Shown here: positions 1 to 64,000 of the stretch, in pieces
Position numbering within the stretch: the first letter of the stretch is position 1
Layout: every line of letters starts with the position of its first letter
Origin: Deltaproteobacteria bacterium
Lineage (GTDB): Bacteria > Desulfobacterota > Syntrophia > Syntrophales > JAFGHS01
DNA length: 64,000 bases
Assembly: GCA_016928025.1 (NCBI GenBank)
Contig: JAFGLN010000023.1
Span: forward strand, 17,067-81,066
Direction: 5' to 3'
The notes under the pieces: generated by a model
Seen by the model: the letters and a program-made list of their open reading frames with translations, nothing else
What the model was told of the DNA's origin: nothing
Database searches by the model: none
Made by a program: the position numbers and the translations under genes

Positions 1-300
1 ATCAATGGCCAGGGGAAGATGATAGTCGGGTATCGTAATATAGAAAGCCGTCAACTCTTTGCCGGTGAAAGCATTCATCACACCGCCCACGGAATCGATG
101 GCCGATGCGATATCAAAGGCGGAGCGTTTTGGGGTGCCTTTAAAGAGCATATGTTCAATAAAATGGGCCAGACCGTTTGTTTTGCTGTCCTCGTAACGCG
201 ATCCGCAATGGACCCAGACACCGATGGTTATGGATCTTACGTGATCGATCTGTTCCGAGATGACCCGAATGCCATTGTCCAGAACGGTCTTATTGAACAT
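1..300 (-). CDS. M16 family (pitrilysin-like) zinc peptidase, N-terminal part; runs off the window edge
   Basis: Not in the ORF track. Manual minus-strand translation from ATG at 300 gives MFNKTVLDNGIRVISEQ...GSRYE...GLAHFIEHMLFKGT, with the inverted zinc motif HxxEH. Usual position downstream of pnp. Confidence 0.9.
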   Translation of the reverse strand, partial: MFNKTVLDNGIRVISEQIDHVRSITIGVWVHCGSRYEDSKTNGLAHFIEHMLFKGTPKRSAFDIASAIDSVGGVMNAFTGKELTAFYITIPDYHLPLAID

Positions 301-2410
301 GAGTGCCCAGTGCTTCCTTTCGGCTTAAGCGAATTTTCCCCTGTTTATCGATTTCCAGAACCTTGACCATGACCTCCTCGCCTTCGCTGAGAATGTCCGT
401 CACTTTGTTGACCCTTTCCTTCGCCAATTGAGAAATGTGCAACAAGCCTTCCGTTCCGGGCAGTATTTCGACAAAGGCGCCGAAATCGACGATCTTTTTA
501 ACGACACCTTTGTAAATTTTACCGATTTCCGCCTCTTCCGTGAGCCAGCGGACCATGGCGACGGCCTTTAAGGCGGCGTCGGCGTCAATGGATGCTATCG
601 TCACAGTTCCGTCATCCTCTACATCAATATTGACACCCGTTTCACTGATGATTTGTCGGATATTCTTCCCGCCCGTCCCAATGACATCCCGGATTTTGTC
701 TGGTTTGACCTTAATGGTTGTGATTCTGGGTGCGTAGATGGAAATGTCTTTTCTCGGCTCCGAAATAGTTTCGCGCAGTCTTTCAATAATAAAAATCCTG
801 CCGTCTTTTGCCTGCTGGAGCGCTTTTCTCAAAATATCTTCATTGATGCCGTCGATCTTGATATCCATCTGCATGGCGGTAATGCCGTTTTTCGTCCCGC
901 AGACCTTAAAATCCATGTCCCCCGCGTGATCTTCATCGCCCAAAATATCGGAAAGGATGACGACTTGATCGTCGGCCTTCAACAGTCCCATGGCGATCCC
1001 GGCAACGCTGTCTTTAACCGGCACGCCGGCATCCATCAGACTCAACGATCCACCGCAAACCGACGCCATGGACGATGACCCGTTGGATGATAGAATCTGG
1101 GAAACGATTCTAATCGTATAGGGAAATGTTTCCTGGGACGGGAGAACAGGAACCAGGGCCTTCCTTGCCAGGTTCCCATGGCCAATCTCTCTTCTTCCCG
1201 GGCTTCGTAAAGGTCTTGCTTCGCCGACACTGAAGGGCGGAAAGTTATAATGCAGCATAAAGGAGCGCATCTCTTCGCCATTAATATAATCCAACCGCTG
1301 TTCATCCGATGACGTCCCCAGCGTCAGTGCAACGAGAGCCTGAGTTTCCCCTCTGTTGAACAGGGCCGATCCGTGAGCACGCGGCAGAATTGAAACCTCG
1401 GAACTGATCGGCCTGATCTCCGTGTTGCTCCGGCCGTCGATCCGTCTTTTTTCCTGCAATATCATATTACGCAAAATTTGACGTTCCAGCTCTTCAAGCA
1501 GATTTGCCGCTTCTGCCGAAAGTGCCGGATCATCAGGGGAAATCTTTTTCAGAGTTTTTTCCCTGATTTGATCAAGTTTGGCGTTTCGTTCCTGCTTTCG
1601 CGGGGTTGTATAGGCATCCCTCAGGTCACGTTCCGCAAGTTCGGAAATCCTGGCCAGCAGATTTTCATCCGCCGCTTTGACTTCAAAGGTTCTTTTCTGT
1701 TTGCCGATCTGCTGGCGCATGGCATCCTGTAATTCGATCACGGGCCTGATACTTTCCAGTCCAAAGTTGATGGAGTCAACGACAACGTCTTCACTGACTT
1801 CGCTGGCATCACCCTCCAGCATCACCAGGTTGACGTCGAATTCCGCTCCGTCGGTGTCCCGGGGGACCTTCCGACCGACCATGAAAATATTCAGGTCGCT
1901 TTGCTCCATTAACGCAGAAGGTGGATTGCAAACCAACTGACCCTCGATACGTCCGATGCGGACGCCGGCAACAGGTCCTTTAAAAGGAATATCCGATATT
2001 GCCAAAGCGGCTGATGCCGCCGTCATTGCCGTAACGTCGGAATCATTTTCGCTGTCAACGGACAACACCGTTGCGACCAGCTGAGTTTCAGAGGTGTAAC
2101 CCTTGGGGAACAACGGGCGTAGGGAACGGTCGATGATTCTGGATGTTAATATTTCCCGTTCATTGGGGCGTCCTTCCCGTTTAAAGAAACCGCCGGGAAT
2201 CTTCCCTGCGGCAAAGGTCATTTCCTGATAATCAACCGTTAAAGGGAAAAAATCGATTCCTTCTCTTCCGGTTTTCATGGATACCGCCGTCACCAAAACG
2301 ACTGTATCGCCATATGTCGCGAGGATGGAACCGTCCGCTTGGCCGGCCATGTAGTCCGCCTTGAGTGAAATGGGTCTTCCCGCGAAATCCGCACTAAAAC
2401 ACTTAGCCAT
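290..2410 (-). CDS. pnp: polyribonucleotide nucleotidyltransferase (PNPase)
   Basis: FFPLTVDY, RREIGHG, SNGSSSMAS and GDMDFKV motifs; C-terminal KH and S1 domains; follows rpsO. Confidence 0.98.
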   Translation of the reverse strand: MAKCFSADFAGRPISLKADYMAGQADGSILATYGDTVVLVTAVSMKTGREGIDFFPLTVDYQEMTFAAGKIPGGFFKREGRPNEREILTSRIIDRSLRPLFPKGYTSETQLVATVLSVDSENDSDVTAMTAASAALAISDIPFKGPVAGVRIGRIEGQLVCNPPSALMEQSDLNIFMVGRKVPRDTDGAEFDVNLVMLEGDASEVSEDVVVDSINFGLESIRPVIELQDAMRQQIGKQKRTFEVKAADENLLARISELAERDLRDAYTTPRKQERNAKLDQIREKTLKKISPDDPALSAEAANLLEELERQILRNMILQEKRRIDGRSNTEIRPISSEVSILPRAHGSALFNRGETQALVALTLGTSSDEQRLDYINGEEMRSFMLHYNFPPFSVGEARPLRSPGRREIGHGNLARKALVPVLPSQETFPYTIRIVSQILSSNGSSSMASVCGGSLSLMDAGVPVKDSVAGIAMGLLKADDQVVILSDILGDEDHAGDMDFKVCGTKNGITAMQMDIKIDGINEDILRKALQQAKDGRIFIIERLRETISEPRKDISIYAPRITTIKVKPDKIRDVIGTGGKNIRQIISETGVNIDVEDDGTVTIASIDADAALKAVAMVRWLTEEAEIGKIYKGVVKKIVDFGAFVEILPGTEGLLHISQLAKERVNKVTDILSEGEEVMVKVLEIDKQGKIRLSRKEALGTHVQ

Positions 2411-2515
2411 TTAATTGTCGCCTTTCAAATTGAATTTATTAATCGTGGTCCGGCACGAAGCCGTGGACAAGGATATATGAATGTCAAACGGCCTACTATG
2501 TCACGAGATCATTAC

Positions 2516-2782
2516 TTATTTTCGGAGACCAAGACGTGAAACGGTGGTTCTGTACCTTTCAACGTCTTTATTTTTCAGATAGTCCAGAAGCCTTCTTCTC
2601 TGCCCCACGAGTTTTAAAAGACCTCTGCGAGAGTGATGGTCTTTTTTATGGGTCTTAAAGTGCTCCGTTAAGTATTCAATCCGTGCCGTCAGCAAGGCGA
2701 TCTGGACTTCCGGTGATCCTGTGTCATTCTCGTGCAATTTGTAATTACTGATGATCTCGCTTCTTTTTTCTGAATCTAACAC
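2516..2782 (-). CDS. rpsO: 30S ribosomal protein S15
   Basis: [13 protein letters not shown] and KDHHSRRGL motifs; 88 aa; GTG start. Confidence 0.98.
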
Positions 2783-2902
2783 TGCTTCCTATCCTCCATT
2801 CAATATTCAGATATATTTATTGATCATTTAAAATTCTTTTAAGCTAACAACCAACCACCTTATGACATAATATCCTATCCGCCGGTCATGGTTTTCAATG
2901 CC

Positions 2903-3832
2903 TTAGTGATTGAATACCCTCATTATTTTTACCGCCGGCTGTGTATTTCGCAGCGTATTGATTTCGTCATGGGAGTACAGGACCTTTCCGATGGCTATCA
3001 GGCTGTTATTTGTTGCAAACTTTACCATAGCTCCGGCATCAAGAAAAGGAAATTGATGCGTATTCATATTTTCCGCGGTCGGTTGATGCCCCGATTTAAT
3101 TTTATTCGCCAAGGTTTCATCAATGGCGATGGATGTGAAATCCATCAGGGTATCCACCAGGGGAATAATACATCTTACCAGGGCATGTTTTTTTTCTTCC
3201 TGGGCGATCACTTCCAGGGCGATCGCCGACTGATCGTAAAATTCGCCGTTTCTCGTCCTTCTCAGTCCGGTGAGGCATGCCCCGCATCCTAACGATTCGC
3301 CGATATCCGAGCAGAGGGACCGTATGTATGTTCCTTTCGAGCAGGAAACGTTAAAGGTTACGAAAGGAAGCTTAATGTCTTCAATCGTGATAGAAAGTAT
3401 CTCAACATGCCTTGGCTTGGCCGCAATATTCACGCCCTGTCGGGCCCATTTATAAAGGGGTTTGCCCTTAAATTTCAAAGCTGAATACCGGGGAGGGGTC
3501 TGTTTTATTGTACCGATCCATTTGGTCACTTCCTCCTCAATTTCTGCCTGATCGACATTAATTTGACGCTGAGTGACAATTTTCCCGTCACTGTCGAGAG
3601 TATCCGTTGTAACACCCAGCAACATCGTCGCCCGATAATCTTTGGTTCCGGTTGCGAAAAACTGAGCCAGCTTCGTGCCTTCATTAATGCAAACGGGAAG
3701 AACACCTGTGGCCAGGGGATCTAATGTCCCCGTATGCCCGGCCTTTTTGATTTCGAGAATCTTTTTGACCTCTTTCACCACGTCGTGAGAGGTTTTTCCC
3801 GATGGTTTATCAATAACGACAATGCCATTCAT
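2903..3832 (-). CDS. truB: tRNA pseudouridine(55) synthase
   Basis: GHTGTLDPLATGVL and SKGTYIRSL motifs. Confidence 0.97.
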   Translation of the reverse strand: MNGIVVIDKPSGKTSHDVVKEVKKILEIKKAGHTGTLDPLATGVLPVCINEGTKLAQFFATGTKDYRATMLLGVTTDTLDSDGKIVTQRQINVDQAEIEEEVTKWIGTIKQTPPRYSALKFKGKPLYKWARQGVNIAAKPRHVEILSITIEDIKLPFVTFNVSCSKGTYIRSLCSDIGESLGCGACLTGLRRTRNGEFYDQSAIALEVIAQEEKKHALVRCIIPLVDTLMDFTSIAIDETLANKIKSGHQPTAENMNTHQFPFLDAGAMVKFATNNSLIAIGKVLYSHDEINTLRNTQPAVKIMRVFNH

Positions 3833-3857
3833 CTCTAATGCTGCGTAGCGTTTGTTT

Positions 3858-4814
3858 CTATTTTAAATAGAATCCGATCGTCTTGATTACGTCTCGTCTG
3901 ATATCCTCTAACCTGCCTTCTACGGTAAACGCGGCGGCGTTTGGATGCCCTCCGCCGCCATAAGCTCTGGCGATCTTTTCGACATTGATTTTTTCTTTTG
4001 ATCTCATGCTTAATTTAAATTGATTTTCGGCCAATTCATTATACAGGATCGAAATCTGGACACCTCTTATCGAGCGGGGAAATTCGACAAAGCCCTCACT
4101 GTGCTCGGCAAGCGCACCCGTTGCCTCAAGAATTCGTCGATCAACGATGATGGATGCGACTTTGTCGTCCAGATCAAAAGATAATGTTTCCAGAACCTTT
4201 GCCAAAAGCCTGATTTTGGCAAGCGGTTCGTTATCATATATATTTTCCGATATCCACTGAGGATCGGCGCCCCGTTCGACCAGCCGGCCCGCGGCAAATA
4301 ATGTTGCCTCCTTCGTATTTCCGTAGCGAAACCCTCCGGTATCCGTCAGGATAGCGGCATACAAATTGGTTGCCGCCTCCTTTGAAAGACGGATGTCCAT
4401 CTGTTCAAAGAGACGATACAACATTTCCCCCGTTGAACTGACATGTTCATCACGAAAGGTCAAACCGCCACCTCCGCCGCTTTCAATGTGATGATCGATA
4501 CTGATGATATGTTTCATCTCTGCCAGTCGATGTGCTTCTTTACCGATCCTTTTCAAGGTACTGCAATCCAACACAAAAACCACATCCATTTCCGTCGTAT
4601 TCGGCCATTCATGGACGATGACCCGACTGCCGGGTAAAAAACGGTAGCGTTCCGGTGTGGTATCTTCGTTGTAAATGGTAACTTTTTTCCCCATCGCCGT
4701 CAGTACATGGTATAAGGCCAGCTCCGATCCCAGCGCGTCGCCGTCCAGTCTGACATGCGACGTAAGCAGAAAATTGCCGTGATGGTGTATCCGTTCGATG
4801 ATTTTACTTATCAT
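3858..4814 (-). CDS. DHH family phosphoesterase (NrnA-like nanoRNase/pAp phosphatase)
   Basis: DGDALGS, IDHH, TDTGGF and GGGGH motifs; lies between rbfA and truB. Confidence 0.93.
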   Translation of the reverse strand: MISKIIERIHHHGNFLLTSHVRLDGDALGSELALYHVLTAMGKKVTIYNEDTTPERYRFLPGSRVIVHEWPNTTEMDVVFVLDCSTLKRIGKEAHRLAEMKHIISIDHHIESGGGGGLTFRDEHVSSTGEMLYRLFEQMDIRLSKEAATNLYAAILTDTGGFRYGNTKEATLFAAGRLVERGADPQWISENIYDNEPLAKIRLLAKVLETLSFDLDDKVASIIVDRRILEATGALAEHSEGFVEFPRSIRGVQISILYNELAENQFKLSMRSKEKINVEKIARAYGGGGHPNAAAFTVEGRLEDIRRDVIKTIGFYLK

Positions 4815-5166
4815 TCGTTTCCTCTGATTGGTGGATTTCCGCGATCAACTTTTCAATACGGCTGCCGTGCGCAAATGAGTTATCTACGATAAAACGGATG
4901 TCCGGTACGTATCGGAGTTGTAATCTTTTCCCCAATTCTCTTTTCAAGAATCCCGTAGCCTTTTCCAGCCCCAGCATGCACTGTGGATCGCACTCATCCT
5001 TGCCCATTTCAATAAAAAATATTTTTGCCGAACGGAGATCATCCGTCAGCTTAACGTCTGTAATCGTCAGCATTTTCAGCCGCGGATCCTGTATCTGTCG
5101 CAACAGGATATCCGATAATTCAATTTGAATAAGATCGGCGACACGATCAGCCCTCTTAAACGGCAT
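4804..5166 (-). CDS. rbfA: 30S ribosome-binding factor A
   Basis: RADRVA...DPRL...LRYVPDIRF. Start moved to the ATG at 5166 (MPFKRADRV). Confidence 0.95.
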   Translation of the reverse strand: MPFKRADRVADLIQIELSDILLRQIQDPRLKMLTITDVKLTDDLRSAKIFFIEMGKDECDPQCMLGLEKATGFLKRELGKRLQLRYVPDIRFIVDNSFAHGSRIEKLIAEIHQSEETNDK

Positions 5167-5494
5167 CGTATTTGCCTTCAATATAATGACTGGGATCCAT
5201 CCAGTCGGAAAAATGCGAAATTTCAAATTTCGTATTGATGATTTCGGCCAGTTTCATACGGTCTATAAATCTCAGAATATGATCGATCTTGGCGTTAATA
5301 TAACCGGTGTCGTTACCGACGACACTGAATCCGACTTTTGCTTTTTTCCAGTTGTCATTGTCGCCGACCTCCGCAATGGATACATTAAACTCGTTTTGTG
5401 TCCGTTTAATGATGCGGCTTAAGACGCCTCTTTTCTCTTTGAGAGAATTACATCCCACGATCCGCAACTCGATCAATCCGATTCCCACAACCAT
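5156..5494 (-). CDS. DUF503 (YlxP) family protein
   Basis: MVVG...SLKEKR...FNVSIAEV signature; conserved position between infB and rbfA. Confidence 0.92.
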   Translation of the reverse strand: MVVGIGLIELRIVGCNSLKEKRGVLSRIIKRTQNEFNVSIAEVGDNDNWKKAKVGFSVVGNDTGYINAKIDHILRFIDRMKLAEIINTKFEISHFSDWMDPSHYIEGKYDAV

Positions 5495-5513
5495 GATGCC
5501 GGTGACTCTTTAA

Positions 5514-8186
5514 TTATAATGTTCTTTCAATTTTTTCATTAATGTAAGACTCGATAATATCCCCCGGCCTGACATCGTTGAAATTTTCTATGCCGATACC
5601 ACATTCAAACCCGAACGTCACCTCCCGCACGTCATCCTTGAATCTTTTCAGGGAGAAGATTTTACCGTCATAGACGACGACGCCGTCTCTGACCAGCTTG
5701 AGCTGGGCGTTTCGGGATATTTTACCATCGGTTACATAGCTGCCGGCAATGGTGCCCACCCGGGGGACTTTGAACAGTTCCCTTACCTCGGCCCGTCCTT
5801 GGACCACTTCCTTATAGATCGGTTCCAACAGGCCTTCCATCGCCGCTTTCACGTCGGCGATGACGTTGTAAATAATGTCATAGAGCTTGATCTCCACGCC
5901 TTCCTGCTCGGCCAACTCCATAACTCTTGCATCCGGTCGGACATTAAAGCCGATAATAACGGCATCGGATGCCGAGGCGAGCATCACATCGGTTTCCGTA
6001 ACGGTTCCCGTGGAACTATGAATAATTTTCAGCTTGATGTCCGAGGTGCTTAGCTTATTTAAGGCCTCCGTCAGGGCTTCGATTGATCCCTGGACGTCTC
6101 CTTTGATAATCACATTCAGGTCCTTCACGCCTTCTTTGATTTTTTCATACAACTGCTCAAGAGTGATCTTGGACGATCTGGAAAGCTCCTTTTCCCTTTC
6201 TTTTCTGATCCAGTAATCCGCAATATTCCGCGCCTTCTTTTCATCCTCAATATTCACGAACTCCATGCCCACCTGAGGGACTCTTGAAAAACCGATCACT
6301 TCAACCGGCATGGACGGGCCTGCTTCTTTAACCCGCTGTCCCTGATCATTGATCATGGCCCGCACTCGGCCGGCTTCCGTTCGTGATACAAATGCCGCCC
6401 CTTCGCGCAAGGTGCCTTCCTGGATTAAGACCGTCGCAACGGGTCCTCTTCCCCGGTCGAGTTTCGCTTCAATGACGACGCCGCGGGCCGGTATATCATG
6501 ATCGGCCCGTAATTCCATAATATCAGCCTGAAGAAGAATCATTTCGAGAAGGTCTTCAATCCCCTGTTTCTGCTTGGCCGATACTTCACACATAATGGTA
6601 TCGCCACCCCATTCTTCCGATACGAGATTATATTCCGTCAGCACCTGTTTGATTTTTCCCGGATCCGCGCCGGGTTTATCGATTTTATTGATGGCGACGA
6701 TAATCGGTACACCCGCCACACGAGAATGATTGATGGCTTCAATGGTCTGTTCCATGACGCCGTCATCGGCGGCGACGACAAGGACGACGATGTCTGTTAC
6801 CTTTGCGCCTCTGGCCCTCATGGCCGTAAAAGCTTCGTGACCCGGTGTGTCAAGGAAGACAATATCCCGGTCTTTAATATGAACGTGATAAGCGCCGATG
6901 GCCTGGGTGATACCACCCGCTTCGCCGTCAATAATATTGGTTTGCCTGACGGCGTCGAGCAGGGATGTCTTTCCGTGATCGACGTGCCCCATGATTGTCA
7001 CCACCGGTGCTCGCGGTTTCAGATTTTTGATTTCCCCTTCAGCTTTCTGCAGCGATTCATCGAATTCATAATCGGCTTGTTCCACCTGGTATCCGAATTC
7101 ATGGGCAATGAGGACAGCCGCGTCATAATCAATGGGTTGGTTGATCGTCACCATCAAACCGAGTCCCATGAGTTTGTTAATAACTTCATTGGCTTTGGCG
7201 CTCATTCTTTTGGCCAGTTCGGCAACGGTGATTGCTTCGCCGATTTTAAGCCTCCTTTTGATCGGCTTCGGGACGGTAATGAGAGTCTTTTTCATTTTGG
7301 CGACGGCCGTTTTCTTCTCATCCCGCCATTTGTTCGGTCTTTCTTCCCTTTCCTTATCTTCCCGGCGGTCTTTTTTATCGACAAGCTTTTTAATGAAAGC
7401 CTTTTTCTTCGTCGGGGCGGGTTCGTCCATTAAAACTTCGACGGGCCTCTTCCCTTTTTTCTTCAACCGCTCCGCTGCAGCTGCCGGCGTTTCCGCTTTC
7501 GCAGGCTCGGCGTCTTTAACGATCTTCAGCTCCGGCTTCGGAGTAATTTCCTTTTTGTCCTCTTTGGGGAGGGGGCGTTCATCTTTCGGTGCAGCCTTTT
7601 GTCCTTCTACCTTCTTGAGGGTCATTTTGACCACTTCTGCGGATGCTTCCGGTTGGTCCTTCTCCAGAGCCGACCGTTTCTTCTCAATGACTTTTGCTTC
7701 TACCGGGGGCTGCTTTTCCGCTTTGGCTTCAACCGGTACCGTTTCAGCCGGTTCCTTTTGGGGGAGTTCTTTTGCCGGCGGCGCCTTGGCCGGTTCAATC
7801 AGAGGCTCGGTTTCCTTTGCTTCTTTTGCTTTTGAGGTAATACCTTCAGATGCGGGGACTTCTTTCTGCGGCTTTTTGGCTTTTTTCAATTCCGTTTGGT
7901 CAGGTGGCGCTTCTTCTTCCGCTTCTTTTATTGCCGGTTTTTCTTTAATTTCCTCTATGGGGGGACGAACGGCTCTTCTTCTGATTACGGTGGATTTAAT
8001 TCGCTGTTCCACCATTTCCGTGGGTTCTTTAGAGGACAGTGCCTGCTGAATCCTCTCTAACTCGCTGTCTTCCAGTGTGCTTGAATGGGACTTTACGGCG
8101 ATTCCCAACTTTTCCAAACGGGAGATGAGTTCTTTATTTTCCATACCCATCTCTTTAGCCAATTCATAAACTCTTTTCTTCGGCAT
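5514..8186 (-). CDS. infB: translation initiation factor IF-2
   Basis: [20 protein letters not shown] and NKID G-motifs; N-terminal RVYELAKE; start at ATG 8186. Confidence 0.98.
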
Positions 8187-8253
8187 GCGTAAAACCCCCA
8201 ATAATCTCTCTTCCTGATTAAATAAAAGGATATTTAATCCGTTTCACTGAATC

Positions 8254-9516
8254 TTATGCATTTTTCTTTTCGAATGCTTCCTGATCAATAATCTTACCGG
8301 CTTCTTCAATCCACATGGAGGCCGTTTTTTGGCCGACACCTTGTATCATGGATAACGATTCGGCATCCATTGTAGCGATCATGGCAACGCTTTTCAAACC
8401 TTCCTTAAAGAGACGTTCCGCCATGGCTTCGCCGATTCCCGGTATCTTCATCAAAGAGGCATGTCCTTGTTCTTCCTGTTTTACCGCCATAGATTCACTT
8501 TTAACATCGATTTTCCATCCCGTTAATTTTACGGCCAGGCGGACATTTTGTCCGTTCTTGCCGATGGCTAAGGATAATTGATCATCCGGTACAATGACTT
8601 CCATCGAGCGGTTTTCTTCATCCAGAAATACCTTGTCGACCTTAGCCGGTGCCAGCGCACTGCAGACGTACTTTGCCTGATCATCCGACGCCGGGACAAT
8701 GTCTATTTTTTCACCCTTCAATTCCTGCACAACACTCTGCACACGAGAGCCCCGCATGCCGACGCAGGCGCCTACGGGATCAATATCTTTATCCTTTGTT
8801 TTAACGGATATCTTTGCCCGTTTACCCGGTTCTCTGGAAACATCAACAATTTCGATGAGGCCTTCGGAAATTTCCGGCACTTCCAATTCAAAGAGTGCCT
8901 TCAAGAATCCCGGATGCGTCCGCGAGAGGATGATCTGCGGTCCTTTGGCGATTTTTTTTACATCAATGATATAGGCCCGGATGCGGTCTCCTCTTTTATA
9001 TCCTTCGCGAAAGATCTGTTCAGACGGCGGAATGATGCCTTCCGTCCTGCCGATATTTACAATAATGCTGCCTCCTTCAAATCGTTGGACGAAACCGCTG
9101 ATGATTTCGTTTTTTCTCCCTTTATATTCGTCATAGATATTGTTTCGCTCCGCATCCTTAACCCGTTGAATAATGATCTGTTTCGCTGTTTGTGCGGCGA
9201 TTCTCCCGAAGGTGCTGGTTTCGATTTTCATACCGAGACTGTCGCCCAGTTGTGCTTCTTCATCGAAATTTTCTCGAGCTTCTTTCAAGGAGATCTGGGT
9301 ATCCTCGTCAAGGGCTTTTTCAACCACTGTTTTAAACAGAAATACCTCGATTTCTCCGGCCTCTTCATTGTAATGGGCTTCAATATCTACATGCTGTCCC
9401 ATTTTTTTCCGGGCAGCGGTCAGCATCGCGGTTTCTAAAACCTCAACGATGATGTTCTTATCGATGCCTTTATCCTTACCCATCTGTTCGATCAGACGTT
9501 TAAGTTCTGGGAACAT
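8254..9516 (-). CDS. nusA: transcription termination factor NusA
   Basis: FGRIAAQTAKQ, DPVGACVGMRGSRV and LAIGKNGQNVRLA motifs; C-terminal HhH repeats. Confidence 0.98.
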   Translation of the reverse strand: MFPELKRLIEQMGKDKGIDKNIIVEVLETAMLTAARKKMGQHVDIEAHYNEEAGEIEVFLFKTVVEKALDEDTQISLKEARENFDEEAQLGDSLGMKIETSTFGRIAAQTAKQIIIQRVKDAERNNIYDEYKGRKNEIISGFVQRFEGGSIIVNIGRTEGIIPPSEQIFREGYKRGDRIRAYIIDVKKIAKGPQIILSRTHPGFLKALFELEVPEISEGLIEIVDVSREPGKRAKISVKTKDKDIDPVGACVGMRGSRVQSVVQELKGEKIDIVPASDDQAKYVCSALAPAKVDKVFLDEENRSMEVIVPDDQLSLAIGKNGQNVRLAVKLTGWKIDVKSESMAVKQEEQGHASLMKIPGIGEAMAERLFKEGLKSVAMIATMDAESLSMIQGVGQKTASMWIEEAGKIIDQEAFEKKNA

Positions 9517-9646
9517 TAAAAATCCTCCATTTTAAGCTGAAAAACGTGTGATGATTTCCATCCCGATCAGATTCAAAAATATCATTTCCAGCCATGCCGG
9601 AAACGTTCTGACGGATGTTAACAATAAAACCTTAACCTGATTGTTT

Positions 9647-10114
9647 TTAAAACGTTTCTTCGAGATGTGCCTTCGTAACCAGTTCTCTGGGAATACGATA
9701 AGATTTTCCCGATACCGAGACAAGCAGGATTTTGTCTCCTTTTTCATCTAATAAATCGATCAGTATTCCGCGAAAATTCCTTACCCCTTCCAGCTTTTCT
9801 TTAACTTTGACATTAATGTCACGGCCTTTGAATTTTATAAAATCCTTGTCTCGTTCAATCGGCCGATTGAATCCCGGTGAAGATACCTCAAGGGTATAAG
9901 GGCCCGGGGGAATATCATGAACGTCCAGGATGTCGCCAAGCTGATTGCTGATTTCCGCGCAGTCATCAATGGTAACCCCCCCATCCTTATCAAGATAGAG
10001 CCTGACCAGCCAACGCAATTTCATTCTGAAACATTCAACGTAAATCAAGTCCATCCCTTCAGATTCTACAACAGGCTCTGCGAGGCGCCGGATTTCTTCA
10101 CGGTATGATTCCAT
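9647..10114 (-). CDS. rimP: ribosome maturation factor RimP
   Basis: GVTIDDC and YTLEVSSPG motifs; start at ATG 10114 after GGAG. Confidence 0.96.
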   Translation of the reverse strand: MESYREEIRRLAEPVVESEGMDLIYVECFRMKLRWLVRLYLDKDGGVTIDDCAEISNQLGDILDVHDIPPGPYTLEVSSPGFNRPIERDKDFIKFKGRDINVKVKEKLEGVRNFRGILIDLLDEKGDKILLVSVSGKSYRIPRELVTKAHLEETF

Positions 10115-10137
10115 GGTTATCTCCGCATCATCGTACG

Positions 10138-10164
10138 AAAAAAAAAGTGGGCAAAGGCCCACTC
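10138..10164 (-). promoter_or_regulatory. rimP leader hairpin / attenuator-like terminator
   Basis: Minus strand GAGTGGGC-CTTT-GCCCACT followed by a long T run, about 24 bp upstream of the rimP start; this GAGTGGG/CCCACT hairpin is common upstream of rimP. Confidence 0.75.
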
Positions 10165-10383
10165 ATCGATAGAACACGACGATTTTGCAGATTTTCTAAC
10201 ACAAAAATGTTCGTGATGCAAGAGAAAATTATGTATTTATAAAGTCTTTGTGTGAAGAGATGATAATTGGCAAACAAAGTTTAGCGGTAAAAGAAAGCTT
10301 CATCCGTTCTGCCTGGACGGAAAGTATTTTAATGGTCATTGAAGGATTTATTTAGATAAGCTTTTCCGCTGAGAAGATAGCTC

Positions 10384-12582
10384 TTATGAATGGTTTGCCG
10401 CATCCATTTTTGGATGCTTTTTCCTAATCGATGTCAAAGCTTTTCCGGCGGCGATCTTCAGTTTTTCGGGGTAGGCCCGGAGGCGCAGGAAGGAACCGGA
10501 GTCTGCTATTTCCGATAGGCAGGGTATGGCTGCGGAAGAACCGATTGTTCCCAGGGCAGAGCAAATCTTTTCTTCCAGTTGAGACCGGAGAGATGTCACA
10601 ACCAATGGCCTCGATTTTAAAATGTCAATCAGATCGGCAATAATATCATCACATTTAGCGTTACCGATGGCCTCAATGATATCAAGTTTAAATTGATCGT
10701 CAGCATCAGCCAGGGCGGATATGAACATCTGTCCCCGCTTTGTTCCTCCCGTTCGATAAATGCTTTTTAATGCTTCCTGCTTCAGCCGGTTGTCTTTGTG
10801 GCGCATGAGGGGCTCAAGCGCGGCGGCACTTTCTTCATTGCCGATCTGCCCCATTAAGTAGGCGAGGTTGCGCAGATAATACCAGGGTTCATCATTGTTG
10901 ATTCTACCCTTGATGAAGGGAATCGCTGTCGGTCCGAAGTCGATGACGAGATGCATGATATGAACTCGCTCATCACTGTTTTCGGTGTCCCGAAGAATGT
11001 CGAGCAGAAAGTTCAACGCTTTCTCGCCCAGCCGGACCAGTAACCGGCCGGCGGAGACTTGTTTGTCCGGCGAGTTTTTGCGAAATGCTTCATAAAGACG
11101 TTGAATATGATCTTTGCTTGCCAGTTTGCTAATGACGGTGGAGGCGTTATTGCGAATCTTGTCGTTTTTTTCCAGTATACCACAGCTGATATCGTTGAAA
11201 ACATCCAGGACAGGAATGGCTTCTTCAAATTTTCCGGCGTCGATCATATGATCAATGAGGCTTTGCAGCTTGATGCAGATCTTTTGATAGGTGGGCATGG
11301 CGATGGTTTCATCCTTGACCCACTGGGCCAAACGGTCGGAAGACCGTTCGATCATTTCCATTTGCCTCCCCGGGGCGAGACTCTCCAGAATATCGATCAA
11401 GGCTTCAGATTCCCGGAAGCGTACCTCGGCATCTTCGCTGAACATATTTTTGATGAGACGATCGACGATGATTCCTATCGTTTCTTCCTGCTTTTGTTCA
11501 AAAAGCTGATCGATAATCTTCGGCAATACAGACATTAAAGAGGTATTCAATGACGGCGTTCTTTCTTCTTTTACAAGCATGCCAAGGGCTTCCTGAAGAT
11601 CAATAGCCCGACTTTGATGTTCCGGGGTATCTGCGTTTGGGTTACTATGGTTGCCGGAGGACGGGCTCCCGGTATGTGTAGTCTGTTCTTCCCCCATGTC
11701 CGTCCGCGACAATTCCTTGGCGAGATACTCCATCAACATTCCCCCGAAGAGATGTTCGATATTTTGGGTATCCAGTTGGCGGGTTATGCCCTGACCGACG
11801 GCGGCAAGAGACTTGCCGATGTCTTTTGACAACAGATCCTGATCCCGCACATCCAGACGGCCGGCCACTTTATCCACAAGCATCATCAAATTTACTATTT
11901 TATCAGACTTTTCTCTGATGGTTGAGTCACCGGCGTCGGCCATAATTTGTGATAACCCGGTATGAAAAATCCGGGATATGCGCTCCGGATTGTCGGCCTT
12001 TTCTTGCAGTTGCTGCAGATCATCAAGGGATACAAAATCGGCGTTCATGAGGTATTGAGAAATCTGATCGTCTGTAATATCGAGATTTGAAATGATTTTA
12101 TGATTCTTGTCGACCGCGACATAGACCTTTTGATCGAGATCGATGTGCGACAAATGATGGTCGGCCATAATCTTTTGCAGGCCGCCCTCATCTTTTATAG
12201 TTTCAGGCTTTTTCGACAGCAACTCGATGAAGGTGCCGAGGTCTTCCTTTGACAGTTCTTTGTTGAAGGTGATGCTTTTAGCGCCGAAACCGGTCAGAAG
12301 ATCCGATAAGGCTTTGATGTAAGGTTTTTCCTGATCCTTCTGGGGTAAAAGCTCGTCGTTAATCAGGATATTTTTCTCGGATTCCGCCAGAGTCAGGGAT
12401 GTGGTTTGATCCATAACATCCATGATGCTGGAATACAACCTTTGGATGGTTGATATAATGGTCGCACTTGTCGGCGGATAAAGACGGATATTTTTGATGG
12501 CCGTATTGAAAATCGTAAGTGTCTCCAGCACTTTTTGCTTCGCTTGTAAATCTTCCATAGCGCTTATTCCGAATGCATTCAC
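10384..12582 (-). CDS. HEAT/PBS-lyase repeat protein
   Basis: N-terminal NIRLYPP motif; C-terminal helical repeats (WYYLRNLAYLMGQIG, ALGTIGS). Start could instead be ATG 12558. Confidence 0.8.
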   Translation of the reverse strand: MNAFGISAMEDLQAKQKVLETLTIFNTAIKNIRLYPPTSATIISTIQRLYSSIMDVMDQTTSLTLAESEKNILINDELLPQKDQEKPYIKALSDLLTGFGAKSITFNKELSKEDLGTFIELLSKKPETIKDEGGLQKIMADHHLSHIDLDQKVYVAVDKNHKIISNLDITDDQISQYLMNADFVSLDDLQQLQEKADNPERISRIFHTGLSQIMADAGDSTIREKSDKIVNLMMLVDKVAGRLDVRDQDLLSKDIGKSLAAVGQGITRQLDTQNIEHLFGGMLMEYLAKELSRTDMGEEQTTHTGSPSSGNHSNPNADTPEHQSRAIDLQEALGMLVKEERTPSLNTSLMSVLPKIIDQLFEQKQEETIGIIVDRLIKNMFSEDAEVRFRESEALIDILESLAPGRQMEMIERSSDRLAQWVKDETIAMPTYQKICIKLQSLIDHMIDAGKFEEAIPVLDVFNDISCGILEKNDKIRNNASTVISKLASKDHIQRLYEAFRKNSPDKQVSAGRLLVRLGEKALNFLLDILRDTENSDERVHIMHLVIDFGPTAIPFIKGRINNDEPWYYLRNLAYLMGQIGNEESAAALEPLMRHKDNRLKQEALKSIYRTGGTKRGQMFISALADADDQFKLDIIEAIGNAKCDDIIADLIDILKSRPLVVTSLRSQLEEKICSALGTIGSSAAIPCLSEIADSGSFLRLRAYPEKLKIAAGKALTSIRKKHPKMDAANHS

Positions 12583-13040
12583 ATCGCTCGAACCCTTTGA
12601 TGATGAGGTAAGACAATATCATGAGATGGTGATGGACATGAAGACATCGCAAGAGGTGTACCGAGAAGACCGACTTTTAAACCATCATTTAACATTGCCG
12701 CCGGTGACTCACTGCGAACCCCACGGACCAATCCCAACCCCCGAAAAGTGCCTTGAGTTCTGTTTGTAATGCTTTTTGTGTCATTTAACAGAAGTTCCTC
12801 CATGCACTAATCATTCCAATTATTTCATGAGCATCTTTATTTTTAAACAGGTTTTGGTGGTGATTAGTGTGTGGCAGACTTGGATGGAGTGCAATGGTGT
12901 TGGTTATGCAACCATTTGTAATATATGAAGATACATCTTTTAATTGCCAGTTTTAAAAAAAATAGGTGATTGATGCGCGGCCACAAACGGCTGGATGATT
13001 GCCGAAAGGAGATGCAGGAATGGAAATGCGAATGATAATC

Positions 13041-13115
<75 letters not shown>

Positions 13116-13146
13116 CTTCGATTGGCTGCCAATGAGACCGGGGCGC

Positions 13147-13176
13147 ATCTTATTAATCAACACCCCTGTTTGTCAA
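13147..13176 (-). promoter_or_regulatory. sigma70 promoter of tRNA-Gly
   Basis: TTGACA-N18-TAAGAT followed by a GC-rich discriminator (GCGCCCC), typical of stable-RNA promoters. Confidence 0.65.
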
Positions 13177-13177
13177 G

Positions 13178-14470
13178 TTATTTTCGCGAAACTCTCGCTG
13201 TGACGGATTCTCCATGCCCGCCGAGCCCTTCGAGCTCCGCGAGCCTCACGGTCGGCGCGCTGTATTTATCCAGGGCGTCCCGGGAAAAGGAAATCACGCT
13301 GGTTCGTTTGACAAAATCATATACGCCCAGAGGCGATGAGAAACGGGCCGATCCTCCCGTGGGCAGGATATGGTTTGGTCCGGCGAGGTAGTCGCCCAGG
13401 ACGGCGGGCGTATGGTATCCCAGCAGGACGGCGCCCGCATTTTTGATTCGGTCCAGAATCGACTGCGGATTTTCCACCATCAGCTCCAGATGTTCGGGTG
13501 CTAATTGATCGGCTATCTCGACGGCTTCGGTGAGATCTTTCGTGACAACGATGGCGCCGAAATCATGGAGTGCTTTTCCGGCGATAGCTTTCCTTAAAAG
13601 GACCTCAAGCCGGCGGTCGATTTCCCCCGCTGCTTTGATCGCAAAGGATTCATCCGGTGTCAGCAGAATCGCACTGGCCAGTGCATCATGTTCCGCCTGC
13701 GCCAGCATGTCGGCGGCGACAAAGGCGGGATCCGTTTTGCCGTCGGAAATGATGATGACCTCGCTGGGACCGGCGATCATATCGATGGCCGTTTGTCCGT
13801 AAACCATCTTTTTGGCCGTTGTCACATAGGCGTTGCCGGGACCGACGATTTTGTCCACCCGGGGGACGGATTCGGTACCGTAAGCCAGGGCCGCGATGGC
13901 CTGGGCGCCGCCGATTCTGTAAACGCTTTGAATACCGCAGATGGTTACGGCTGTCGCCATCAGGGGGTGGATCGTGCCGCCTCTGGTCGGCGTCGCCAGG
14001 ATGACATCGCGGACGCCGGCGATTTTTGCGGGAATGGCGGCCATCAGAACCGTTGAGGGATAGGCGGCCGTACCGCCCGGGGCGTAAATCCCCACCCGCT
14101 CCAGAGGCAAAACGCGCTGCCCGAGTTGAATGCCCGATTCGTCCGAAAAAGACCAGCTTTCAATGGTTTGTTTTTCATGAAATCGCTCAATGCGGCCGGC
14201 GGCCAGTTTCAGGGCGTCAGTGTCTTTTTCCGCTGTCTGGGAGGCTGCCTTTTGAATTTCTTCCTCCGACAGCATGACGCTGGCCGTGCTGAGCTCATAG
14301 CCGTCAAATTTTTCCGTGTATTCGAAAAGGGCCTTGTCGCCGTTGGAGGCGACACGATCGATGATATCCTTGACGGTGGTCCAGATTGTCTCGTCGGAAA
14401 GGCGGCCCCGTTCGACGATTTTGTTTAACTGTGATTTGAATTGCGGGCTGTTTGTTCTGATGACCTTCAT
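13178..14470 (-). CDS. hisD: histidinol dehydrogenase
   Basis: [34 protein letters not shown] and GPNHILPT motifs. Confidence 0.97.
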
Positions 14471-15726
14471 TTGGTTTCCCTGACCCTTCTGATATCGGCG
14501 CCTAAAGCCGAAAATTTCTTCTCAATGTCCTCATAACCTCTGTCGATATGATAAACCCGGGACACTTCGGTGCGACCTTCAGCGACCAGTCCCGCCAGAA
14601 TGAGCGAGGCCGATGCCCGCAGGTCCGTTGCCATAACCGGCGCTCCTCGAAGGTGATCAATGCCCTTGACGATGGCTCTGTTGCCTTCGATCATAATATC
14701 GGCTCCCATCCGCATCAGCTCGCCGACGTGCATGAACCGGTTTTCGAAAACCGTTTCCGTAATGACGCTCAGTCCACCGGCGATCGTCATGAAGGAAAGC
14801 ATCTGGGCCTGGAGATCCGTAGGAAACCCCGGGTAGGGTTGGGTCTTCATGTCCACGCTTTTTGTTTTTTTGCGGCCGAGCGCCCGGATCCCGCCATCAA
14901 TAGATGTTATCTCTATGCCGGTGCTCCGGAGCTTTGTAATGACGGTTTCCAAATGAGACGGATTGCACCCCAGAATCCGTATGTCCCCCCGGGTCATTCC
15001 CGCGGCAATCAGGAACGTTCCCGCTTCGATCCGATCGGGAATAACCGAAGCTTCAACCGACGATAATTTCTTCACGCCGTCGATCCTGATGACGTCCGTC
15101 CCCGCACCGGATATTTTTGCCCCCATACCGATTAAAACATCGGCAAGATTGACGATCTCCGGTTCTTTGGCGGCGTTTTCCAGGAGGGTGGTCCCTTCGG
15201 CCAGGCAGGCGGCCATCATAATGTTTTCCGTTCCTGTGACGGTCGGCATGTCGAAATAGATGGTGCTGCCCTTCAGTCGCTTCGACCTGGCTTCAATGTA
15301 TCCTTCCTTGATGTCCACTTCCGCGCCCATATCCCGGAGGGCCTTGATATGCAGATTGACAGGCCTTGCACCAATGGCACAACCTCCGGGAAGGGATACT
15401 CTGGCTTGACCCATCCGGGCCACAAGAGGACCGAGAACCAGGATGGAGGCCCGCATGGTCTTGACCAAGTCATAGGATGCCTCGCAATGGTTAATATGGT
15501 CCGCGTTGACCCTGATCGTTGTTCCGTTTGTTTCAATCTTGGCGCCGATGCTGATTAACAGCTTTTTGATGGTTTTGATATCCACGAGGTCCGGGATATT
15601 ATGGAACGTATTCCAGCCCATCGTGAGGAGTGCGGCGGCCATGACGGGCAGTGCCGCATTTTTGGCACCGCTGATCTGCACATCCCCGGAGAGTTTCTTT
15701 CCGCCGTTAATGATGATCTTATCCAT
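14467..15726 (-). CDS. murA: UDP-N-acetylglucosamine 1-carboxyvinyltransferase
   Basis: [19 protein letters not shown] (catalytic Cys), PDRIEAGT and ATDLRAS motifs. Confidence 0.98.
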
Positions 15727-16582
15727 CGGTCAGCCTTCTCCATGCCGTGACGCAGCGGTCGATCCCGCCGTAATCTTTTCGGAACCAGGCGCCTTCATAT
15801 GCGGGTTCTTTACGAAAAAGATCGGCAATTTTTTCTTTTTGTCCCGGACCTATCTCCATAAACAGCCGTCCCCCTTCTTTTAAATGATGTTTGCCCTCCC
15901 GGATCAGGCGCCGATGAAACTGCATGCCGTCCGGTCCGCCGGACAACGCCGTCCGGGGCTCAAAATCCTTCACTTCCCGCGATAATGTCTCATACAGCCT
16001 ATCATCTATATAAGGCGGGTTTGAAACAATACAATCAAACCGTCCGGTTGCGGGAGTAAATAAATCGCCGACGGAAAATGAAATACGGTGAGCCACACCG
16101 TGGGTTTCGGCATTTCTCCGGGCGACTTCGACGGCCTTGGCGGATATATCGCAAGCCCAGCAGGAGGCATCCTTCAATTCCAGGGCCAGAGCGATAATAA
16201 TCGCGCCGCTTCCGGTTCCCACATCCAGAATCCTGATCTCTTCCTTATCTGAATTGCCATAGACTTTCAATACTTCTTCTACCAGAATTTCCGTGTCCGG
16301 TCTCGGGATCAAGACATCGTGATTGACTTCGAAATCGAGGGACCAGAATTCTTTTCGGCCCGTGATATAGGCGACCGGCTCACCCCGCAAGCGCCTTTCA
16401 ACCCAACGTTGAAAGCCGTCAAGTTCCTGGGCTGTCAATACCTTGGCCGGATATTTATAAAGTTCGACACGATCAGCGCCCAGACACCGTGCGAGAAGGA
16501 CCTCGGCATCCAGTCGTGGTGAAACCAGTTTCCGATCGGCGAATTCTCTTGTGGCCCTGTTCAAAATATCATGAATATTCAT
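15719..16582 (-). CDS. prmC: release factor glutamine methyltransferase
   Basis: [15 protein letters not shown] and NPPY motifs; downstream of prfA. Confidence 0.96.
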
Positions 16583-16628
16583 GGAATAACACTGGTTCGG
16601 GGTGAATCTGGCATCGAAAAAAAGGTGG

Positions 16629-17708
16629 TTAAACTTTCGCGTTTGCGGACTGTTTCAAGGCTTCGGCCTGATAGTGGGTGGTCAGGGCGTCAATAACCGG
16701 TTGGATATCGCCGTTTAGGAAATTTTCCAGATTATAGAGGGTCAAACCGATGCGGTGGTCCGTGATGCGTCCCTGAGGGAAGTTATAGGTGCGGATCCGT
16801 TCGCTCCGATCTCCGCTGCCCACCTGGCTTTTCCTGGTTTCCGAAATTTCCGTATTTTGTTTGGTCACCATGATATCGAGAAGCCGTGCTCGTAAGACTT
16901 TCATGGCTTTGGCTTTGTTTTTCAGTTGCGACTTTTCGTCCTGGCAGGTGACGACAAGACCTGTCAACAGGTGGGTAATCCGGACGGCGGAGTCCGTCGT
17001 ATTGACGCTTTGTCCCCCATGGCCGGAAGAATGATAAACATCGATTCTTAAATCATTGGGGTTGATATTGACTTCCACGTCTTCCGCTTCAGGCAATACG
17101 GCGACGGTGACGGCGGAGGTGTGAATTCTGCCCTGGGCTTCCGTCACGGGAACCCTTTGCACCCGGTGAACGCCGCTTTCGTACTTAAGCTTGCTATAGG
17201 CGCCTTTGCCTTCGACAAGGGCGATAATCTCTTTGAATCCCCCCATGCCACCCGCCGGGCTGCTGCTGATTATCTCGACCTGCCAGCGGAATAGCTCTGC
17301 ATAACGCGCATACATGCGAAACAGGTCGCCCGCAAACAATCCGGCTTCATCGCCGCCCGTGCCGGCCCGGATTTCCAAAAAGACGTTTCTCTCATCATTG
17401 GGATCTTTCGGCAGAAGCAGGAAGGTGAGTTGCTCTTCAAGGCCGGCCAGACTTTCTCTTAAGGCCGGCAGTTCTTCCTTGATAATTTCTTTGAGCTCTT
17501 CGTCATTTTCTTTAAGCAGTTTTTGGTCTTCTACGATGTGCTCTTTTACTTTTTCATATTGCCTGTGCGTCTCGACGAGTTCCTGCAGATCGGAGTGTTC
17601 TTTGGCATACCTCTGGTAAAGGCTGGGTTTCCCGACCACATCGGCATCACTCAACAACCGTTCCAGTTCTTTGTATCGAAGCTCAATTTCTTTTAATTTG
17701 GTGAACAT
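16629..17708 (-). CDS. prfA: peptide chain release factor 1
   Basis: GGQ motif, PVT anticodon tripeptide, [14 protein letters not shown]. Confidence 0.98.
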
Positions 17709-17928
17709 AGTGTCAGTATCTTTATCACCATGGTTTCCATGATGCCGCTTAATAGATGGCCAATATCTTAATTGTTACAATGGCTTTATTTGAAGAGCGT
17801 TCTTGCGGGCGGCATGGATGATGGCAAAAATCGGGAAAGCTGCCGTCAATGGGAGGAGAAAAGGTCGTTTTTCCCTGTTGTTCCTCCGTGACATTTTGGT
17901 TGATTGAAGATGAAGAAATGGGCGTTTT

Positions 17929-18147
17929 TCAGACCTTTCCTTTTTTTTCCCCTCTGCCGTATTTTTTGTTGAATCGTTCCACCCGCCCCGCCGTATCGAT
18001 GATTTTCTGTTTGCCGGTCATGAACGGATGGCATTTTGAGCAGATTTCAATCTTGATATCCTTCTTGGTGGAACGCGTCTGAATAACGTTGCCGCAGACA
18101 CAAGTAATGGTTGTTTCCGTATATTCCGGATGGATATCCTTTTTCAT
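17929..18147 (-). CDS. rpmE: 50S ribosomal protein L31 (zinc-binding type)
   Basis: MKKDIHPEY, CxC/CxxC, HPF..G.Q...DTAGRVERF. Confidence 0.97.
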
Positions 18148-18222
18148 CGTGTTTTCATCTCCTAATCAATTATAATCCATTTGCCTGTTTTTTTTCAGGT
18201 TTGCGCCGACAAATGAGGGTGC

Positions 18223-18250
18223 ATTATAAACATCTTTTAAATAAATTCAA
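18223..18250 (-). promoter_or_regulatory. sigma70 promoter for rpmE
   Basis: TTGAAT-N16-TATAAT on the minus strand, followed by GCACCC. Confidence 0.6.
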
Positions 18251-18309
18251 GTAAATTAATTTTTAGAGGCGAATTTGGGTTTTGTTTTTATTTCTCTGGA
18301 TGGTTTGCA

Positions 18310-19557
18310 TCACTGATTCATTGAATCGAGGAAGCCTTGATTGGTCTCCGTTTTTCTCATCTTGTCACTGATGAATTCCATGGCGTCCACCGGATTCATT
18401 TCCTGTAAAAGTCTTCTGAGGATCCATATCCGGTTAAGGTTATTCTTTTGGATCAACAATTCTTCTTTTCGCGTTCCGGATCGGATCAGATCAAAAGCGG
18501 GGAAAATTCTGCGGTCGGCAATGCGTCGGTCCAGATGAAGCTCCATGTTACCCGTGCCCTTGAATTCTTCAAAAATGACCTCGTCCATCCGGCTGCCTGT
18601 GTCAATCAGGGCCGTGGAGATAATCGTCAAACTGCCGCCGTTTTCAATGTTGCGGGCGGCGCCGAAGAAACGTTTCGGTTTGTGCAGGGCATTGGAATCG
18701 ACACCGCCGGACAGAACTTTGCCGCTGGGGGGAACCACAGTATTATAAGCCCGGGCCAGCCGCGTAATACTGTCCAGGAGGATAACGACATCCATTTTAT
18801 GTTCCACGAGCCGTTTTGCCTTTTCGATGACCATTTCCGCCACCTGAACGTGCCGTGTGGCCGGTTCGTCGAAGGTCGATGAGATCACTTCCCCCTCAAC
18901 ACTTCGCTGCATATCGGTGACTTCCTCCGGACGTTCGTCGATCAACAGCACCATTAGGATCACTTCCTTATGATTAGCGGTGATGCTGTGGGCAATATCC
19001 TGCAGCAGGACGGTTTTACCGGCTCTGGGCGGTGATACGATCAAGCCCCTCTGACCCTTTCCGATGGGCGTAAAGAGGTCCATGATTCTGGTTGATAAAT
19101 TTTCGGGATCCATTTCCAGATTGAATTTCTCTTCCGGATACAGGGGGGTCAGGTTGTCGAAAAGAATTTTATCTTTGGCTACCTCAGGACTTTCAAAATT
19201 CACCCCGTCTACCTTGAGGAGGGCAAAGTATTTTTCACCTTCCTTGGGGGGTCTTACTTCCCCCGAAACGGTGTCGCCGGTTCTCAAGCCGAAGCGCCTG
19301 ATCTGGGAAGGCGATATATAAATATCGTCGGGACTTGGCAGGTAATTGTAATCCACGGCGCGGAGAAAACCGAAACCGTCCGGCAGGATTTCCAGAACGC
19401 CGGAACCGGATATGACACCGTTTTTTTCAGCCTCTGCCTGTAGGATGGCAAAGATCAGGTCCTGTCTTCTCATGCCGCTGGCACTGGCAACGTTCAGGTC
19501 TTTGGCCAGATTCGCCAGTTCACTAATGGGTTGTCTCTTGATGTCTTCAATGTTCAT
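18310..19557 (-). CDS. rho: transcription termination factor Rho
   Basis: [22 protein letters not shown] and FKGTGNME motifs. Confidence 0.98.
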
Positions 19558-19922
19558 AAAGTGATTCCTCGTCTATGCTTTTCTATGCAACATGACATAT
19601 AAAGCTCTTCATTGTACTGCTTTGTCGTTCTATATTTTTTTATTAGTCAGAAATGTCCATTAGATAAAGTATGAAGATCTTATTTGCAACGAGCTATGAA
19701 AATTTTAATAGATAAAATGGGTTGCTAATTTGAACTTCTGAAGCACTCCAAACAGGAAGGACTTAATATATGCCTTTCACAGATTGATTACCTCCCTATA
19801 CCAATCGTTGACCTATGTCAAGTAATTTTTATTACTGTCCTTTTTATTTTTGCCGGCCGTTAATAATGGATAAGTTTATCGAGAATCATCAAAACATGAT
19901 TATTAAAACGTCTACGACCCTA

Positions 19923-20732
19923 TCATTTCTTCAGCATGATAAAATTGAGCTGTCGTCCTGTTTGGCCCCTTTCGCCACGGTGTGAAAAGAACATGTCCGT
20001 TTGGCAGGCGGTACAGAGGTCGGAGGTAAATATATTTTCTTCCGGAATGCCCATTGACAGGATATGCAATTTATTTGCCAAAGGGAGATCGAACATCCAT
20101 TTTCCCGGATTTTTAGTTGAACGGCCAAAAAGATGCTTTTGTTTTTCATCATGAGCCATGGCGTTATAAACCCGCGTGTCTACTTCATAACAACATGGCC
20201 CGATGGCCGGACCGATAACAGCCAGGATATCTTCAGGTTTCGAGTTGAATTGCTTGACAAGTATATCGACCGTTTTTGCGGCAATCTTGAGCGTCGTACC
20301 CTGCCATCCCGCATGAACGGCGCCAATGACCCGCTGCGTTTTATCCAGAAGAAGAATAGGGACACAATCGGCCGTTTTGATGCTCAAAGCCAGATCCGGC
20401 TGATCGGTAACCATGGCGTCGAAGGCGGCGGATTCATAAGGCGCATGACTGCCCAATGGTTCGTCCAGGACCAGTATTTTATCGCCGTGAACCTGATCGA
20501 TGATCAAAAATCGCTGGGCATTCATTTGAAAGGCGTCCGCAATGAGATCCCGGTTATGTAAAACTTTTTCCTCGTCGTCTCCCACGTGCAGGCTGATATT
20601 CAAGCTGCTGAAGGGGAAATCGCTGACGCCTGTGTGACGCGTACAAAAGGCATGGTGGATGAAATCGTATCTTTCCAGTGCGGGGCATAGTAGAGTCGTA
20701 ACCGGACCCTGGTCCCTGAAAGCGAAATGCAT
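19923..20732 (-). CDS. pgeF: PgeF/YfiH (laccase-domain) purine nucleoside phosphorylase-like protein
   Basis: QVHG, TADCVP, HAGWQG, GPCCYEV and FSHR motifs; paired with the RluD gene. Confidence 0.93.
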   Translation of the reverse strand: MHFAFRDQGPVTTLLCPALERYDFIHHAFCTRHTGVSDFPFSSLNISLHVGDDEEKVLHNRDLIADAFQMNAQRFLIIDQVHGDKILVLDEPLGSHAPYESAAFDAMVTDQPDLALSIKTADCVPILLLDKTQRVIGAVHAGWQGTTLKIAAKTVDILVKQFNSKPEDILAVIGPAIGPCCYEVDTRVYNAMAHDEKQKHLFGRSTKNPGKWMFDLPLANKLHILSMGIPEENIFTSDLCTACQTDMFFSHRGERGQTGRQLNFIMLKK

Positions 20733-21692
20733 TTAAACGCCTCTTTGTAATAAGTCGCAAAGATCCGCCATATCCGCAGGCATGGGAGAGGAAAAGGCCA
20801 TCGAAATTTTTTGGACGGGATGACAAAATTCGATGGCACTGGCATGCAGAGCATGTCTGTTCAAAGATTTGATTTTCCTTCTGACGGCCATGTTCTGTAA
20901 GGTATTTATTCTTTTAGGATTTCCATACAGGCCGTCCCCTAATAAGGGATAACCGGCGACGGTCAAGTGAACTCTGATCTGATGTGTTCTGCCCGTTTCC
21001 GTCTTAATCTCCAATAAGGTTACCGCTCCGTATCTTTCGCAAACTTGCCAGTAAGTGACGGCTTCTTTGCCTCGCCGGCTTTTTGTGGACATCTTTTTCC
21101 GGTCGACCGGATGCCTGCCGATAGGGATATCGATGGTGCCCGAATCTTCCTGAAACTGCCCGTACACCAGGGCCTGGTATGTTTTTTTAATCTCATGTTT
21201 TTTAAATTGAGCAGCCAGTTCATGATGAGCGTCATCGGTTTTCGCGACGATCATCATGCCGGACGTTCCTTTATCGAGACGATGAACGATGCCGGGCCTG
21301 AGGACGCCTCCAATCCCCGATAAATCTCGACAATGAAAAAGAATGGCGTTAACAAGGGTGTTTTCGTAATGGCCTGCCGCGGGATGAACCGTCATCCCGG
21401 CCGGTTTATCCACAATGAGTATATGGGGATCTTCAAAGAGGATAGTCAGAGGAATGTCCTGAGGGACAACATTCGACGGAACGGATTCCGGCAGGTAGAG
21501 GCGGATCATGTCTCCTTCCTTTAATTTATAACCGGCTTTGGCGGCCTGACGATTCACCTGTAAATGGCCGTCATCGGCTGCCTTTTTAATCTGCGATCGG
21601 GACAGGTTGATATCCTGCCGGGCGAGAAAAACATCAATTCTCGAGTCCTTTTCGTTGCCTGTCACTTCAAATTCAAATGTCCTGGCATTCAT
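20733..21692 (-). CDS. rluD: RluA/RluD family 23S rRNA pseudouridine synthase
   Basis: N-terminal S4 domain; HRLDKGTSG and TGRTHQIRVH motifs. Confidence 0.93.
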   Translation of the reverse strand: MNARTFEFEVTGNEKDSRIDVFLARQDINLSRSQIKKAADDGHLQVNRQAAKAGYKLKEGDMIRLYLPESVPSNVVPQDIPLTILFEDPHILIVDKPAGMTVHPAAGHYENTLVNAILFHCRDLSGIGGVLRPGIVHRLDKGTSGMMIVAKTDDAHHELAAQFKKHEIKKTYQALVYGQFQEDSGTIDIPIGRHPVDRKKMSTKSRRGKEAVTYWQVCERYGAVTLLEIKTETGRTHQIRVHLTVAGYPLLGDGLYGNPKRINTLQNMAVRRKIKSLNRHALHASAIEFCHPVQKISMAFSSPMPADMADLCDLLQRGV

Positions 21693-21701
21693 GTTTTCAT
21701 T

Positions 21702-23171
21702 TTAAACCTTGGACCTTGTTCCTTGATTTTTCTCCTGCGTCACGGTCTTTAGTCCTTCAATAATGAATGAAAATTCCTTGTCGTCGATCGTTCGCAAATC
21801 CATCAAAACTTCATCGTCGGCGATTCGGACAATGACCGGGATGTCAAGACGCCGGAGGTGCTCGTCAATCATATGACAAGACAGCCGGTCCGATGTCAGG
21901 GCGATGCAAAACGTTGGAATGTCCTCCATCGGAAGCGATCCGCCCCCCGAGCGGGAAATTCCCTTCCTCAGAGAGACATGAATTCCCGCAAGCTTTAATC
22001 GTCGGATGGCGGCAAGGAGTTTCCTGGCTTTCTTTTCCACCTGTTCGACCGGATCTGTCAGGGCCCGCAGAACTCTTGACCGGGAGCGGGCCGTTTCGGG
22101 ATTGAGATATAACATCAGCGTTGCCTCCAGGGCGGCAAGGGTCAGTTTGTCAATGCGAAGCGCCCGGTTGAGGGCATTCTTCTTGATGTCTTGCAGGAGG
22201 GCTTTTTTGCCCAAGATGATGCCGGCCTGGGGACCACCCAAAAGTTTGTCGCCGCTTAAGGTGACCACATCGGCGCCCGTTGCCAGGGCGTCCTGGACCG
22301 TCGGTTCCCTGATCAGCCCGTATTGGTCGAGTTCGAGGAAACAACCGCTGCCCAGATCGTTGAAGACGGGAATTCCGAAACGTTTTCCCAGGGCCACCAG
22401 GGTGAACAGGTCTATTTCTTCCGTAAAACCCAGGATTTTATAATTGCTGGTATGCACTTTCAGGATCAATCCGGTATTTTCATGGATCGCTTTTTCGTAG
22501 TCCGCAAGGTGCGTGCGATTGGTTGTTCCGACTTCATGCAAAATGGCACCGCTCTTTTCCATGATTTCGGGGATGCGAAATTCCCCGCCGATTTCTATCA
22601 GCTCACCTCTCGAGACAATGACATCCTTACCGTCGGCCAGGGTGTTCAGAACCAACAGAACCGCGGCGGCGTTGTTATTCACCACAAGGGCATCTTGGGC
22701 ACCCGATATGACGCAAAGGAGTCTTTGAACATGATCGTAACGAAGACCGCGGCGCCCGGTTTTCAGATTGTATTCCAGATTTGAATACCCCGCGCCGATG
22801 TCCGAAAGCCTCCTGACGGCTTCATCGCAAAGCGGCGCCCGGCCCAGATTTGTATGCAGGATGACACCCGTGGCATTGATGACCCGTTTTAAATGGTATT
22901 GATGCAGGGCGTCGATGATTGCCGTCACATCCGCCAGAATGTCTTCTGCTTTCGGTGTCTGAAACGAATCCGGAGAGATATTTTCGGCTTTCATGATGCG
23001 ATATCGCAGGTTTTCAACAACCGTGCGACAGGCCTCTTTGACAACGTCTTTCGGGGCTCTTTCGAATATATTTTCTTTTTCCAGATTTTGCATCATGCCG
23101 TCAATCTTCGGAAGGGTCTTCAGCAACGCTTTTTGGGTGTCGTTCATTTGCGGACCTTCAAAATGTTTCAT
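21702..23171 (-). CDS. selA: L-seryl-tRNA(Sec) selenium transferase
   Basis: VINATGVILHTNLGRA, VNNNAAAV, EVGTTNRTH and SGDKLLGGPQAG (PLP lysine). Alternative start at 23147. Confidence 0.97.
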   Translation of the reverse strand: MKHFEGPQMNDTQKALLKTLPKIDGMMQNLEKENIFERAPKDVVKEACRTVVENLRYRIMKAENISPDSFQTPKAEDILADVTAIIDALHQYHLKRVINATGVILHTNLGRAPLCDEAVRRLSDIGAGYSNLEYNLKTGRRGLRYDHVQRLLCVISGAQDALVVNNNAAAVLLVLNTLADGKDVIVSRGELIEIGGEFRIPEIMEKSGAILHEVGTTNRTHLADYEKAIHENTGLILKVHTSNYKILGFTEEIDLFTLVALGKRFGIPVFNDLGSGCFLELDQYGLIREPTVQDALATGADVVTLSGDKLLGGPQAGIILGKKALLQDIKKNALNRALRIDKLTLAALEATLMLYLNPETARSRSRVLRALTDPVEQVEKKARKLLAAIRRLKLAGIHVSLRKGISRSGGGSLPMEDIPTFCIALTSDRLSCHMIDEHLRRLDIPVIVRIADDEVLMDLRTIDDKEFSFIIEGLKTVTQEKNQGTRSKV

Positions 23172-24317
23172 TCATTCCTGAAACGGTGGATCCTGAGTGG
23201 AGGTATTTGGATAGACAATCAGCTTTTCCCCGACAAAAAGTTCCCTTGCCATGTCTAAGCGGTTCCAGACCAAAAGTGCGGGAAGCGGCACGTTGAAACT
23301 CGTGGCGATTGAGGAAAGACTGTCACCATCCTTGACGGTATAAATGCTTTTTTTACTATCCTCCTGCCATTGGCGGAGAAGTTTTTCGTATTTAACATGG
23401 AAGCTTTCCGCGGCCCCTTCAGGAACGGCGATGCTGTGTTGACCCTTAACCAGGTAGTGTCCCCGGATTTCAGGATTCAGTTCCTTGATGACTTTAAAAT
23501 AAGTATCCGCGGCTTCGGCGATGATCTGAACAGGCGTATCTTCGGAACACGTGATGTCCACTTGGTCAAAGGTCAGCAGAGGGTAAAAGTCTTTATTATT
23601 TAAGAAAAAACCGTATTGCCCCGGATTGCTGATGATTAATTTGGCGGAAATGATCCTGAAGATATATCGCTGGGTTTCGATGGGCAAATATAACTGATAA
23701 TAATCATTTACTTTCTGGATCAGGATCTCCGCTTTTAATCCCTCTTCTCCCATATTGTATGCGGAAGCCGCCAGTGTCCAGGATCCGAACATCCCGTGGA
23801 GGGTGTCGAGATAGCGGATCGCCGCATCGGTAGACACAAAAATATTTCGGCGCTCGTCAATATGATCATCAATGGTCAGGTCGTACGTTTTCCCTGTGCC
23901 TTCCATGAACTGCCAGTATCCCATGGCGCCTTTTGGTGACCCGGCATAAGATAGGAGACTGCTTTCCACAATGACGAGATATTTTAAGTCATCCGGCATT
24001 CCGTTTTTTTTGAGCATCTTTTCGATATGGGGCATATAGCGACTGGAACGTTTCAGCCAGAGAATGGTTTGGGGACGATTCCAGAGCATCAACATAAATT
24101 CTTTTTCGAATCGTTCGCGAACGTCCCGATTATGGAGCGGGACCGGCTCGCTGCAGAAATGAATCGGACCGTTGATCCGGATGGTGGAAAGCAGGGACGG
24201 AATATATTCGGATGTTGGGCGAATAGGCTCACTCCCGCAAGCCGCTTGCGTTGTTAGGATTCCCCAAAAGAGAATTGCCGAGAACCGGAAAAGAACAAGA
24301 TGAGCAGCGCCCCTCAT
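23172..24317 (-). CDS. MltD-like lytic transglycosylase with LysM domain (possible lipoprotein)
   Basis: SLT motifs ES, GYWQFM, AYNMG and ETQRY; C-terminal LysM YTVKDGDSLSSIA; hydrophobic N-terminus ending AAC. Confidence 0.9.
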   Translation of the reverse strand: MRGAAHLVLFRFSAILFWGILTTQAACGSEPIRPTSEYIPSLLSTIRINGPIHFCSEPVPLHNRDVRERFEKEFMLMLWNRPQTILWLKRSSRYMPHIEKMLKKNGMPDDLKYLVIVESSLLSYAGSPKGAMGYWQFMEGTGKTYDLTIDDHIDERRNIFVSTDAAIRYLDTLHGMFGSWTLAASAYNMGEEGLKAEILIQKVNDYYQLYLPIETQRYIFRIISAKLIISNPGQYGFFLNNKDFYPLLTFDQVDITCSEDTPVQIIAEAADTYFKVIKELNPEIRGHYLVKGQHSIAVPEGAAESFHVKYEKLLRQWQEDSKKSIYTVKDGDSLSSIATSFNVPLPALLVWNRLDMARELFVGEKLIVYPNTSTQDPPFQE

Positions 24318-24320
24318 GGA

Positions 24321-25553
24321 TTATTCCTTTCTTTTTGCGGGAAATTTATCTTTCAGCAACTCCTGAAAGGATCCGAGAGATTTGGCGGGCTTGGATAAAT
24401 ACCGGCGATAGTCATCTTCGTCTTCTTTTGCCTTTCCTGGAGAATCGTCGTCACCTGAAGCCAGGGCCAGGGAGATGCGTTTGGAAGCTTTATCAACCGC
24501 CTCAATTTGGACGTTGAGAGATTGGTCGATTGTTAAAAACGGCTTCGAGCCTTTGACTTTCTTGTCTGCTTTGAGTTTGGAGATATGAAGCAGCCCGTCA
24601 ATTCCCGCCTCCAGGGAAACGAACGCTCCGAATTTCGTCATGCTGGTCACTCTGCCCATATGGATCGTGCCCACGAGGTATTTTTTATCGACGTTATCCC
24701 ATGGGTCGGCAAGGGTTTCTTTAAGGCTTAGAGATATGCGATCACTGTCCCAGTCCAGTTTTAAAATGAGCGCTTCCACTTCCTGACCTACTGATAGATG
24801 TTCATTGATATCGGAAACCCGGGACCAGCCGATTTCGGAAATAGGAATCAGACCCTGGATGCCGCCGACATCCATGAAAGCGCCGAATTTCCTGATACTC
24901 GTGATTCTCCCTTTGACGGTCATTCCCTCCTGCAAAGACTGTTTCAGGAGCTCTTTGTGCTTTTTTTCCTCTTCCTTTAATATCTCTTTGCGCGACAGAA
25001 TAATGTTCCTACCTTTTTCGCCATACTCCACGATGTTGAATAAAAGGTGTTTTCCTATATAGTCATCGGGGGTTTCATCTTTTTTCAATCCCATTTGGGA
25101 ATAGGGACAGAAACTGCGCATATCGCCCGCAATTTTAACCTCGTAGCCGCCCTTGATTTCTTTTTCGATAAAGCCTTCAATAGGAATGCCGTTTTGCCAG
25201 GCGTCTTCCAGATACGTCCGCCCCGCCTCACCGCCACCGACCTTGGTCGTGAAGAGTTTTTCATTGTTGCGCGAAGACAGAAAATACGCCCGAATTGTAT
25301 CACCTTCCTTTAGATCGATATGACCGTCTTCATCATTAAGTTCCCTTCGATCGAGGTAGCCTTCGCTTTTGCCGCCCAGGTCGAGAAAAATCCAGTCCGA
25401 TGTGATTTTGACAATCTTTGCTTCCACTTTTTGGCCCGGTTGCAGCCAGTCTTTGCCGATTTCCGTTTCCGCCAGCAAGTCGGCGAAGCTCTTTGTTTCG
25501 TCTGTATCGGTTAATCCTTTTTGTTCGTTGTTCATGTATTTCTCGTTATCCAT
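24321..25553 (-). CDS. ribosomal protein S1-like protein (short form, four S1 domains)
   Basis: S1 repeats (LGGKSEG, FCPYSQ, FGAFMD..GLIPISE, FGAFV..GLLHISKL). Start 25553 chosen because a promoter overlaps the longer start. Confidence 0.9.
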   Translation of the reverse strand: MDNEKYMNNEQKGLTDTDETKSFADLLAETEIGKDWLQPGQKVEAKIVKITSDWIFLDLGGKSEGYLDRRELNDEDGHIDLKEGDTIRAYFLSSRNNEKLFTTKVGGGEAGRTYLEDAWQNGIPIEGFIEKEIKGGYEVKIAGDMRSFCPYSQMGLKKDETPDDYIGKHLLFNIVEYGEKGRNIILSRKEILKEEEKKHKELLKQSLQEGMTVKGRITSIRKFGAFMDVGGIQGLIPISEIGWSRVSDINEHLSVGQEVEALILKLDWDSDRISLSLKETLADPWDNVDKKYLVGTIHMGRVTSMTKFGAFVSLEAGIDGLLHISKLKADKKVKGSKPFLTIDQSLNVQIEAVDKASKRISLALASGDDDSPGKAKEDEDDYRRYLSKPAKSLGSFQELLKDKFPAKRKE

Positions 25554-25581
25554 ATCCGTTCCCTTGCCGGGTTTTTGACTT

Positions 25582-25612
25582 ATTATATATGAAGAATGCA
25601 TTGGGATGTCAA
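25582..25612 (-). promoter_or_regulatory. sigma70 promoter of the S1-like gene
   Basis: Minus strand TTGACA-N17-TATATAAT. Confidence 0.55.
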
Positions 25613-25773
25613 TGAGATGACACGCCTAATGAAATAAATGGTTCTTGTGGCATGGGTTTTATACTGTAAAATATAAGATTTATTATGTGTGTAAAAATAA
25701 AATTTTTCCATTTCGATTGCACATCTTGGAATGGGAGAAAAAAGGAACAGATCATGAAGGAGAAAGAGATGCT

Positions 25774-26109
25774 TTAATCTTTCATCAATGATGTTAGCTT
25801 GCTTCCGCTTTTGACCAGCAACTGTTCAAAAGCCTTTTCCAATTTTTCGTATTCCGTTAAAATGTCTTTTGCTTCTTCTGTCAGCCGCATACCTCTTTTC
25901 AGCGGATCGACGATGACGATCTTTTTCCCCAACCGCTCTTCGGATGCTTTGAGGCGCCCCCAGGCGGCTCGATAGGACATATTCAATTTTTCGGCCGCCG
26001 CTTTGAGGCTTTTGCATTCATCAATGGCGTGGAAGAGCTCCTTGCGGCCTTTTCCAAAGATGACCTTATGATCATGTTCGAGCCAGATTTTATATTTTAT
26101 TTCCATCAC
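25774..26109 (-). CDS. ModE-family winged-helix regulator lacking the molybdate-binding TOBE domains
   Basis: KIWLE...FGKGR..L...I....SL..AA..L.MSYRAAWGRL...E..LG is the ModE N-terminal signature; only about 110 aa; divergent from the FDH gene. Confidence 0.9.
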   Translation of the reverse strand: MMEIKYKIWLEHDHKVIFGKGRKELFHAIDECKSLKAAAEKLNMSYRAAWGRLKASEERLGKKIVIVDPLKRGMRLTEEAKDILTEYEKLEKAFEQLLVKSGSKLTSLMKD

Positions 26110-26332
26110 GTTACTTCATAATGCATATTTCAATTTTGATCAATATAAAAAAATCTCCCTCATTGCGAGCTTTTTCTCATCAATTCCGACCATTTTCATT
26201 TGGGTAAAGCGACCTTGAGGAACGGATAAAAAGCGCGGCATCGTGGAACCATGATCGATCAAACAGATGCGTGATATGACAAAAAATACTTGACAGTCCC
26301 CTGAAAAGAAAATATGTGATCGCTATCGTTTA

Positions 26333-26350
26333 TATGTCTTATCTGGCATA
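26333..26350. promoter_or_regulatory. ModE-type palindromic box 1 (TATG-N10-CATA)
   Basis: TATGTCTTATCTGGCATA, just downstream of a TTGACA at 26290; near-identical to box 2. Confidence 0.55.
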
Positions 26351-26360
26351 TGAACCGTCA

Positions 26361-26586
26361 TATTTTCGAGTCAGCTGGTGTCGGGCGGTTTTATCATGCC
26401 CGGTTCTGAAAATACCGCGTCATCATTCGCACTTGCGGTTCGATGACACATTATATGAGAGCTTTGAAGAAAGAACGCCCGGCTTTCTGTATGATAGGCG
26501 TGGAGGCCTAATCGCACGGGAAACTCCCCGCATATCTTTTGCGCTCCTCAGAAAGTTACCGGTGCGTAACCATTCGAAGCTCTCAT
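26361..26586 (+). ncRNA. candidate structured non-coding RNA / FDH leader of unknown class
   Basis: Nested complementary segments: 26455-26468 with 26573-26586, 26475-26482 with 26559-26567, 26483-26489 with 26549-26555, plus inner and upstream hairpins. No credible ORF. Confidence 0.35.
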
Positions 26587-26745
26587 TATTTTTCTTAAAA
26601 TATGGTGCGGTGCCCACTTTGTTTTTATCATTTCCGACTTCAATCCAGCAATTTTACATTTCAAGATGTTATCATAAAAAAGTGATGGATTCCATTCTTA
26701 GGTGTTGACTTCTTGTAGCCGGATATTGTAAAAGTCGACACGCTA

Positions 26746-26784
26746 TATGTCTTAAATGACATAAGATATGCTACAAATAGCATA
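26746..26784. promoter_or_regulatory. tandem ModE-type boxes 2 and 3 directly upstream of the FDH gene
   Basis: TATGTCTTAAATGACATA (26746-26763) and TATGCTACAAATAGCATA (26767-26784), both TATG-N10-CATA; TTGACT at 26705. Confidence 0.6.
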
Positions 26785-26808
26785 TTAACTATCTCTTTGG
26801 AGGCGGTT

Positions 26809-29508
26809 ATGGGTGATACCTTTATGTTGAATGGGAAAGAAGTTGAATTTAAAAAGGATGATACGATCCTGGATGCGGCCAAACGTGTGGGAGTGGAAAT
26901 TCCGACACTTTGTTTTCTGAAAGGGGCTACACCGACAGGGGCCTGCCGTATGTGTCTGGTGGAGGTTGTTGGTGGGCGAGCATTAATGACGGCCTGTTCC
27001 ACACCGGTGACGAAGGGGATGGAAGTCATCACGGACAGCGAGCGTGTTCACAAAGCGCGAAAAATGAATGTCGAGTTGCTTCTGAGCAGCGGCAAGCATG
27101 ATTGCATAGTTTGCGAAGCCAACGGTTGCTGCCGCCTGCAGGACCTGGCCTACTTTTATGGCATCAAAGAACCCCGTTTCACACAGACGCCGGTGGAAGA
27201 GCTATACCCGGTCGAAGATGTGAACCCTTTTATCGTTCGTGACTTCAGCCGCTGTATCCTATGCGGACGATGTGTTCAGGCCTGTAATGAAGTGGTGGTC
27301 AACCGAGCCATCAGCTATGGCTATCGCGGTTCGGCCAACAAGATCGTGACCGGTGGTGACCTGCCTTACAACGATTCCGAATGTGTGTTTTGCGGTCAGT
27401 GTGTTGAGGTCTGTCCGGTTGGCGCCTTGACGGAGAAAAAAGCCAAGGGGCTGGGACGGCCCTGGGAGGTCGAGAAAATACGTACCACCTGTCCATACTG
27501 CGGCGTCGGTTGCCAGCAGTGGCTCCATGTGAAAGACGGCAAAATCGTAAAGGTTACGGCCGTTGAAAACGCCGAACCCAACCAGGGACGTTTGTGTATC
27601 AAAGGCCGTTTCGGCTACGATTTTATTTATTCCGAAGATCGACTTAAAACTCCCCTCATCCGCGAGAACGGCAAATTTCGAGAGGCCTCCTGGGATGAAG
27701 CCCTTGATCTGGTTGCGGCGAAGTTCAAGGACATCATGGAGCAGCATGGCCCGGACGCCATTGCCGGTGTCAGTTGTGCCCGAAGCATCAATGAGGATTC
27801 CTATCAGATGCAGAAGCTCTTTCGCGCCACTTTTGGAACAAATAATATCGATCATTGTGCCCGTACTTGACACGCTCCGACGGTCGCCGGTCTGGCGACC
27901 TCTTTTGGTTCGGGTGCCATGACAAATTCGTTTGCCGACTTCAAAAAAGCCCAGATGATTTTTGTCATCGGCTCTAACATGACAGAAGCCCATCCGGTCG
28001 CGGCTACGTTTGTCAAACAGGCCGCCATTAATGGCGCCCAGCTGATTGTTGTTGATCCCCGCCGCACGGGCCTTGTGGATTTTGCGAACCTCCATGTGCC
28101 GATCAAAGTCGGTTCGGACATCGCGTTTCTCAATGGCGTAATGAATGTTTTGATCAACGAAGATCTTTATGACAAAAAATATGTTGAGTCATGCACGGTT
28201 GGATTTGAAGATCTGAAAGCCAAGGTTATGGAATATCCGCCGGAGCGGGCCGCCGAGATCAGCGGTGTCAGCGCAGACACAATACGCGATGTGGCGCGGC
28301 GAATGGCATCCGTAAAACCCGCCATGCTCATGTATACACTGGGTATCACCGAGCATATCTGTGGTGTTCGGAACGTCTTGTCCTGCGCCAATATGCAGAT
28401 GCTTCTGGGTAACGTCGGTTTCGAATGCGGCGGTGTGAATCCCCTGCGGGGTCAAAACAACGTTCAGGGGGCCTGTGACATGGGCGCCTTGCCGAATGTT
28501 TTTCCCGGGTATCAACGTGTGGACAATCCCGAAGCTCGGGCGAAGTTCGCAGCCGCATGGAGTGTTGAAAAATTGCCGGAGAAGCCGGGCATGATGATTC
28601 CCCAGATGCTTGACGGTTTGCTTGACGGTAAGGTGAAGGGCTTCTACGTGTTCGGTGAAAACCTGGCCAATACGGAACCCGATATCCGGCACGTGGAAAA
28701 GTGTTTGAGTTCGGCGGAATTCCTGGTGTGCCAGGATATTTTTCCGACGGAGACGACGTGGTTTGCCCATGTCATTCTGCCGGCAGCCGCCTGGAGCGAG
28801 AACGACGGCACCTTCACGAACAGCGAACGACGCGTAAACCGGGTCCGCACGGCAAGCAAACCGCCGGGCGATGCCAAACCGAACTGGTGGATTTTCAAGG
28901 AAATTGCCAAACGGATGGGACAAAAATGGAAGTCGAACAGTGCCCGGGATATTTGGGACAAGGAAATTGCGCAACTGACACCGTCCATGGCCGGAATCAA
29001 GTATGCCCGGATCGAGAACGACGGCCTTCAGTGGCCTGTTCCGAGTGAAGACCATGCGGGAACGAGTTTCCTCCATGCGGAAGGTTGTTTCACCTGCGGT
29101 CTCGGTGCCCTGACGCCTGTGGACTGGGTGCCGCCCGCGGAGGTCCCGGATAAAGAATACCCATTGACCTTGAGCACGGGCCGGCGATTGTACCACTATC
29201 ATACGCGGACACAGACAGGACGGTCTCCGGGGATCGATGATCTGATGGGGGAAGAGACGGCCGACATTTCACCCATTGATGCCCGTGATCGCGGGATTCT
29301 TGACGGCGAAATGATCAGCGTCAAATCGCGGCGGGGCGAGGTGAATGTCAAGGCGAATGTTACGGATCGGATGCCCGAAGGAATGGTCTGGATGGCCTTT
29401 CATTTTCGGGAAGCCTGTGCCAACTGGCTCACGAATCCGGCTTACGACCCCACTACGCAAACGGCGGAATATAAGGCCTGTGCCGTGCGCATTGACAAAT
29501 TGAAATAA
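26809..29508 (+). CDS. fdhF: selenocysteine-containing formate dehydrogenase alpha subunit (about 899 aa), cytoplasmic, with NuoG-like Fe-S N-terminus
   Basis: ORFs 26797-27870 and 27919-29508 are in one frame, joined by a single TGA (27868-27870) in NNIDHCART-U-HAPTVAGL. Also 2Fe-2S and 2x4Fe-4S motifs, CPYCGVGC, LRGQNNVQG; no Tat signal. Confidence 0.95.
27882..27900 (+). promoter_or_regulatory. bacterial SECIS element
   Basis: Perfect 7-bp stem GGTCGCC/GGCGACC with loop GGTCT, starting 11 nt after the UGA; resembles the E. coli fdhF SECIS. Confidence 0.9.
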
Positions 29509-29515
29509 CCGGACT

Positions 29516-29563
29516 TTTTCCTGAAAGCGACCTCGCAAATCTGCAGAGGTGCTTTCAGGAAAA
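29516..29563 (+). terminator. hairpin downstream of the FDH gene
   Basis: TTTTCCTGAAAGC...GCTTTCAGGAAAA inverted repeat with inner ACCTC/GAGGT. Confidence 0.6.
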
Positions 29564-29989
29564 GGGATGAGTGTTATTATCGCATAGAAATCATAGGGCA
29601 ACAATACCTTTTATATGAGTTAGTACGGGAAATTTTTTCAGAGAAATCATTGCAGCTCAATATTACAATTAATCTGTTTCTTCGTTATTGACTTCAAGTA
29701 TTTCAAGATAGTATGAGTTTCTGGATATCTGTCATTCTTGGCATAGAATGATAAACGCTAAATCTCTTTTACGACAGAGAGACAGGACTGGGGAGGCTTA
29801 TCGGATATTAACCGCGGTCATTCACAGGAAACAGCGGGATGGAAACAATTGTCGTTTTGAACTGTGCTGACAGGTAGATGCCTGGTTGAAATTGATCTAT
29901 TTAATCTTGTTTAGGTGGTAGTGGATTCCGGCCAGCATCCGAAATGATAGGTAGGTTTTATTAAAAATATCGAGGAGGCGGAGGAGCAA

Positions 29990-32662
29990 ATGAAAGAAGT
30001 TAATCTGACAATCAATGGCGTTAAGAAGCAATTCACTGTCGAGCCCGATTATGTGCTCCTTGATCTATTGCGTGAGGATTTGGGCCTGACCGGCGCCAAG
30101 CAGTCTTGTGACCGTAAGGGGCAATGCGGGGCCTGCATGGTCATCGTAGACGGAAAAGCCGTCCATTCCTGTTTAAAGAAGGTGGTCGATCTGGAAGGTG
30201 CTTCCGTCATTACCGTCGAGGGTCTGGGGACACCGCACAATCCGCACCTGATTCAGGAAGCCTATGTACTTTCCGGAGCCGTCCAATGCGGCTATTGCAC
30301 ACCGGGCATGATCATGGCTACCAAGGTGCTCCTCGATAAAAATCCCGATCCTGACGATGCGGCAATTAAAAGGGCTCTGGCCAGGAACCTTTGCCGCTGC
30401 ACGGGCTACACTAAAATCATCGACGCCGTCAAGCTTGCTGCGCGGTTTCTCCGCAATGAAACAACGCCGGACGAATATCGCCAGAACATTGAGGCAGGCG
30501 CCATGGGCGTGTCCCATCCGCGGCCATCGTCGATTCTAAAGGCCTGCGGCGTTGCCCAATTTACCGGAGACATCAAGATGCCGGGCATGATTGAGCTGGC
30601 TCTTGTCCATAGCACGGAACACCATGCGATTATTAAATCCATCGACACTCGGATGGCGGAGAAGATGCCGGGTGTCATCGGAATTATGCGGCCGGAGGAT
30701 ATCAAAGGGACCAACCGTATCCGGGTCATTGTGCCCGATCAGCCGGTTCTCTGTGAAGACAAGGTTCGAATTCTGGGTGATCCGCTTGTTGCCGTTGCCG
30801 CCGAGACGCGGGTCCAGGCCCGGGCCGCCGCCGCCGCGGTCAAGGTACAGTATGAGCCCCTGCCCGTTATGCTGACGCCGGCGGAAGCGTTGGCTCCGGA
30901 TGCCCCGCAGATTCACACGCAGTTGCCTAATCTCTGTTTCTCTCAGCCTTTGATTAAGGGAGATGCCGAGGCAGCCCTGGGGGCATCGGCGGCCGTCGTC
31001 GCAGCTGAATTTTCAACGCAGATGAATCATCAGGCCCCCCTGGAGCCGGAAGCGTGTGTTGCCTATCTCGATGGCGAAGGCGAAAACGCCCGGCTGGTTG
31101 TGATCGGCCGGAGCATCAACATCCATTCCCATGCGGCACAGATTAAAGAAGCCGTTGGTTGGGAAAATATCCGCTACAAAGAAGCCTATTCCGGCGGTCA
31201 ATTCGGTATCAAGGCGGCCGTCACCAGTGAGGCTGTCACCGCCGCGGCGGCCATGCATTTCAAACGGCCGGTCCGTTATATTCCAAGCCTTCAGGAATCA
31301 ATCATTACGACGTCCAAAAGGCATCCCTATGAAATGAAGCTGAAACTGGCTGCCGATGCCCAGGGCCATATCACGGCTTATGAAAATGATTTTACCATCA
31401 ATAAAGGAGCGTACACTATTTTAGGTCCCATGGCCATATCGAGAAGCCTCCACATGCTCTCAGGGTCCTACCATATCCCCAACATTAATGCCCTGGGAAA
31501 ACTAGTATATACCAATAACGGCTATGGCGGAGCCGCGAGGGGTGCCGGACCTCCCCAGACCATCTTTGCCCTCGAGTCGGCGGTGGACATGCTGGCGGAG
31601 AAGTTAGAAATCGATCCTTTGGAGTTCCGGCGCAGGAATTCTCTGCAACCGGGTGGGACGAAGGCCACCGGTATGGTTGCTGCTCAGTGGCCGTTTCCGG
31701 AGGTTTGTGACGCCATCAAACCTCACTATGACAGGGCCAAAAAAGAGGTGGAAGCTTTTAATCAAAAAAACGACAGGATCAAACGAGGTGTCGGCATTGC
31801 CGCTATGTCCTTTGGGATCGGCGGGAACGCTGACCGGGCAAAGCTGGCCGTCGAGGTCGATCCGGATGACGGCATCACGATTTACGCCGCCGTTGCCGAT
31901 CCGGGCGAAGGCAATGAGTCCATGCTAGCGCAGATTGCTGCCCATGCCTTGGAGATGCCTCTGGAGAAAGTACGCCTCTACACGCGTGATACGGAAAAGA
32001 CGTTTCCCGCCGGGCCTTCGGCGGGGAGCCGTCAGACCTGGATGGCGGGCGGTGCCTTGATGGATGCCATCCAGCAAATGAAGGAAGCTATGGAAGCAGT
32101 CGGATCGAAGACGTATGAAGGCCTGCAAAAGACAGGAAAACCAACCCGCTATGAAGGGCGCCGCAAGAACAAAGGCGAATTAATGCTTGATCCCAAAACC
32201 GGTCAGGGGGATTCATTTTTGTCCGAATGCCACAATCTTCAGATGGTGGAGGCGGAAGTGAACACGGAAACCGGTGCGGTTGTGGTGAACAAGATTACGA
32301 CCGTTGTGGACGCAGGGCCGGTAATCCATCCGCAGAATCTCGAGGGCCAGTTGGAGGGTGGGATGGACCAGGGCGTCGGCTACGCGCTCCGTGAAGAATA
32401 TGTCCACGGCAAAACGAAAGATTATGTCAGCTTCAAATTTCCCACTATGCGGACCGCCTTCAAAACGGAGATTATCACGTTGGAAACACCTCGTATTGGC
32501 GGGCCCCTGGGAGCCACGGGCATCGGTGAGATGACCATGGTGTCCACGGCGCCGGCGGTGATCAACGCCATCTATAATGCCTGCGGCGCCAGAATCTTCG
32601 ATCTGCCGGCGACACCGGCCAAAGTGAAGGCGGCAATTGAGGCCAGGAACAAAACAATGTAA
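29990..32662 (+). CDS. Mop-type aldehyde oxidoreductase (xanthine oxidase family; 2x[2Fe-2S] plus MCD, no FAD domain)
   Basis: GAKQSC..GQCGAC, QCGYCTPG, NLCRCTGY, HQAPLEPE, GQLEGG and GIGE (catalytic Glu); strong RBS GGAGGAG. Confidence 0.93.
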   Translation: MKEVNLTINGVKKQFTVEPDYVLLDLLREDLGLTGAKQSCDRKGQCGACMVIVDGKAVHSCLKKVVDLEGASVITVEGLGTPHNPHLIQEAYVLSGAVQCGYCTPGMIMATKVLLDKNPDPDDAAIKRALARNLCRCTGYTKIIDAVKLAARFLRNETTPDEYRQNIEAGAMGVSHPRPSSILKACGVAQFTGDIKMPGMIELALVHSTEHHAIIKSIDTRMAEKMPGVIGIMRPEDIKGTNRIRVIVPDQPVLCEDKVRILGDPLVAVAAETRVQARAAAAAVKVQYEPLPVMLTPAEALAPDAPQIHTQLPNLCFSQPLIKGDAEAALGASAAVVAAEFSTQMNHQAPLEPEACVAYLDGEGENARLVVIGRSINIHSHAAQIKEAVGWENIRYKEAYSGGQFGIKAAVTSEAVTAAAAMHFKRPVRYIPSLQESIITTSKRHPYEMKLKLAADAQGHITAYENDFTINKGAYTILGPMAISRSLHMLSGSYHIPNINALGKLVYTNNGYGGAARGAGPPQTIFALESAVDMLAEKLEIDPLEFRRRNSLQPGGTKATGMVAAQWPFPEVCDAIKPHYDRAKKEVEAFNQKNDRIKRGVGIAAMSFGIGGNADRAKLAVEVDPDDGITIYAAVADPGEGNESMLAQIAAHALEMPLEKVRLYTRDTEKTFPAGPSAGSRQTWMAGGALMDAIQQMKEAMEAVGSKTYEGLQKTGKPTRYEGRRKNKGELMLDPKTGQGDSFLSECHNLQMVEAEVNTETGAVVVNKITTVVDAGPVIHPQNLEGQLEGGMDQGVGYALREEYVHGKTKDYVSFKFPTMRTAFKTEIITLETPRIGGPLGATGIGEMTMVSTAPAVINAIYNACGARIFDLPATPAKVKAAIEARNKTM

Positions 32663-32672
32663 TACAAGGCTG

Positions 32673-32723
32673 AAGATCGGCAGGTCGACACCCATTTAAT
32701 GATGTCGATCTGCCGATCTTTTT
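32673..32723 (+). terminator. intrinsic terminator after the aldehyde oxidoreductase gene
   Basis: AAGATCGGCAGGTCGACA...TGTCGATCTGCCGATCTT followed by a T tract. Confidence 0.8.
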
Positions 32724-32762
32724 GTTTGACGATTCCGCAAGTCATTTCATATGATGCCGGCC

Positions 32763-34118
32763 ATGATTATTTCCCCCAAAGGTATATCCCTGGACATCAT
32801 CCGTAACGATTTTCCGTCGTTAAGGAGGATGAGAGACGGAAAGCCGCCCATCTATTTCGATAACGCCTGTACAACTTTGGTGCCACAGCAGGTCATCCGC
32901 GCGATAACGGACTACTATGAACAACATCCGGCCTGCGGCGGTGGCCGAAGCCGCCACTGGTTTGCCGAAGAAGTGATCGCAGAAATTGACGGCGATGCGG
33001 CGGCGGAAATTGAAGGATCGCGCCAAATTATTGCGGACTTTATCAATGCCGGCTCCGAAAAAGAAATTGTCTTTACCGCCAATGCCAGTCATGCCATCAA
33101 TATTGTGGCCCTGGGTTTTCCCTTCCGTCGTGGTGATGTCGTGCTGCTTACGGACCGGGAACATAATTCGAATCTTGTTCCCTGGCTGAGATTGCAGAAT
33201 AAAGGATCGATCAGGGTTGATTATTGCGGGACGGGAGAGGATGGTGCTTTTGATCTTGAAGCCTTCCGGGGTAAGTTGGAAAGCGGCCCTGTCCGCCTGG
33301 TCAGCATGGCCTACACCTCGAATGTGACCGGCTGCACCCTGCCGGCCAAGGCGATCATCGACTTGGCCCATTGTTGCGGTGCCAGGGTCCTTCTGGATGC
33401 GGCCCAGACGGCGCCGCACCGGGCAATGGATGTTCAGGACCTGGATGTGGATTTCCTGGCCTTCTCCATCCACAAAATGTGCGGTCCCCGGGGCGTGGGT
33501 ATCCTGTATGGCAAAGGAGCGCTTTTAAGGCAGGCCGAGCCCGGGATTGGCGATGACGGTGAAGATGCTATCGAACCGGTACTCCTGGGTGGCGGCGCGG
33601 TCCATGATGCGACCTATCAGGGTTATCGTCTTTTGGATCCGCCCGAGCGGTTTGAGGTCGGCGTGCAGAACTACGCAGGCCAGATTGCCGCCGGCGCCGC
33701 CGTGAACTATTTGCAGGCCATTGGAATGGACCGCATTGACAAACGGGAAACCGAATTAAACGGCTTCCTGACTGAGGAACTGCTCAAGCGATACGGAGAC
33801 ACCGGCTGGTTCAGGATTATCGGTCCCCGCGAGGCGGCGCAAAGAGGCGGCCTCCTCACCTTCGAGATTAAAAGGCCCAATGCCGTGGGCATCACGGAGG
33901 AGCTGAGCGCCCGGAGCAGCATCATGATCCGCGACGGTGTTTTTTGCGTTCATTCTTACTTCAACAAGCTCTACGGTGAGGGCTGGACCAGGCCGAAGCC
34001 GCCGTCGGAGCACAAAATGGTTTACCGTCTGTCTCTGTATTTTTACAACACCCTGGAGGAATGCCGGACGTTCCTGGACACGCTGCATGACATTTTTGAA
34101 GAACGCAGCTATATTTGA
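32763..34118 (+). CDS. divergent SufS-like cysteine desulfurase / selenocysteine lyase (class V PLP enzyme)
   Basis: IRNDFP, YFDNACTT, EHNSN, DAAQ, SIHKMCGP (PLP Lys), RFEVG, RDGVFCVH (catalytic Cys) and RLSLYFYNT. Start could be 32751, 32754 or 32763. Confidence 0.88.
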   Translation: MIISPKGISLDIIRNDFPSLRRMRDGKPPIYFDNACTTLVPQQVIRAITDYYEQHPACGGGRSRHWFAEEVIAEIDGDAAAEIEGSRQIIADFINAGSEKEIVFTANASHAINIVALGFPFRRGDVVLLTDREHNSNLVPWLRLQNKGSIRVDYCGTGEDGAFDLEAFRGKLESGPVRLVSMAYTSNVTGCTLPAKAIIDLAHCCGARVLLDAAQTAPHRAMDVQDLDVDFLAFSIHKMCGPRGVGILYGKGALLRQAEPGIGDDGEDAIEPVLLGGGAVHDATYQGYRLLDPPERFEVGVQNYAGQIAAGAAVNYLQAIGMDRIDKRETELNGFLTEELLKRYGDTGWFRIIGPREAAQRGGLLTFEIKRPNAVGITEELSARSSIMIRDGVFCVHSYFNKLYGEGWTRPKPPSEHKMVYRLSLYFYNTLEECRTFLDTLHDIFEERSYI

Positions 34119-34155
34119 TAGTTATCCGGTTTTTGCGAAACCGAAGCTCGTTATT

Positions 34156-34554
34156 ATGGATGAAGCCGTCATCAAATATTACCGCAAACTGTTGAGATCG
34201 GGCTTTAAGTATGCCGGCACCGTCGATAATCCCGACATTTTCATCGACACCGTAAGCGAAAATGTTCCGCTCTGTGGCCATGCCGGCGACTACTTGCATC
34301 TTTACATCCATGTTCGGGACGGTAAAATTGCCGCCGCCAGGTATCTATGCACGTGCGAACCGACAACGAATGTCGTTGTGGAAATCCTTTGCGGTCTGGT
34401 TCAGAATAAAACCTTGGCGGAGGTTAAACAAATCAATGAAAATTTTTTTTCCGAAGAATTGGCCAGTGACGGCAAAGACCTGCGACACAAAGCCGCCGGT
34501 CTGCTGGAACTTCTGCACAGAGGACTGGATAGATATCTGGCGGAGAGAATCTGA
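34156..34554 (+). CDS. NifU/IscU N-terminal (SufU-like) domain protein
   Basis: PLCGHAGD..L...V.DGKI....Y.CTC......EIL....KTL.E pattern; ATG at 34156; follows the desulfurase. Confidence 0.75.
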   Translation: MDEAVIKYYRKLLRSGFKYAGTVDNPDIFIDTVSENVPLCGHAGDYLHLYIHVRDGKIAAARYLCTCEPTTNVVVEILCGLVQNKTLAEVKQINENFFSEELASDGKDLRHKAAGLLELLHRGLDRYLAERI

Positions 34555-34571
34555 GATAAAGGAGTCATTGC

Positions 34572-35630
34572 ATGAACGATAACAAGTATCTTTTGAAAAT
34601 GATCTGTGAAAAACTGGGAACAGAAGCGTCACTCGTTCTGGCCTCCATTGTCAGTATTGAGGGCTCGTCGCCCCGGCATGGGGGAGCGAAAATGATCGTC
34701 GACGAGCGGGGAAAAAGTTACGGAACCATCGGCGGCGGAGCAATGGAAGCGACAGTGATTAGGGAGGCGTCAAATGCCCTATCGACAAAGCAATCCTGCC
34801 TGATGCGCTTTGATTTGACCGGTGAAGACGCCTCCGCCAAAGACATGATCTGCGGCGGAACGGCCCTGGTTCTGCTGGACGTCGTTGAGGCAACGTCGGA
34901 GAATATTGCCTTCTTCCGGGGATTTCAGGAAGCAGTGCAGGCGGATAACAACGGCTGTTTTTATACGCTGTTTCGCGGCGCTGATCAGGCCGTCGATATC
35001 CTTGGCCGTACACTGTACATCCCCGGTAAGAAAAGCACCGGCACTTATGTCTGGCAAGAAACAGATCTGGAAAAGGTTATATCCGCCTCGAAAGGTCTTT
35101 CCACAGCAGAAGTCCTTTCCCTGGGGGCAGTGCGGGTTGTTCTGGATCCGGTTAGAAAAACGGAAACGCTTTACTGCTTCGGGGCGGGGCATGTGGCCCT
35201 GCCGGCGGCCCATATGGCTGCCCTGGTGGGATTTCGCGTCGTTGTCATCGATGATCGGGATGAGTTTGCCAACAGGGATCGCTTTCCCGAAGCCGACGAG
35301 GTTCGCGTTATCGAAGACTTCAACCACGCCCTGGATGGGCTGCCCATCGACGCTGATTCATATATCGTAATTGTCACGAGGGGGCATGCCTTTGACCGGG
35401 TCGTTCTCGAACAGGCCTTAAAGACCAAAGCCGGCTACATTGGCATGATCAGCAGTCGTAAAAAAAGAGAGCAGATTTATTCGGCGTTGATGGAGGAGGG
35501 TGTGAGCAAGGAGGCGCTGGCGTTTGTTCATTCTCCCATCGGCATTCCCATCGGCGGCGATACACCGGAAGAAATTGCCGTCAGCATTGTTGCCGAGCTC
35601 ATCGGCGAACGGTATAAGAGGAAGTCATGA
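34572..35630 (+). CDS. XdhC family molybdenum cofactor chaperone
   Basis: GSSPR..GAKM, GTIGGG, MICGG, GAGHV, TRGH..D and PIG..IGGDTPEEIAVSI motifs. Confidence 0.93.
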   Translation: MNDNKYLLKMICEKLGTEASLVLASIVSIEGSSPRHGGAKMIVDERGKSYGTIGGGAMEATVIREASNALSTKQSCLMRFDLTGEDASAKDMICGGTALVLLDVVEATSENIAFFRGFQEAVQADNNGCFYTLFRGADQAVDILGRTLYIPGKKSTGTYVWQETDLEKVISASKGLSTAEVLSLGAVRVVLDPVRKTETLYCFGAGHVALPAAHMAALVGFRVVVIDDRDEFANRDRFPEADEVRVIEDFNHALDGLPIDADSYIVIVTRGHAFDRVVLEQALKTKAGYIGMISSRKKREQIYSALMEEGVSKEALAFVHSPIGIPIGGDTPEEIAVSIVAELIGERYKRKS

Positions 35631-36745
35631 CAGATACCCGTTATGCCGCTATCATCCTTGCGGCCGGCCTTTCGTCGCGCATGAAATCCTTCAAACCTCT
35701 GCTGCCTTTGGGAGCAGAATCAATTGCTGACCGGGTTATCTCGTCATTTACAAAAAATAGCTGCGATGTGCTGCTCGTGATCGGATGGAATAAGGACCTT
35801 CTGCTATCCGGCCTGAAAACCCGGTACATCACAATTGTCGAAAATCCCGATTACGAGCAGGGAATGTTTACCTCTGTCCTGGCAGGCATCCATCGCCTGC
35901 AGCCACAGCTCGATGGATTTTTCATCATGCCGGTTGATATTCCCCTCGTGAGACCGGCGACGGTTCGCGGGCTCATGGACGAAGCGGCAAAACAGCCGGG
36001 GAAAATTATCTATCCCGCCTTCGGGAGGGAAAGAGGGCATCCGACTTTTGTTCCGTCTTGCCTCGTTTCCGGTATTGCGTCGTGGCAGCAGGACGGAGGT
36101 TTGAAGGCATTTCTCCGGATCCGCGAAGAACTTTCTCTGGATTTGCCCGTGCCCGATCGCAACATCCTGTTTGATATCGATACGGCCGATGACTATCAAG
36201 AGGCGCAGGAGCGTTTTCGCACCTATGATATACCGACGGATGAAGAGTGCGACGTCATCATGGATGTCATTCATCCTGTGGCAACCAATGTCCGCCGGCA
36301 TTGCCGGAAAGTCGCCGAAGTGGCCGTGTTCCTTGGTGAAAAATTGCGGCATCAGGGTCAAGACATCAACTTGCCTTTGGTCCGGGCTGCAGCCCTACTG
36401 CACGATCTGGCCAAAGGAATGCCGGATCATGACACGGTGGCGGGTCGGATGCTGAATGACATGGGCTTCGGTGCTGTCGGCAACATCGTGGCTCTGCACA
36501 CCGATTTAACGGAGGGGGCTGAAATTGTCTCCCTGGAAACCAAGATTGTGTATCTTGCGGACAAGTTTGTGGAAAACGACAAGATTATACCGCTGGAAGA
36601 GCGCTATCGCACCTGGGACCGCCGGTTTGCCGTTACCCCGGATGTCAAGGTCGGTATCCTAAGGCGCAAAAGCCGCGCCCTTCAGGTAAAGCAAGAATTG
36701 GAAGTAATCCTGGGCGGCCCGTTGGAAAATATTATTAATGTCTAA
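35627..36745 (+). CDS. MocA-like Moco cytidylyltransferase fused to an HD domain
   Basis: ILAAGLSSRM..FKPLL, GMFTS, PVDIP, GHP and DIDT motifs; C-terminal H...V, ALLHDLAK, YLADK. Confidence 0.9.
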   Translation: MTDTRYAAIILAAGLSSRMKSFKPLLPLGAESIADRVISSFTKNSCDVLLVIGWNKDLLLSGLKTRYITIVENPDYEQGMFTSVLAGIHRLQPQLDGFFIMPVDIPLVRPATVRGLMDEAAKQPGKIIYPAFGRERGHPTFVPSCLVSGIASWQQDGGLKAFLRIREELSLDLPVPDRNILFDIDTADDYQEAQERFRTYDIPTDEECDVIMDVIHPVATNVRRHCRKVAEVAVFLGEKLRHQGQDINLPLVRAAALLHDLAKGMPDHDTVAGRMLNDMGFGAVGNIVALHTDLTEGAEIVSLETKIVYLADKFVENDKIIPLEERYRTWDRRFAVTPDVKVGILRRKSRALQVKQELEVILGGPLENIINV

Positions 36746-36849
36746 AGACCATTTCCCGATGCAGGGGGCGTTTCTTCTATCCGCTTTTCTGCTTTAATTT
36801 ATGTCGGCACGCCGGACATTTGCATGAGCGCCCCAACGTTACAATGGGC

Positions 36850-38115
36850 TTACGACCTTTCGGACGGTTTGGCCAGAGCGGAAGAGATCAAGCCGATGAC
36901 CAGGACCATCAGAATCAAAATGAACGCCATATCATAGCTGCCGAATTTTTCCTGTACATAACCGGCACCCGCCGGAATGAAGGCGCCCAGGACCGTCGTC
37001 AGAGGGAACACCAAACCCATAATGCTGGCATAATTTTCCGGTCCGAAATAATTGCCGTACAATGTAGGCATCATCACCAGGATAGTGCCGTACGTGAGAC
37101 CAAAGATAAAACTCATGACCATCAGGATCGGCAGATTGGGAGCCTTCCAGATGAAAAAATACCCGACCAGCATGGCCATATAAGCAACCACACTGATCCA
37201 GCGAGGTTCAACGCGGTCAGCCAACCAGCCGCTCGGGAAGCGGGCGATGCTGCTGCCCAGGAGCATCATGCTGATAACCGAGGCGGCTTGCATTTTAGTA
37301 TAACCCACATCCGTGACATGCAATACACCATGGGCCAAGAGCATGACGAGCGGCATCATATGCACCGCGCTGAGAACAGTAATAAACCAGAATGACGGCG
37401 TCCTCAAAATTTCTCTATAGGTCCATACCCGGGAAGTATGGAAGGTTCTGGCCGCCTTGACCGGATTGTCTGTCAGCGTGTCGCCCTGTGCCAGATCAAT
37501 GCCGTCGACTGACTGGTTCAGATCTTCGGGTTTATTGACAACGAAAAACATTAGAATAATGCCGACAATAACGAACCCGCAGGCGGACAGCCAGCCGAAC
37601 CGCCATGATCCGGTTTTGAGGATGAGCCAGGTCAGGGTCGGCTGGGCGAGAAAACCGGCCAGAGGCGCGGCGGTCATGACCAGACCCAGAACCATGGCCC
37701 GCTTGGCGCTGAACCAGTGCATGAGGATCGTCTGAATGGAAAACAAACCGCCTAGAGCGATGCCTAAAGGGATGATCAGCCCCCAAAGCACGATCCACAG
37801 CCAGAGCTGCCTGGTGATTGTGCCCAACAGAATCAGGGCGAATGCGATGATGGTCAATCCCGTCATGATTGTTTTTTTCGCCCCGAATTTATTGATTGAT
37901 ATGGCCATAACCGGCGCCAGAAACCCCATGGCCAGCACATTGATGGTATGGGCGATGGAAGCCTGCCCGCGGCCCCATCCCAATGCGTCGATCATGGCCG
38001 GGAAGATGGCCGCAAAGCCGTAAACGACGATGCCCGTTGTACAAAAATAGATTACAAAAAGAAGTATTGCGTTGATCCAACCATAAAATTTCCCATTTTC
38101 CTTTTGAACCTTCAT
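36850..38115 (-). CDS. MFS transporter
   Basis: About 12 hydrophobic segments; FYGW start, GWLADR motif, NYFG. Start at 38115 or 38136. Confidence 0.9.
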   Translation of the reverse strand: MKVQKENGKFYGWINAILLFVIYFCTTGIVVYGFAAIFPAMIDALGWGRGQASIAHTINVLAMGFLAPVMAISINKFGAKKTIMTGLTIIAFALILLGTITRQLWLWIVLWGLIIPLGIALGGLFSIQTILMHWFSAKRAMVLGLVMTAAPLAGFLAQPTLTWLILKTGSWRFGWLSACGFVIVGIILMFFVVNKPEDLNQSVDGIDLAQGDTLTDNPVKAARTFHTSRVWTYREILRTPSFWFITVLSAVHMMPLVMLLAHGVLHVTDVGYTKMQAASVISMMLLGSSIARFPSGWLADRVEPRWISVVAYMAMLVGYFFIWKAPNLPILMVMSFIFGLTYGTILVMMPTLYGNYFGPENYASIMGLVFPLTTVLGAFIPAGAGYVQEKFGSYDMAFILILMVLVIGLISSALAKPSERS

Positions 38116-38550
38116 TGATTTACCCACTTTCTTCAATCGAATCTGAGATGATACAGTCAGAAAATCAGATTGAAATTATACGGCCATGGCCGTCCTGGAT
38201 CTTTTTTACATTCATGCTCTTTTTCTGCGGTATTGTCTGTCTTGGCGTTCTAGAAAAGGCTTTCGATATTGAATAAGGCTTCAAATTAATGCCTGATCAG
38301 GAGTTCCTCGACGCACTCTTAAGCATGCTACTCCCCAAAATCCAGGAAAGTCAACAGGAAGTTGACAAAAATTTTTATCTGCAGATTTTCTTGTCGGATT
38401 TAAATGGCCGTCTGGTTGGAATTTGCCCAAGTTGTAACGATTATATGTCGAAGTAGTATTGAATTGTCCATCCGGTGAATGATCGCTGATAATTATGTGC
38501 GCCGGAAATTTCAGGGAGCCTTTCGGTATCCCGTCAGGAGCATTTAGCTG

Positions 38551-39115
38551 GTGAATTTTTCCCCTTTTATTTCTTTTTTGAGCAGTCTGGTCTGCCTTTT
38601 TGTCGGCAGCCTTGTCTATTTTCAGAGCAGCAGAAGGCCCCTGCACACGGCGTTTATGGTATTGTGCCTGATGAATGCTTATTGGGGCTTTGTTGCATTC
38701 ATGTATTTTTCCGCCGGGGACCCGGAAACGGCCCTTTTCTCTGTCCAATGGGTGCCGATCGACTTTTTTGCCGTTTCGGTCATGCTTCATTTCGTACTCA
38801 TTAGATACCTCGAATCAAAAAAGGATAGAAGCCGAGCGGGTGCAATTGATCGGGGAGCTTCGGGATGCCCTGAGCAACATTAAGACATTGCGGAGGTTGA
38901 TTCCGATTTGTTCGAGCTGCAAAAAAATCAGAAACGGTAAGGGATACCGGCAGCAGGTGGAGAAATACGTTAAAGAGCGCACCGATGCTGATTTCCGTCA
39001 TGGTATCTATGAAGACTGCACAAAAAGACTTTATCCGGATCTCTTCAAAAAATTAACGTTAAATCCAATGACGTTGTTCGACGAGGTCGCCGAAAAAAAT
39101 ATTCGGATTTCCTGA
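38551..39115 (+). pseudogene. collapsed sensor/regulator remnant (N-terminal 7TM fragment plus C-terminal IPICxxCKKIR domain)
   Basis: Hydrophobic 7TM-like start in one frame, then ELRDALSNIKTLRRLIPICSSCKKIRNGKGYRQQVE...FRHGIYEDC in another frame. The usual W and ICPxC are degraded and no middle domains remain. Confidence 0.7.
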
Positions 39116-39175
39116 TGATCTGAAACTCGGCCGGCCAATCAAATTTAGCGGCTGCCCGAAGGAAGGTCCAAGAGT

Positions 39176-40099
39176 TTAACCTTTATCGAGACGATAAATA
39201 CCTTCCTCCTTTGCCATGTTCACGGCGTCTTTGAATTCTTTGCCCGTAATTCTTCTGGAAAGGGGCGAGCCGGGCGGGATGAGATCGCCGCAGGGATGGT
39301 ACTGGGCCATAATATTGACATAGGTATTGGGGGAAATCTCGGCGGCGAGAAACCGCATGGCCTCGCGGGTTCCTGCAAGGCCCTCCGGCAGGACGAGGTG
39401 CCGGACCAGAAGACCGCGCACGGCAATGCCGTCTTCATCTGTGTCCAGATCTCCCGTTTGTCGGTGCATTTCCCGGAGGGCGGCTTTGACAACCTCAGGA
39501 TAATCGGGTGCGTCGGAATACTCTTTCGCGATATCACTTCGGGTATATTTGAAATCGGGCATGTAGATATCGACGATGCCGTCCAGAAGTTTTAAGGTTT
39601 CAACCGAATCGTATCCACCCGTATTGTAAACGAGGGGAACCGTGAGCCCCCGCTCGACGCCCGCCGGTAGGGCCTTGATAATGTGAGGGACGAAATGGGA
39701 GGGGCTGACGAAATTGATGTTATGGCAGCCGCGCTGCTCGAGGGCCACCATCATGGCACTGAATTTTTCGAAAGAAATCCGATGTCCCCGGCCGAAACGG
39801 CTGATTTCGTAATTCTGGCAAAAGATACAACCCAGGTTGCAATAGGTCATAAAGATGGTCCCCGACCCGCCGTATCCGACGAGGGAACTCTCCTCGCCGA
39901 AATGGGGGCCGTAGGATGAGATGACCGGAAACGCACCGGCCCGGCAAAATCCCGTTTCACCGGATATCCGGTCGACGCCGCACCTTCTTGGACAGACCGT
40001 GCATTCCGTGAGCAGAGAGGAGGCTTTCTCGATCAATGCGGGGAAAAGACCCTTCTCGTAGGTTGTCAGATAAGCAGCTCGGAAATCGGCCCGCTTCAT
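39176..40099 (-). CDS. radical SAM protein, PflX-like
   Basis: CTVCPRRC, PHFGEE, CNLGCIFCQN, DIYMPDFKY and VRHLVLP motifs. Confidence 0.92.
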   Translation of the reverse strand: MKRADFRAAYLTTYEKGLFPALIEKASSLLTECTVCPRRCGVDRISGETGFCRAGAFPVISSYGPHFGEESSLVGYGGSGTIFMTYCNLGCIFCQNYEISRFGRGHRISFEKFSAMMVALEQRGCHNINFVSPSHFVPHIIKALPAGVERGLTVPLVYNTGGYDSVETLKLLDGIVDIYMPDFKYTRSDIAKEYSDAPDYPEVVKAALREMHRQTGDLDTDEDGIAVRGLLVRHLVLPEGLAGTREAMRFLAAEISPNTYVNIMAQYHPCGDLIPPGSPLSRRITGKEFKDAVNMAKEEGIYRLDKG

Positions 40100-40174
40100 C
40101 TTGGATCACCTTGATTAAAATTTGCGCAGAAGGTTTCGAATACCCTACATTGAGCCGGTCAAGAAGCACCTCAG

Positions 40175-40452
40175 GATACCGCCGCTGAGCTGGATGACGG
40201 TCACATGGGAGTCTTAAGCCGGTTCCATCACAATAACTTCGTCGCCCGGCCGGACAACGGCAGCGACGGCGGTAAATCATGCTTCCGTGGCCCGGAGGCC
40301 ACGGTGCTCTGCGTTTCCGGATCGACGTCGGCTTCATACGGCAGCTTTACTTTTTCGGCGAGGCGACGGCGCAAGAGCGGGACGCTCTACATGGGCGTAT
40401 ATTGATTGAAGGCCTCACACATATACCTGCTGACCAGTTGGGTCGGCCGCAT
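40175..40452 (-). pseudogene. remnant of a YbdL-like class I/II aminotransferase
   Basis: Manual translation: FNQYTPM*SVPLLRRRLAEKV...DPETQSTVASG / frameshift / ATEA*FTAVAAVVRPGDEVIVMEPA*DSH...IQLSGG; three stops and one frameshift. Confidence 0.75.
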
Positions 40453-41679
40453 TTACTGTCCGATCACCTCTGCGATTCTATCCATGGCGACCTCGACCTG
40501 CTCGTATTGATTGAATGCGCTGAGGCGGATATACCCCTGGCCGCAGGCGCCGAACCCGCTCCCCGGGGTACAGACGACGGCAGCCTTGTTCAGGAGAAGA
40601 TCGAAGAAATCCCAGGAATCCCTCCGCGTATTGACCCAGATGTACGGTGAATTTTCCCCGCCGGCGCAGGTAAACCCGAGCCCTCGCATCTTTTTGAGGA
40701 TGAGGGAGGCGTTCCTCAGATAGTAGTCGGTCAGCTGACGAACCTGTTCCTTTCCCTCATTCGAGTAGACCGCCTCAGCAGCGCGCTGGATGGGGTAGGA
40801 GACACCGTTGAATTTAGTCGTGTGACGGCGGTTCCACAGGGCGTGGAGGGTGTGGGCGTTCCCCGCGCTATCGTAGCCGACGCAGGTCTTGGGAATGATG
40901 GTGTATGCACATCGGGTCCCGGTGAAGCCGGCGGTTTTTGAGAAGGACCGGAACTCGATCGCCACGTCACGGGCTCCTTCGATCTCATAGATGCTCCGGG
41001 GAAGAGAGTCGTCCCGGATGAAAGCGACGTAGGCGGCATCATACAGGATTAATGCCTTGTTTTCCCGCGCATAGGTGACCCAACCTGAGAGTTGTTCTCT
41101 CGTGGCCGTGGCCCCTGTGGGGTTGTTGGGGAAACAGAGGTATATCAAATCGACCGGTTCGGTCGGGATTGCCGGGACGAAGCCGTTCTCTTCCGTGGCC
41201 TCGAGGTAGAAGAGCCCCCCGTATCGACCGTTGTCCCACCTGCCGGTCCTCCCGGACATGACGTTGGTGTCAACGTAGACGGGATAGACCGGGTCGGGGA
41301 CGGCAATGGTCATATCGGTGGAGAAGATATCGAGGATATTGCCGGTATCGCACTTTGCTCCGTCACTGATGAAGACCTCGTCGGGACGGATATCGGCCCC
41401 CACCGTCTGGAAATCGTTTTGTGCGACGGCCTCGCGGAGAAAGGCATATCCCTGCTCCGGGCCGTAGCCGTGGAAGGTGCTGTCGAACGACAGTTCGTCG
41501 ACGGCCTCGTGAAGGGCGGCGATGCATGCCCCGGGGAGGGCGCGCGTCACGTCACCGATCCCGAGACTGATGATCTCTCTTTCGGGGTTCGATGCAGCGA
41601 AGGTTTGAACCCTCTTCGCGATGTCGGAGAAGAGGTACGATGACCGGAGTTTCAGGTAATTCTCATTGATCTGTATCAT
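40453..41679 (-). CDS. dapL: LL-diaminopimelate aminotransferase
   Basis: [44 protein letters not shown] and RLSAF motifs; ATG 41679 after GGGAG. Confidence 0.96.
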
Positions 41680-41915
41680 GGCGCTCCCCTTTTTTAATTT
41701 TGTTGATGATCTAAAATATACGGGAAGGGACGTGCGTGTCAATGTCAAAACAGAAGCTTTTGGATCAACAGGTATCTCCAAGAGCTCTGCATTATATAGA
41801 AATGTTTAATTTTAACCATTGTGAGCTTAATCCACGGCATTGATATGACTGACGGAGAAGCAACAAATAAGATAAGGGTGAGCAGGGCACACGAAGAGAT
41901 AACCGGTAATAAGGT

Positions 41916-41991
41916 CCGGCCGGACATTGGCGGTGACAGAGGCAAACAGTGCTTCCGTGGCCTCGGAGATTACGGTATTTTGCATTTCCGG
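41916..41991 (-). repeat. degenerate second copy of part of the aminotransferase remnant (matches 40246-40320)
   Basis: Hand alignment gives about 58/76 identical positions; translates PEMQNTVISEATEALFASVTANVRP. Confidence 0.7.
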
Positions 41992-42108
41992 CTGCGAGAT
42001 TTTAACGGAACGGATGAAATAAATAAGTTGTTTGACATAAAACAGGGCTTTTTCTATATTCAGAGTTGACAAGGGAACACATTATCAGAATTGACGGATG
42101 GTCATAAC

Positions 42109-42627
42109 ATGGCGGATTCTCAATATTACATTCCGGTCATGGTTGAAGTCTCAGCGGCAATGCCGGAGCATCAGCCCGTGGTAGCGAATTTGTTCGAGCT
42201 GTATGCCCATGATATGAGCGAATTTATGGATCTTGAACTGGGCGCTGACGGCCGTTATGGTTATATACATCTGTCGGCCTACTGGAAGGAACCGGACCGG
42301 TACCCGTTTCTCATCAAGGTCAGGGGCGATCTTGCCGGCTTTGCCCTCGTCTGCAGACAGTCACAAAGTTCAAACGATGATTGCGTCATGGATGTGGCGG
42401 AGTTCTTTGTCATTCGAGGTTTCCGTAGATTGGGTGTGGGGACCGGGGCCGCCTGCGACATTTGGAAAAAATTCCCCGGGAAATGGAAAGTACGGGTAAG
42501 GGGACAAAACGGGCCGGCAAAAGCCTTTTGGGCGCAGGCCGTTGAAGCTTTCACTGGTAAGGCTGTCTATCCTGTGCCCGCTCAGATCAATGGCGAACTA
42601 TGGCAGGCCTTTACCTTCGAATCATGA
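42109..42627 (+). CDS. GNAT family N-acetyltransferase
   Basis: NLFELYAHD.SEF, LAGFALV, EFFV.R.FRR.GVG and N..A..FW motifs; start uncertain. Confidence 0.88.
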   Translation: MADSQYYIPVMVEVSAAMPEHQPVVANLFELYAHDMSEFMDLELGADGRYGYIHLSAYWKEPDRYPFLIKVRGDLAGFALVCRQSQSSNDDCVMDVAEFFVIRGFRRLGVGTGAACDIWKKFPGKWKVRVRGQNGPAKAFWAQAVEAFTGKAVYPVPAQINGELWQAFTFES

Positions 42628-42750
42628 CGACTGCCGATCATCAATGTCCTGAAGCAGTGATCAATCCATCCTGAAGATTCCGGCCGGTGTCAAATCAAGG
42701 ATAAAACGATCAATTTGCGATAAGGCCGGGACGACTTTTAGTGTGTTGAT

Positions 42751-44499
42751 CTATTTCAAGTTCCTGAGGTCCGGATTCATACGAACAGCCGTTTCATGAT
42801 GGATTTCGGCTTTCCGACCGGCACCTTTTTCTTTTAAGGCCTTTGCCAGATAGAAATGAGCCATAACCAAATCAGGCTGGAGCCTTACGGCTTCCCGGAG
42901 ATGCTTTACGGCCTCGTCATATCTTTTCTGTCTCACGAAAAGCAAACCCAGGTTGTTATGGGCGATGGCATGGGTCGGCCGGAGCTGAAGCGCCGTCATA
43001 TATTCCTGTTTCGCCTCTTGATCCTTTCCCAGCATATCCAAGGCAACCCCCAAACTGTTATGAAGGGTGGGATCATTTTTCTTTAACGCGATGGCTTTTT
43101 TTAAATGTTCGACCGCTTCCCGGGGCTGTTTTTGATCGATCAAATACAGGGCGAGATTCTTATGAGGCAGGTAATGTTGTGAAGAGACCCGGATTGCGTT
43201 CTGATAGAGTGTGTAGCTGTTTTCCCAGTAACGGACCTGCTTGTCGGTTAAAATCATGAGAATCGCGATGATTCCCACGCAAACAAAGGCCGTTGCTTTT
43301 GTCGAAATTCTTTTTTTCAAGAGGGTGGTGAAACCCCATGTCAATATTAAAAAGAGGCCGACGAAAGGGATATAGGCATACCGGTCCGCCATCGACTGAT
43401 GCCCCACATGAACGATGCCGATGACGGGAACCAGGGTTCCCAAATACCAGAACCAGCCGACGGGCAGATAGGGGTATTTGCGGTAATATCTGCACATCAA
43501 GACTGTGACGGCCAGAATCAGCAAGGCGGCCAGGATAATCTGCCAAAGGGGGATCTGGTCGTTAAAGGGGTACAATACGGAAAAGTCAAAAGGCCAGAGG
43601 ATTTTTTTTAAATACAGAGCATACGAAACAATAACATTGGCGATTCGCTTATCAAATGGTATGGCCTGAAGAGTCACGATTGAGTTTGCCGCTTTGGCGG
43701 CATAGACAGTCATAAAGATTGAAAAGGCGGACAAAGCAAATAAGGGAATCTTCTCCAGAACCAGGAAGGTAAGTTTAGCTTTTGGGGCGGCTTTAAGATG
43801 GCTGGGTGTCTGATCGGCGTGGTTCAAATCGATGGGTGTGCGTTTCAGAGGCCAGTAGTCCAACAGCAACAAGGCAAACGGCAGGGTTACCACCATGGGT
43901 TTGGACATGATTCCCAAGGTAAAGCTCAGAACGACGGGCAAATAGGTTTTCCAGCCGGGCCGCCTGACATATCGGACATAAAGCAAGAGGGTTAAGATCC
44001 AGAAAAAGGTGCAAAGAACGTTCTTGCGCTCCGCGATCCAGGCCACGGACTCCACGTTGATGGGATGCACGGCAAACAGGGCGGCGATGAGGGCGCTGCG
44101 CCCCAGGAAGCCGGTCGTCGTTTTCAAAAAGAAGAACAGCAGGACCGTGCTGATGATGTGGATGATGATATTCGTCCAGTGATGGCCACCGGCGTTTTTT
44201 CCGTAGATTGTCCAGTCCAGCATGTGGGACAGCATCGTCAGGGGATGCCAGTTGGACGTGCTGATGTCGGTAAAGGCATATCTGATACTGGTGGCTGTAA
44301 AGCCCGATTGGATGTTTTTGTTGTTCAATACATATAACTGGTCGTCGAAGTTTGTGAATTCGTAAGATTGCACCTGCCAGTAAGCGGCCAGAATTATGGC
44401 GGATAAGAAAAGAACCGTCAAAAGGGTTTTTTGCCTGTTTAGTGAATATAAATCATTGGACATTAAAACATCCGGACATTTATTAAATCGATGCGTCAC
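42751..44499 (-). CDS. TMTC-like multi-pass membrane protein with C-terminal TPRs (putative GT-C glycosyltransferase)
   Basis: FDD..YV..N, WHPLT.LS, HP..VESVAWIAERK, SKPM, ADRYAYIP motifs and TPR repeats; alternative ATG at 44463. Confidence 0.88.
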   Translation of the reverse strand: MTHRFNKCPDVLMSNDLYSLNRQKTLLTVLFLSAIILAAYWQVQSYEFTNFDDQLYVLNNKNIQSGFTATSIRYAFTDISTSNWHPLTMLSHMLDWTIYGKNAGGHHWTNIIIHIISTVLLFFFLKTTTGFLGRSALIAALFAVHPINVESVAWIAERKNVLCTFFWILTLLLYVRYVRRPGWKTYLPVVLSFTLGIMSKPMVVTLPFALLLLDYWPLKRTPIDLNHADQTPSHLKAAPKAKLTFLVLEKIPLFALSAFSIFMTVYAAKAANSIVTLQAIPFDKRIANVIVSYALYLKKILWPFDFSVLYPFNDQIPLWQIILAALLILAVTVLMCRYYRKYPYLPVGWFWYLGTLVPVIGIVHVGHQSMADRYAYIPFVGLFLILTWGFTTLLKKRISTKATAFVCVGIIAILMILTDKQVRYWENSYTLYQNAIRVSSQHYLPHKNLALYLIDQKQPREAVEHLKKAIALKKNDPTLHNSLGVALDMLGKDQEAKQEYMTALQLRPTHAIAHNNLGLLFVRQKRYDEAVKHLREAVRLQPDLVMAHFYLAKALKEKGAGRKAEIHHETAVRMNPDLRNLK

Positions 44500-44565
44500 C
44501 GATCAATTTTGTTTTTTATGTTCATGCAATAACCGGACCCTGAATGGGTCCGGTCTGGTTTAAAT

Positions 44566-44587
44566 CCCCCCCCCCCCCTTTTTTTTT
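44566..44587. repeat. C13T9 homopolymer tract
   Basis: 13 C followed by 9 T in the intergenic region upstream of the TMTC-like gene. Confidence 0.8.
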
Positions 44588-44679
44588 AAGGTATTAGTTC
44601 CAAGATCATTGAGCCGGCAGTTTTTCAAAGTTTTCCTTACATCTTAAAATCGGTTCCGGGTCCCGGCTCATGTCGATTT

Positions 44680-45699
44680 TTACGCCGTTAACCCCTCTCG
44701 ATGGTTCTGTATTCTTTTCTTTCTATTGTCGGCTTCACGTGCCAGCATGTTGTGGGGGAAGCCCGGGATAATGGCGCTCACGGTATTGAGTCTTTCCATC
44801 TGCTCTTCATTGAGGGTTATATCAAGGCAGCCGAGATTATCTTTGAGTTGCTCGACCGTCCGGGCACCGACCAGTGGTACAATAACGGCCGGACCCTGGC
44901 GGACCCACGAGAGGGCAACCTGGCTGGGTGTCGCGCCGATTTCATCGGCGACGGCCATGACTTCGTCGGCTATGGAAAGCGACCGCTCATCGAGCAGACC
45001 GCGCGCTTTTGCTCTTCCCGCTGCATCATTGTCCTTGTTGTATTTTCCGCTCAGAATGCCTGAAGCGAGCGGACCCCAGGGAGTGACGCAGAGATCCAGC
45101 GCACGGGCCATGGGAAGCAATTCGCGCTCCACGCTTCTTTCAATCAGGTTGTATTGAATCTGGAGACCGACAAATGGTGTCCAGCCTCGCAGCTCCGCCA
45201 TGGTATTGGCGCGGGAAACCACCCAGGCCGGAGCATCGGAAATGCCAACGTAATTTATTTTACCTTGGCTAACCAGATCATCCAGGCCCCTCATCAGCTC
45301 TTCCAGAGGTGTCAGGGGATCCCAGATGTGGACCCAGTAAATATCGATATAGTCCGTATCGAGACGCTTTAAACTGGCATGTAAGGAGGTCATCATGTTC
45401 TTGCGGGCATTTCCCGAGGCATTGACGTCCCGGCCCCACATGGCTCCCGTATACTTTGTGGCGAGGACAATGCGTTCGCGTTCCTGAGCCATAAATTCCC
45501 CCAGGAATTTCTCACTGGTCCCCAAATTATAGATATTGGCCGTATCGATGAAATTGCCGCCGGCTTCACGAAACGCCTCATAGACTTTGCGGCTTTCCTC
45601 CTTGTCGACACCGATGTTCCGCTCCGTCCCGAAGGTCATGGCGCCAAGTCCGAGTTCTGATACCTTGAGGCCACTTTTCCCGAAGAGTTTGTATCGCAT
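44680..45699 (-). CDS. aldo/keto reductase
   Basis: GLGAMTFG, IDTANIY, ATK, LDTDYID, QIQYNL and GARTVEQL motifs. Confidence 0.95.
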   Translation of the reverse strand: MRYKLFGKSGLKVSELGLGAMTFGTERNIGVDKEESRKVYEAFREAGGNFIDTANIYNLGTSEKFLGEFMAQERERIVLATKYTGAMWGRDVNASGNARKNMMTSLHASLKRLDTDYIDIYWVHIWDPLTPLEELMRGLDDLVSQGKINYVGISDAPAWVVSRANTMAELRGWTPFVGLQIQYNLIERSVERELLPMARALDLCVTPWGPLASGILSGKYNKDNDAAGRAKARGLLDERSLSIADEVMAVADEIGATPSQVALSWVRQGPAVIVPLVGARTVEQLKDNLGCLDITLNEEQMERLNTVSAIIPGFPHNMLAREADNRKKRIQNHREGLTA

Positions 45700-45747
45700 C
45701 GTCCTCTCCTTTTTTATGGAATTAATCAGGTCCGGATACCATTCCTT

Positions 45748-46593
45748 TTATGGTCGGACAGCCATTGCCGCGGCTTCAGCCGAGCAATCACATGTGGGTT
45801 TTAGACCCTTGGCCCGGATCGCTGCAATTTCGGCCTTGGCAGCCTCCAGGTCGGAGAGGAATTGAGGATTAGCGTGAAGCCGTGCGACGGTTGCGGCCCC
45901 CATGAGACGCCCCTGAACAACATCGCTGTACCAATGGACGTTGCAAACATTTCGGCTCTCACCAAAGGTGAGACCGCGCGCGAGGATGGCATTGGCCTGC
46001 TCCGGCGATATTTCACTCAGGATAAGGGCCCAGGCCCAGCCGATGGCCGTATGACCGGACGGATAGGAGCCGTCTTTTTCCAGTTTTGCTTTATCCTGCG
46101 GGGTACATATGGCTTCGTTGTTTGACATAAAGGGGCGGCGGCGTTTGTATTTCCTCTTGGCGCCGTAAGTGGAAAGGCCCGCATCCGTCAGGGTACGGCG
46201 CAACAGCATATAAAGGAACGGTGTCTCCTTTTCCGAAATCGGAGCGTTGAGGGCACAGGAATAAGTATCCGTTGCCTCGGGGAACTTCAGATCAGCGTCC
46301 GACGCGGCCAACTTCCAGCGTGCGGTGCCTTGTAAAGCGATGCATCGTTTGCTGTATTCTTCATCGAAGGCCAGGGCTGCCGAGCCTTCCGCCGGGGGAG
46401 GAGGGACCAGTACCGCGCTGCTGCCGACGTTCTCATTCATGTCCAAATAGCCTTTCAAAATTCCCGGCCTCAGCTCAGGCACGGGTTCGGGTGAACGACT
46501 TGCCGCGCTGCTGGCACAACCTGCAAAAATGACTACCCACGCCAAAACAAGCAGCATCCGGTACCGTTTTGTGATCCGCACAACGTTCAACAT
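45748..46593 (-). CDS. class A non-specific acid phosphatase (PAP2), probable lipoprotein
   Basis: K......RP, SYPSGH and SR.VC.VHWYSDV motifs; lipobox FAGC. Confidence 0.9.
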   Translation of the reverse strand: MLNVVRITKRYRMLLVLAWVVIFAGCASSAASRSPEPVPELRPGILKGYLDMNENVGSSAVLVPPPPAEGSAALAFDEEYSKRCIALQGTARWKLAASDADLKFPEATDTYSCALNAPISEKETPFLYMLLRRTLTDAGLSTYGAKRKYKRRRPFMSNNEAICTPQDKAKLEKDGSYPSGHTAIGWAWALILSEISPEQANAILARGLTFGESRNVCNVHWYSDVVQGRLMGAATVARLHANPQFLSDLEAAKAEIAAIRAKGLKPTCDCSAEAAAMAVRP

Positions 46594-46784
46594 GATAAAC
46601 CCTCCTCCGTATTTATAAAAAAATAAAAAAGACCGTAACCGGCGAATCGTCAATCGTAACGAGTTTGAAGATTATTCATTAAATAAATTCATTCTGCGAT
46701 CACTCGTTACAGATTATTTGTACTACCGTGGTGTTACCCGTCGGGGCCGAGGGAGTCGTTCTAACCGTCCCGCTTGCTTGTATT

Positions 46785-47648
46785 TTAAATGGCCCGGCAA
46801 CCTATCGCAAATTCATACCACCTGCCGGCTTCTATATCCACAAACTGAGCCTTTGATTTTTTTGCCAGCAAACCGGCAAAATCCCGGGCCATACGATGGG
46901 CGTTCTTCATGCCGCTGCCGTCATGATGGGTGGGGATGACAATGCCTGCACCGGAAACGGCGGCGACCTCCGCCATCTGTCCCAGGTTCGAGCCTGCCAG
47001 CTGAATGAAAATGACATGAGGGCGGGCCTCCTGCACGACGGATCGCAGGTGATCTTCAGGACCTGAGCTGTAAAAGAAAAAGCGCAGATTGTCCTCGGTC
47101 TGAAAGAGAAAATTCAATTGCTCGCCGCCCGTCACGCCTGCCTGATCGAGCTTCTCCAGCATGGCGGTAGTTTCTGGCTTTTGAACAATATTCAACGCCG
47201 TTGCGATTTTGTCCTGAATTTCCTTAAACGTCCACGACGAATCGGGTTCTTTCTTCAGAACACGGGTGTAAGCTTCGCGCATCAGTGGCAGGAGATTGAT
47301 GTGCTGGCCGCGTTTTACCTCGATATGCAGATCACTGAAGTTCACAACATCGCCGGCAATGACACGGATGAGATCGCCCAGATCGATGTTGAAAACTTTG
47401 GACAAAGGTTCGCCGATTTCTCTGCTGCACAGTAATTTGGAATGGAATTTGTGCAGGAGCGTTCCGACGTCGGTCACATGATCGTAATGACCGTGAGTGA
47501 GTGCGATATAATCGGCGCCCGTGACGTCGTCGCACTTGATCGGTGCCGTCGGCGAATAATCGATGTAAGGATCGACAACCAGTACTTTGCCGGACGGTAA
47601 AACAAATTCGAAGCAGACATAGCCTAACCAACGAAAACGAACACCCAT
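46785..47648 (-). CDS. metallo-beta-lactamase fold hydrolase (UlaG-like)
   Basis: RWLG, VDPY, THGHYDH and IPTHH motifs; ATG 47648 after AAGGAGG. Confidence 0.88.
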   Translation of the reverse strand: MGVRFRWLGYVCFEFVLPSGKVLVVDPYIDYSPTAPIKCDDVTGADYIALTHGHYDHVTDVGTLLHKFHSKLLCSREIGEPLSKVFNIDLGDLIRVIAGDVVNFSDLHIEVKRGQHINLLPLMREAYTRVLKKEPDSSWTFKEIQDKIATALNIVQKPETTAMLEKLDQAGVTGGEQLNFLFQTEDNLRFFFYSSGPEDHLRSVVQEARPHVIFIQLAGSNLGQMAEVAAVSGAGIVIPTHHDGSGMKNAHRMARDFAGLLAKKSKAQFVDIEAGRWYEFAIGCRAI

Positions 47649-47929
47649 ACCGTGCCTCCTTACAGAGTCATTTGCTGTCTTGAAAAATGCTGAATATATA
47701 CGATGGATCGGAATCTGCAGCATTCGGTTTGCCCAGTGACAAAACCTCATTTGCCTGTTAGAATGCCGTTAGATAAAATCATGTTATCCTGGCAATGTCA
47801 ATATCAAAGAATTCCAAGGGAAGGATGACATTGAAGGGCTGTGGTGGTACTAAACAACAAAACGCTTTATTCGATGGCCTGGTTCGATTTAAGGAGCGGT
47901 GACCTTCAATTTGACGTCCCGCCAAGGGA

Positions 47930-48877
47930 TCAATTCGGCCGTTTCGGGTCTGTCATGCCGCTGGACGCCTTTGGCAAGGCGTGCATGCGCTGATATTCGT
48001 TGTGTTTCATATCCATGTAATCCTGCCGCTCCACTTCATGCAGTTGTCTCGCGTAGCGCTCGGTGGCGCTGAACCATTTGTCAAGGCGCTTATCCAACCG
48101 CTGGTCGTCGGGAAGATTCAGGGCACTCAGATAGGCGTCAATGGACAGATAGTAACGCATGGTATTGCGTTCGACGATACCGCGGACCCCGTTGATATAT
48201 TCGGGCTGGCCGTCAGCCTGCCGGCCCGTGACGTTGAACCCGACCTTGTCTCTGCCGATGGTGGCGAGATAGGTATTGACGGCGAGATGGGCGGCCATCC
48301 CGTAGCCGTAAGAATAGGTGAAGTGGAGGAAAGTGCGTCCCGCCTCAATGGCGACGGCTTCCAGCAGAATGCGGTAATTTTTTGTTCCCATCGGTCCTTT
48401 TTCGGCGGTGAGGTCAATCTTTAAGTAATCGGGTTTTGCGGCGGCGACACGGTAGTTGAATTCCACCGGGTAGGCTTCCTCGGGCGTCTGCTCGAATTTT
48501 CTCCCGATTGAAACAATAAGTTTTGTGCCGCTGCGGTCATTTGAGACCTGACAATGCTTGATATTGACGTGAAGTATTAACATGTCGCACCAGTTGGCCG
48601 GTCCCCGGACGGGATCGTTCAATGAGCTATTGACTGTTTTAAACGGGTAATCCACGACAGCGTAAATATCACCTTTTAGAGCATCAGTTGCTTCCGTGGA
48701 TTCCAGATAGAGCGGGAGCCCGAACGGATTGTCGCTCAATTGTTTTGATAGAGCTTCATAATGACCGCGCAGGGCCTCAGCATCGTTTGCCGCCACGGTT
48801 GAACTCGCATTTCCCAAAGTGCAAATCAGTAACAGAACGACGCAAAGGAAATGACTCAATCGGACAAAGATCTTCAC
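47930..48877 (-). CDS. exported protein of unknown function
   Basis: 315-aa ORF with a signal-peptide-like N-terminus and GGAGG RBS; no motif recognised. Confidence 0.75.
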   Translation of the reverse strand: MKIFVRLSHFLCVVLLLICTLGNASSTVAANDAEALRGHYEALSKQLSDNPFGLPLYLESTEATDALKGDIYAVVDYPFKTVNSSLNDPVRGPANWCDMLILHVNIKHCQVSNDRSGTKLIVSIGRKFEQTPEEAYPVEFNYRVAAAKPDYLKIDLTAEKGPMGTKNYRILLEAVAIEAGRTFLHFTYSYGYGMAAHLAVNTYLATIGRDKVGFNVTGRQADGQPEYINGVRGIVERNTMRYYLSIDAYLSALNLPDDQRLDKRLDKWFSATERYARQLHEVERQDYMDMKHNEYQRMHALPKASSGMTDPKRPN

Positions 48878-48991
48878 AGCCCCGGTTCCTCCCCTTATGA
48901 AATCACTTTTTGAATCTTTATTATTTATCTTAACCGAGCCTGAAAAGCATATAGAATATGCTTTATGGTTTCAATTAATTATCGAAATAAA

Positions 48992-49013
48992 TGACATAAC
49001 ATATTTTATGTCA
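48992..49013. promoter_or_regulatory. palindromic operator-like site overlapping a minus-strand -35 box
   Basis: TGACATAA-N6-TTATGTCA; overlaps TTGACA on the minus strand. Confidence 0.45.
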
Positions 49014-49195
49014 AGTATTAATCCATCATGATCGGTGAAATGTTAATAGCACCGTCATTGGGGTGTAGTCAAAAATCGCTCTGCGGGAGGGTGCCATCAA
49101 AGGCTGAATAAAAATCGAAACACCATAACGTCCTTGTCCGGGTTTGGCTGAATAATTTTTTTGTTGCTTGTTGATCAATATTCAGGTAGGAGGTT

Positions 49196-49218
49196 GCATG
49201 ATATATAATATATCATGC
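49196..49218. promoter_or_regulatory. probable GntR operator
   Basis: Perfect 11-bp inverted repeat GCATGATATAT-A-ATATATCATGC upstream of the GntR gene. Confidence 0.65.
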
Positions 49219-49329
49219 GTGCACTTTATGGAGACCCGTAAAAACAATCACCGGGTTTCCATTTAGGACAAAAAGCATTCCGGTTATGATAAGACCGCCA
49301 TTATAGTGTTGAGGAAGATCATCGTGGAT

Positions 49330-50043
49330 ATGAATCTCATTAAAATCAGCAGGGACAACCTCACCACGAAAGTGTATCAACAGATCAAAGAAGCAATTAT
49401 GTCCGGCCGTTTCCAACCGGGAGAGCGGGTGCCCATCCGTCAGTTGGCGGAAAAAATGGGGACCAGTATCACACCGGTGAGGGAAGCCCTCTTGAAACTG
49501 GTGTCCTACGGGGCGTTGGAGATGAAGCCCGCCCATCCTATCGCCATTCCCATCCTGGACAGGGATGGATATTTGGAGAACAGGGCTATCCGGCTTGTGA
49601 ATGAGGGATTGGCGGCAGCTGAAGCGGCCAGGAAAATAAAAAGGCGTCAGTTGAATAAGCTGGTCAGGATTAATGAAGAAATGATCAATGCCGGCAGGGA
49701 GGGCCGTTTCAAAGATTCCATTGCCGGTAATTATGCTTTTCATATCGAAGTCTGCAAGGCGGCCGAAATGCCGGCACTATTGGAAATCATCGAGATCCTG
49801 TGGCTGAAGATCGGCCCCTCCCTGAATATTCTCGAATCACGCAATTTAGATAACAGTCCGAAGGCCGCGTCGAATTATCATAAAGAATTGCTGCAGGCAT
49901 TGGAAGCCGGAGATCCGGAGGCCGCCAAATCAGCTATGGAAAAGGACCTGATCGAAGGCGGTGAAGCTCTGCTGGCGTATTTTGACGGACAATCCCGAAA
50001 AGCAGAACCTGACACAAGCGGGTTCATCAATAAGATACCATAA
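49330..50043 (+). CDS. GntR family (FCD) transcriptional regulator
   Basis: VY..IKEAI.SG.F.PGER...LAE.MGTS.TPVREAL HTH; N..FH and H..LL.AL..GD FCD motifs. Confidence 0.93.
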   Translation: MNLIKISRDNLTTKVYQQIKEAIMSGRFQPGERVPIRQLAEKMGTSITPVREALLKLVSYGALEMKPAHPIAIPILDRDGYLENRAIRLVNEGLAAAEAARKIKRRQLNKLVRINEEMINAGREGRFKDSIAGNYAFHIEVCKAAEMPALLEIIEILWLKIGPSLNILESRNLDNSPKAASNYHKELLQALEAGDPEAAKSAMEKDLIEGGEALLAYFDGQSRKAEPDTSGFINKIP

Positions 50044-50093
50044 GAAGTTTACAAACAAAATTTGTGAGAAAGCAAAGAGTCAAGGAGTCCATT

Positions 50094-51764
50094 ATGGTCG
50101 TTGGAGACAAATTAGCGGAATTACTGGCCAAGAATGGCGTAGAGTATATGTATGGTGTGCCGGGGGGGCAAACGCTTCCTCTGTATGAGGGCATTCGGAA
50201 ACTCCCGGGGCAAATTCAGCATGTCCTGATGCGGGACGAGCGCAGCGCCGGTTATGCGGCGGACGCCTATGCCCGTCTCACGGGTCGCGTCGGAGTCTGT
50301 GATGCCACTGTCGGGCCGGGTGCCACCAATCTGGTTTCGCCGTTGGCGGAGGCTTATTGCTCATCCATCCCTTTGTTGGCGATCATATCCGATATTCCTG
50401 TGTTCTGGGAGCATAGACGGGTAAGGGGTAACGCTTCTCAAGCCATTCAGCAAATCGAAATCTTTCAGACCATCAGCAAATGGCAGACTACCCTTGTTAA
50501 TCCCCGATCCCTGGAAGATACGCTGGATACGGCCTTCCGTATGGCGACGACGGGGAAGCCGGGGCCGGTTGTGATATCGGTTCCGATGGATGTCGCTATG
50601 ACGGACTTTTCCTACCAGGATAGCGATAGTGTATTACCGGGAGCCGCCTTTCCCAGATTCCGTAGCGCGCCGGACCTGGAAGAAGTGCTGAAAGCGGCTC
50701 AATTATTGAGAAATGCCAAAAAACCTGTCCTGGTTGTGGGCGGCGGCGTGCACATTTCGGGGGCCTCCCGGCAGGTCAAAGACTTGGCGGAAAAACTGCA
50801 GGCACCGATTATCACATCCATTTCCGGAAAAGGGGTCATTGAAGAGACCCATCCTCTGGCCTTTGGCGTCACGGGCTCCTTCGGAAATCCCGCTGCCGCG
50901 GCAATCATGCAACAGGCTGACCTCGTTTTCTTTATAGGATGCAAGATCGGCCAGTTGACCACCTTCGGATACCGCGTTCCCCAAAGGACTGTGGCCGTCA
51001 TTCATTTGGATGCGGATCCGGAGGAAATCGGCAGAAATTACAAAAACAGTGTTCCCATCCTGGCCGATGCCCGACTGGGACTGGATGCCGTCAATGTCGC
51101 CCTGACCGATACGAAGACAGTGAACGATTGGGATTTCCCGGCCTTTAAGAAAAATCAGGAACAGTGGTATCAAGAGACCGCCGCCAACGCGCCGCAGGCG
51201 GAGCAGCCACTCCGGCCGCAAACCGTCATGGATGCTCTGAATCAGGTGTTGACCGAAGATGATCTGGTGGTTTGTGATGCCAGTTTTTCGTCAGGCTGGG
51301 CTGCCGCTTATTTGAAGTTGACGACTTCCGGGCGCCGTTTCTTGGCACCCAGAGGCCTGGCCGGTCTGGGCTGGGGGGCGCCCGCCGCCGTCGGGGCCGC
51401 CTTGGCCACGGGCAAAGGCAAAAGAGTTTTCTGCCTTGCCGGCGACGGCGGATTCAGCTATTCCGTGCAGGAGTTGGAAGTCATGAAGCGCCTGGATCTT
51501 CCCATTGTTGTCCTTGTGCTCAACAATGATGTCCTGGGCTGGATCAAGCATGCTCAAAAAGACAGTTATCAGGGGAATTATATAGCCACCGACTTTTCCC
51601 ATGTGGATTTCGCGATGGTGGCGAAAGGGTTTGGCGCCAGAGGCTATACCGTCCGGACTCTTGAAGAACTGAAAGATTGTCTCACGAAAGAAAAATCTAT
51701 GCGGGGACCGGTTGTCCTCGACATTGCCACCGACCCATGGCAAAATCCGATGGTCAATGCCTAA
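50094..51764 (+). CDS. thiamine-diphosphate-dependent enzyme (acetolactate synthase-like fold), substrate unknown
   Basis: GVPGG, RDE, GPGATN and the GDG...NN ThDP motif; no small subunit alongside. Confidence 0.9.
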   Translation: MVVGDKLAELLAKNGVEYMYGVPGGQTLPLYEGIRKLPGQIQHVLMRDERSAGYAADAYARLTGRVGVCDATVGPGATNLVSPLAEAYCSSIPLLAIISDIPVFWEHRRVRGNASQAIQQIEIFQTISKWQTTLVNPRSLEDTLDTAFRMATTGKPGPVVISVPMDVAMTDFSYQDSDSVLPGAAFPRFRSAPDLEEVLKAAQLLRNAKKPVLVVGGGVHISGASRQVKDLAEKLQAPIITSISGKGVIEETHPLAFGVTGSFGNPAAAAIMQQADLVFFIGCKIGQLTTFGYRVPQRTVAVIHLDADPEEIGRNYKNSVPILADARLGLDAVNVALTDTKTVNDWDFPAFKKNQEQWYQETAANAPQAEQPLRPQTVMDALNQVLTEDDLVVCDASFSSGWAAAYLKLTTSGRRFLAPRGLAGLGWGAPAAVGAALATGKGKRVFCLAGDGGFSYSVQELEVMKRLDLPIVVLVLNNDVLGWIKHAQKDSYQGNYIATDFSHVDFAMVAKGFGARGYTVRTLEELKDCLTKEKSMRGPVVLDIATDPWQNPMVNA

Positions 51765-51911
51765 ACGGATCATTGCGGATGTTCGAGATCATAATGTTGC
51801 CTGACCAATCATCTGAAATCGAACACCACGGAATGATGAAGCCATGGATCAAATCGGCGATCAGGCGGTCAATAGCTTATTCTGCAACTATTTATTATAA
51901 GGAGTTCCCCA

Positions 51912-52769
51912 ATGAGTGAAAAAAAATTACAGGATAAAGTGGCCATCGTTACGGGCGGAGCCCGAGGACTGGGAAGAGGATACGCGCTGCGGCTGGCGGG
52001 ATTGGGGGCCGACATCGCGATTATTGACAGGAATTTGCATTCCGCCGATGTTTACGACTTTGAGCGGGCACAGATGGCGGCCCCGACGGTTATGGAGGAA
52101 TGCCGGGCCCTTGGTGTCCGGTCCATCGGCATTCAGGCGGATCTGGCTGACCGGGCGGCGGCTGAAAAGGCGGTAGCCGAAGTTGTCAAACAACTGGGCC
52201 GCATTGATATTGCCGTCTGTAACGCCGGCGGTGGCACCGTAACCTTTGCCGATGAGCGCAGAGAGGAGGAGGCTGACAATGGTCAGGCACCGGCGGAGAA
52301 AACCGGCGACGTCGCTCTGACGGGAACCCCGGCCGATTGCCCCCAGCATATGCTGACCAGAGTGCTGGATATTAATCTGATGACCTGCATGTACACGTGC
52401 ATGGCCGTTGCGCCTTATATGAAAGCCCAGAAGGCGGGAAAAATCGTCACCTCTTCTTCCACGGCCGGCATTTCCGCGTCGGCCTTCTACCACCCTTACG
52501 GGACGGCCAAGGCGGCGATCATCCATTACACCCGTTCCCTCGCGCAGGAACTGGGGCCGTATAACATCAACGTAAACAGCATCGCTCCGGGGATTATCCG
52601 CACGGGTCGACTCGGCGACCGAAGCCGCATGGCAAAACGCATTCCCCTGAGGCGGGAGGGAACGATTGAAGATTGTGCCCGGGTTGTGGAGTTTCTGGTG
52701 ACCGACCTCTCCGATTACGTAACAGGAAAGACCATCAGCATTGACGGCGGCTTTTGCGATCAACGATAG
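51912..52769 (+). CDS. SDR family oxidoreductase
   Basis: TGGARGLG, NAGG, YGTAK and APG motifs. Confidence 0.93.
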   Translation: MSEKKLQDKVAIVTGGARGLGRGYALRLAGLGADIAIIDRNLHSADVYDFERAQMAAPTVMEECRALGVRSIGIQADLADRAAAEKAVAEVVKQLGRIDIAVCNAGGGTVTFADERREEEADNGQAPAEKTGDVALTGTPADCPQHMLTRVLDINLMTCMYTCMAVAPYMKAQKAGKIVTSSSTAGISASAFYHPYGTAKAAIIHYTRSLAQELGPYNINVNSIAPGIIRTGRLGDRSRMAKRIPLRREGTIEDCARVVEFLVTDLSDYVTGKTISIDGGFCDQR

Positions 52770-52801
52770 CCCCCCTTCAATTTCCCCCATTCAAGAATCA
52801 A

Positions 52802-52834
52802 GAAAGCCCCGGAAAATCGTTTTCCGGGGCTTTC
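52802..52834. terminator. terminator hairpin between convergent genes
   Basis: GAAAGCCCCGGAAAA-TCG-TTTTCCGGGGCTTTC perfect inverted repeat. Confidence 0.8.
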
Positions 52835-52883
52835 AAGGCAAAGTTTATTCTTCGACAAAGAAGATCAGTGGGGGGTAACCGTA

Positions 52884-53645
52884 TTATCGGGCAAACTTTC
52901 TTTTTTTCAATCCTGCCAGACCGGCCAATCCTAATCCTAAAAGCAGCACAGCGGCCGGCTCGGGAACCGGCGGAGTATTTTCCAACTTGATTGAGGTTTG
53001 AATCTGCAAATTTGAAGCGGATGTATGTCTTTCGGCAAAGAAGAAATCAAAGTCATATACATTGCCAGCCGTCAGTCCCAAAGTGTCGAGGTTCACGGAG
53101 TCGGGTACCGCACTGTGAATGCCCCCCAAATCAATGACCAGTTGATCATTGATGAAAACCCAGACATCGTCGTCACCGGTAAAGTTAAAGGTTTGTCCGG
53201 TCTGGTAGGTAAATGCAGTGTGTATCTCGTAGGTGAAGTGATAATTGTGACCCGTACTTCCGTAATTACCTAAAAGCTGACCGTCGATCGGGAAGAAGCT
53301 GCTGCTGTAATAGCTGTAAATGCCGGAGCCGGAAGACGTCTCGTTTAGTGTTATGGTGTAATTCGTTAAATTTGTTGTGTTGTGGTACCACTGATTAAAA
53401 TTGGTTTGGCCGTGGACAGAGCCATAGGTCGCGGCGCCATGAGCATAGACGGGTTTGCCGTCGGAACCCAGGGTCGTCTGAACAATTCCCGTAACATGAC
53501 CGCAGATGCCCGCCTCAAAATCGTTATTCGTGCTCGGGGTGAAATCTCTGATGGTTCCGGTAAGAGTAATGGACCCCGCATATCCTTGCGAACCTATTAC
53601 CAGAGCCCCTAAAAGAACAAGGGCGATAAGCATGACTTTCTTCAT
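52884..53645 (-). CDS. fibro-slime (PA14-like) domain protein with PEP-CTERM sorting signal
   Basis: Signal peptide; TIRDF, FFPID, HNYHFT, FTGDDDVWVFIN..LVIDLGG.H and FFAERH motifs; VPEP + TM helix + KKRK tail. Confidence 0.93.
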   Translation of the reverse strand: MKKVMLIALVLLGALVIGSQGYAGSITLTGTIRDFTPSTNNDFEAGICGHVTGIVQTTLGSDGKPVYAHGAATYGSVHGQTNFNQWYHNTTNLTNYTITLNETSSGSGIYSYYSSSFFPIDGQLLGNYGSTGHNYHFTYEIHTAFTYQTGQTFNFTGDDDVWVFINDQLVIDLGGIHSAVPDSVNLDTLGLTAGNVYDFDFFFAERHTSASNLQIQTSIKLENTPPVPEPAAVLLLGLGLAGLAGLKKRKFAR

Positions 53646-53756
53646 ATTACCTCCTTTTTAAAACTATTAGTGTGTTTCGAGCGATCTATAAACAGAACAT
53701 TTTATATTTTATTTTTTAAGATACCATCGTCTGAAAAAGTCTTCTAAAGTAAAACA

Positions 53757-53772
53757 TGCAATGGTTGTACCC
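53757..53772 (-). promoter_or_regulatory. sigma54 (-24/-12) promoter of the PEP-CTERM gene
   Basis: Minus strand GGGTACAACCATTGCA matches GG-N10-GC with TTGCA. Confidence 0.65.
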
Positions 53773-53881
53773 GGGTATGCCGTGCCGTCATGAGAAACGC
53801 ATATCATTATAATATTATTAAAAAAATCCAGTCTGGGGAAAGATTAAAGTTAATCGGTCTTTGTTTGTATTCTCAATTATT

Positions 53882-54189
53882 TGTAAATAAATCCGACAGT
53901 GGCTCTTCGTATTTTGAGCAACTCACCACCAAAAAATTAAAAGAATAAATGATTAGTCACGATTAAAAAACGAATGATTATAATAAATTGCTTTAAATAT
54001 CCGTCATCAGATTTACGGGCGTATAAAGGCCTGTTAATAGATTGCGAAACATGTAAATTCAATCGACGATTTTCATGGCAGTTTTACTTGTTAAAGGATA
54101 GAAGGTGAATTAATAGAGTAAAAATAGCATATTATATGCTATCGGTGAATGAAGAATATATTCAATGAAGCTTGTAAAATTTTCCGTCA
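53882..54189 (-). promoter_or_regulatory. three PrsR-type (PEP-CTERM box) enhancer sites
   Basis: Plus strand TGTAAATAAATCCGACA (53882), TGTAAATTCAATCGACG (54052) and TGTAAAATTTTCCGTCA (54173); each ends in TTTACA on the minus strand. Confidence 0.6.
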
Positions 54190-54242
54190 GTGCGGTCAAC
54201 AATCTGCTAATATCACATGGCAAGATTTGATTCATATCCCAT

Positions 54243-55430
54243 CTAACGGATCAGATCGTGTTCGGGCATGTCGTGCAGTTGCCGGATGTAGGAACCCATT
54301 GTTTCGGGGAGGTATCTGCCCCAGAGCTTGATCGGCGGCCGGTCGATATCGGTCCGGGGACTGAAACCTACTGCGAATAACGACTCAACAAGGAACTCGA
54401 CGTTCATGGGGATATACCCTTTGTATGTTTTGTTATCCCGCTGGGCGATGATTCTTTCCTCATGGAGGCTGCTGCCGAATTCGGATTCCACCATATCGGG
54501 AAAGGTGGTGAGAATCAGCTCGATATTGATCTTTGTTTCGGCATCCGGCAAAAAGACTTCCAATCCCTTTTGCAGGTCCTCATCGAGAATGCCCCGGCCG
54601 GTATAGCGTTTCCAGGCTTCCTTGGTCTGATATTGTCGACAGACATGTTCCGCGTTCCAGGGAACTTCCAGAATGCAATTGACGGCCCGATACTTGCCGC
54701 GAAATTCCTCCCGTTCAATGATGCTTATATCCCGGACGTTCAGCAGGTCCTTTTCGAACCGAGGCAAATCATCGCTGTCCGTAACAATCTTCAGAGCACC
54801 CACATCATGGATGGTCATGGCAGTTTTCTCAAACTTGATACCTCCGTCTCGAAAACGTTCGGCGATCAGCTCTTCCGCCCGGATGAATTCTTCGATCATC
54901 TGCTCTTCAGGCGTTATGAACCGGTCGAGGGGGATGCCGTGGCGCTTGGCCCTTTCCCGGGCCATGGCCTTGGCCTGCTCCACAACCTTTTCATAAATCC
55001 AGTTCGCGATTCGGCGGTTCGCCTTCTCGGCGATTCTCTTCGGCCGCTTTATTCTGTATGATCCAAGCAGGTGATTTGCATCATCAAGGAAAACGACGGC
55101 ATTGATCGGTGCTTCACGATAGTAGTAGTCGGGGTTTTCGTCATAGCGCTGCAATAACTCCGCCACACGGGGCGGTGCTTTTCGCCTGTCATTGTATATA
55201 ATGTCACGCAGTTCCCCTTTGGACCGAATGTATTTAGGCCGGTATGGCTTGTGATCGGTCGTGTCGATCAAGTGCCTGATCAGAGCGGCTAAGGTTTCAT
55301 GGACGACGAAGCCGTCACAGATGAGGATTTTCTTGAGGGTTTGACAATCACCGGGCTCCGGACAATTGCAAAACCAGCGCTCGGCGATATCGAACAGGGC
55401 ATTTCGATGGATAAACGATGTCAGATACAT
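54243..55430 (-). CDS. hypothetical protein with divergent RelA/SpoT synthetase-like motifs
   Basis: Ordered motifs RIKRPKRIAEK, IHDVGALKIV, GKYRAVN and IELILTTF...EFG...H. The ORF is secure; the function is inferred. Confidence 0.6.
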   Translation of the reverse strand: MYLTSFIHRNALFDIAERWFCNCPEPGDCQTLKKILICDGFVVHETLAALIRHLIDTTDHKPYRPKYIRSKGELRDIIYNDRRKAPPRVAELLQRYDENPDYYYREAPINAVVFLDDANHLLGSYRIKRPKRIAEKANRRIANWIYEKVVEQAKAMARERAKRHGIPLDRFITPEEQMIEEFIRAEELIAERFRDGGIKFEKTAMTIHDVGALKIVTDSDDLPRFEKDLLNVRDISIIEREEFRGKYRAVNCILEVPWNAEHVCRQYQTKEAWKRYTGRGILDEDLQKGLEVFLPDAETKINIELILTTFPDMVESEFGSSLHEERIIAQRDNKTYKGYIPMNVEFLVESLFAVGFSPRTDIDRPPIKLWGRYLPETMGSYIRQLHDMPEHDLIR

Positions 55431-55806
55431 TGATGACGCTCCAGCCGTTTTAAGATGCTCATCATTTCAACCTTTGCGGTTGTTCGTTACGGGATGGGTG
55501 CCTCGGATAAAAAAATGTTATTTCGAGCAGTTGCAATATAGGTGAAGCGATTCGAATCTGTCAAGGTAATTTCGCTGGTCCGATGATACTTGTCCCTTGA
55601 CAGGATTCAGCAAATCGTTTAAAAAATTGCTTATTTGAATGCTTAAATGAACCATGGAACCATGGGAAGGCTCTTTTTAAGAGCGGGTATCGATGCAAAG
55701 TCCTCAAGATGCCTCCCGATGGTTCCGCCCCAGGCATTCCCCGCGCATTTAGAGTGAAAACGTCATTTTTTGAAAGTTGTTTCCCATCAACGAAAGCGAG
55801 CCTGCC

Positions 55807-56745
55807 ATGACACAAGCAATCCGGAATAAGACGTTCAAATTTGCCGTTCCCGACGGGTTTCAGATTTTTGTCCGCCGCTGGGTGCCGCCGGTGGGGGTAA
55901 AACCCCAGGCCGTCATCCAGATCGCCCACGGCGCGGCGGAGCACAGCCTGCGCTATGAGCGCTTCGCGCGGTTTCTCAATCAGGCGGGCTATATTGTTTA
56001 TGCCGACGACCACCGCGGCCACTGGATGACGGCGGGAACTTTAGATAATGCAGGTATCGCGGGCGACGACGGCTGGAATGGGATTGTCAAAGACATCAAA
56101 CAGTTGACGGACATCATCAAGGAAGAAAACCCGGGCCTGCCCGTCTTTTTGTTCGGCCACAGCATGGGTTCCCGCATAGCCCATCACTACATCCAGCAGT
56201 GGGGGGAAGGGCTTGCGGGCGTGGTGCTTTGTGGCTCGTCGGGTGCCATTCCGCCGGATCTGGACAAAAGCATCGCCATTATGGAGTCGAAACCCCGCGA
56301 AAAAATCATGAAAAGCATGTTTAAAGCCGCCAACAGCCGCTTTGAGCCGGGCAAGACCGGCTTTGAATGGCTTACCCGCGACGAGGCGGAGGTGCGGAAA
56401 TACGTCGATGATCCCTGGTGCGGCTTTCCTTTTACGTATGGGTTCGTCACGGACATGCAGAAGGCGTCGCGGGAGCGATGGAAGCCGGAACATCAGGCGC
56501 GCATTCCGCGGAATCTTCCGGTTTATCTTATCTCCGGCGCGGACGATCCGGCAGCGGGGGATCACGGCGAGAATTTTACTCTGCTGGTTGAACACTTTAA
56601 GCATGTGGGCACGCATGACCTCACGGCAAAATTGTATCCAGGGGCGCGCCATGAGCTCCTGAATGAAACAAACCGGGACGAGGTGCACCGGGACCTGCTG
56701 GCCTGGTTCGATGCTCACCTGCATCCGCAGTCCGGACAAGCTTAA
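55807..56745 (+). CDS. alpha/beta hydrolase (lysophospholipase/monoacylglycerol lipase-like)
   Basis: HGAAEH..RY, DHRGH, GHSMG, SGADDP and ARHELLNE motifs. Confidence 0.93.
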   Translation: MTQAIRNKTFKFAVPDGFQIFVRRWVPPVGVKPQAVIQIAHGAAEHSLRYERFARFLNQAGYIVYADDHRGHWMTAGTLDNAGIAGDDGWNGIVKDIKQLTDIIKEENPGLPVFLFGHSMGSRIAHHYIQQWGEGLAGVVLCGSSGAIPPDLDKSIAIMESKPREKIMKSMFKAANSRFEPGKTGFEWLTRDEAEVRKYVDDPWCGFPFTYGFVTDMQKASRERWKPEHQARIPRNLPVYLISGADDPAAGDHGENFTLLVEHFKHVGTHDLTAKLYPGARHELLNETNRDEVHRDLLAWFDAHLHPQSGQA

Positions 56746-56809
56746 ACAAATAGATAAAAATATTCTGCATGATATCGATCACAACCGAAATCGTCGCTGG
56801 AGGTACTGT

Positions 56810-59800
56810 ATGTCTGCTCATAAAACACAAGGATTTGGATATGCCCTGAAGAAATGCCGATGGTCCGATTTGCGGCTTTTTTCAAGCAGGATGCTTTCCA
56901 CAATGACCTTCATGGGTGCCTTTTTCATCCTTGCCATGATGGCAATACCCGTTTCGGCGACGACGGATGACCATAAAACGCTGATGCAGCTGCCATCCAA
57001 CGGGGAAGCTGATGAGACCCTGGACCGGCTGCCCCTGATGTTCGAACCCAACGAAGGGCAGGCGGTGGGAGGCATACGCTATATTGCCCGTTGCCCCGGC
57101 GCGACACTTTATTTCCATGACGGTGCCGTGGATATAATCGTTCGTCGCCAGGGATCAGGGTCTCGCTCCGTGTCGTCGGTCGGTAAAGCAGTCGTTTCAG
57201 CGGCACGGGAGCGAATCCGAATGCGGCTCGTCGGTGCCCGACCGTTCCCGCAGATCGAACCGGTCGGCAAACTGCCAGGGGAAGTCAACTACTTCAAAGG
57301 GCCTGATCCGGCGAAATGGCGGACCGGCATCCCGACCTATCGCAAGATCAAATACACGTCCGTTTATCCGGGAATCGACCTGGTGTTTTACGGTAACGCG
57401 CGGATGCTGGAGTACGATTTCATCATCCGTCCCGGCGCCGATCCGTCGCAGGTCCGCATTGCCTTTGACGGAGCGAAAGAAGAATGGATAACCGAAGACG
57501 GCGCCCTGGTCATGTCCACGCGGGGGGGCGACCGTGTATTGCAGCATAAACCCGTCGTTTACCAAGACGTGAAAGGCTGCCGCAAGGTTGTCAACGGCGA
57601 GTATCGGTCCCGGGGCCGGGGGCTTTACGGTTTTGACGTGGCGGCGTATGACTCCAAACAGCCCCTGATCATCGATCCGGGCTTCCAGTTCTCCTCCTAC
57701 ATCGGCGGGACAGATGAAGACAGCGGAGGCAAGGAATGGGTCCGGGGAATCGCCGTGGGGGCCGACGGAGGCGTTTATATCGGTGGTATGACAACGGCGA
57801 CGGACTTTCCCGCTATCAGCCAGATCCCGGGGGCGGCCAACGATTCCAGCGTGACAGTGGAACACGACGCCTGGGTGGCCAAGGTTCACCGCTCCGGCAC
57901 TTTTCTGGAGTGGAGCACCATCCTGGGCGGCATCGGCAGCGATACGATCTGGTCACTTGCCCTGGATTCCGGGGACAATGTGGTCGTAGCCGGGACGGGA
58001 TCGTCATATTTCCCGGAGGTGAAGAAGCTGTATACCGATGGCGGCATGTTCGTAACCAGGATCAAGAGCGACGGCACGGAACTTTTGTTTTCGACCCGCT
58101 TCGGCGGCAGCGGCGACGGCTTTGCTGCCGCGGTGGCCGTGGATGATGAAGACAATATCTACATTACCGGTTACACGGAGGCGGAGGATTTCCCCGTTAC
58201 GGTCGGCGCCTTTCAAACCCAGCTGAAAAAAGATGATCCGCAGTTTGCCCAGGATGCCTATGTCATGAAGATCGATCCCGCCGAGCCCAAGGTGGTCTAT
58301 TCGACCTATATCGGTGGATCGAGCTATGACTGGGGTCGGGGCATCGCCGTGGACGGCGAGGGTTGTGCCTATATTGCCGGAGAAACCGCTTCAACCGATT
58401 ATCCGGTCGCTCATGCCTATCAGGGGGCCCATGCGGGGGGAGCCTATGATTGCATGGTAACCAAACTCACGGCGGACGGCTCCGGTTTGGCTTACTCCAC
58501 TTTCCTGGGCTCTGCCGACGGGGGCGCCGGGTCGGCCTCGGAAAGGTGCAGCGCCATTGCCGTGGATGCGGCGGGCCAAGCTTACGTCACCGGCATTACC
58601 AAGTCGGAGACCTTTCCGACCGTAAATCCTGTCCAGGGCAGCTGCGGCGGTGACGTTGACGCGTTTATCGCCGGCTTCGCCGCGGACGGCTCCGGACCCC
58701 TTTTCTCCACCTATCTGGGGGGTGCCAAGATGGACCACGGGTATGCCATTGCCGTGGATGCCCAGGGATACGTTTACGTCGGCGGGCATACCACATCCAA
58801 TACCGACTTTCCCCTGGTTGATGCCGCTCAGCCAAATTTCGGCATGGGCGTCACCGATCCCAAGGATTGGTGGGACGGCTTTGTCACGGTCTATACGCCG
58901 GGTGGGGCGGGCCTTCATTTTTCCACCTACCTGGGCGGAAACAACTGGGATACCGTCAGCACCCTGGCCGTCGATACGGCCGGAGCGATCTATGTGGGCG
59001 GCCAGACGACTTCCCAGACCTTTCCGGTCGTCGGGGGCATCGATTTTCCCGGCGGGTCCTTTCCCAAGCAGAATTCCCTTCAGGGCGTTTATGACGGATT
59101 CGTGACGAAGTTCGGATCGATCTATTCGGCCTATCTCATCTTCAGCGACCTGGCGTTGACTCATGAGGAAAATGCCGATCCCGTCAGGGTCGGCGACGCC
59201 TTGGTCTATACCCTGACGGTGGAGAACAAGGGCCCCGACATCGCGGCGAACGCGACCCTCAAGGGCGTACTGTCCGGTGTTTTTGATTCCGTGACCCCGA
59301 CGCCTTCCGTCGGGAGCTGCACGGGCGGGGCCGCCTTTCTCTGCGAGCTGGGCGATTTGGATCCGGATACGACCGCCACCGTTACCTTGACCGCTGTTCC
59401 CGCCCGCATCGGCACGGCCGGCCTCGAAGCGTTCGCCTACAGCGATTCGGGTGACACGAACACGGACAACAACGATATCACGGAGGAAACGGACCTTATC
59501 CCCGCCTCCGACCTCATTCCCGATCCGACCTGCGCCGTTTTGCGCTCCACCGAAGCAGGCCGCCGATCGCCCGTGCAGACCTTTTTGATCACGAACAGCG
59601 CCGGTGTCAACCGGACCGTCGGCGAGATCAGTCTTTCCGGAGAGGACGCGGCGGAATTTCAGTTGGACAGCGATACCTGCTCCGGGATGACCCTGGCCCC
59701 CGATGCGCACTGCAGTGTCGGTGTCGTCATGGCGCCCGTAGCGGCGGGCGACAAAGAGGCCCTTTTGAATATTCCCTCCGACGACAGCCGCTTCCCAGTG

Positions 59801-61084
59801 GTGGAAGTTCCCCTTAGCGGAAAGGCTTATGTTTTGGGTCCTCCGGCGCTATTGCTGCGGAAAACCGGCCAGAAAACGAGTTATGCGGCGGGCGATGACG
59901 GGGACCTGCAAAAGGGTGTCGATTGGCCGGAGCCGCGCTTCGTCGACAACCACGACGGCACCATCACGGACCTCCTGACAGGTCTCATGTGGCTCAAGCA
60001 TAGTAACTGTTCGGCGGCCATCGGCCTGGGAACCTATTATTTCGGCGAATTAACGTGGCAGGAGGCTCTCGATTTTGTGGCGGGCATCAACGATAGGACT
60101 TACAACATTGCCGCCTGCGGCGGTTACACGGCCAACTATACGGACTGGCGCCTGCCGAATGCCAATGAGATGCGCAGCCTCTACACCGCCGATCTGACGT
60201 TGGGCGGGAGCGATCAGCTGAAGGCCTGGGGTTTCATCCCCTGGCACGCGCCCCTGGGCGGGGATCAGCAATGGTGGTCATCTACGACCCTCGCCGCCAA
60301 TAACATTTGTGCCTTTACCGGATGGATAAGATTAAATCCGATAGGCAGCAACAGAAAGGTGCCGGAGCGTTATTCTACTTCTTATACACAAGCCTGGCCA
60401 GTCCGCGATGCCGGCATTACCCCCGTAGTGCCGGTTGCACGGACAGGTCAGTCCCAGTGCTACGACAGTCAGGGCAACACCATCGATTGTCTCGGCACCG
60501 GCCAGGACGGCGAGTTGCGTAAAGGGATTGCCTGGCCCTGGCCCTCTCCCCGGTTTCTCGACCACGGCGACGGGACGGTGACGGATCTTCTGACCCATCT
60601 CATGTGGATTAAGGACGCCGATCTGCTGGAAAGCGACTGGGACTATGCCCTGGACGACATCGCCGATCTCAATGCCGAAGCCTATCTGGGACATACGGAC
60701 TGGCGGATGCCGAACGCCGAAGAAATGTTCAGCCTCAAAGACTTTACCAGTACGAATAATATTTGGGCCCTGCCGGCGGACCATCCCTTCATCAATGTCC
60801 AGATAAGATATTGGACATCAACAGCCTACAATGCGGCAAAGCGATTGTACTTTGATCGACGCTATGGCTTGTTCGGCTGTTATGATGCAGAGGAAGCGGT
60901 GAGTGTCTGGATCGTTCGGGGCGGACCGAAGCCCTATTTCATGGAAGATGCCATCGTTGTCCTGAAGATCCTGACCGGAATGGATACGTCTATCCCCTCC
61001 AGGATCAAAGACATCAACGGCAACGGCACCATCGACCTGGCGGAGGCGATCTTTATCCTGCAAACGTTAATAGATAGCCGATAA
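56810..61084 (+). CDS. large secreted/surface protein: SBBP beta-propeller repeats, DUF11, ASH/Ig-like domain, 2x DUF1566 (Lcl), dockerin-like tail
   Basis: FEPNEGQ/YPGID N-domain; repeated STYLGG and IAVD..G..YV.G.T.S.DFP; DLALT...YTLTVEN.GP; two copies of RF.D..DGT.TD.LT.LMW...Y.DWR.PN..E; DINGNG.IDLAEAI. ATG 56810 after GGAGG. Confidence 0.88.
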   Translation: MSAHKTQGFGYALKKCRWSDLRLFSSRMLSTMTFMGAFFILAMMAIPVSATTDDHKTLMQLPSNGEADETLDRLPLMFEPNEGQAVGGIRYIARCPGATLYFHDGAVDIIVRRQGSGSRSVSSVGKAVVSAARERIRMRLVGARPFPQIEPVGKLPGEVNYFKGPDPAKWRTGIPTYRKIKYTSVYPGIDLVFYGNARMLEYDFIIRPGADPSQVRIAFDGAKEEWITEDGALVMSTRGGDRVLQHKPVVYQDVKGCRKVVNGEYRSRGRGLYGFDVAAYDSKQPLIIDPGFQFSSYIGGTDEDSGGKEWVRGIAVGADGGVYIGGMTTATDFPAISQIPGAANDSSVTVEHDAWVAKVHRSGTFLEWSTILGGIGSDTIWSLALDSGDNVVVAGTGSSYFPEVKKLYTDGGMFVTRIKSDGTELLFSTRFGGSGDGFAAAVAVDDEDNIYITGYTEAEDFPVTVGAFQTQLKKDDPQFAQDAYVMKIDPAEPKVVYSTYIGGSSYDWGRGIAVDGEGCAYIAGETASTDYPVAHAYQGAHAGGAYDCMVTKLTADGSGLAYSTFLGSADGGAGSASERCSAIAVDAAGQAYVTGITKSETFPTVNPVQGSCGGDVDAFIAGFAADGSGPLFSTYLGGAKMDHGYAIAVDAQGYVYVGGHTTSNTDFPLVDAAQPNFGMGVTDPKDWWDGFVTVYTPGGAGLHFSTYLGGNNWDTVSTLAVDTAGAIYVGGQTTSQTFPVVGGIDFPGGSFPKQNSLQGVYDGFVTKFGSIYSAYLIFSDLALTHEENADPVRVGDALVYTLTVENKGPDIAANATLKGVLSGVFDSVTPTPSVGSCTGGAAFLCELGDLDPDTTATVTLTAVPARIGTAGLEAFAYSDSGDTNTDNNDITEETDLIPASDLIPDPTCAVLRSTEAGRRSPVQTFLITNSAGVNRTVGEISLSGEDAAEFQLDSDTCSGMTLAPDAHCSVGVVMAPVAAGDKEALLNIPSDDSRFPVVEVPLSGKAYVLGPPALLLRKTGQKTSYAAGDDGDLQKGVDWPEPRFVDNHDGTITDLLTGLMWLKHSNCSAAIGLGTYYFGELTWQEALDFVAGINDRTYNIAACGGYTANYTDWRLPNANEMRSLYTADLTLGGSDQLKAWGFIPWHAPLGGDQQWWSSTTLAANNICAFTGWIRLNPIGSNRKVPERYSTSYTQAWPVRDAGITPVVPVARTGQSQCYDSQGNTIDCLGTGQDGELRKGIAWPWPSPRFLDHGDGTVTDLLTHLMWIKDADLLESDWDYALDDIADLNAEAYLGHTDWRMPNAEEMFSLKDFTSTNNIWALPADHPFINVQIRYWTSTAYNAAKRLYFDRRYGLFGCYDAEEAVSVWIVRGGPKPYFMEDAIVVLKILTGMDTSIPSRIKDINGNGTIDLAEAIFILQTLIDSR

Positions 61085-61099
61085 AAGGCCGAAAAGGCC

Positions 61100-61163
61100 G
61101 GGGTCAGGTCTTGCGTTTTGCCTTGGACAGACGCAGGAAAGGCAAAAAGCAAGACCTGACCCC
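61100..61163. repeat. REP-like palindromic element between convergent genes
   Basis: GGGGTCAGGTCTTGCgTTTTGCC...GGCAAAAaGCAAGACCTGACCCC; arms of about 23 bp with one mismatch. Confidence 0.7.
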
Positions 61164-61168
61164 TTAAC

Positions 61169-62407
61169 CTAAACTGATTCCACGACGGTGGCAATGCCGA
61201 GACCGCCCCCGCCGCACATCATCTGGATTGCCGCCCGGCCTTTGGTGCGCTTCAGGTGATGGACCATCTCTGCAAAATAAACGCCCCCGGAGGCCCCGAT
61301 GGGATGGCCTAGGGCGATGGCGCCGCCGGTGGGGTTGACGCGGGGGTCCAGGCGGCCGTAGCCCAGCTCGTCGGCGAATTGCAGCAGGGGTGAGGCGAAG
61401 GCCTCATTTGGTTCGATGATGTCCATCTCGTCCATGGTTTTGCCGACCCGCTTCAGGGCTTTTCTCGCCGCCGTGATGGGCGCCAGCAGCATCGGCATGG
61501 GGTCGCCTCCCGATACGGCGCAGGCCGTGATTTTGCAGAGTGGCTCCAACTCCCACTTTTCGGCCTTGTCGGCGCTCATGAGGAGGCAGGCCGCGGCGCC
61601 GTCGACGATCTGCGATGAATTGCCCGCCGTGACCCTGCCGCCTTCTTTAAAGGCCGGCTTGAGCCTTGCCAGGTCCACCAGAAAACCGTCCGGATCATCC
61701 ACGGCCTTGGGCCGAAGGACTTCATCCCTTTCGCATCGCCGAGTCTGGTCTTCCCATACGTAATCAAAAGGAATGAGATGATCGGCGAACCAGCCGTTGT
61801 GATCCGCTAGGACGGCGCTCTGCATGCTCTTTAAGGCGAACCGGTCCAGATCCTCCCTTGAGTGCTTCTGGTCTTCCGAGATGATTTCGGCGCAAAGCCC
61901 TTGGGGCACGGACATTCCGCCTGCTTCGTCAAAGCGTGCCGACAGGCGGACCGGCAGACCGGCCTGCGACGCGGCCGTTAAATCAGACCCCATGCCATAA
62001 TGCGACATCACCTCCACACCGCCGCAGATAATAATGTCTCCTTCGCCCAGCATGATTTCATGGGTGGCGATATTGATGGCTTTCAGTCCGGCGTTGCAAT
62101 ATTGATTGACCGTGCAGGCCGCCGCTTCCTTCGTGATCCCGGCCAAAAGTGCTGCGACCCGGGCGATGTTAAGCCCCTGTTCGCCGATTTGGCTCAAACA
62201 GCCGACAATGACGTCTTCAACTTCGTCCTCATTGAATTTTGAAGATTTGGCATGGACCCGGTCCAATAAGCCCCGTAGCGTATGGGCCAGCAGGTCCTGG
62301 GCCGATGCCTGACAGAGTTGACCGTTCTTTTCCATGCCCCTGACGCCTGATTTTCCAATGGGGGATCTGACCGCGTCAATGACAACCACTTCTTGTAGGC
62401 GTACCAT
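61169..62407 (-). CDS. thiolase (acetyl-CoA C-acyltransferase)
   Basis: TVNQYC, NEAFA, GHPIGASG and MCGGGG catalytic motifs. Confidence 0.95.
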   Translation of the reverse strand: MVRLQEVVVIDAVRSPIGKSGVRGMEKNGQLCQASAQDLLAHTLRGLLDRVHAKSSKFNEDEVEDVIVGCLSQIGEQGLNIARVAALLAGITKEAAACTVNQYCNAGLKAINIATHEIMLGEGDIIICGGVEVMSHYGMGSDLTAASQAGLPVRLSARFDEAGGMSVPQGLCAEIISEDQKHSREDLDRFALKSMQSAVLADHNGWFADHLIPFDYVWEDQTRRCERDEVLRPKAVDDPDGFLVDLARLKPAFKEGGRVTAGNSSQIVDGAAACLLMSADKAEKWELEPLCKITACAVSGGDPMPMLLAPITAARKALKRVGKTMDEMDIIEPNEAFASPLLQFADELGYGRLDPRVNPTGGAIALGHPIGASGGVYFAEMVHHLKRTKGRAAIQMMCGGGGLGIATVVESV

Positions 62408-62711
62408 TTTACAATCCTCCCTTCTTCAATTGTTCGTAATTATTACTACGAACATTGTGACTGGTGGCAACTGAGGGTGACAAGTGTTTAATTTCTTCGT
62501 AATCGTTCCCTGTCATATATGATTTTTATGCCTTGCGGTATCTTCACGAGGTTATGAGATGATAACGTTTTCCTTTGCGCGTAAACAGTTGAAAGGTTGG
62601 CTTGTAAAGTAATGAATTCTGAAAATGAGGACCGCCCCTTCCCGGCTTCTCCTTATCCGGTGAAGTCAGGAAGGGAAACATTTCGATGCATCCGGTGAAC
62701 GTTTTGGCAAA

Positions 62712-63509
62712 CTAAAAACGGATCGCGCCGCCGCACACGCTCAGGCATTGACCGGTAACGTAATCGCCCAAATCCGTGACGAAAAACTCCATCACCTTGG
62801 CGATGTCCTCCGGTTCGGCGAGGCGTCCCAGGGGCACCTGGGCGATGGTTTTTTCCCGGTTGCCGGGCCGGCTGTAGGCGATGGCTTCCAGACGACCGGT
62901 GCTGACGTAGGCCGGGGCCAGGCAGTTGACTGTGATGCCGAAGGGCCCCAATTCCTGGGCCAGATAGCGGGTGTAGGCAATGATGCCCGCCTTGGCGACG
63001 CCGTACGGCGCATAAAAGCCGCCATCCTGGGCGCGCATCCCCGCCTGTGACGAGGTGGTGACGATCCGCCCCCATTTTTGCTCCTTCATGGACGGCGCGA
63101 CGGCCTGGCAGCAGAAGATGGTGCCCATGAGATTGCGGTCGAGGGTCGCATGAAGGTCTTTCTCCGATACGATGGACGCAAAGCTGTTGGGGATGTCTCC
63201 CGTTCCCCCTCCGGCATTGTTGATGAGGATGTCGATATGTCCAAACTCGACCAGCGCCTGTTTGACCATGGCGTTCACCTCGTCTTTTTTGCCGACATCC
63301 GCTTCAATGCCGATGGACCGGACGCCCACGGCCCGGCATTCATCCATGACCGTGGGGGCCGTAATCTTTTCGTCGAATTCCTTGAAGGCCTCCAGATTGA
63401 TATCGTTGATGATGACATCCGCCCCGAGGCGGGCCAGACGCACGGCATGGGCCCGGCCGATCGCCCTGGCCGCACCCGTTACCAGAGCTACTTTTCCTTT
63501 GAGTTTCAC
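62712..63509 (-). CDS. SDR family oxidoreductase (paralog of 51912-52769)
   Basis: TGAARAIG, NNAGG and YGVAK motifs; GTG start after AGGAGG. Confidence 0.93.
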   Translation of the reverse strand: MKLKGKVALVTGAARAIGRAHAVRLARLGADVIINDINLEAFKEFDEKITAPTVMDECRAVGVRSIGIEADVGKKDEVNAMVKQALVEFGHIDILINNAGGGTGDIPNSFASIVSEKDLHATLDRNLMGTIFCCQAVAPSMKEQKWGRIVTTSSQAGMRAQDGGFYAPYGVAKAGIIAYTRYLAQELGPFGITVNCLAPAYVSTGRLEAIAYSRPGNREKTIAQVPLGRLAEPEDIAKVMEFFVTDLGDYVTGQCLSVCGGAIRF

Positions 63510-63621
63510 ATAAACCTCCTTTGAAGCTTTTCAGTCACTGTGTATTTCGCAACGGCGGTTTTTCATCAGCGGTCGAACCGACGTAATTTTATAAGGGTTC
63601 GTTGCTGAATCGGTTGTTCGT

Positions 63622-64000
63622 TCAGAAATGGTTTTCCTTTTCCAGGATCAATTCCACGGCGGCACCCGTCCGGTCCTTGCCCGCGCTGCAATGAATCAGT
63701 ACCGGCTTTTCGATGGCCTGATAGGCCGTCCAGACGGCGGCCATTTCATCCTCGTCCAGGGGATGCTCTTTGTGATTCTCCACGGGAATCACGTGGGCCG
63801 CAAGTTCGCTGGCCTGATAAAGATCCAGCAAATCGCCGTCGTCGGCATAATATAAAAGCTCATCGCTGGTCATCAGACAGATGACGGAGCGAATGCCGTG
63901 AGATTTCCAAGATTCAATTTTTGATAAGACAACGTCCTTTTCCACATAGCGGCTTGGGTACCCGGGACGCTCCGAGCGCGCAAGCTTTCCATTGATTGCC
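63622..64000 (-). CDS. dual-specificity/tyrosine protein phosphatase, 5' end outside the window
   Basis: HCSAGKDRTG P-loop; frame stays open to the edge (AINGKLARSERPGYP...). Confidence 0.88.
   Translation of the reverse strand, partial: AINGKLARSERPGYPSRYVEKDVVLSKIESWKSHGIRSVICLMTSDELLYYADDGDLLDLYQASELAAHVIPVENHKEHPLDEDEMAAVWTAYQAIEKPVLIHCSAGKDRTGAAVELILEKENHF

Follow-up and report, generated by a model that had tools for sequence, protein, structure and literature searches.

Stringent and alarmone signalling in bacteria centres on the RSH enzymes, and to our knowledge every divergent branch of them characterised so far has brought new chemistry or biology. Tas1 and FaRel produce (pp)pApp, and FaRel2 and CapRel carry out tRNA pyrophosphorylation. 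The described systems closest to the protein analysed here are RelQ (SAS1/YjbM) and RelP (SAS2/YwaC) of Firmicutes, stand-alone synthetases of around 200-230 aa published as homotetramers (PMC5794853, accessible part). According to the accessible part of the same report, RelP relies on R78 and R112 for adenine, on K80, S84, K88 and R91 for the phosphates, on D107 and E174 for Mg and on H190 for the ribose (PMC5794853). The toxSAS modules (FaRel, FaRel2, PhRel and PhRel2) have an adjacent antitoxin in a two- or three-gene operon. CapRel (PDB 7ztb, 9erv) is a fused toxSAS-antitoxin tRNA pyrophosphokinase, in which the RSH domain with an N-terminal extension is joined to a pseudo-zinc-finger antitoxin domain, and a C-terminal YXXY motif closes off the donor site (PMC11782079, accessible part). 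Tas1 and FaRel also provide a precedent for RSH domains switching their acceptor specificity (PMC7229694 and PMC11782079, both in the parts accessible).

Here we compare these systems with a gene in the window, that is, the whole 64,000-nucleotide stretch of DNA that was analysed (contig JAFGLN010000023.1, from a Deltaproteobacteria bacterium). Judged by its predicted structure, the encoded protein belongs to a deeply divergent and so far unannotated branch of the RSH synthetase fold. It has in common with RelQ and RelP the order of strands and helices, the donor residues and their spacing, the Mg ligands and the G-loop Tyr, and it is likewise a stand-alone protein without HD, TGS or ACT domains that has a long Rel in the same genome. 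However, it is a protein of 395 aa, and the model adds N-terminal strands, a 60-residue hairpin, a 40-residue insert and a 60-residue C-terminal extension to what RelQ and RelP contain. Furthermore, several of their residues are replaced (Ser by Arg132, Arg by Lys214, the Gln and Arg of ExQxR by Ile and Ser/Thr, His by Asn251), the G-loop is reduced to 3 residues, the family escapes PF04607, and modelling predicts a tail-swapped dimer instead of a homotetramer.

Regarding the other systems, the similarity to CapRel lies in the comparable length, the RSH domain with an N-terminal extension, the single polypeptide, a C-terminal aromatic-x-x-aromatic motif and, according to the model, a possible control of the donor site. 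Unlike CapRel, this family has neither a PADLOC match nor a defence context, it is far more conserved, and its tail (W370-G-R-Y373) is predicted to act in trans. The long RSH enzymes (Rel, RelA, SpoT; PF04607) show the same fold (Z 6.7-8.8), and their consensus E-x-Q-x-R-T...A-E-x-G-x-A-A-H also has the His 19 residues after the Glu, but the family lacks their hydrolase, TGS and ACT domains and its synthetase motifs are changed. Tas1, FaRel and the exported Streptomyces SAS (6ox6, 8vx3) again have the same fold, with a similarity below that to RelQ and RelP (7.3-7.5 for 8vx3; Tas1 is given below); unlike them, the family lacks secretion and PAAR domains and has neither an immunity nor an antitoxin gene beside it. 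We found no account of this family in the literature on alarmone synthetases, toxSAS and RSH subfamilies; the census supplements may list it. The main text of the RSH census, in its accessible part, mentions neither Deltaproteobacteria nor Nitrospirae (PMC7229694).

The gene, its family and its neighbourhood

The preliminary description of this DNA had reported a 395-aa ORF, and we found it on the minus strand (Table 1), with R126, K128, K136, D209, K214, E239-R-E-E-F, Y247, N251, E304, E317, G319 and H323 all at the positions it had given them. The start codon corresponds to the same Met in the homologues. The promoter-like site upstream of it is not evidence on its own, because the region contains five sites of this kind and the shuffled sequences contained 4.0 on average. 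Rfam gave zero matches at E<=1 across 53600-56000, and the folding of the 110-nt leader was no better than that of shuffles (z 0.36). Regarding sequencing runs that contain the stretch, one DNA run, possibly the source, and no RNA run were listed.

Table 1. Features of the synthetase-like gene and its upstream region, with positions in the window
Feature	Positions	Strand	Residues	Remarks
RelA/SpoT-synthetase-like gene (protein P0001)	54243..55430	-		395 aa, stop codon counted in
GGAG, ribosome-binding-like tetramer	55439..55442	-		9-12 nt before ATG
TTGACA-18-TATATT, promoter-like	55535..55564	-		11/12; ~105 nt 5' of ATG; consensus match only
N-P-D-Y-Y-Y-R-E-A-P, family-specific	55107..55136	-	99-108	predicted tail docking site
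Donor motif 1, R126-x-K128-R-x2-R132-x3-K136-x2-R139-R	55011..55055	-	126-140	
Helical hairpin after motif 1	54834..55010	-	141-199	model helices 130-163 and 175-194
Predicted Mg-binding Asp motif, I-H-D209-V-G-A-L-K214-I	54786..54812	-	207-215	D-x2-G-x-[R to K]
E-x-E-E, short G-loop (G245), Y247, N251	54678..54716	-	239-251	
Helical insertion, Tyr strand to Glu strand	54534..54659	-	258-299	R279 48/51, G280 50/51
E304-L-I-L-T-T strand, then E315-S-E317-x-G319-x3-H323-E324-x-R326...Q330-R331	54438..54521	-	304-331	
P-I-K-L-W-G-R-Y-L-P, family-specific C-terminal motif	54306..54335	-	366-375	

The search for homologues gave 647 cluster matches, a family of "hypothetical proteins" invariant in length, from Syntrophales, Syntrophobacteraceae, Desulfarculales, Thermodesulfovibrionales and a few other anaerobe MAGs. 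The distribution is patchy (15 of the 301 genomes of the phylum), and almost every matching genome has one copy of the gene, two copies being found in 1 of 21 genomes of the order. Between orders and phyla the identity to the query is 52-73% in the tighter alignment used for related loci, whereas the conservation counts given below come from 51 diverse full-length members that are 23-75% identical to the query. The host genome also contains one canonical RSH, a 726-aa frame on a separate contig.

The neighbours of the gene are varied housekeeping genes without prophage or defence context. No neighbouring cluster is shared by more than 11 of the 81 loci; directly downstream of the gene, the most frequent cluster is seen in 9 of 79 loci, and on the upstream side the most frequent one is seen in 5 of 80. 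The orientation of the flanking genes is random, with the upstream gene in the opposite orientation in 43 loci and in the same orientation in 37, and the 16 loci within the order likewise have no conserved neighbour. The earlier view of a stand-alone gene with no antitoxin-like neighbour is therefore borne out in both sets of loci and, since no neighbour is conserved in the 81 loci, the gene is not part of a toxin-antitoxin pair as the toxSAS modules are. In two loci the gene is flanked by PAS histidine kinases; these belong to a generic multi-copy family, and we discarded them as a clue.

Fused forms, looked for as relatives of 693-2000 aa, were not found, which is weak evidence. A 1483-aa frame (locus L024) was rejected as a spurious fusion, because it has no family match upstream and there are ORFs on the opposite strand there. 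Two further candidates (P0229 and P0221), in which family fragments are combined with enolase-like or GFO/IDH domains, appear to be chimeric gene calls. Another relative (P0131) has a 115-residue N-extension that matches no family.

Relation to the RelA/SpoT synthetase fold

The protein matches no model of Pfam (E<=1), NCBIfam or PADLOC. None of the 51 members matches PF04607 RelA_SpoT at E<=1, and their Pfam scan gave scattered chance matches, the best being DUF7893 (E 0.015, in 3 members). The lack of HD, TGS and ACT domains noticed earlier agrees with the zero families of the Pfam scan. A single-sequence phmmer search of the PDB found 0 matches at E<=10. The family profile, searched against PDB sequences, had its best match in RelP/YwaC 6fgk (E=1.8e-4), spanning the Asp and Tyr motifs, and the profile-profile comparison by hhalign with 23 real RSH synthetase domains, which are kin and not independent of each other, gave a 52-column local match (E 0.015, probability 3%). 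When sub-profiles were compared with 2300 shuffled decoys, the Asp/Tyr block alone beat all of them, whereas the motif-1 and Glu-motif sub-profiles were no better than the decoys and therefore the assignment of these two motifs rests on the fold. The best local alignment fell on the canonical anchor in 2 of the 23 RSH domains for K128, in 12 for E304 and in 18 for D209. In the language-model atlas, the two nearest named clusters (0.90 and 0.89) each have PF04607 in 15% of their members. Since PF04607 fails, the relation to RelA/SpoT rests on the fold, one weak profile match and the conservation of the motifs.

The AF2 model of the 395-aa protein has a pLDDT of 92.3 and a pTM of 0.90. Its top 17 Foldseek matches are all small alarmone synthetases, the best being RelP 6ex0 (E 1.5e-5). 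With VIA-align, RelQ 5dec (147 aa, 3.2 A) and RelP 6ewz both reached Z 10.7, CapRel and Rel 8.2 and Tas1 6.4, and the first non-RSH chain appeared at 5.9; a second look gave RelQ 5ded a Z of 11.4, and in that list 23 RSH entries came before any unrelated entry. RelQ and RelP are thus the best structural matches (Z 10.2-11.4), with alignments of 139-149 residues, an rmsd of 2.8-3.4 A and 16-19% identity. A distant member, 32% identical and modelled from a separate 39-sequence alignment, gave a pLDDT of 93.1 and its top 6 matches were all RSH (Z 8.2-6.6). Therefore the Rel-type synthetase fold, on which the preliminary description had staked its claim beforehand, was predicted for the query and reproduced in a distant relative.

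The "unrecognised ~120-aa N-domain" of that description stands in part. The structural alignments begin at model residue 26-32, or at 7-9 for CapRel, so some of this region corresponds to the N-terminal helices of SAS enzymes and is not unrecognised. The two proposed insertions, of roughly 60 and 40 aa, do appear in the model, as a helical hairpin (130-194) and as the segment 258-299. The hairpin region after motif 1 has no counterpart in RelQ and RelP, contains the near-invariant E186 and matched generic helical hairpins only in the fold searches.

Donor site, acceptor side and predicted dimer

The donor side is conserved almost without exception. Motif 1 (R126 50/51, K128 51/51, R132 51/51, K136 50/51, R139 48/51) has the canonical spacing R-x-K-x3-S-x3-K-x2-R, with the Ser replaced by the invariant Arg132. 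In the Asp motif D209 is present in 51/51 members, and position 214 is Lys in 49/51 and Arg in 1. The Glu motif has E304 in 49/51 members and Asp in the other 2, E317 in 50/51, G319 in 51/51, H323 in 50/51 and E324 in 51/51. Compared with the donor residues of RelP, the family shows the same spacing and a conservation of 48-51/51 at the matching places. The catalytic Asp and Glu and the basic ATP-binding residues are thus kept with matching motif spacing, as had been proposed from the single sequence, and the residues whose conservation had been named as a test (R126, K128, D209, Y247 and E304) are conserved at these counts, with the stacking Tyr247 kept in 46/51 members and replaced by Phe in 3 more.

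The acceptor side is different. An acidic E-x-E-E (E239 40/51, E241 42/51) stands where canonical enzymes have RxKD/ExDD, and the loop before Tyr247, with G245 in 48/51, is shortened to around 3 residues. The position of the YxSxH His (251) is Asn in 36/51 members, His in 8 and Ser in 4. In ExQxR, the Gln position (306) is Ile in 45/51 and Gln in 1, and the Arg position (308) is Ser in 21 and Thr in 20 of the 51. Four positions that never vary in the 23 canonical domains are changed in this family, namely the adenine-stacking Arg of DxxGxR, both the Gln and the Arg of ExQxR, and the YxSxH His. On sequence grounds, these four changes could mean either a loss or a change of chemistry; since the replacements are near-invariant themselves (R132 51/51, K214 49/51, I306 45/51), a changed yet selected active site fits, and not decay. 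The earlier proposal of a remodelled acceptor site is therefore well founded at the sequence level. If the acceptor pocket has been rebuilt in this way, the acceptor, or at least the handling of phosphate, would differ from that of GDP/GTP-using enzymes.

The homodimer prediction gave a score of 0.62, and the best of 3 controls gave 0.00. The mark for this score was reached by 20 of the 30 proteins solved as one-chain pairs and by 1 of the 23 solved as single chains, reference counts that are roughly valid only, because a custom alignment was used. The runs share at least 90% of the contacts, and the pLDDT of the partner is at least 82. The mean conservation is 0.533 at the predicted interface and 0.447 elsewhere, a difference matched by 104 of 10000 random sets and by 15 of 394 circular shifts. 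Within this interface, the C-terminal motif of one chain (P366 49/51, W370 41/51, Y373 50/51, P375 46/51) is predicted to pair with the segment 99-108 of the other (372:104, 373:106 and 374:107), in which P108 is invariant and which is the most conserved peptide pattern of the family. Residues 275 and 278-279 of the 258-299 insertion also fall within the predicted interface, and the WGRY tail is predicted to contact the partner's donor site at residues 126-131 and 210. Thus, the modelling predicts a homodimer with the WGRYLP of one copy beside the donor site of the other.

Proposed activity and alternatives

With its ATP-handling residues kept and its second-substrate pocket rebuilt, the protein probably makes or modifies something new. 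The reading that we favour, with a confidence slightly above even, is an active, dimeric ATP-dependent pyrophosphokinase whose acceptor is probably a purine nucleotide; catalysis, donor, acceptor class, dimer and role of the tail are all what we infer. ATP-Mg would occupy the canonical donor site, where R126, K128, R132, K136 and R139 would bind the phosphates, D209 and E304 the metal, and H323 would contact the ribose. An acceptor stacking its base on Y247 would receive the beta-gamma pyrophosphate at its 3'-OH, in a pocket rebuilt by the short G-loop, the acidic ExEE, Asn251, the Ile and Ser/Thr in ExQxR and the R279-G280 insert. This acceptor would be a free purine nucleotide and not tRNA. 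In the homodimer, each WGRYLP would dock on the partner's NPDYYYRE segment and would complete or gate the partner's active site, and the protein would be a chromosomal, non-toxin accessory signalling enzyme working alongside the ordinary long Rel of the genome.

Because the donor site is complete while the acceptor-side residues are systematically replaced, the family is a candidate, and a cloneable one, for a new acceptor specificity; it is likewise a candidate for the control of an RSH active site by a trans-acting C-terminal tail. The family escapes profile-based censuses, PF04607 being blank, and it is strongly conserved in environmentally important uncultured anaerobes, so genomes credited with a single Rel may hide further alarmone-type enzymes.

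A bolder form of this proposal, which we regard as unlikely, is a new class of dimeric RSH-fold pyrophosphokinases with a composite site that the partner's WGRYLP completes or gates in trans. Here the rebuilt pocket would select an acceptor other than GDP/GTP, and therefore the enzyme would make an undescribed nucleotide messenger or pyrophosphorylate a non-nucleotide or macromolecular target. This would serve syntrophic and sulfate-reducing anaerobes as a housekeeping signal, which Thermodesulfobacteriota and Nitrospirota would share through gene transfer.

That the protein is a toxic, self-contained SAS like CapRel seems quite unlikely to us. Such an enzyme would act by tRNA CCA pyrophosphorylation or by ATP depletion via (pp)pApp, and its own C-terminal aromatic motif (W370-x-x-Y373) would be an off-switch that phage infection or a similar trigger would release. 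The model does match CapRel (Z 8.1-8.5), which gives the longest alignment (161-174 residues, from 7-9), but this alignment, spanning model residues 7-337 and residues 13-214 of the 7ztb chain, stops at model residue 333-337 and leaves the C-terminal domain of CapRel outside, and the nearest structures are the non-toxic RelQ and RelP. The predicted position of the conserved WGRY tail at the donor site can be compared with the YXXY plug, although in trans, the N-terminal extension is as in tRNA-binding toxSAS, and FaRel2, with its smaller positive acceptor patch (PMC11782079, accessible part), offers a parallel to the loss of the basic residues that canonical enzymes have on the acceptor side. 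The patchy distribution would also suit a toxin; nevertheless, the housekeeping neighbourhood, the lack of a PADLOC match and the median pI of the family, 6.2, argue against it. Furthermore, the identity between orders and phyla is very high and the length invariant, which is not expected of fast-evolving defence sensors.

It is very unlikely, in our opinion, that the protein is a nucleotide-binding pseudo-enzyme or regulator, which would keep the pocket for ATP or an alarmone as a sensor or scaffold and would have lost the transfer. The replacement of four canonical invariant residues, in ExQxR (Gln and Arg), DxxGxR (Arg) and YxSxH (His), and the drift of the sequence past Pfam detection are consistent with such a loss. 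However, both metal ligands (D209 and E304, the latter with Asp in the exceptions) and all the phosphate-binding basic residues are kept, and the replacing residues R132, K214 and I306 are themselves near-invariant, which fits a changed yet selected active site better than decay.

Finally, the same fold with another nucleotidyltransferase-type chemistry, such as AMP/NMP transfer to protein, RNA or a small molecule as in relatives of MenT, TENT and GrpB, is highly improbable, since the remodelled acceptor side and the Pol-beta folds lower in the lists (TENT5B Z 5.2-6.0, MenT1 5.0-5.5, TdT/Pol mu around 5) would allow it, but the RSH enzymes lead by 4-5 Z units, the protein has a single Asp (H-D209-V) and not the D-x-D pair typical of classical nucleotidyltransferases, and it has the basic helix R-x-K...K...R that is specific to RSH enzymes, exact in its spacing.

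The gene and the distribution of its family

The open reading frame of the preliminary description is real, and every residue named there stands where it was placed when checked on the protein and the alignment. The start methionine of the query is aligned with that of its homologues. Regarding the putative promoter upstream (see table), it is only a suggestion, because the number of sites returned by the scan was about equal to that in shuffled sequence.

Coordinates of the family gene and of the other features discussed (window positions unless a genome or locus is given; G000, the window's genome; G004, a genome of the same order; L017 and L142, loci)
Feature	Position	Strand	Basis
Family gene, 395 residues encoded	54243-55430	minus	ORF call
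GGAG	9-12 nt upstream of ATG	minus	read from sequence
Putative promoter TTGACA-18-TATATT, near-consensus	~105 nt upstream	minus	promoter scan
Antisense ORF, 199 aa, inside family gene; may be a chance frame	54462-55061	plus	
PA14 + PEP-CTERM sorting-signal protein gene	52884-53645	minus	
Spacer between the latter gene and the family stop codon	53646-54242		
Gene of 1473-aa protein	56663-61084	plus	
Weak HD_4 match, 35.5 bits	G000:C24:3785-4036 (L142)		
Broken remnant of family gene	G004:C44:13465-13917		
Guanylate-kinase-like and NTPase_1/THEP1 genes, genus g8	L017:8059-8769 and L017:10250-10786		

The query matched no model of Pfam, NCBIfam or PADLOC, the family itself is unannotated in these collections, and 'hypothetical protein' is the sole name its members bear in the sources. 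A word-indexed search yielded 647 clusters (E<=1e-3), with identities of 56-76% and a length of nearly always 394-400 aa among the 120 clusters listed. Furthermore, 181 proteins, 63 of them at E<=1e-30, came from an exhaustive search among representatives at 50% identity, the lowest identity of full-length members being 24%. No paper on the family was found in a literature search that covered the main text of the RSH (RelA/SpoT homologue) census.

The named records are MAGs without exception, from Syntrophales, Syntrophobacteraceae, Syntrophobacterales, Desulfarculales, Desulfobacteraceae, Syntrophorhabdales, Thermodesulfovibrionales, Nitrospirota and one Methylomirabilota; Thermoanaerobaculales and Myxococcota contribute distant members. 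Among sampled genomes, in which kin are not independent, the family was found in 21 of 41 genomes of the window's order and in 15 of 301 genomes of its phylum (the window's own genome counted). Twenty of the 21 positive genomes of the order have one copy and the other, G003, has two on separate contigs. The 1.8-Mb genome G004 has only a remnant, with residues 1-30 joined straight to 273-393 and a TAG in frame; such a deleted and decayed copy shows that the family gene can be lost.

In a quick, unrooted maximum-likelihood tree of 81 family proteins (L061-L140 and the window's), labelled by submitters' titles, of which many reading 'Deltaproteobacteria bacterium' map to Myxococcota by taxonomy look-up, the window's Syntrophales-type clade lay within a grouping dominated by Nitrospirota/Thermodesulfovibrionales (SH-aLRT 95-96), and a large Syntrophobacterales clade was separate from it. 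The window's Syntrophales-type copies are 59-66% identical to Nitrospirota/Thermodesulfovibrionales copies versus 52-55% to the Syntrophobacteraceae copies of their own phylum. These sequences suggest transfer of the gene between phyla sharing anoxic habitats.

The window's genome has one canonical long RSH on a different contig (a 726-aa frame with PF04607, the Pfam RelA_SpoT model, and HD_4), and 60 of 61 genomes of the phylum sample had a PF04607 match. Therefore, the family adds to the ordinary Rel and does not replace it. In the same genome, HD_4 also gives a second, weak match within an open frame of 161 aa, a possible small alarmone hydrolase.

Predicted fold and sequence-level link to RSH synthetases

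The AlphaFold2 model of the query, built on an alignment of 51 diverse full-length members (A1, 23-75% identity to the query), was confident (pLDDT 92.3, pTM 0.90). Foldseek against the PDB gave 17 hits at E<=1e-3, solely small alarmone synthetases (SAS), the best being RelP 6ex0 (1.5e-5), followed by CapRel, an exported Streptomyces SAS and Tas1. VIA-align, a Foldseek-independent search of 48,161 chains, placed RelQ 5dec (Z 10.7, 147 residues, 3.2 A), RelP 6ewz (10.7) and 6fgk (9.9), CapRel (8.2), Rel (8.2 and 7.5), RelA (7.3), SpoT (7.0) and Tas1 (6.4) before the first unrelated chain (5.9), and in a second look RelQ-pppGpp reached Z 11.4, with 23 RSH entries ahead of any other fold. As a control, a Thermoanaerobaculales member, 32% identical, was folded from a separate alignment of 39 distant sequences only; its model (pLDDT 93.1) had RSH synthetases as its top six matches, with Z of 8.2-6.6, the lower values being due in part to the model's length of over 400 residues. 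Both predicted structures thus match RSH synthetases first, in agreement with the RelA/SpoT-type synthetase fold proposed beforehand. This fold is a consistent prediction, and a prediction it stays because AlphaFold training included RSH structures.

At the sequence level the link to RSH is weaker than that of the fold. The A1 profile searched against all PDB sequences had RelP/YwaC 6fgk as its best match (E 1.8e-4), pairing I-x-D-V-x-G-x-K with I-H-D-I-A-G-V-R and G-x-Y-N-A-T-N-L with N-G-Y-R-S-L-H-L. The same Asp/Tyr block was recovered (E 0.015, probability 3%) when hhalign compared A1 with A2, a reference alignment of 23 RSH synthetase domains, 18 of long RSH and 5 SAS-like, which PF04607 had detected in the phylum's genomes. 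Among sub-profiles of the family searched against these domains and 2300 shuffled decoys, only that block exceeded every decoy (7.3 bits versus a decoy maximum of 6.7), and those of motif 1 and the Glu motif did not. The best local alignments with the A2 domains put D209 on its canonical anchor in 18 of 23, E304 in 12, Y247 in 4 and K128 in 2. By these measures the family lies just past the detection limit of RelA_SpoT profiles.

In a language-model atlas the clusters nearest to the query were unnamed; the nearest named ones (349 aa, Myxococcota, and 394 aa, Acidobacteriota; scores 0.90 and 0.89), with PF04607 in 15% of members, are leads only. Other genomes of the phylum have five short SAS-like PF04607 genes (L056-L060), with frames of 216-424 aa. 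The one in genome G050 has, by coincidence, an open frame of 395 aa, and its canonical RxK/DxxGxR/ExQxR motifs set ordinary SAS genes apart from the divergent family.

Donor site, acceptor site and predicted dimer

Across A1, D28, K71, P108, K128, R132, D209, G319 and E324 are invariant, and R126, R129, K136, R139, E186, K214, G245, Y247, R279, G280, E304, E315, S316, E317, H323, R326, Q330, R331, N343, P366, Y373 and P375 are at least 90% conserved, as are a few hydrophobic positions. Therefore, the candidate catalytic residues singled out in the preliminary description are exactly those under the strongest constraint.

[quoted passage not shown] The family keeps the RelP spacing in motif 1, with R126 (0), K128 (+2), R132 (+6, Ser in RelP), K136 (+10) and R139 (+13), and in the Asp motif, with D209 (0) and K214 (+5, Arg in RelP). 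H323 lies at +19 from E304, matching the long-RSH consensus of A2. By its exact motif spacing, the donor half is therefore intact apart from two conservative replacements shared across the family.

Judged by sequence, this does not extend to the acceptor half, which is rebuilt. The RxKD/ExDD position reads E239-x-E241-E, the loop preceding the Tyr has ~3 residues versus ~10 canonically, the position of the YxSxH His holds Asn in 36 of the 51 members, His in 8 and Ser in 4, and Ile (45/51) and Ser/Thr stand in place of the ExQxR Gln and Arg, which all 23 canonical domains share. These changes bear out the remodelled acceptor site proposed earlier. Furthermore, D28, K71, R279-G280, E324, R326 and R331 are new invariant polar residues in family-specific elements.

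Regarding the assembly, a two-copy prediction scored 0.62 versus 0.00 for the best of 3 controls and passed the mark of the method. Of the proteins whose solved structures are pairs of one chain, 20 of 30 reach this mark, versus 1 of 23 of those solved as a single chain; these counts hold only roughly for the query, because a custom alignment was used. The runs agreed in at least 90% of contacts, with a partner pLDDT of at least 82. The most confident contacts join 366-377 (P-I-K-L-W-G-R-Y-L-P-E-T) of one chain to 99-110 (N-P-D-Y-Y-Y-R-E-A-P-I-N) of the other; residues 126-131, 187, 210, 275, 278-279, 324 and 327-328 are also in the predicted interface, which in the model would be the donor-site rim and the family-specific insert. 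The two stretches are among the most conserved of the family, and the automatic choice of a conserved search pattern fell on one of the two and on the motif-1 helix. The mean top-residue frequency was 0.533 in the interface versus 0.447 in the rest, a level reached in only 104 of 10000 random sets and in 15 of 394 circular shifts. It is unlikely that the model recalls a known complex, because the solved RelQ/RelP tetramers have no such tail. The dimer expresses model confidence, not a measurement, and identical contacts could be made in cis within a monomer.

Genomic neighbourhood and proposed chemistry

When ORFs were called by a simple method and compared all-against-all by BLAST, no neighbour family recurred at 16 loci of the order, except in same-genus pairs. 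At 81 loci, the window included, the most frequent neighbour cluster occurred in 11, the gene most often found directly downstream in 9 of 79 and the one most often found upstream in 5 of 80, and flank orientation was random. With no conserved adjoining gene in either set, the earlier remark that no antitoxin-like neighbour is visible holds. No antitoxin candidate or defence-island signature was seen at the family loci examined, and no fused form of the protein was found.

We propose that the protein would be an ATP-Mg-dependent pyrophosphokinase of RSH type functioning as a tail-swapped dimer, in which the acceptor would stack on the Tyr as before and be bound by a different residue set. A free purine nucleotide is favoured as acceptor over tRNA, because of the high conservation and stable chromosomal location, the lack of an antitoxin, the neutral-to-acidic charge (median pI 6.2) and the closest structures, which are the non-toxic RelQ and RelP. 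In CapRel a YXXY motif is described as plugging the donor site (PMC11782079); by that analogy, W370-x-x-Y373 may have a gating role here, an attractive idea. The rivals to this reading are a self-inhibited toxic enzyme like CapRel, a pseudo-enzyme and some other nucleotidyl-transfer chemistry. Fold and chemistry class are already known. Its architecture, four of its canonical residues and its predicted assembly set the family apart from every characterised RSH synthetase. The preliminary observation is thus confirmed and its interpretation as a divergent RSH-type synthetase supported, enzymatic activity and acceptor being predicted.

The neighbours in the window are a PA14/PEP-CTERM protein, an alpha/beta hydrolase, an SDR, a TPP enzyme and a GntR regulator. 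The spacer next to the PA14/PEP-CTERM gene is unusually long (~600 nt), AT-rich and gene-free. In genus g8, the family gene has divergent flanking genes of nucleotide metabolism, one guanylate-kinase-like (PF00625, matched in its N-terminal part only) and the other of NTPase_1/THEP1 type; locus L023 is arranged alike, and these neighbours are confined to g8. Two genes upstream of the family gene in the window, beyond the divergent 322-aa alpha/beta hydrolase gene, the 1473-aa protein carries DUF7948, SBBP beta-propeller repeats, DUF11 and two Lcl C-terminal domains, and by this architecture resembles a large protein of the surface or adhesin type.
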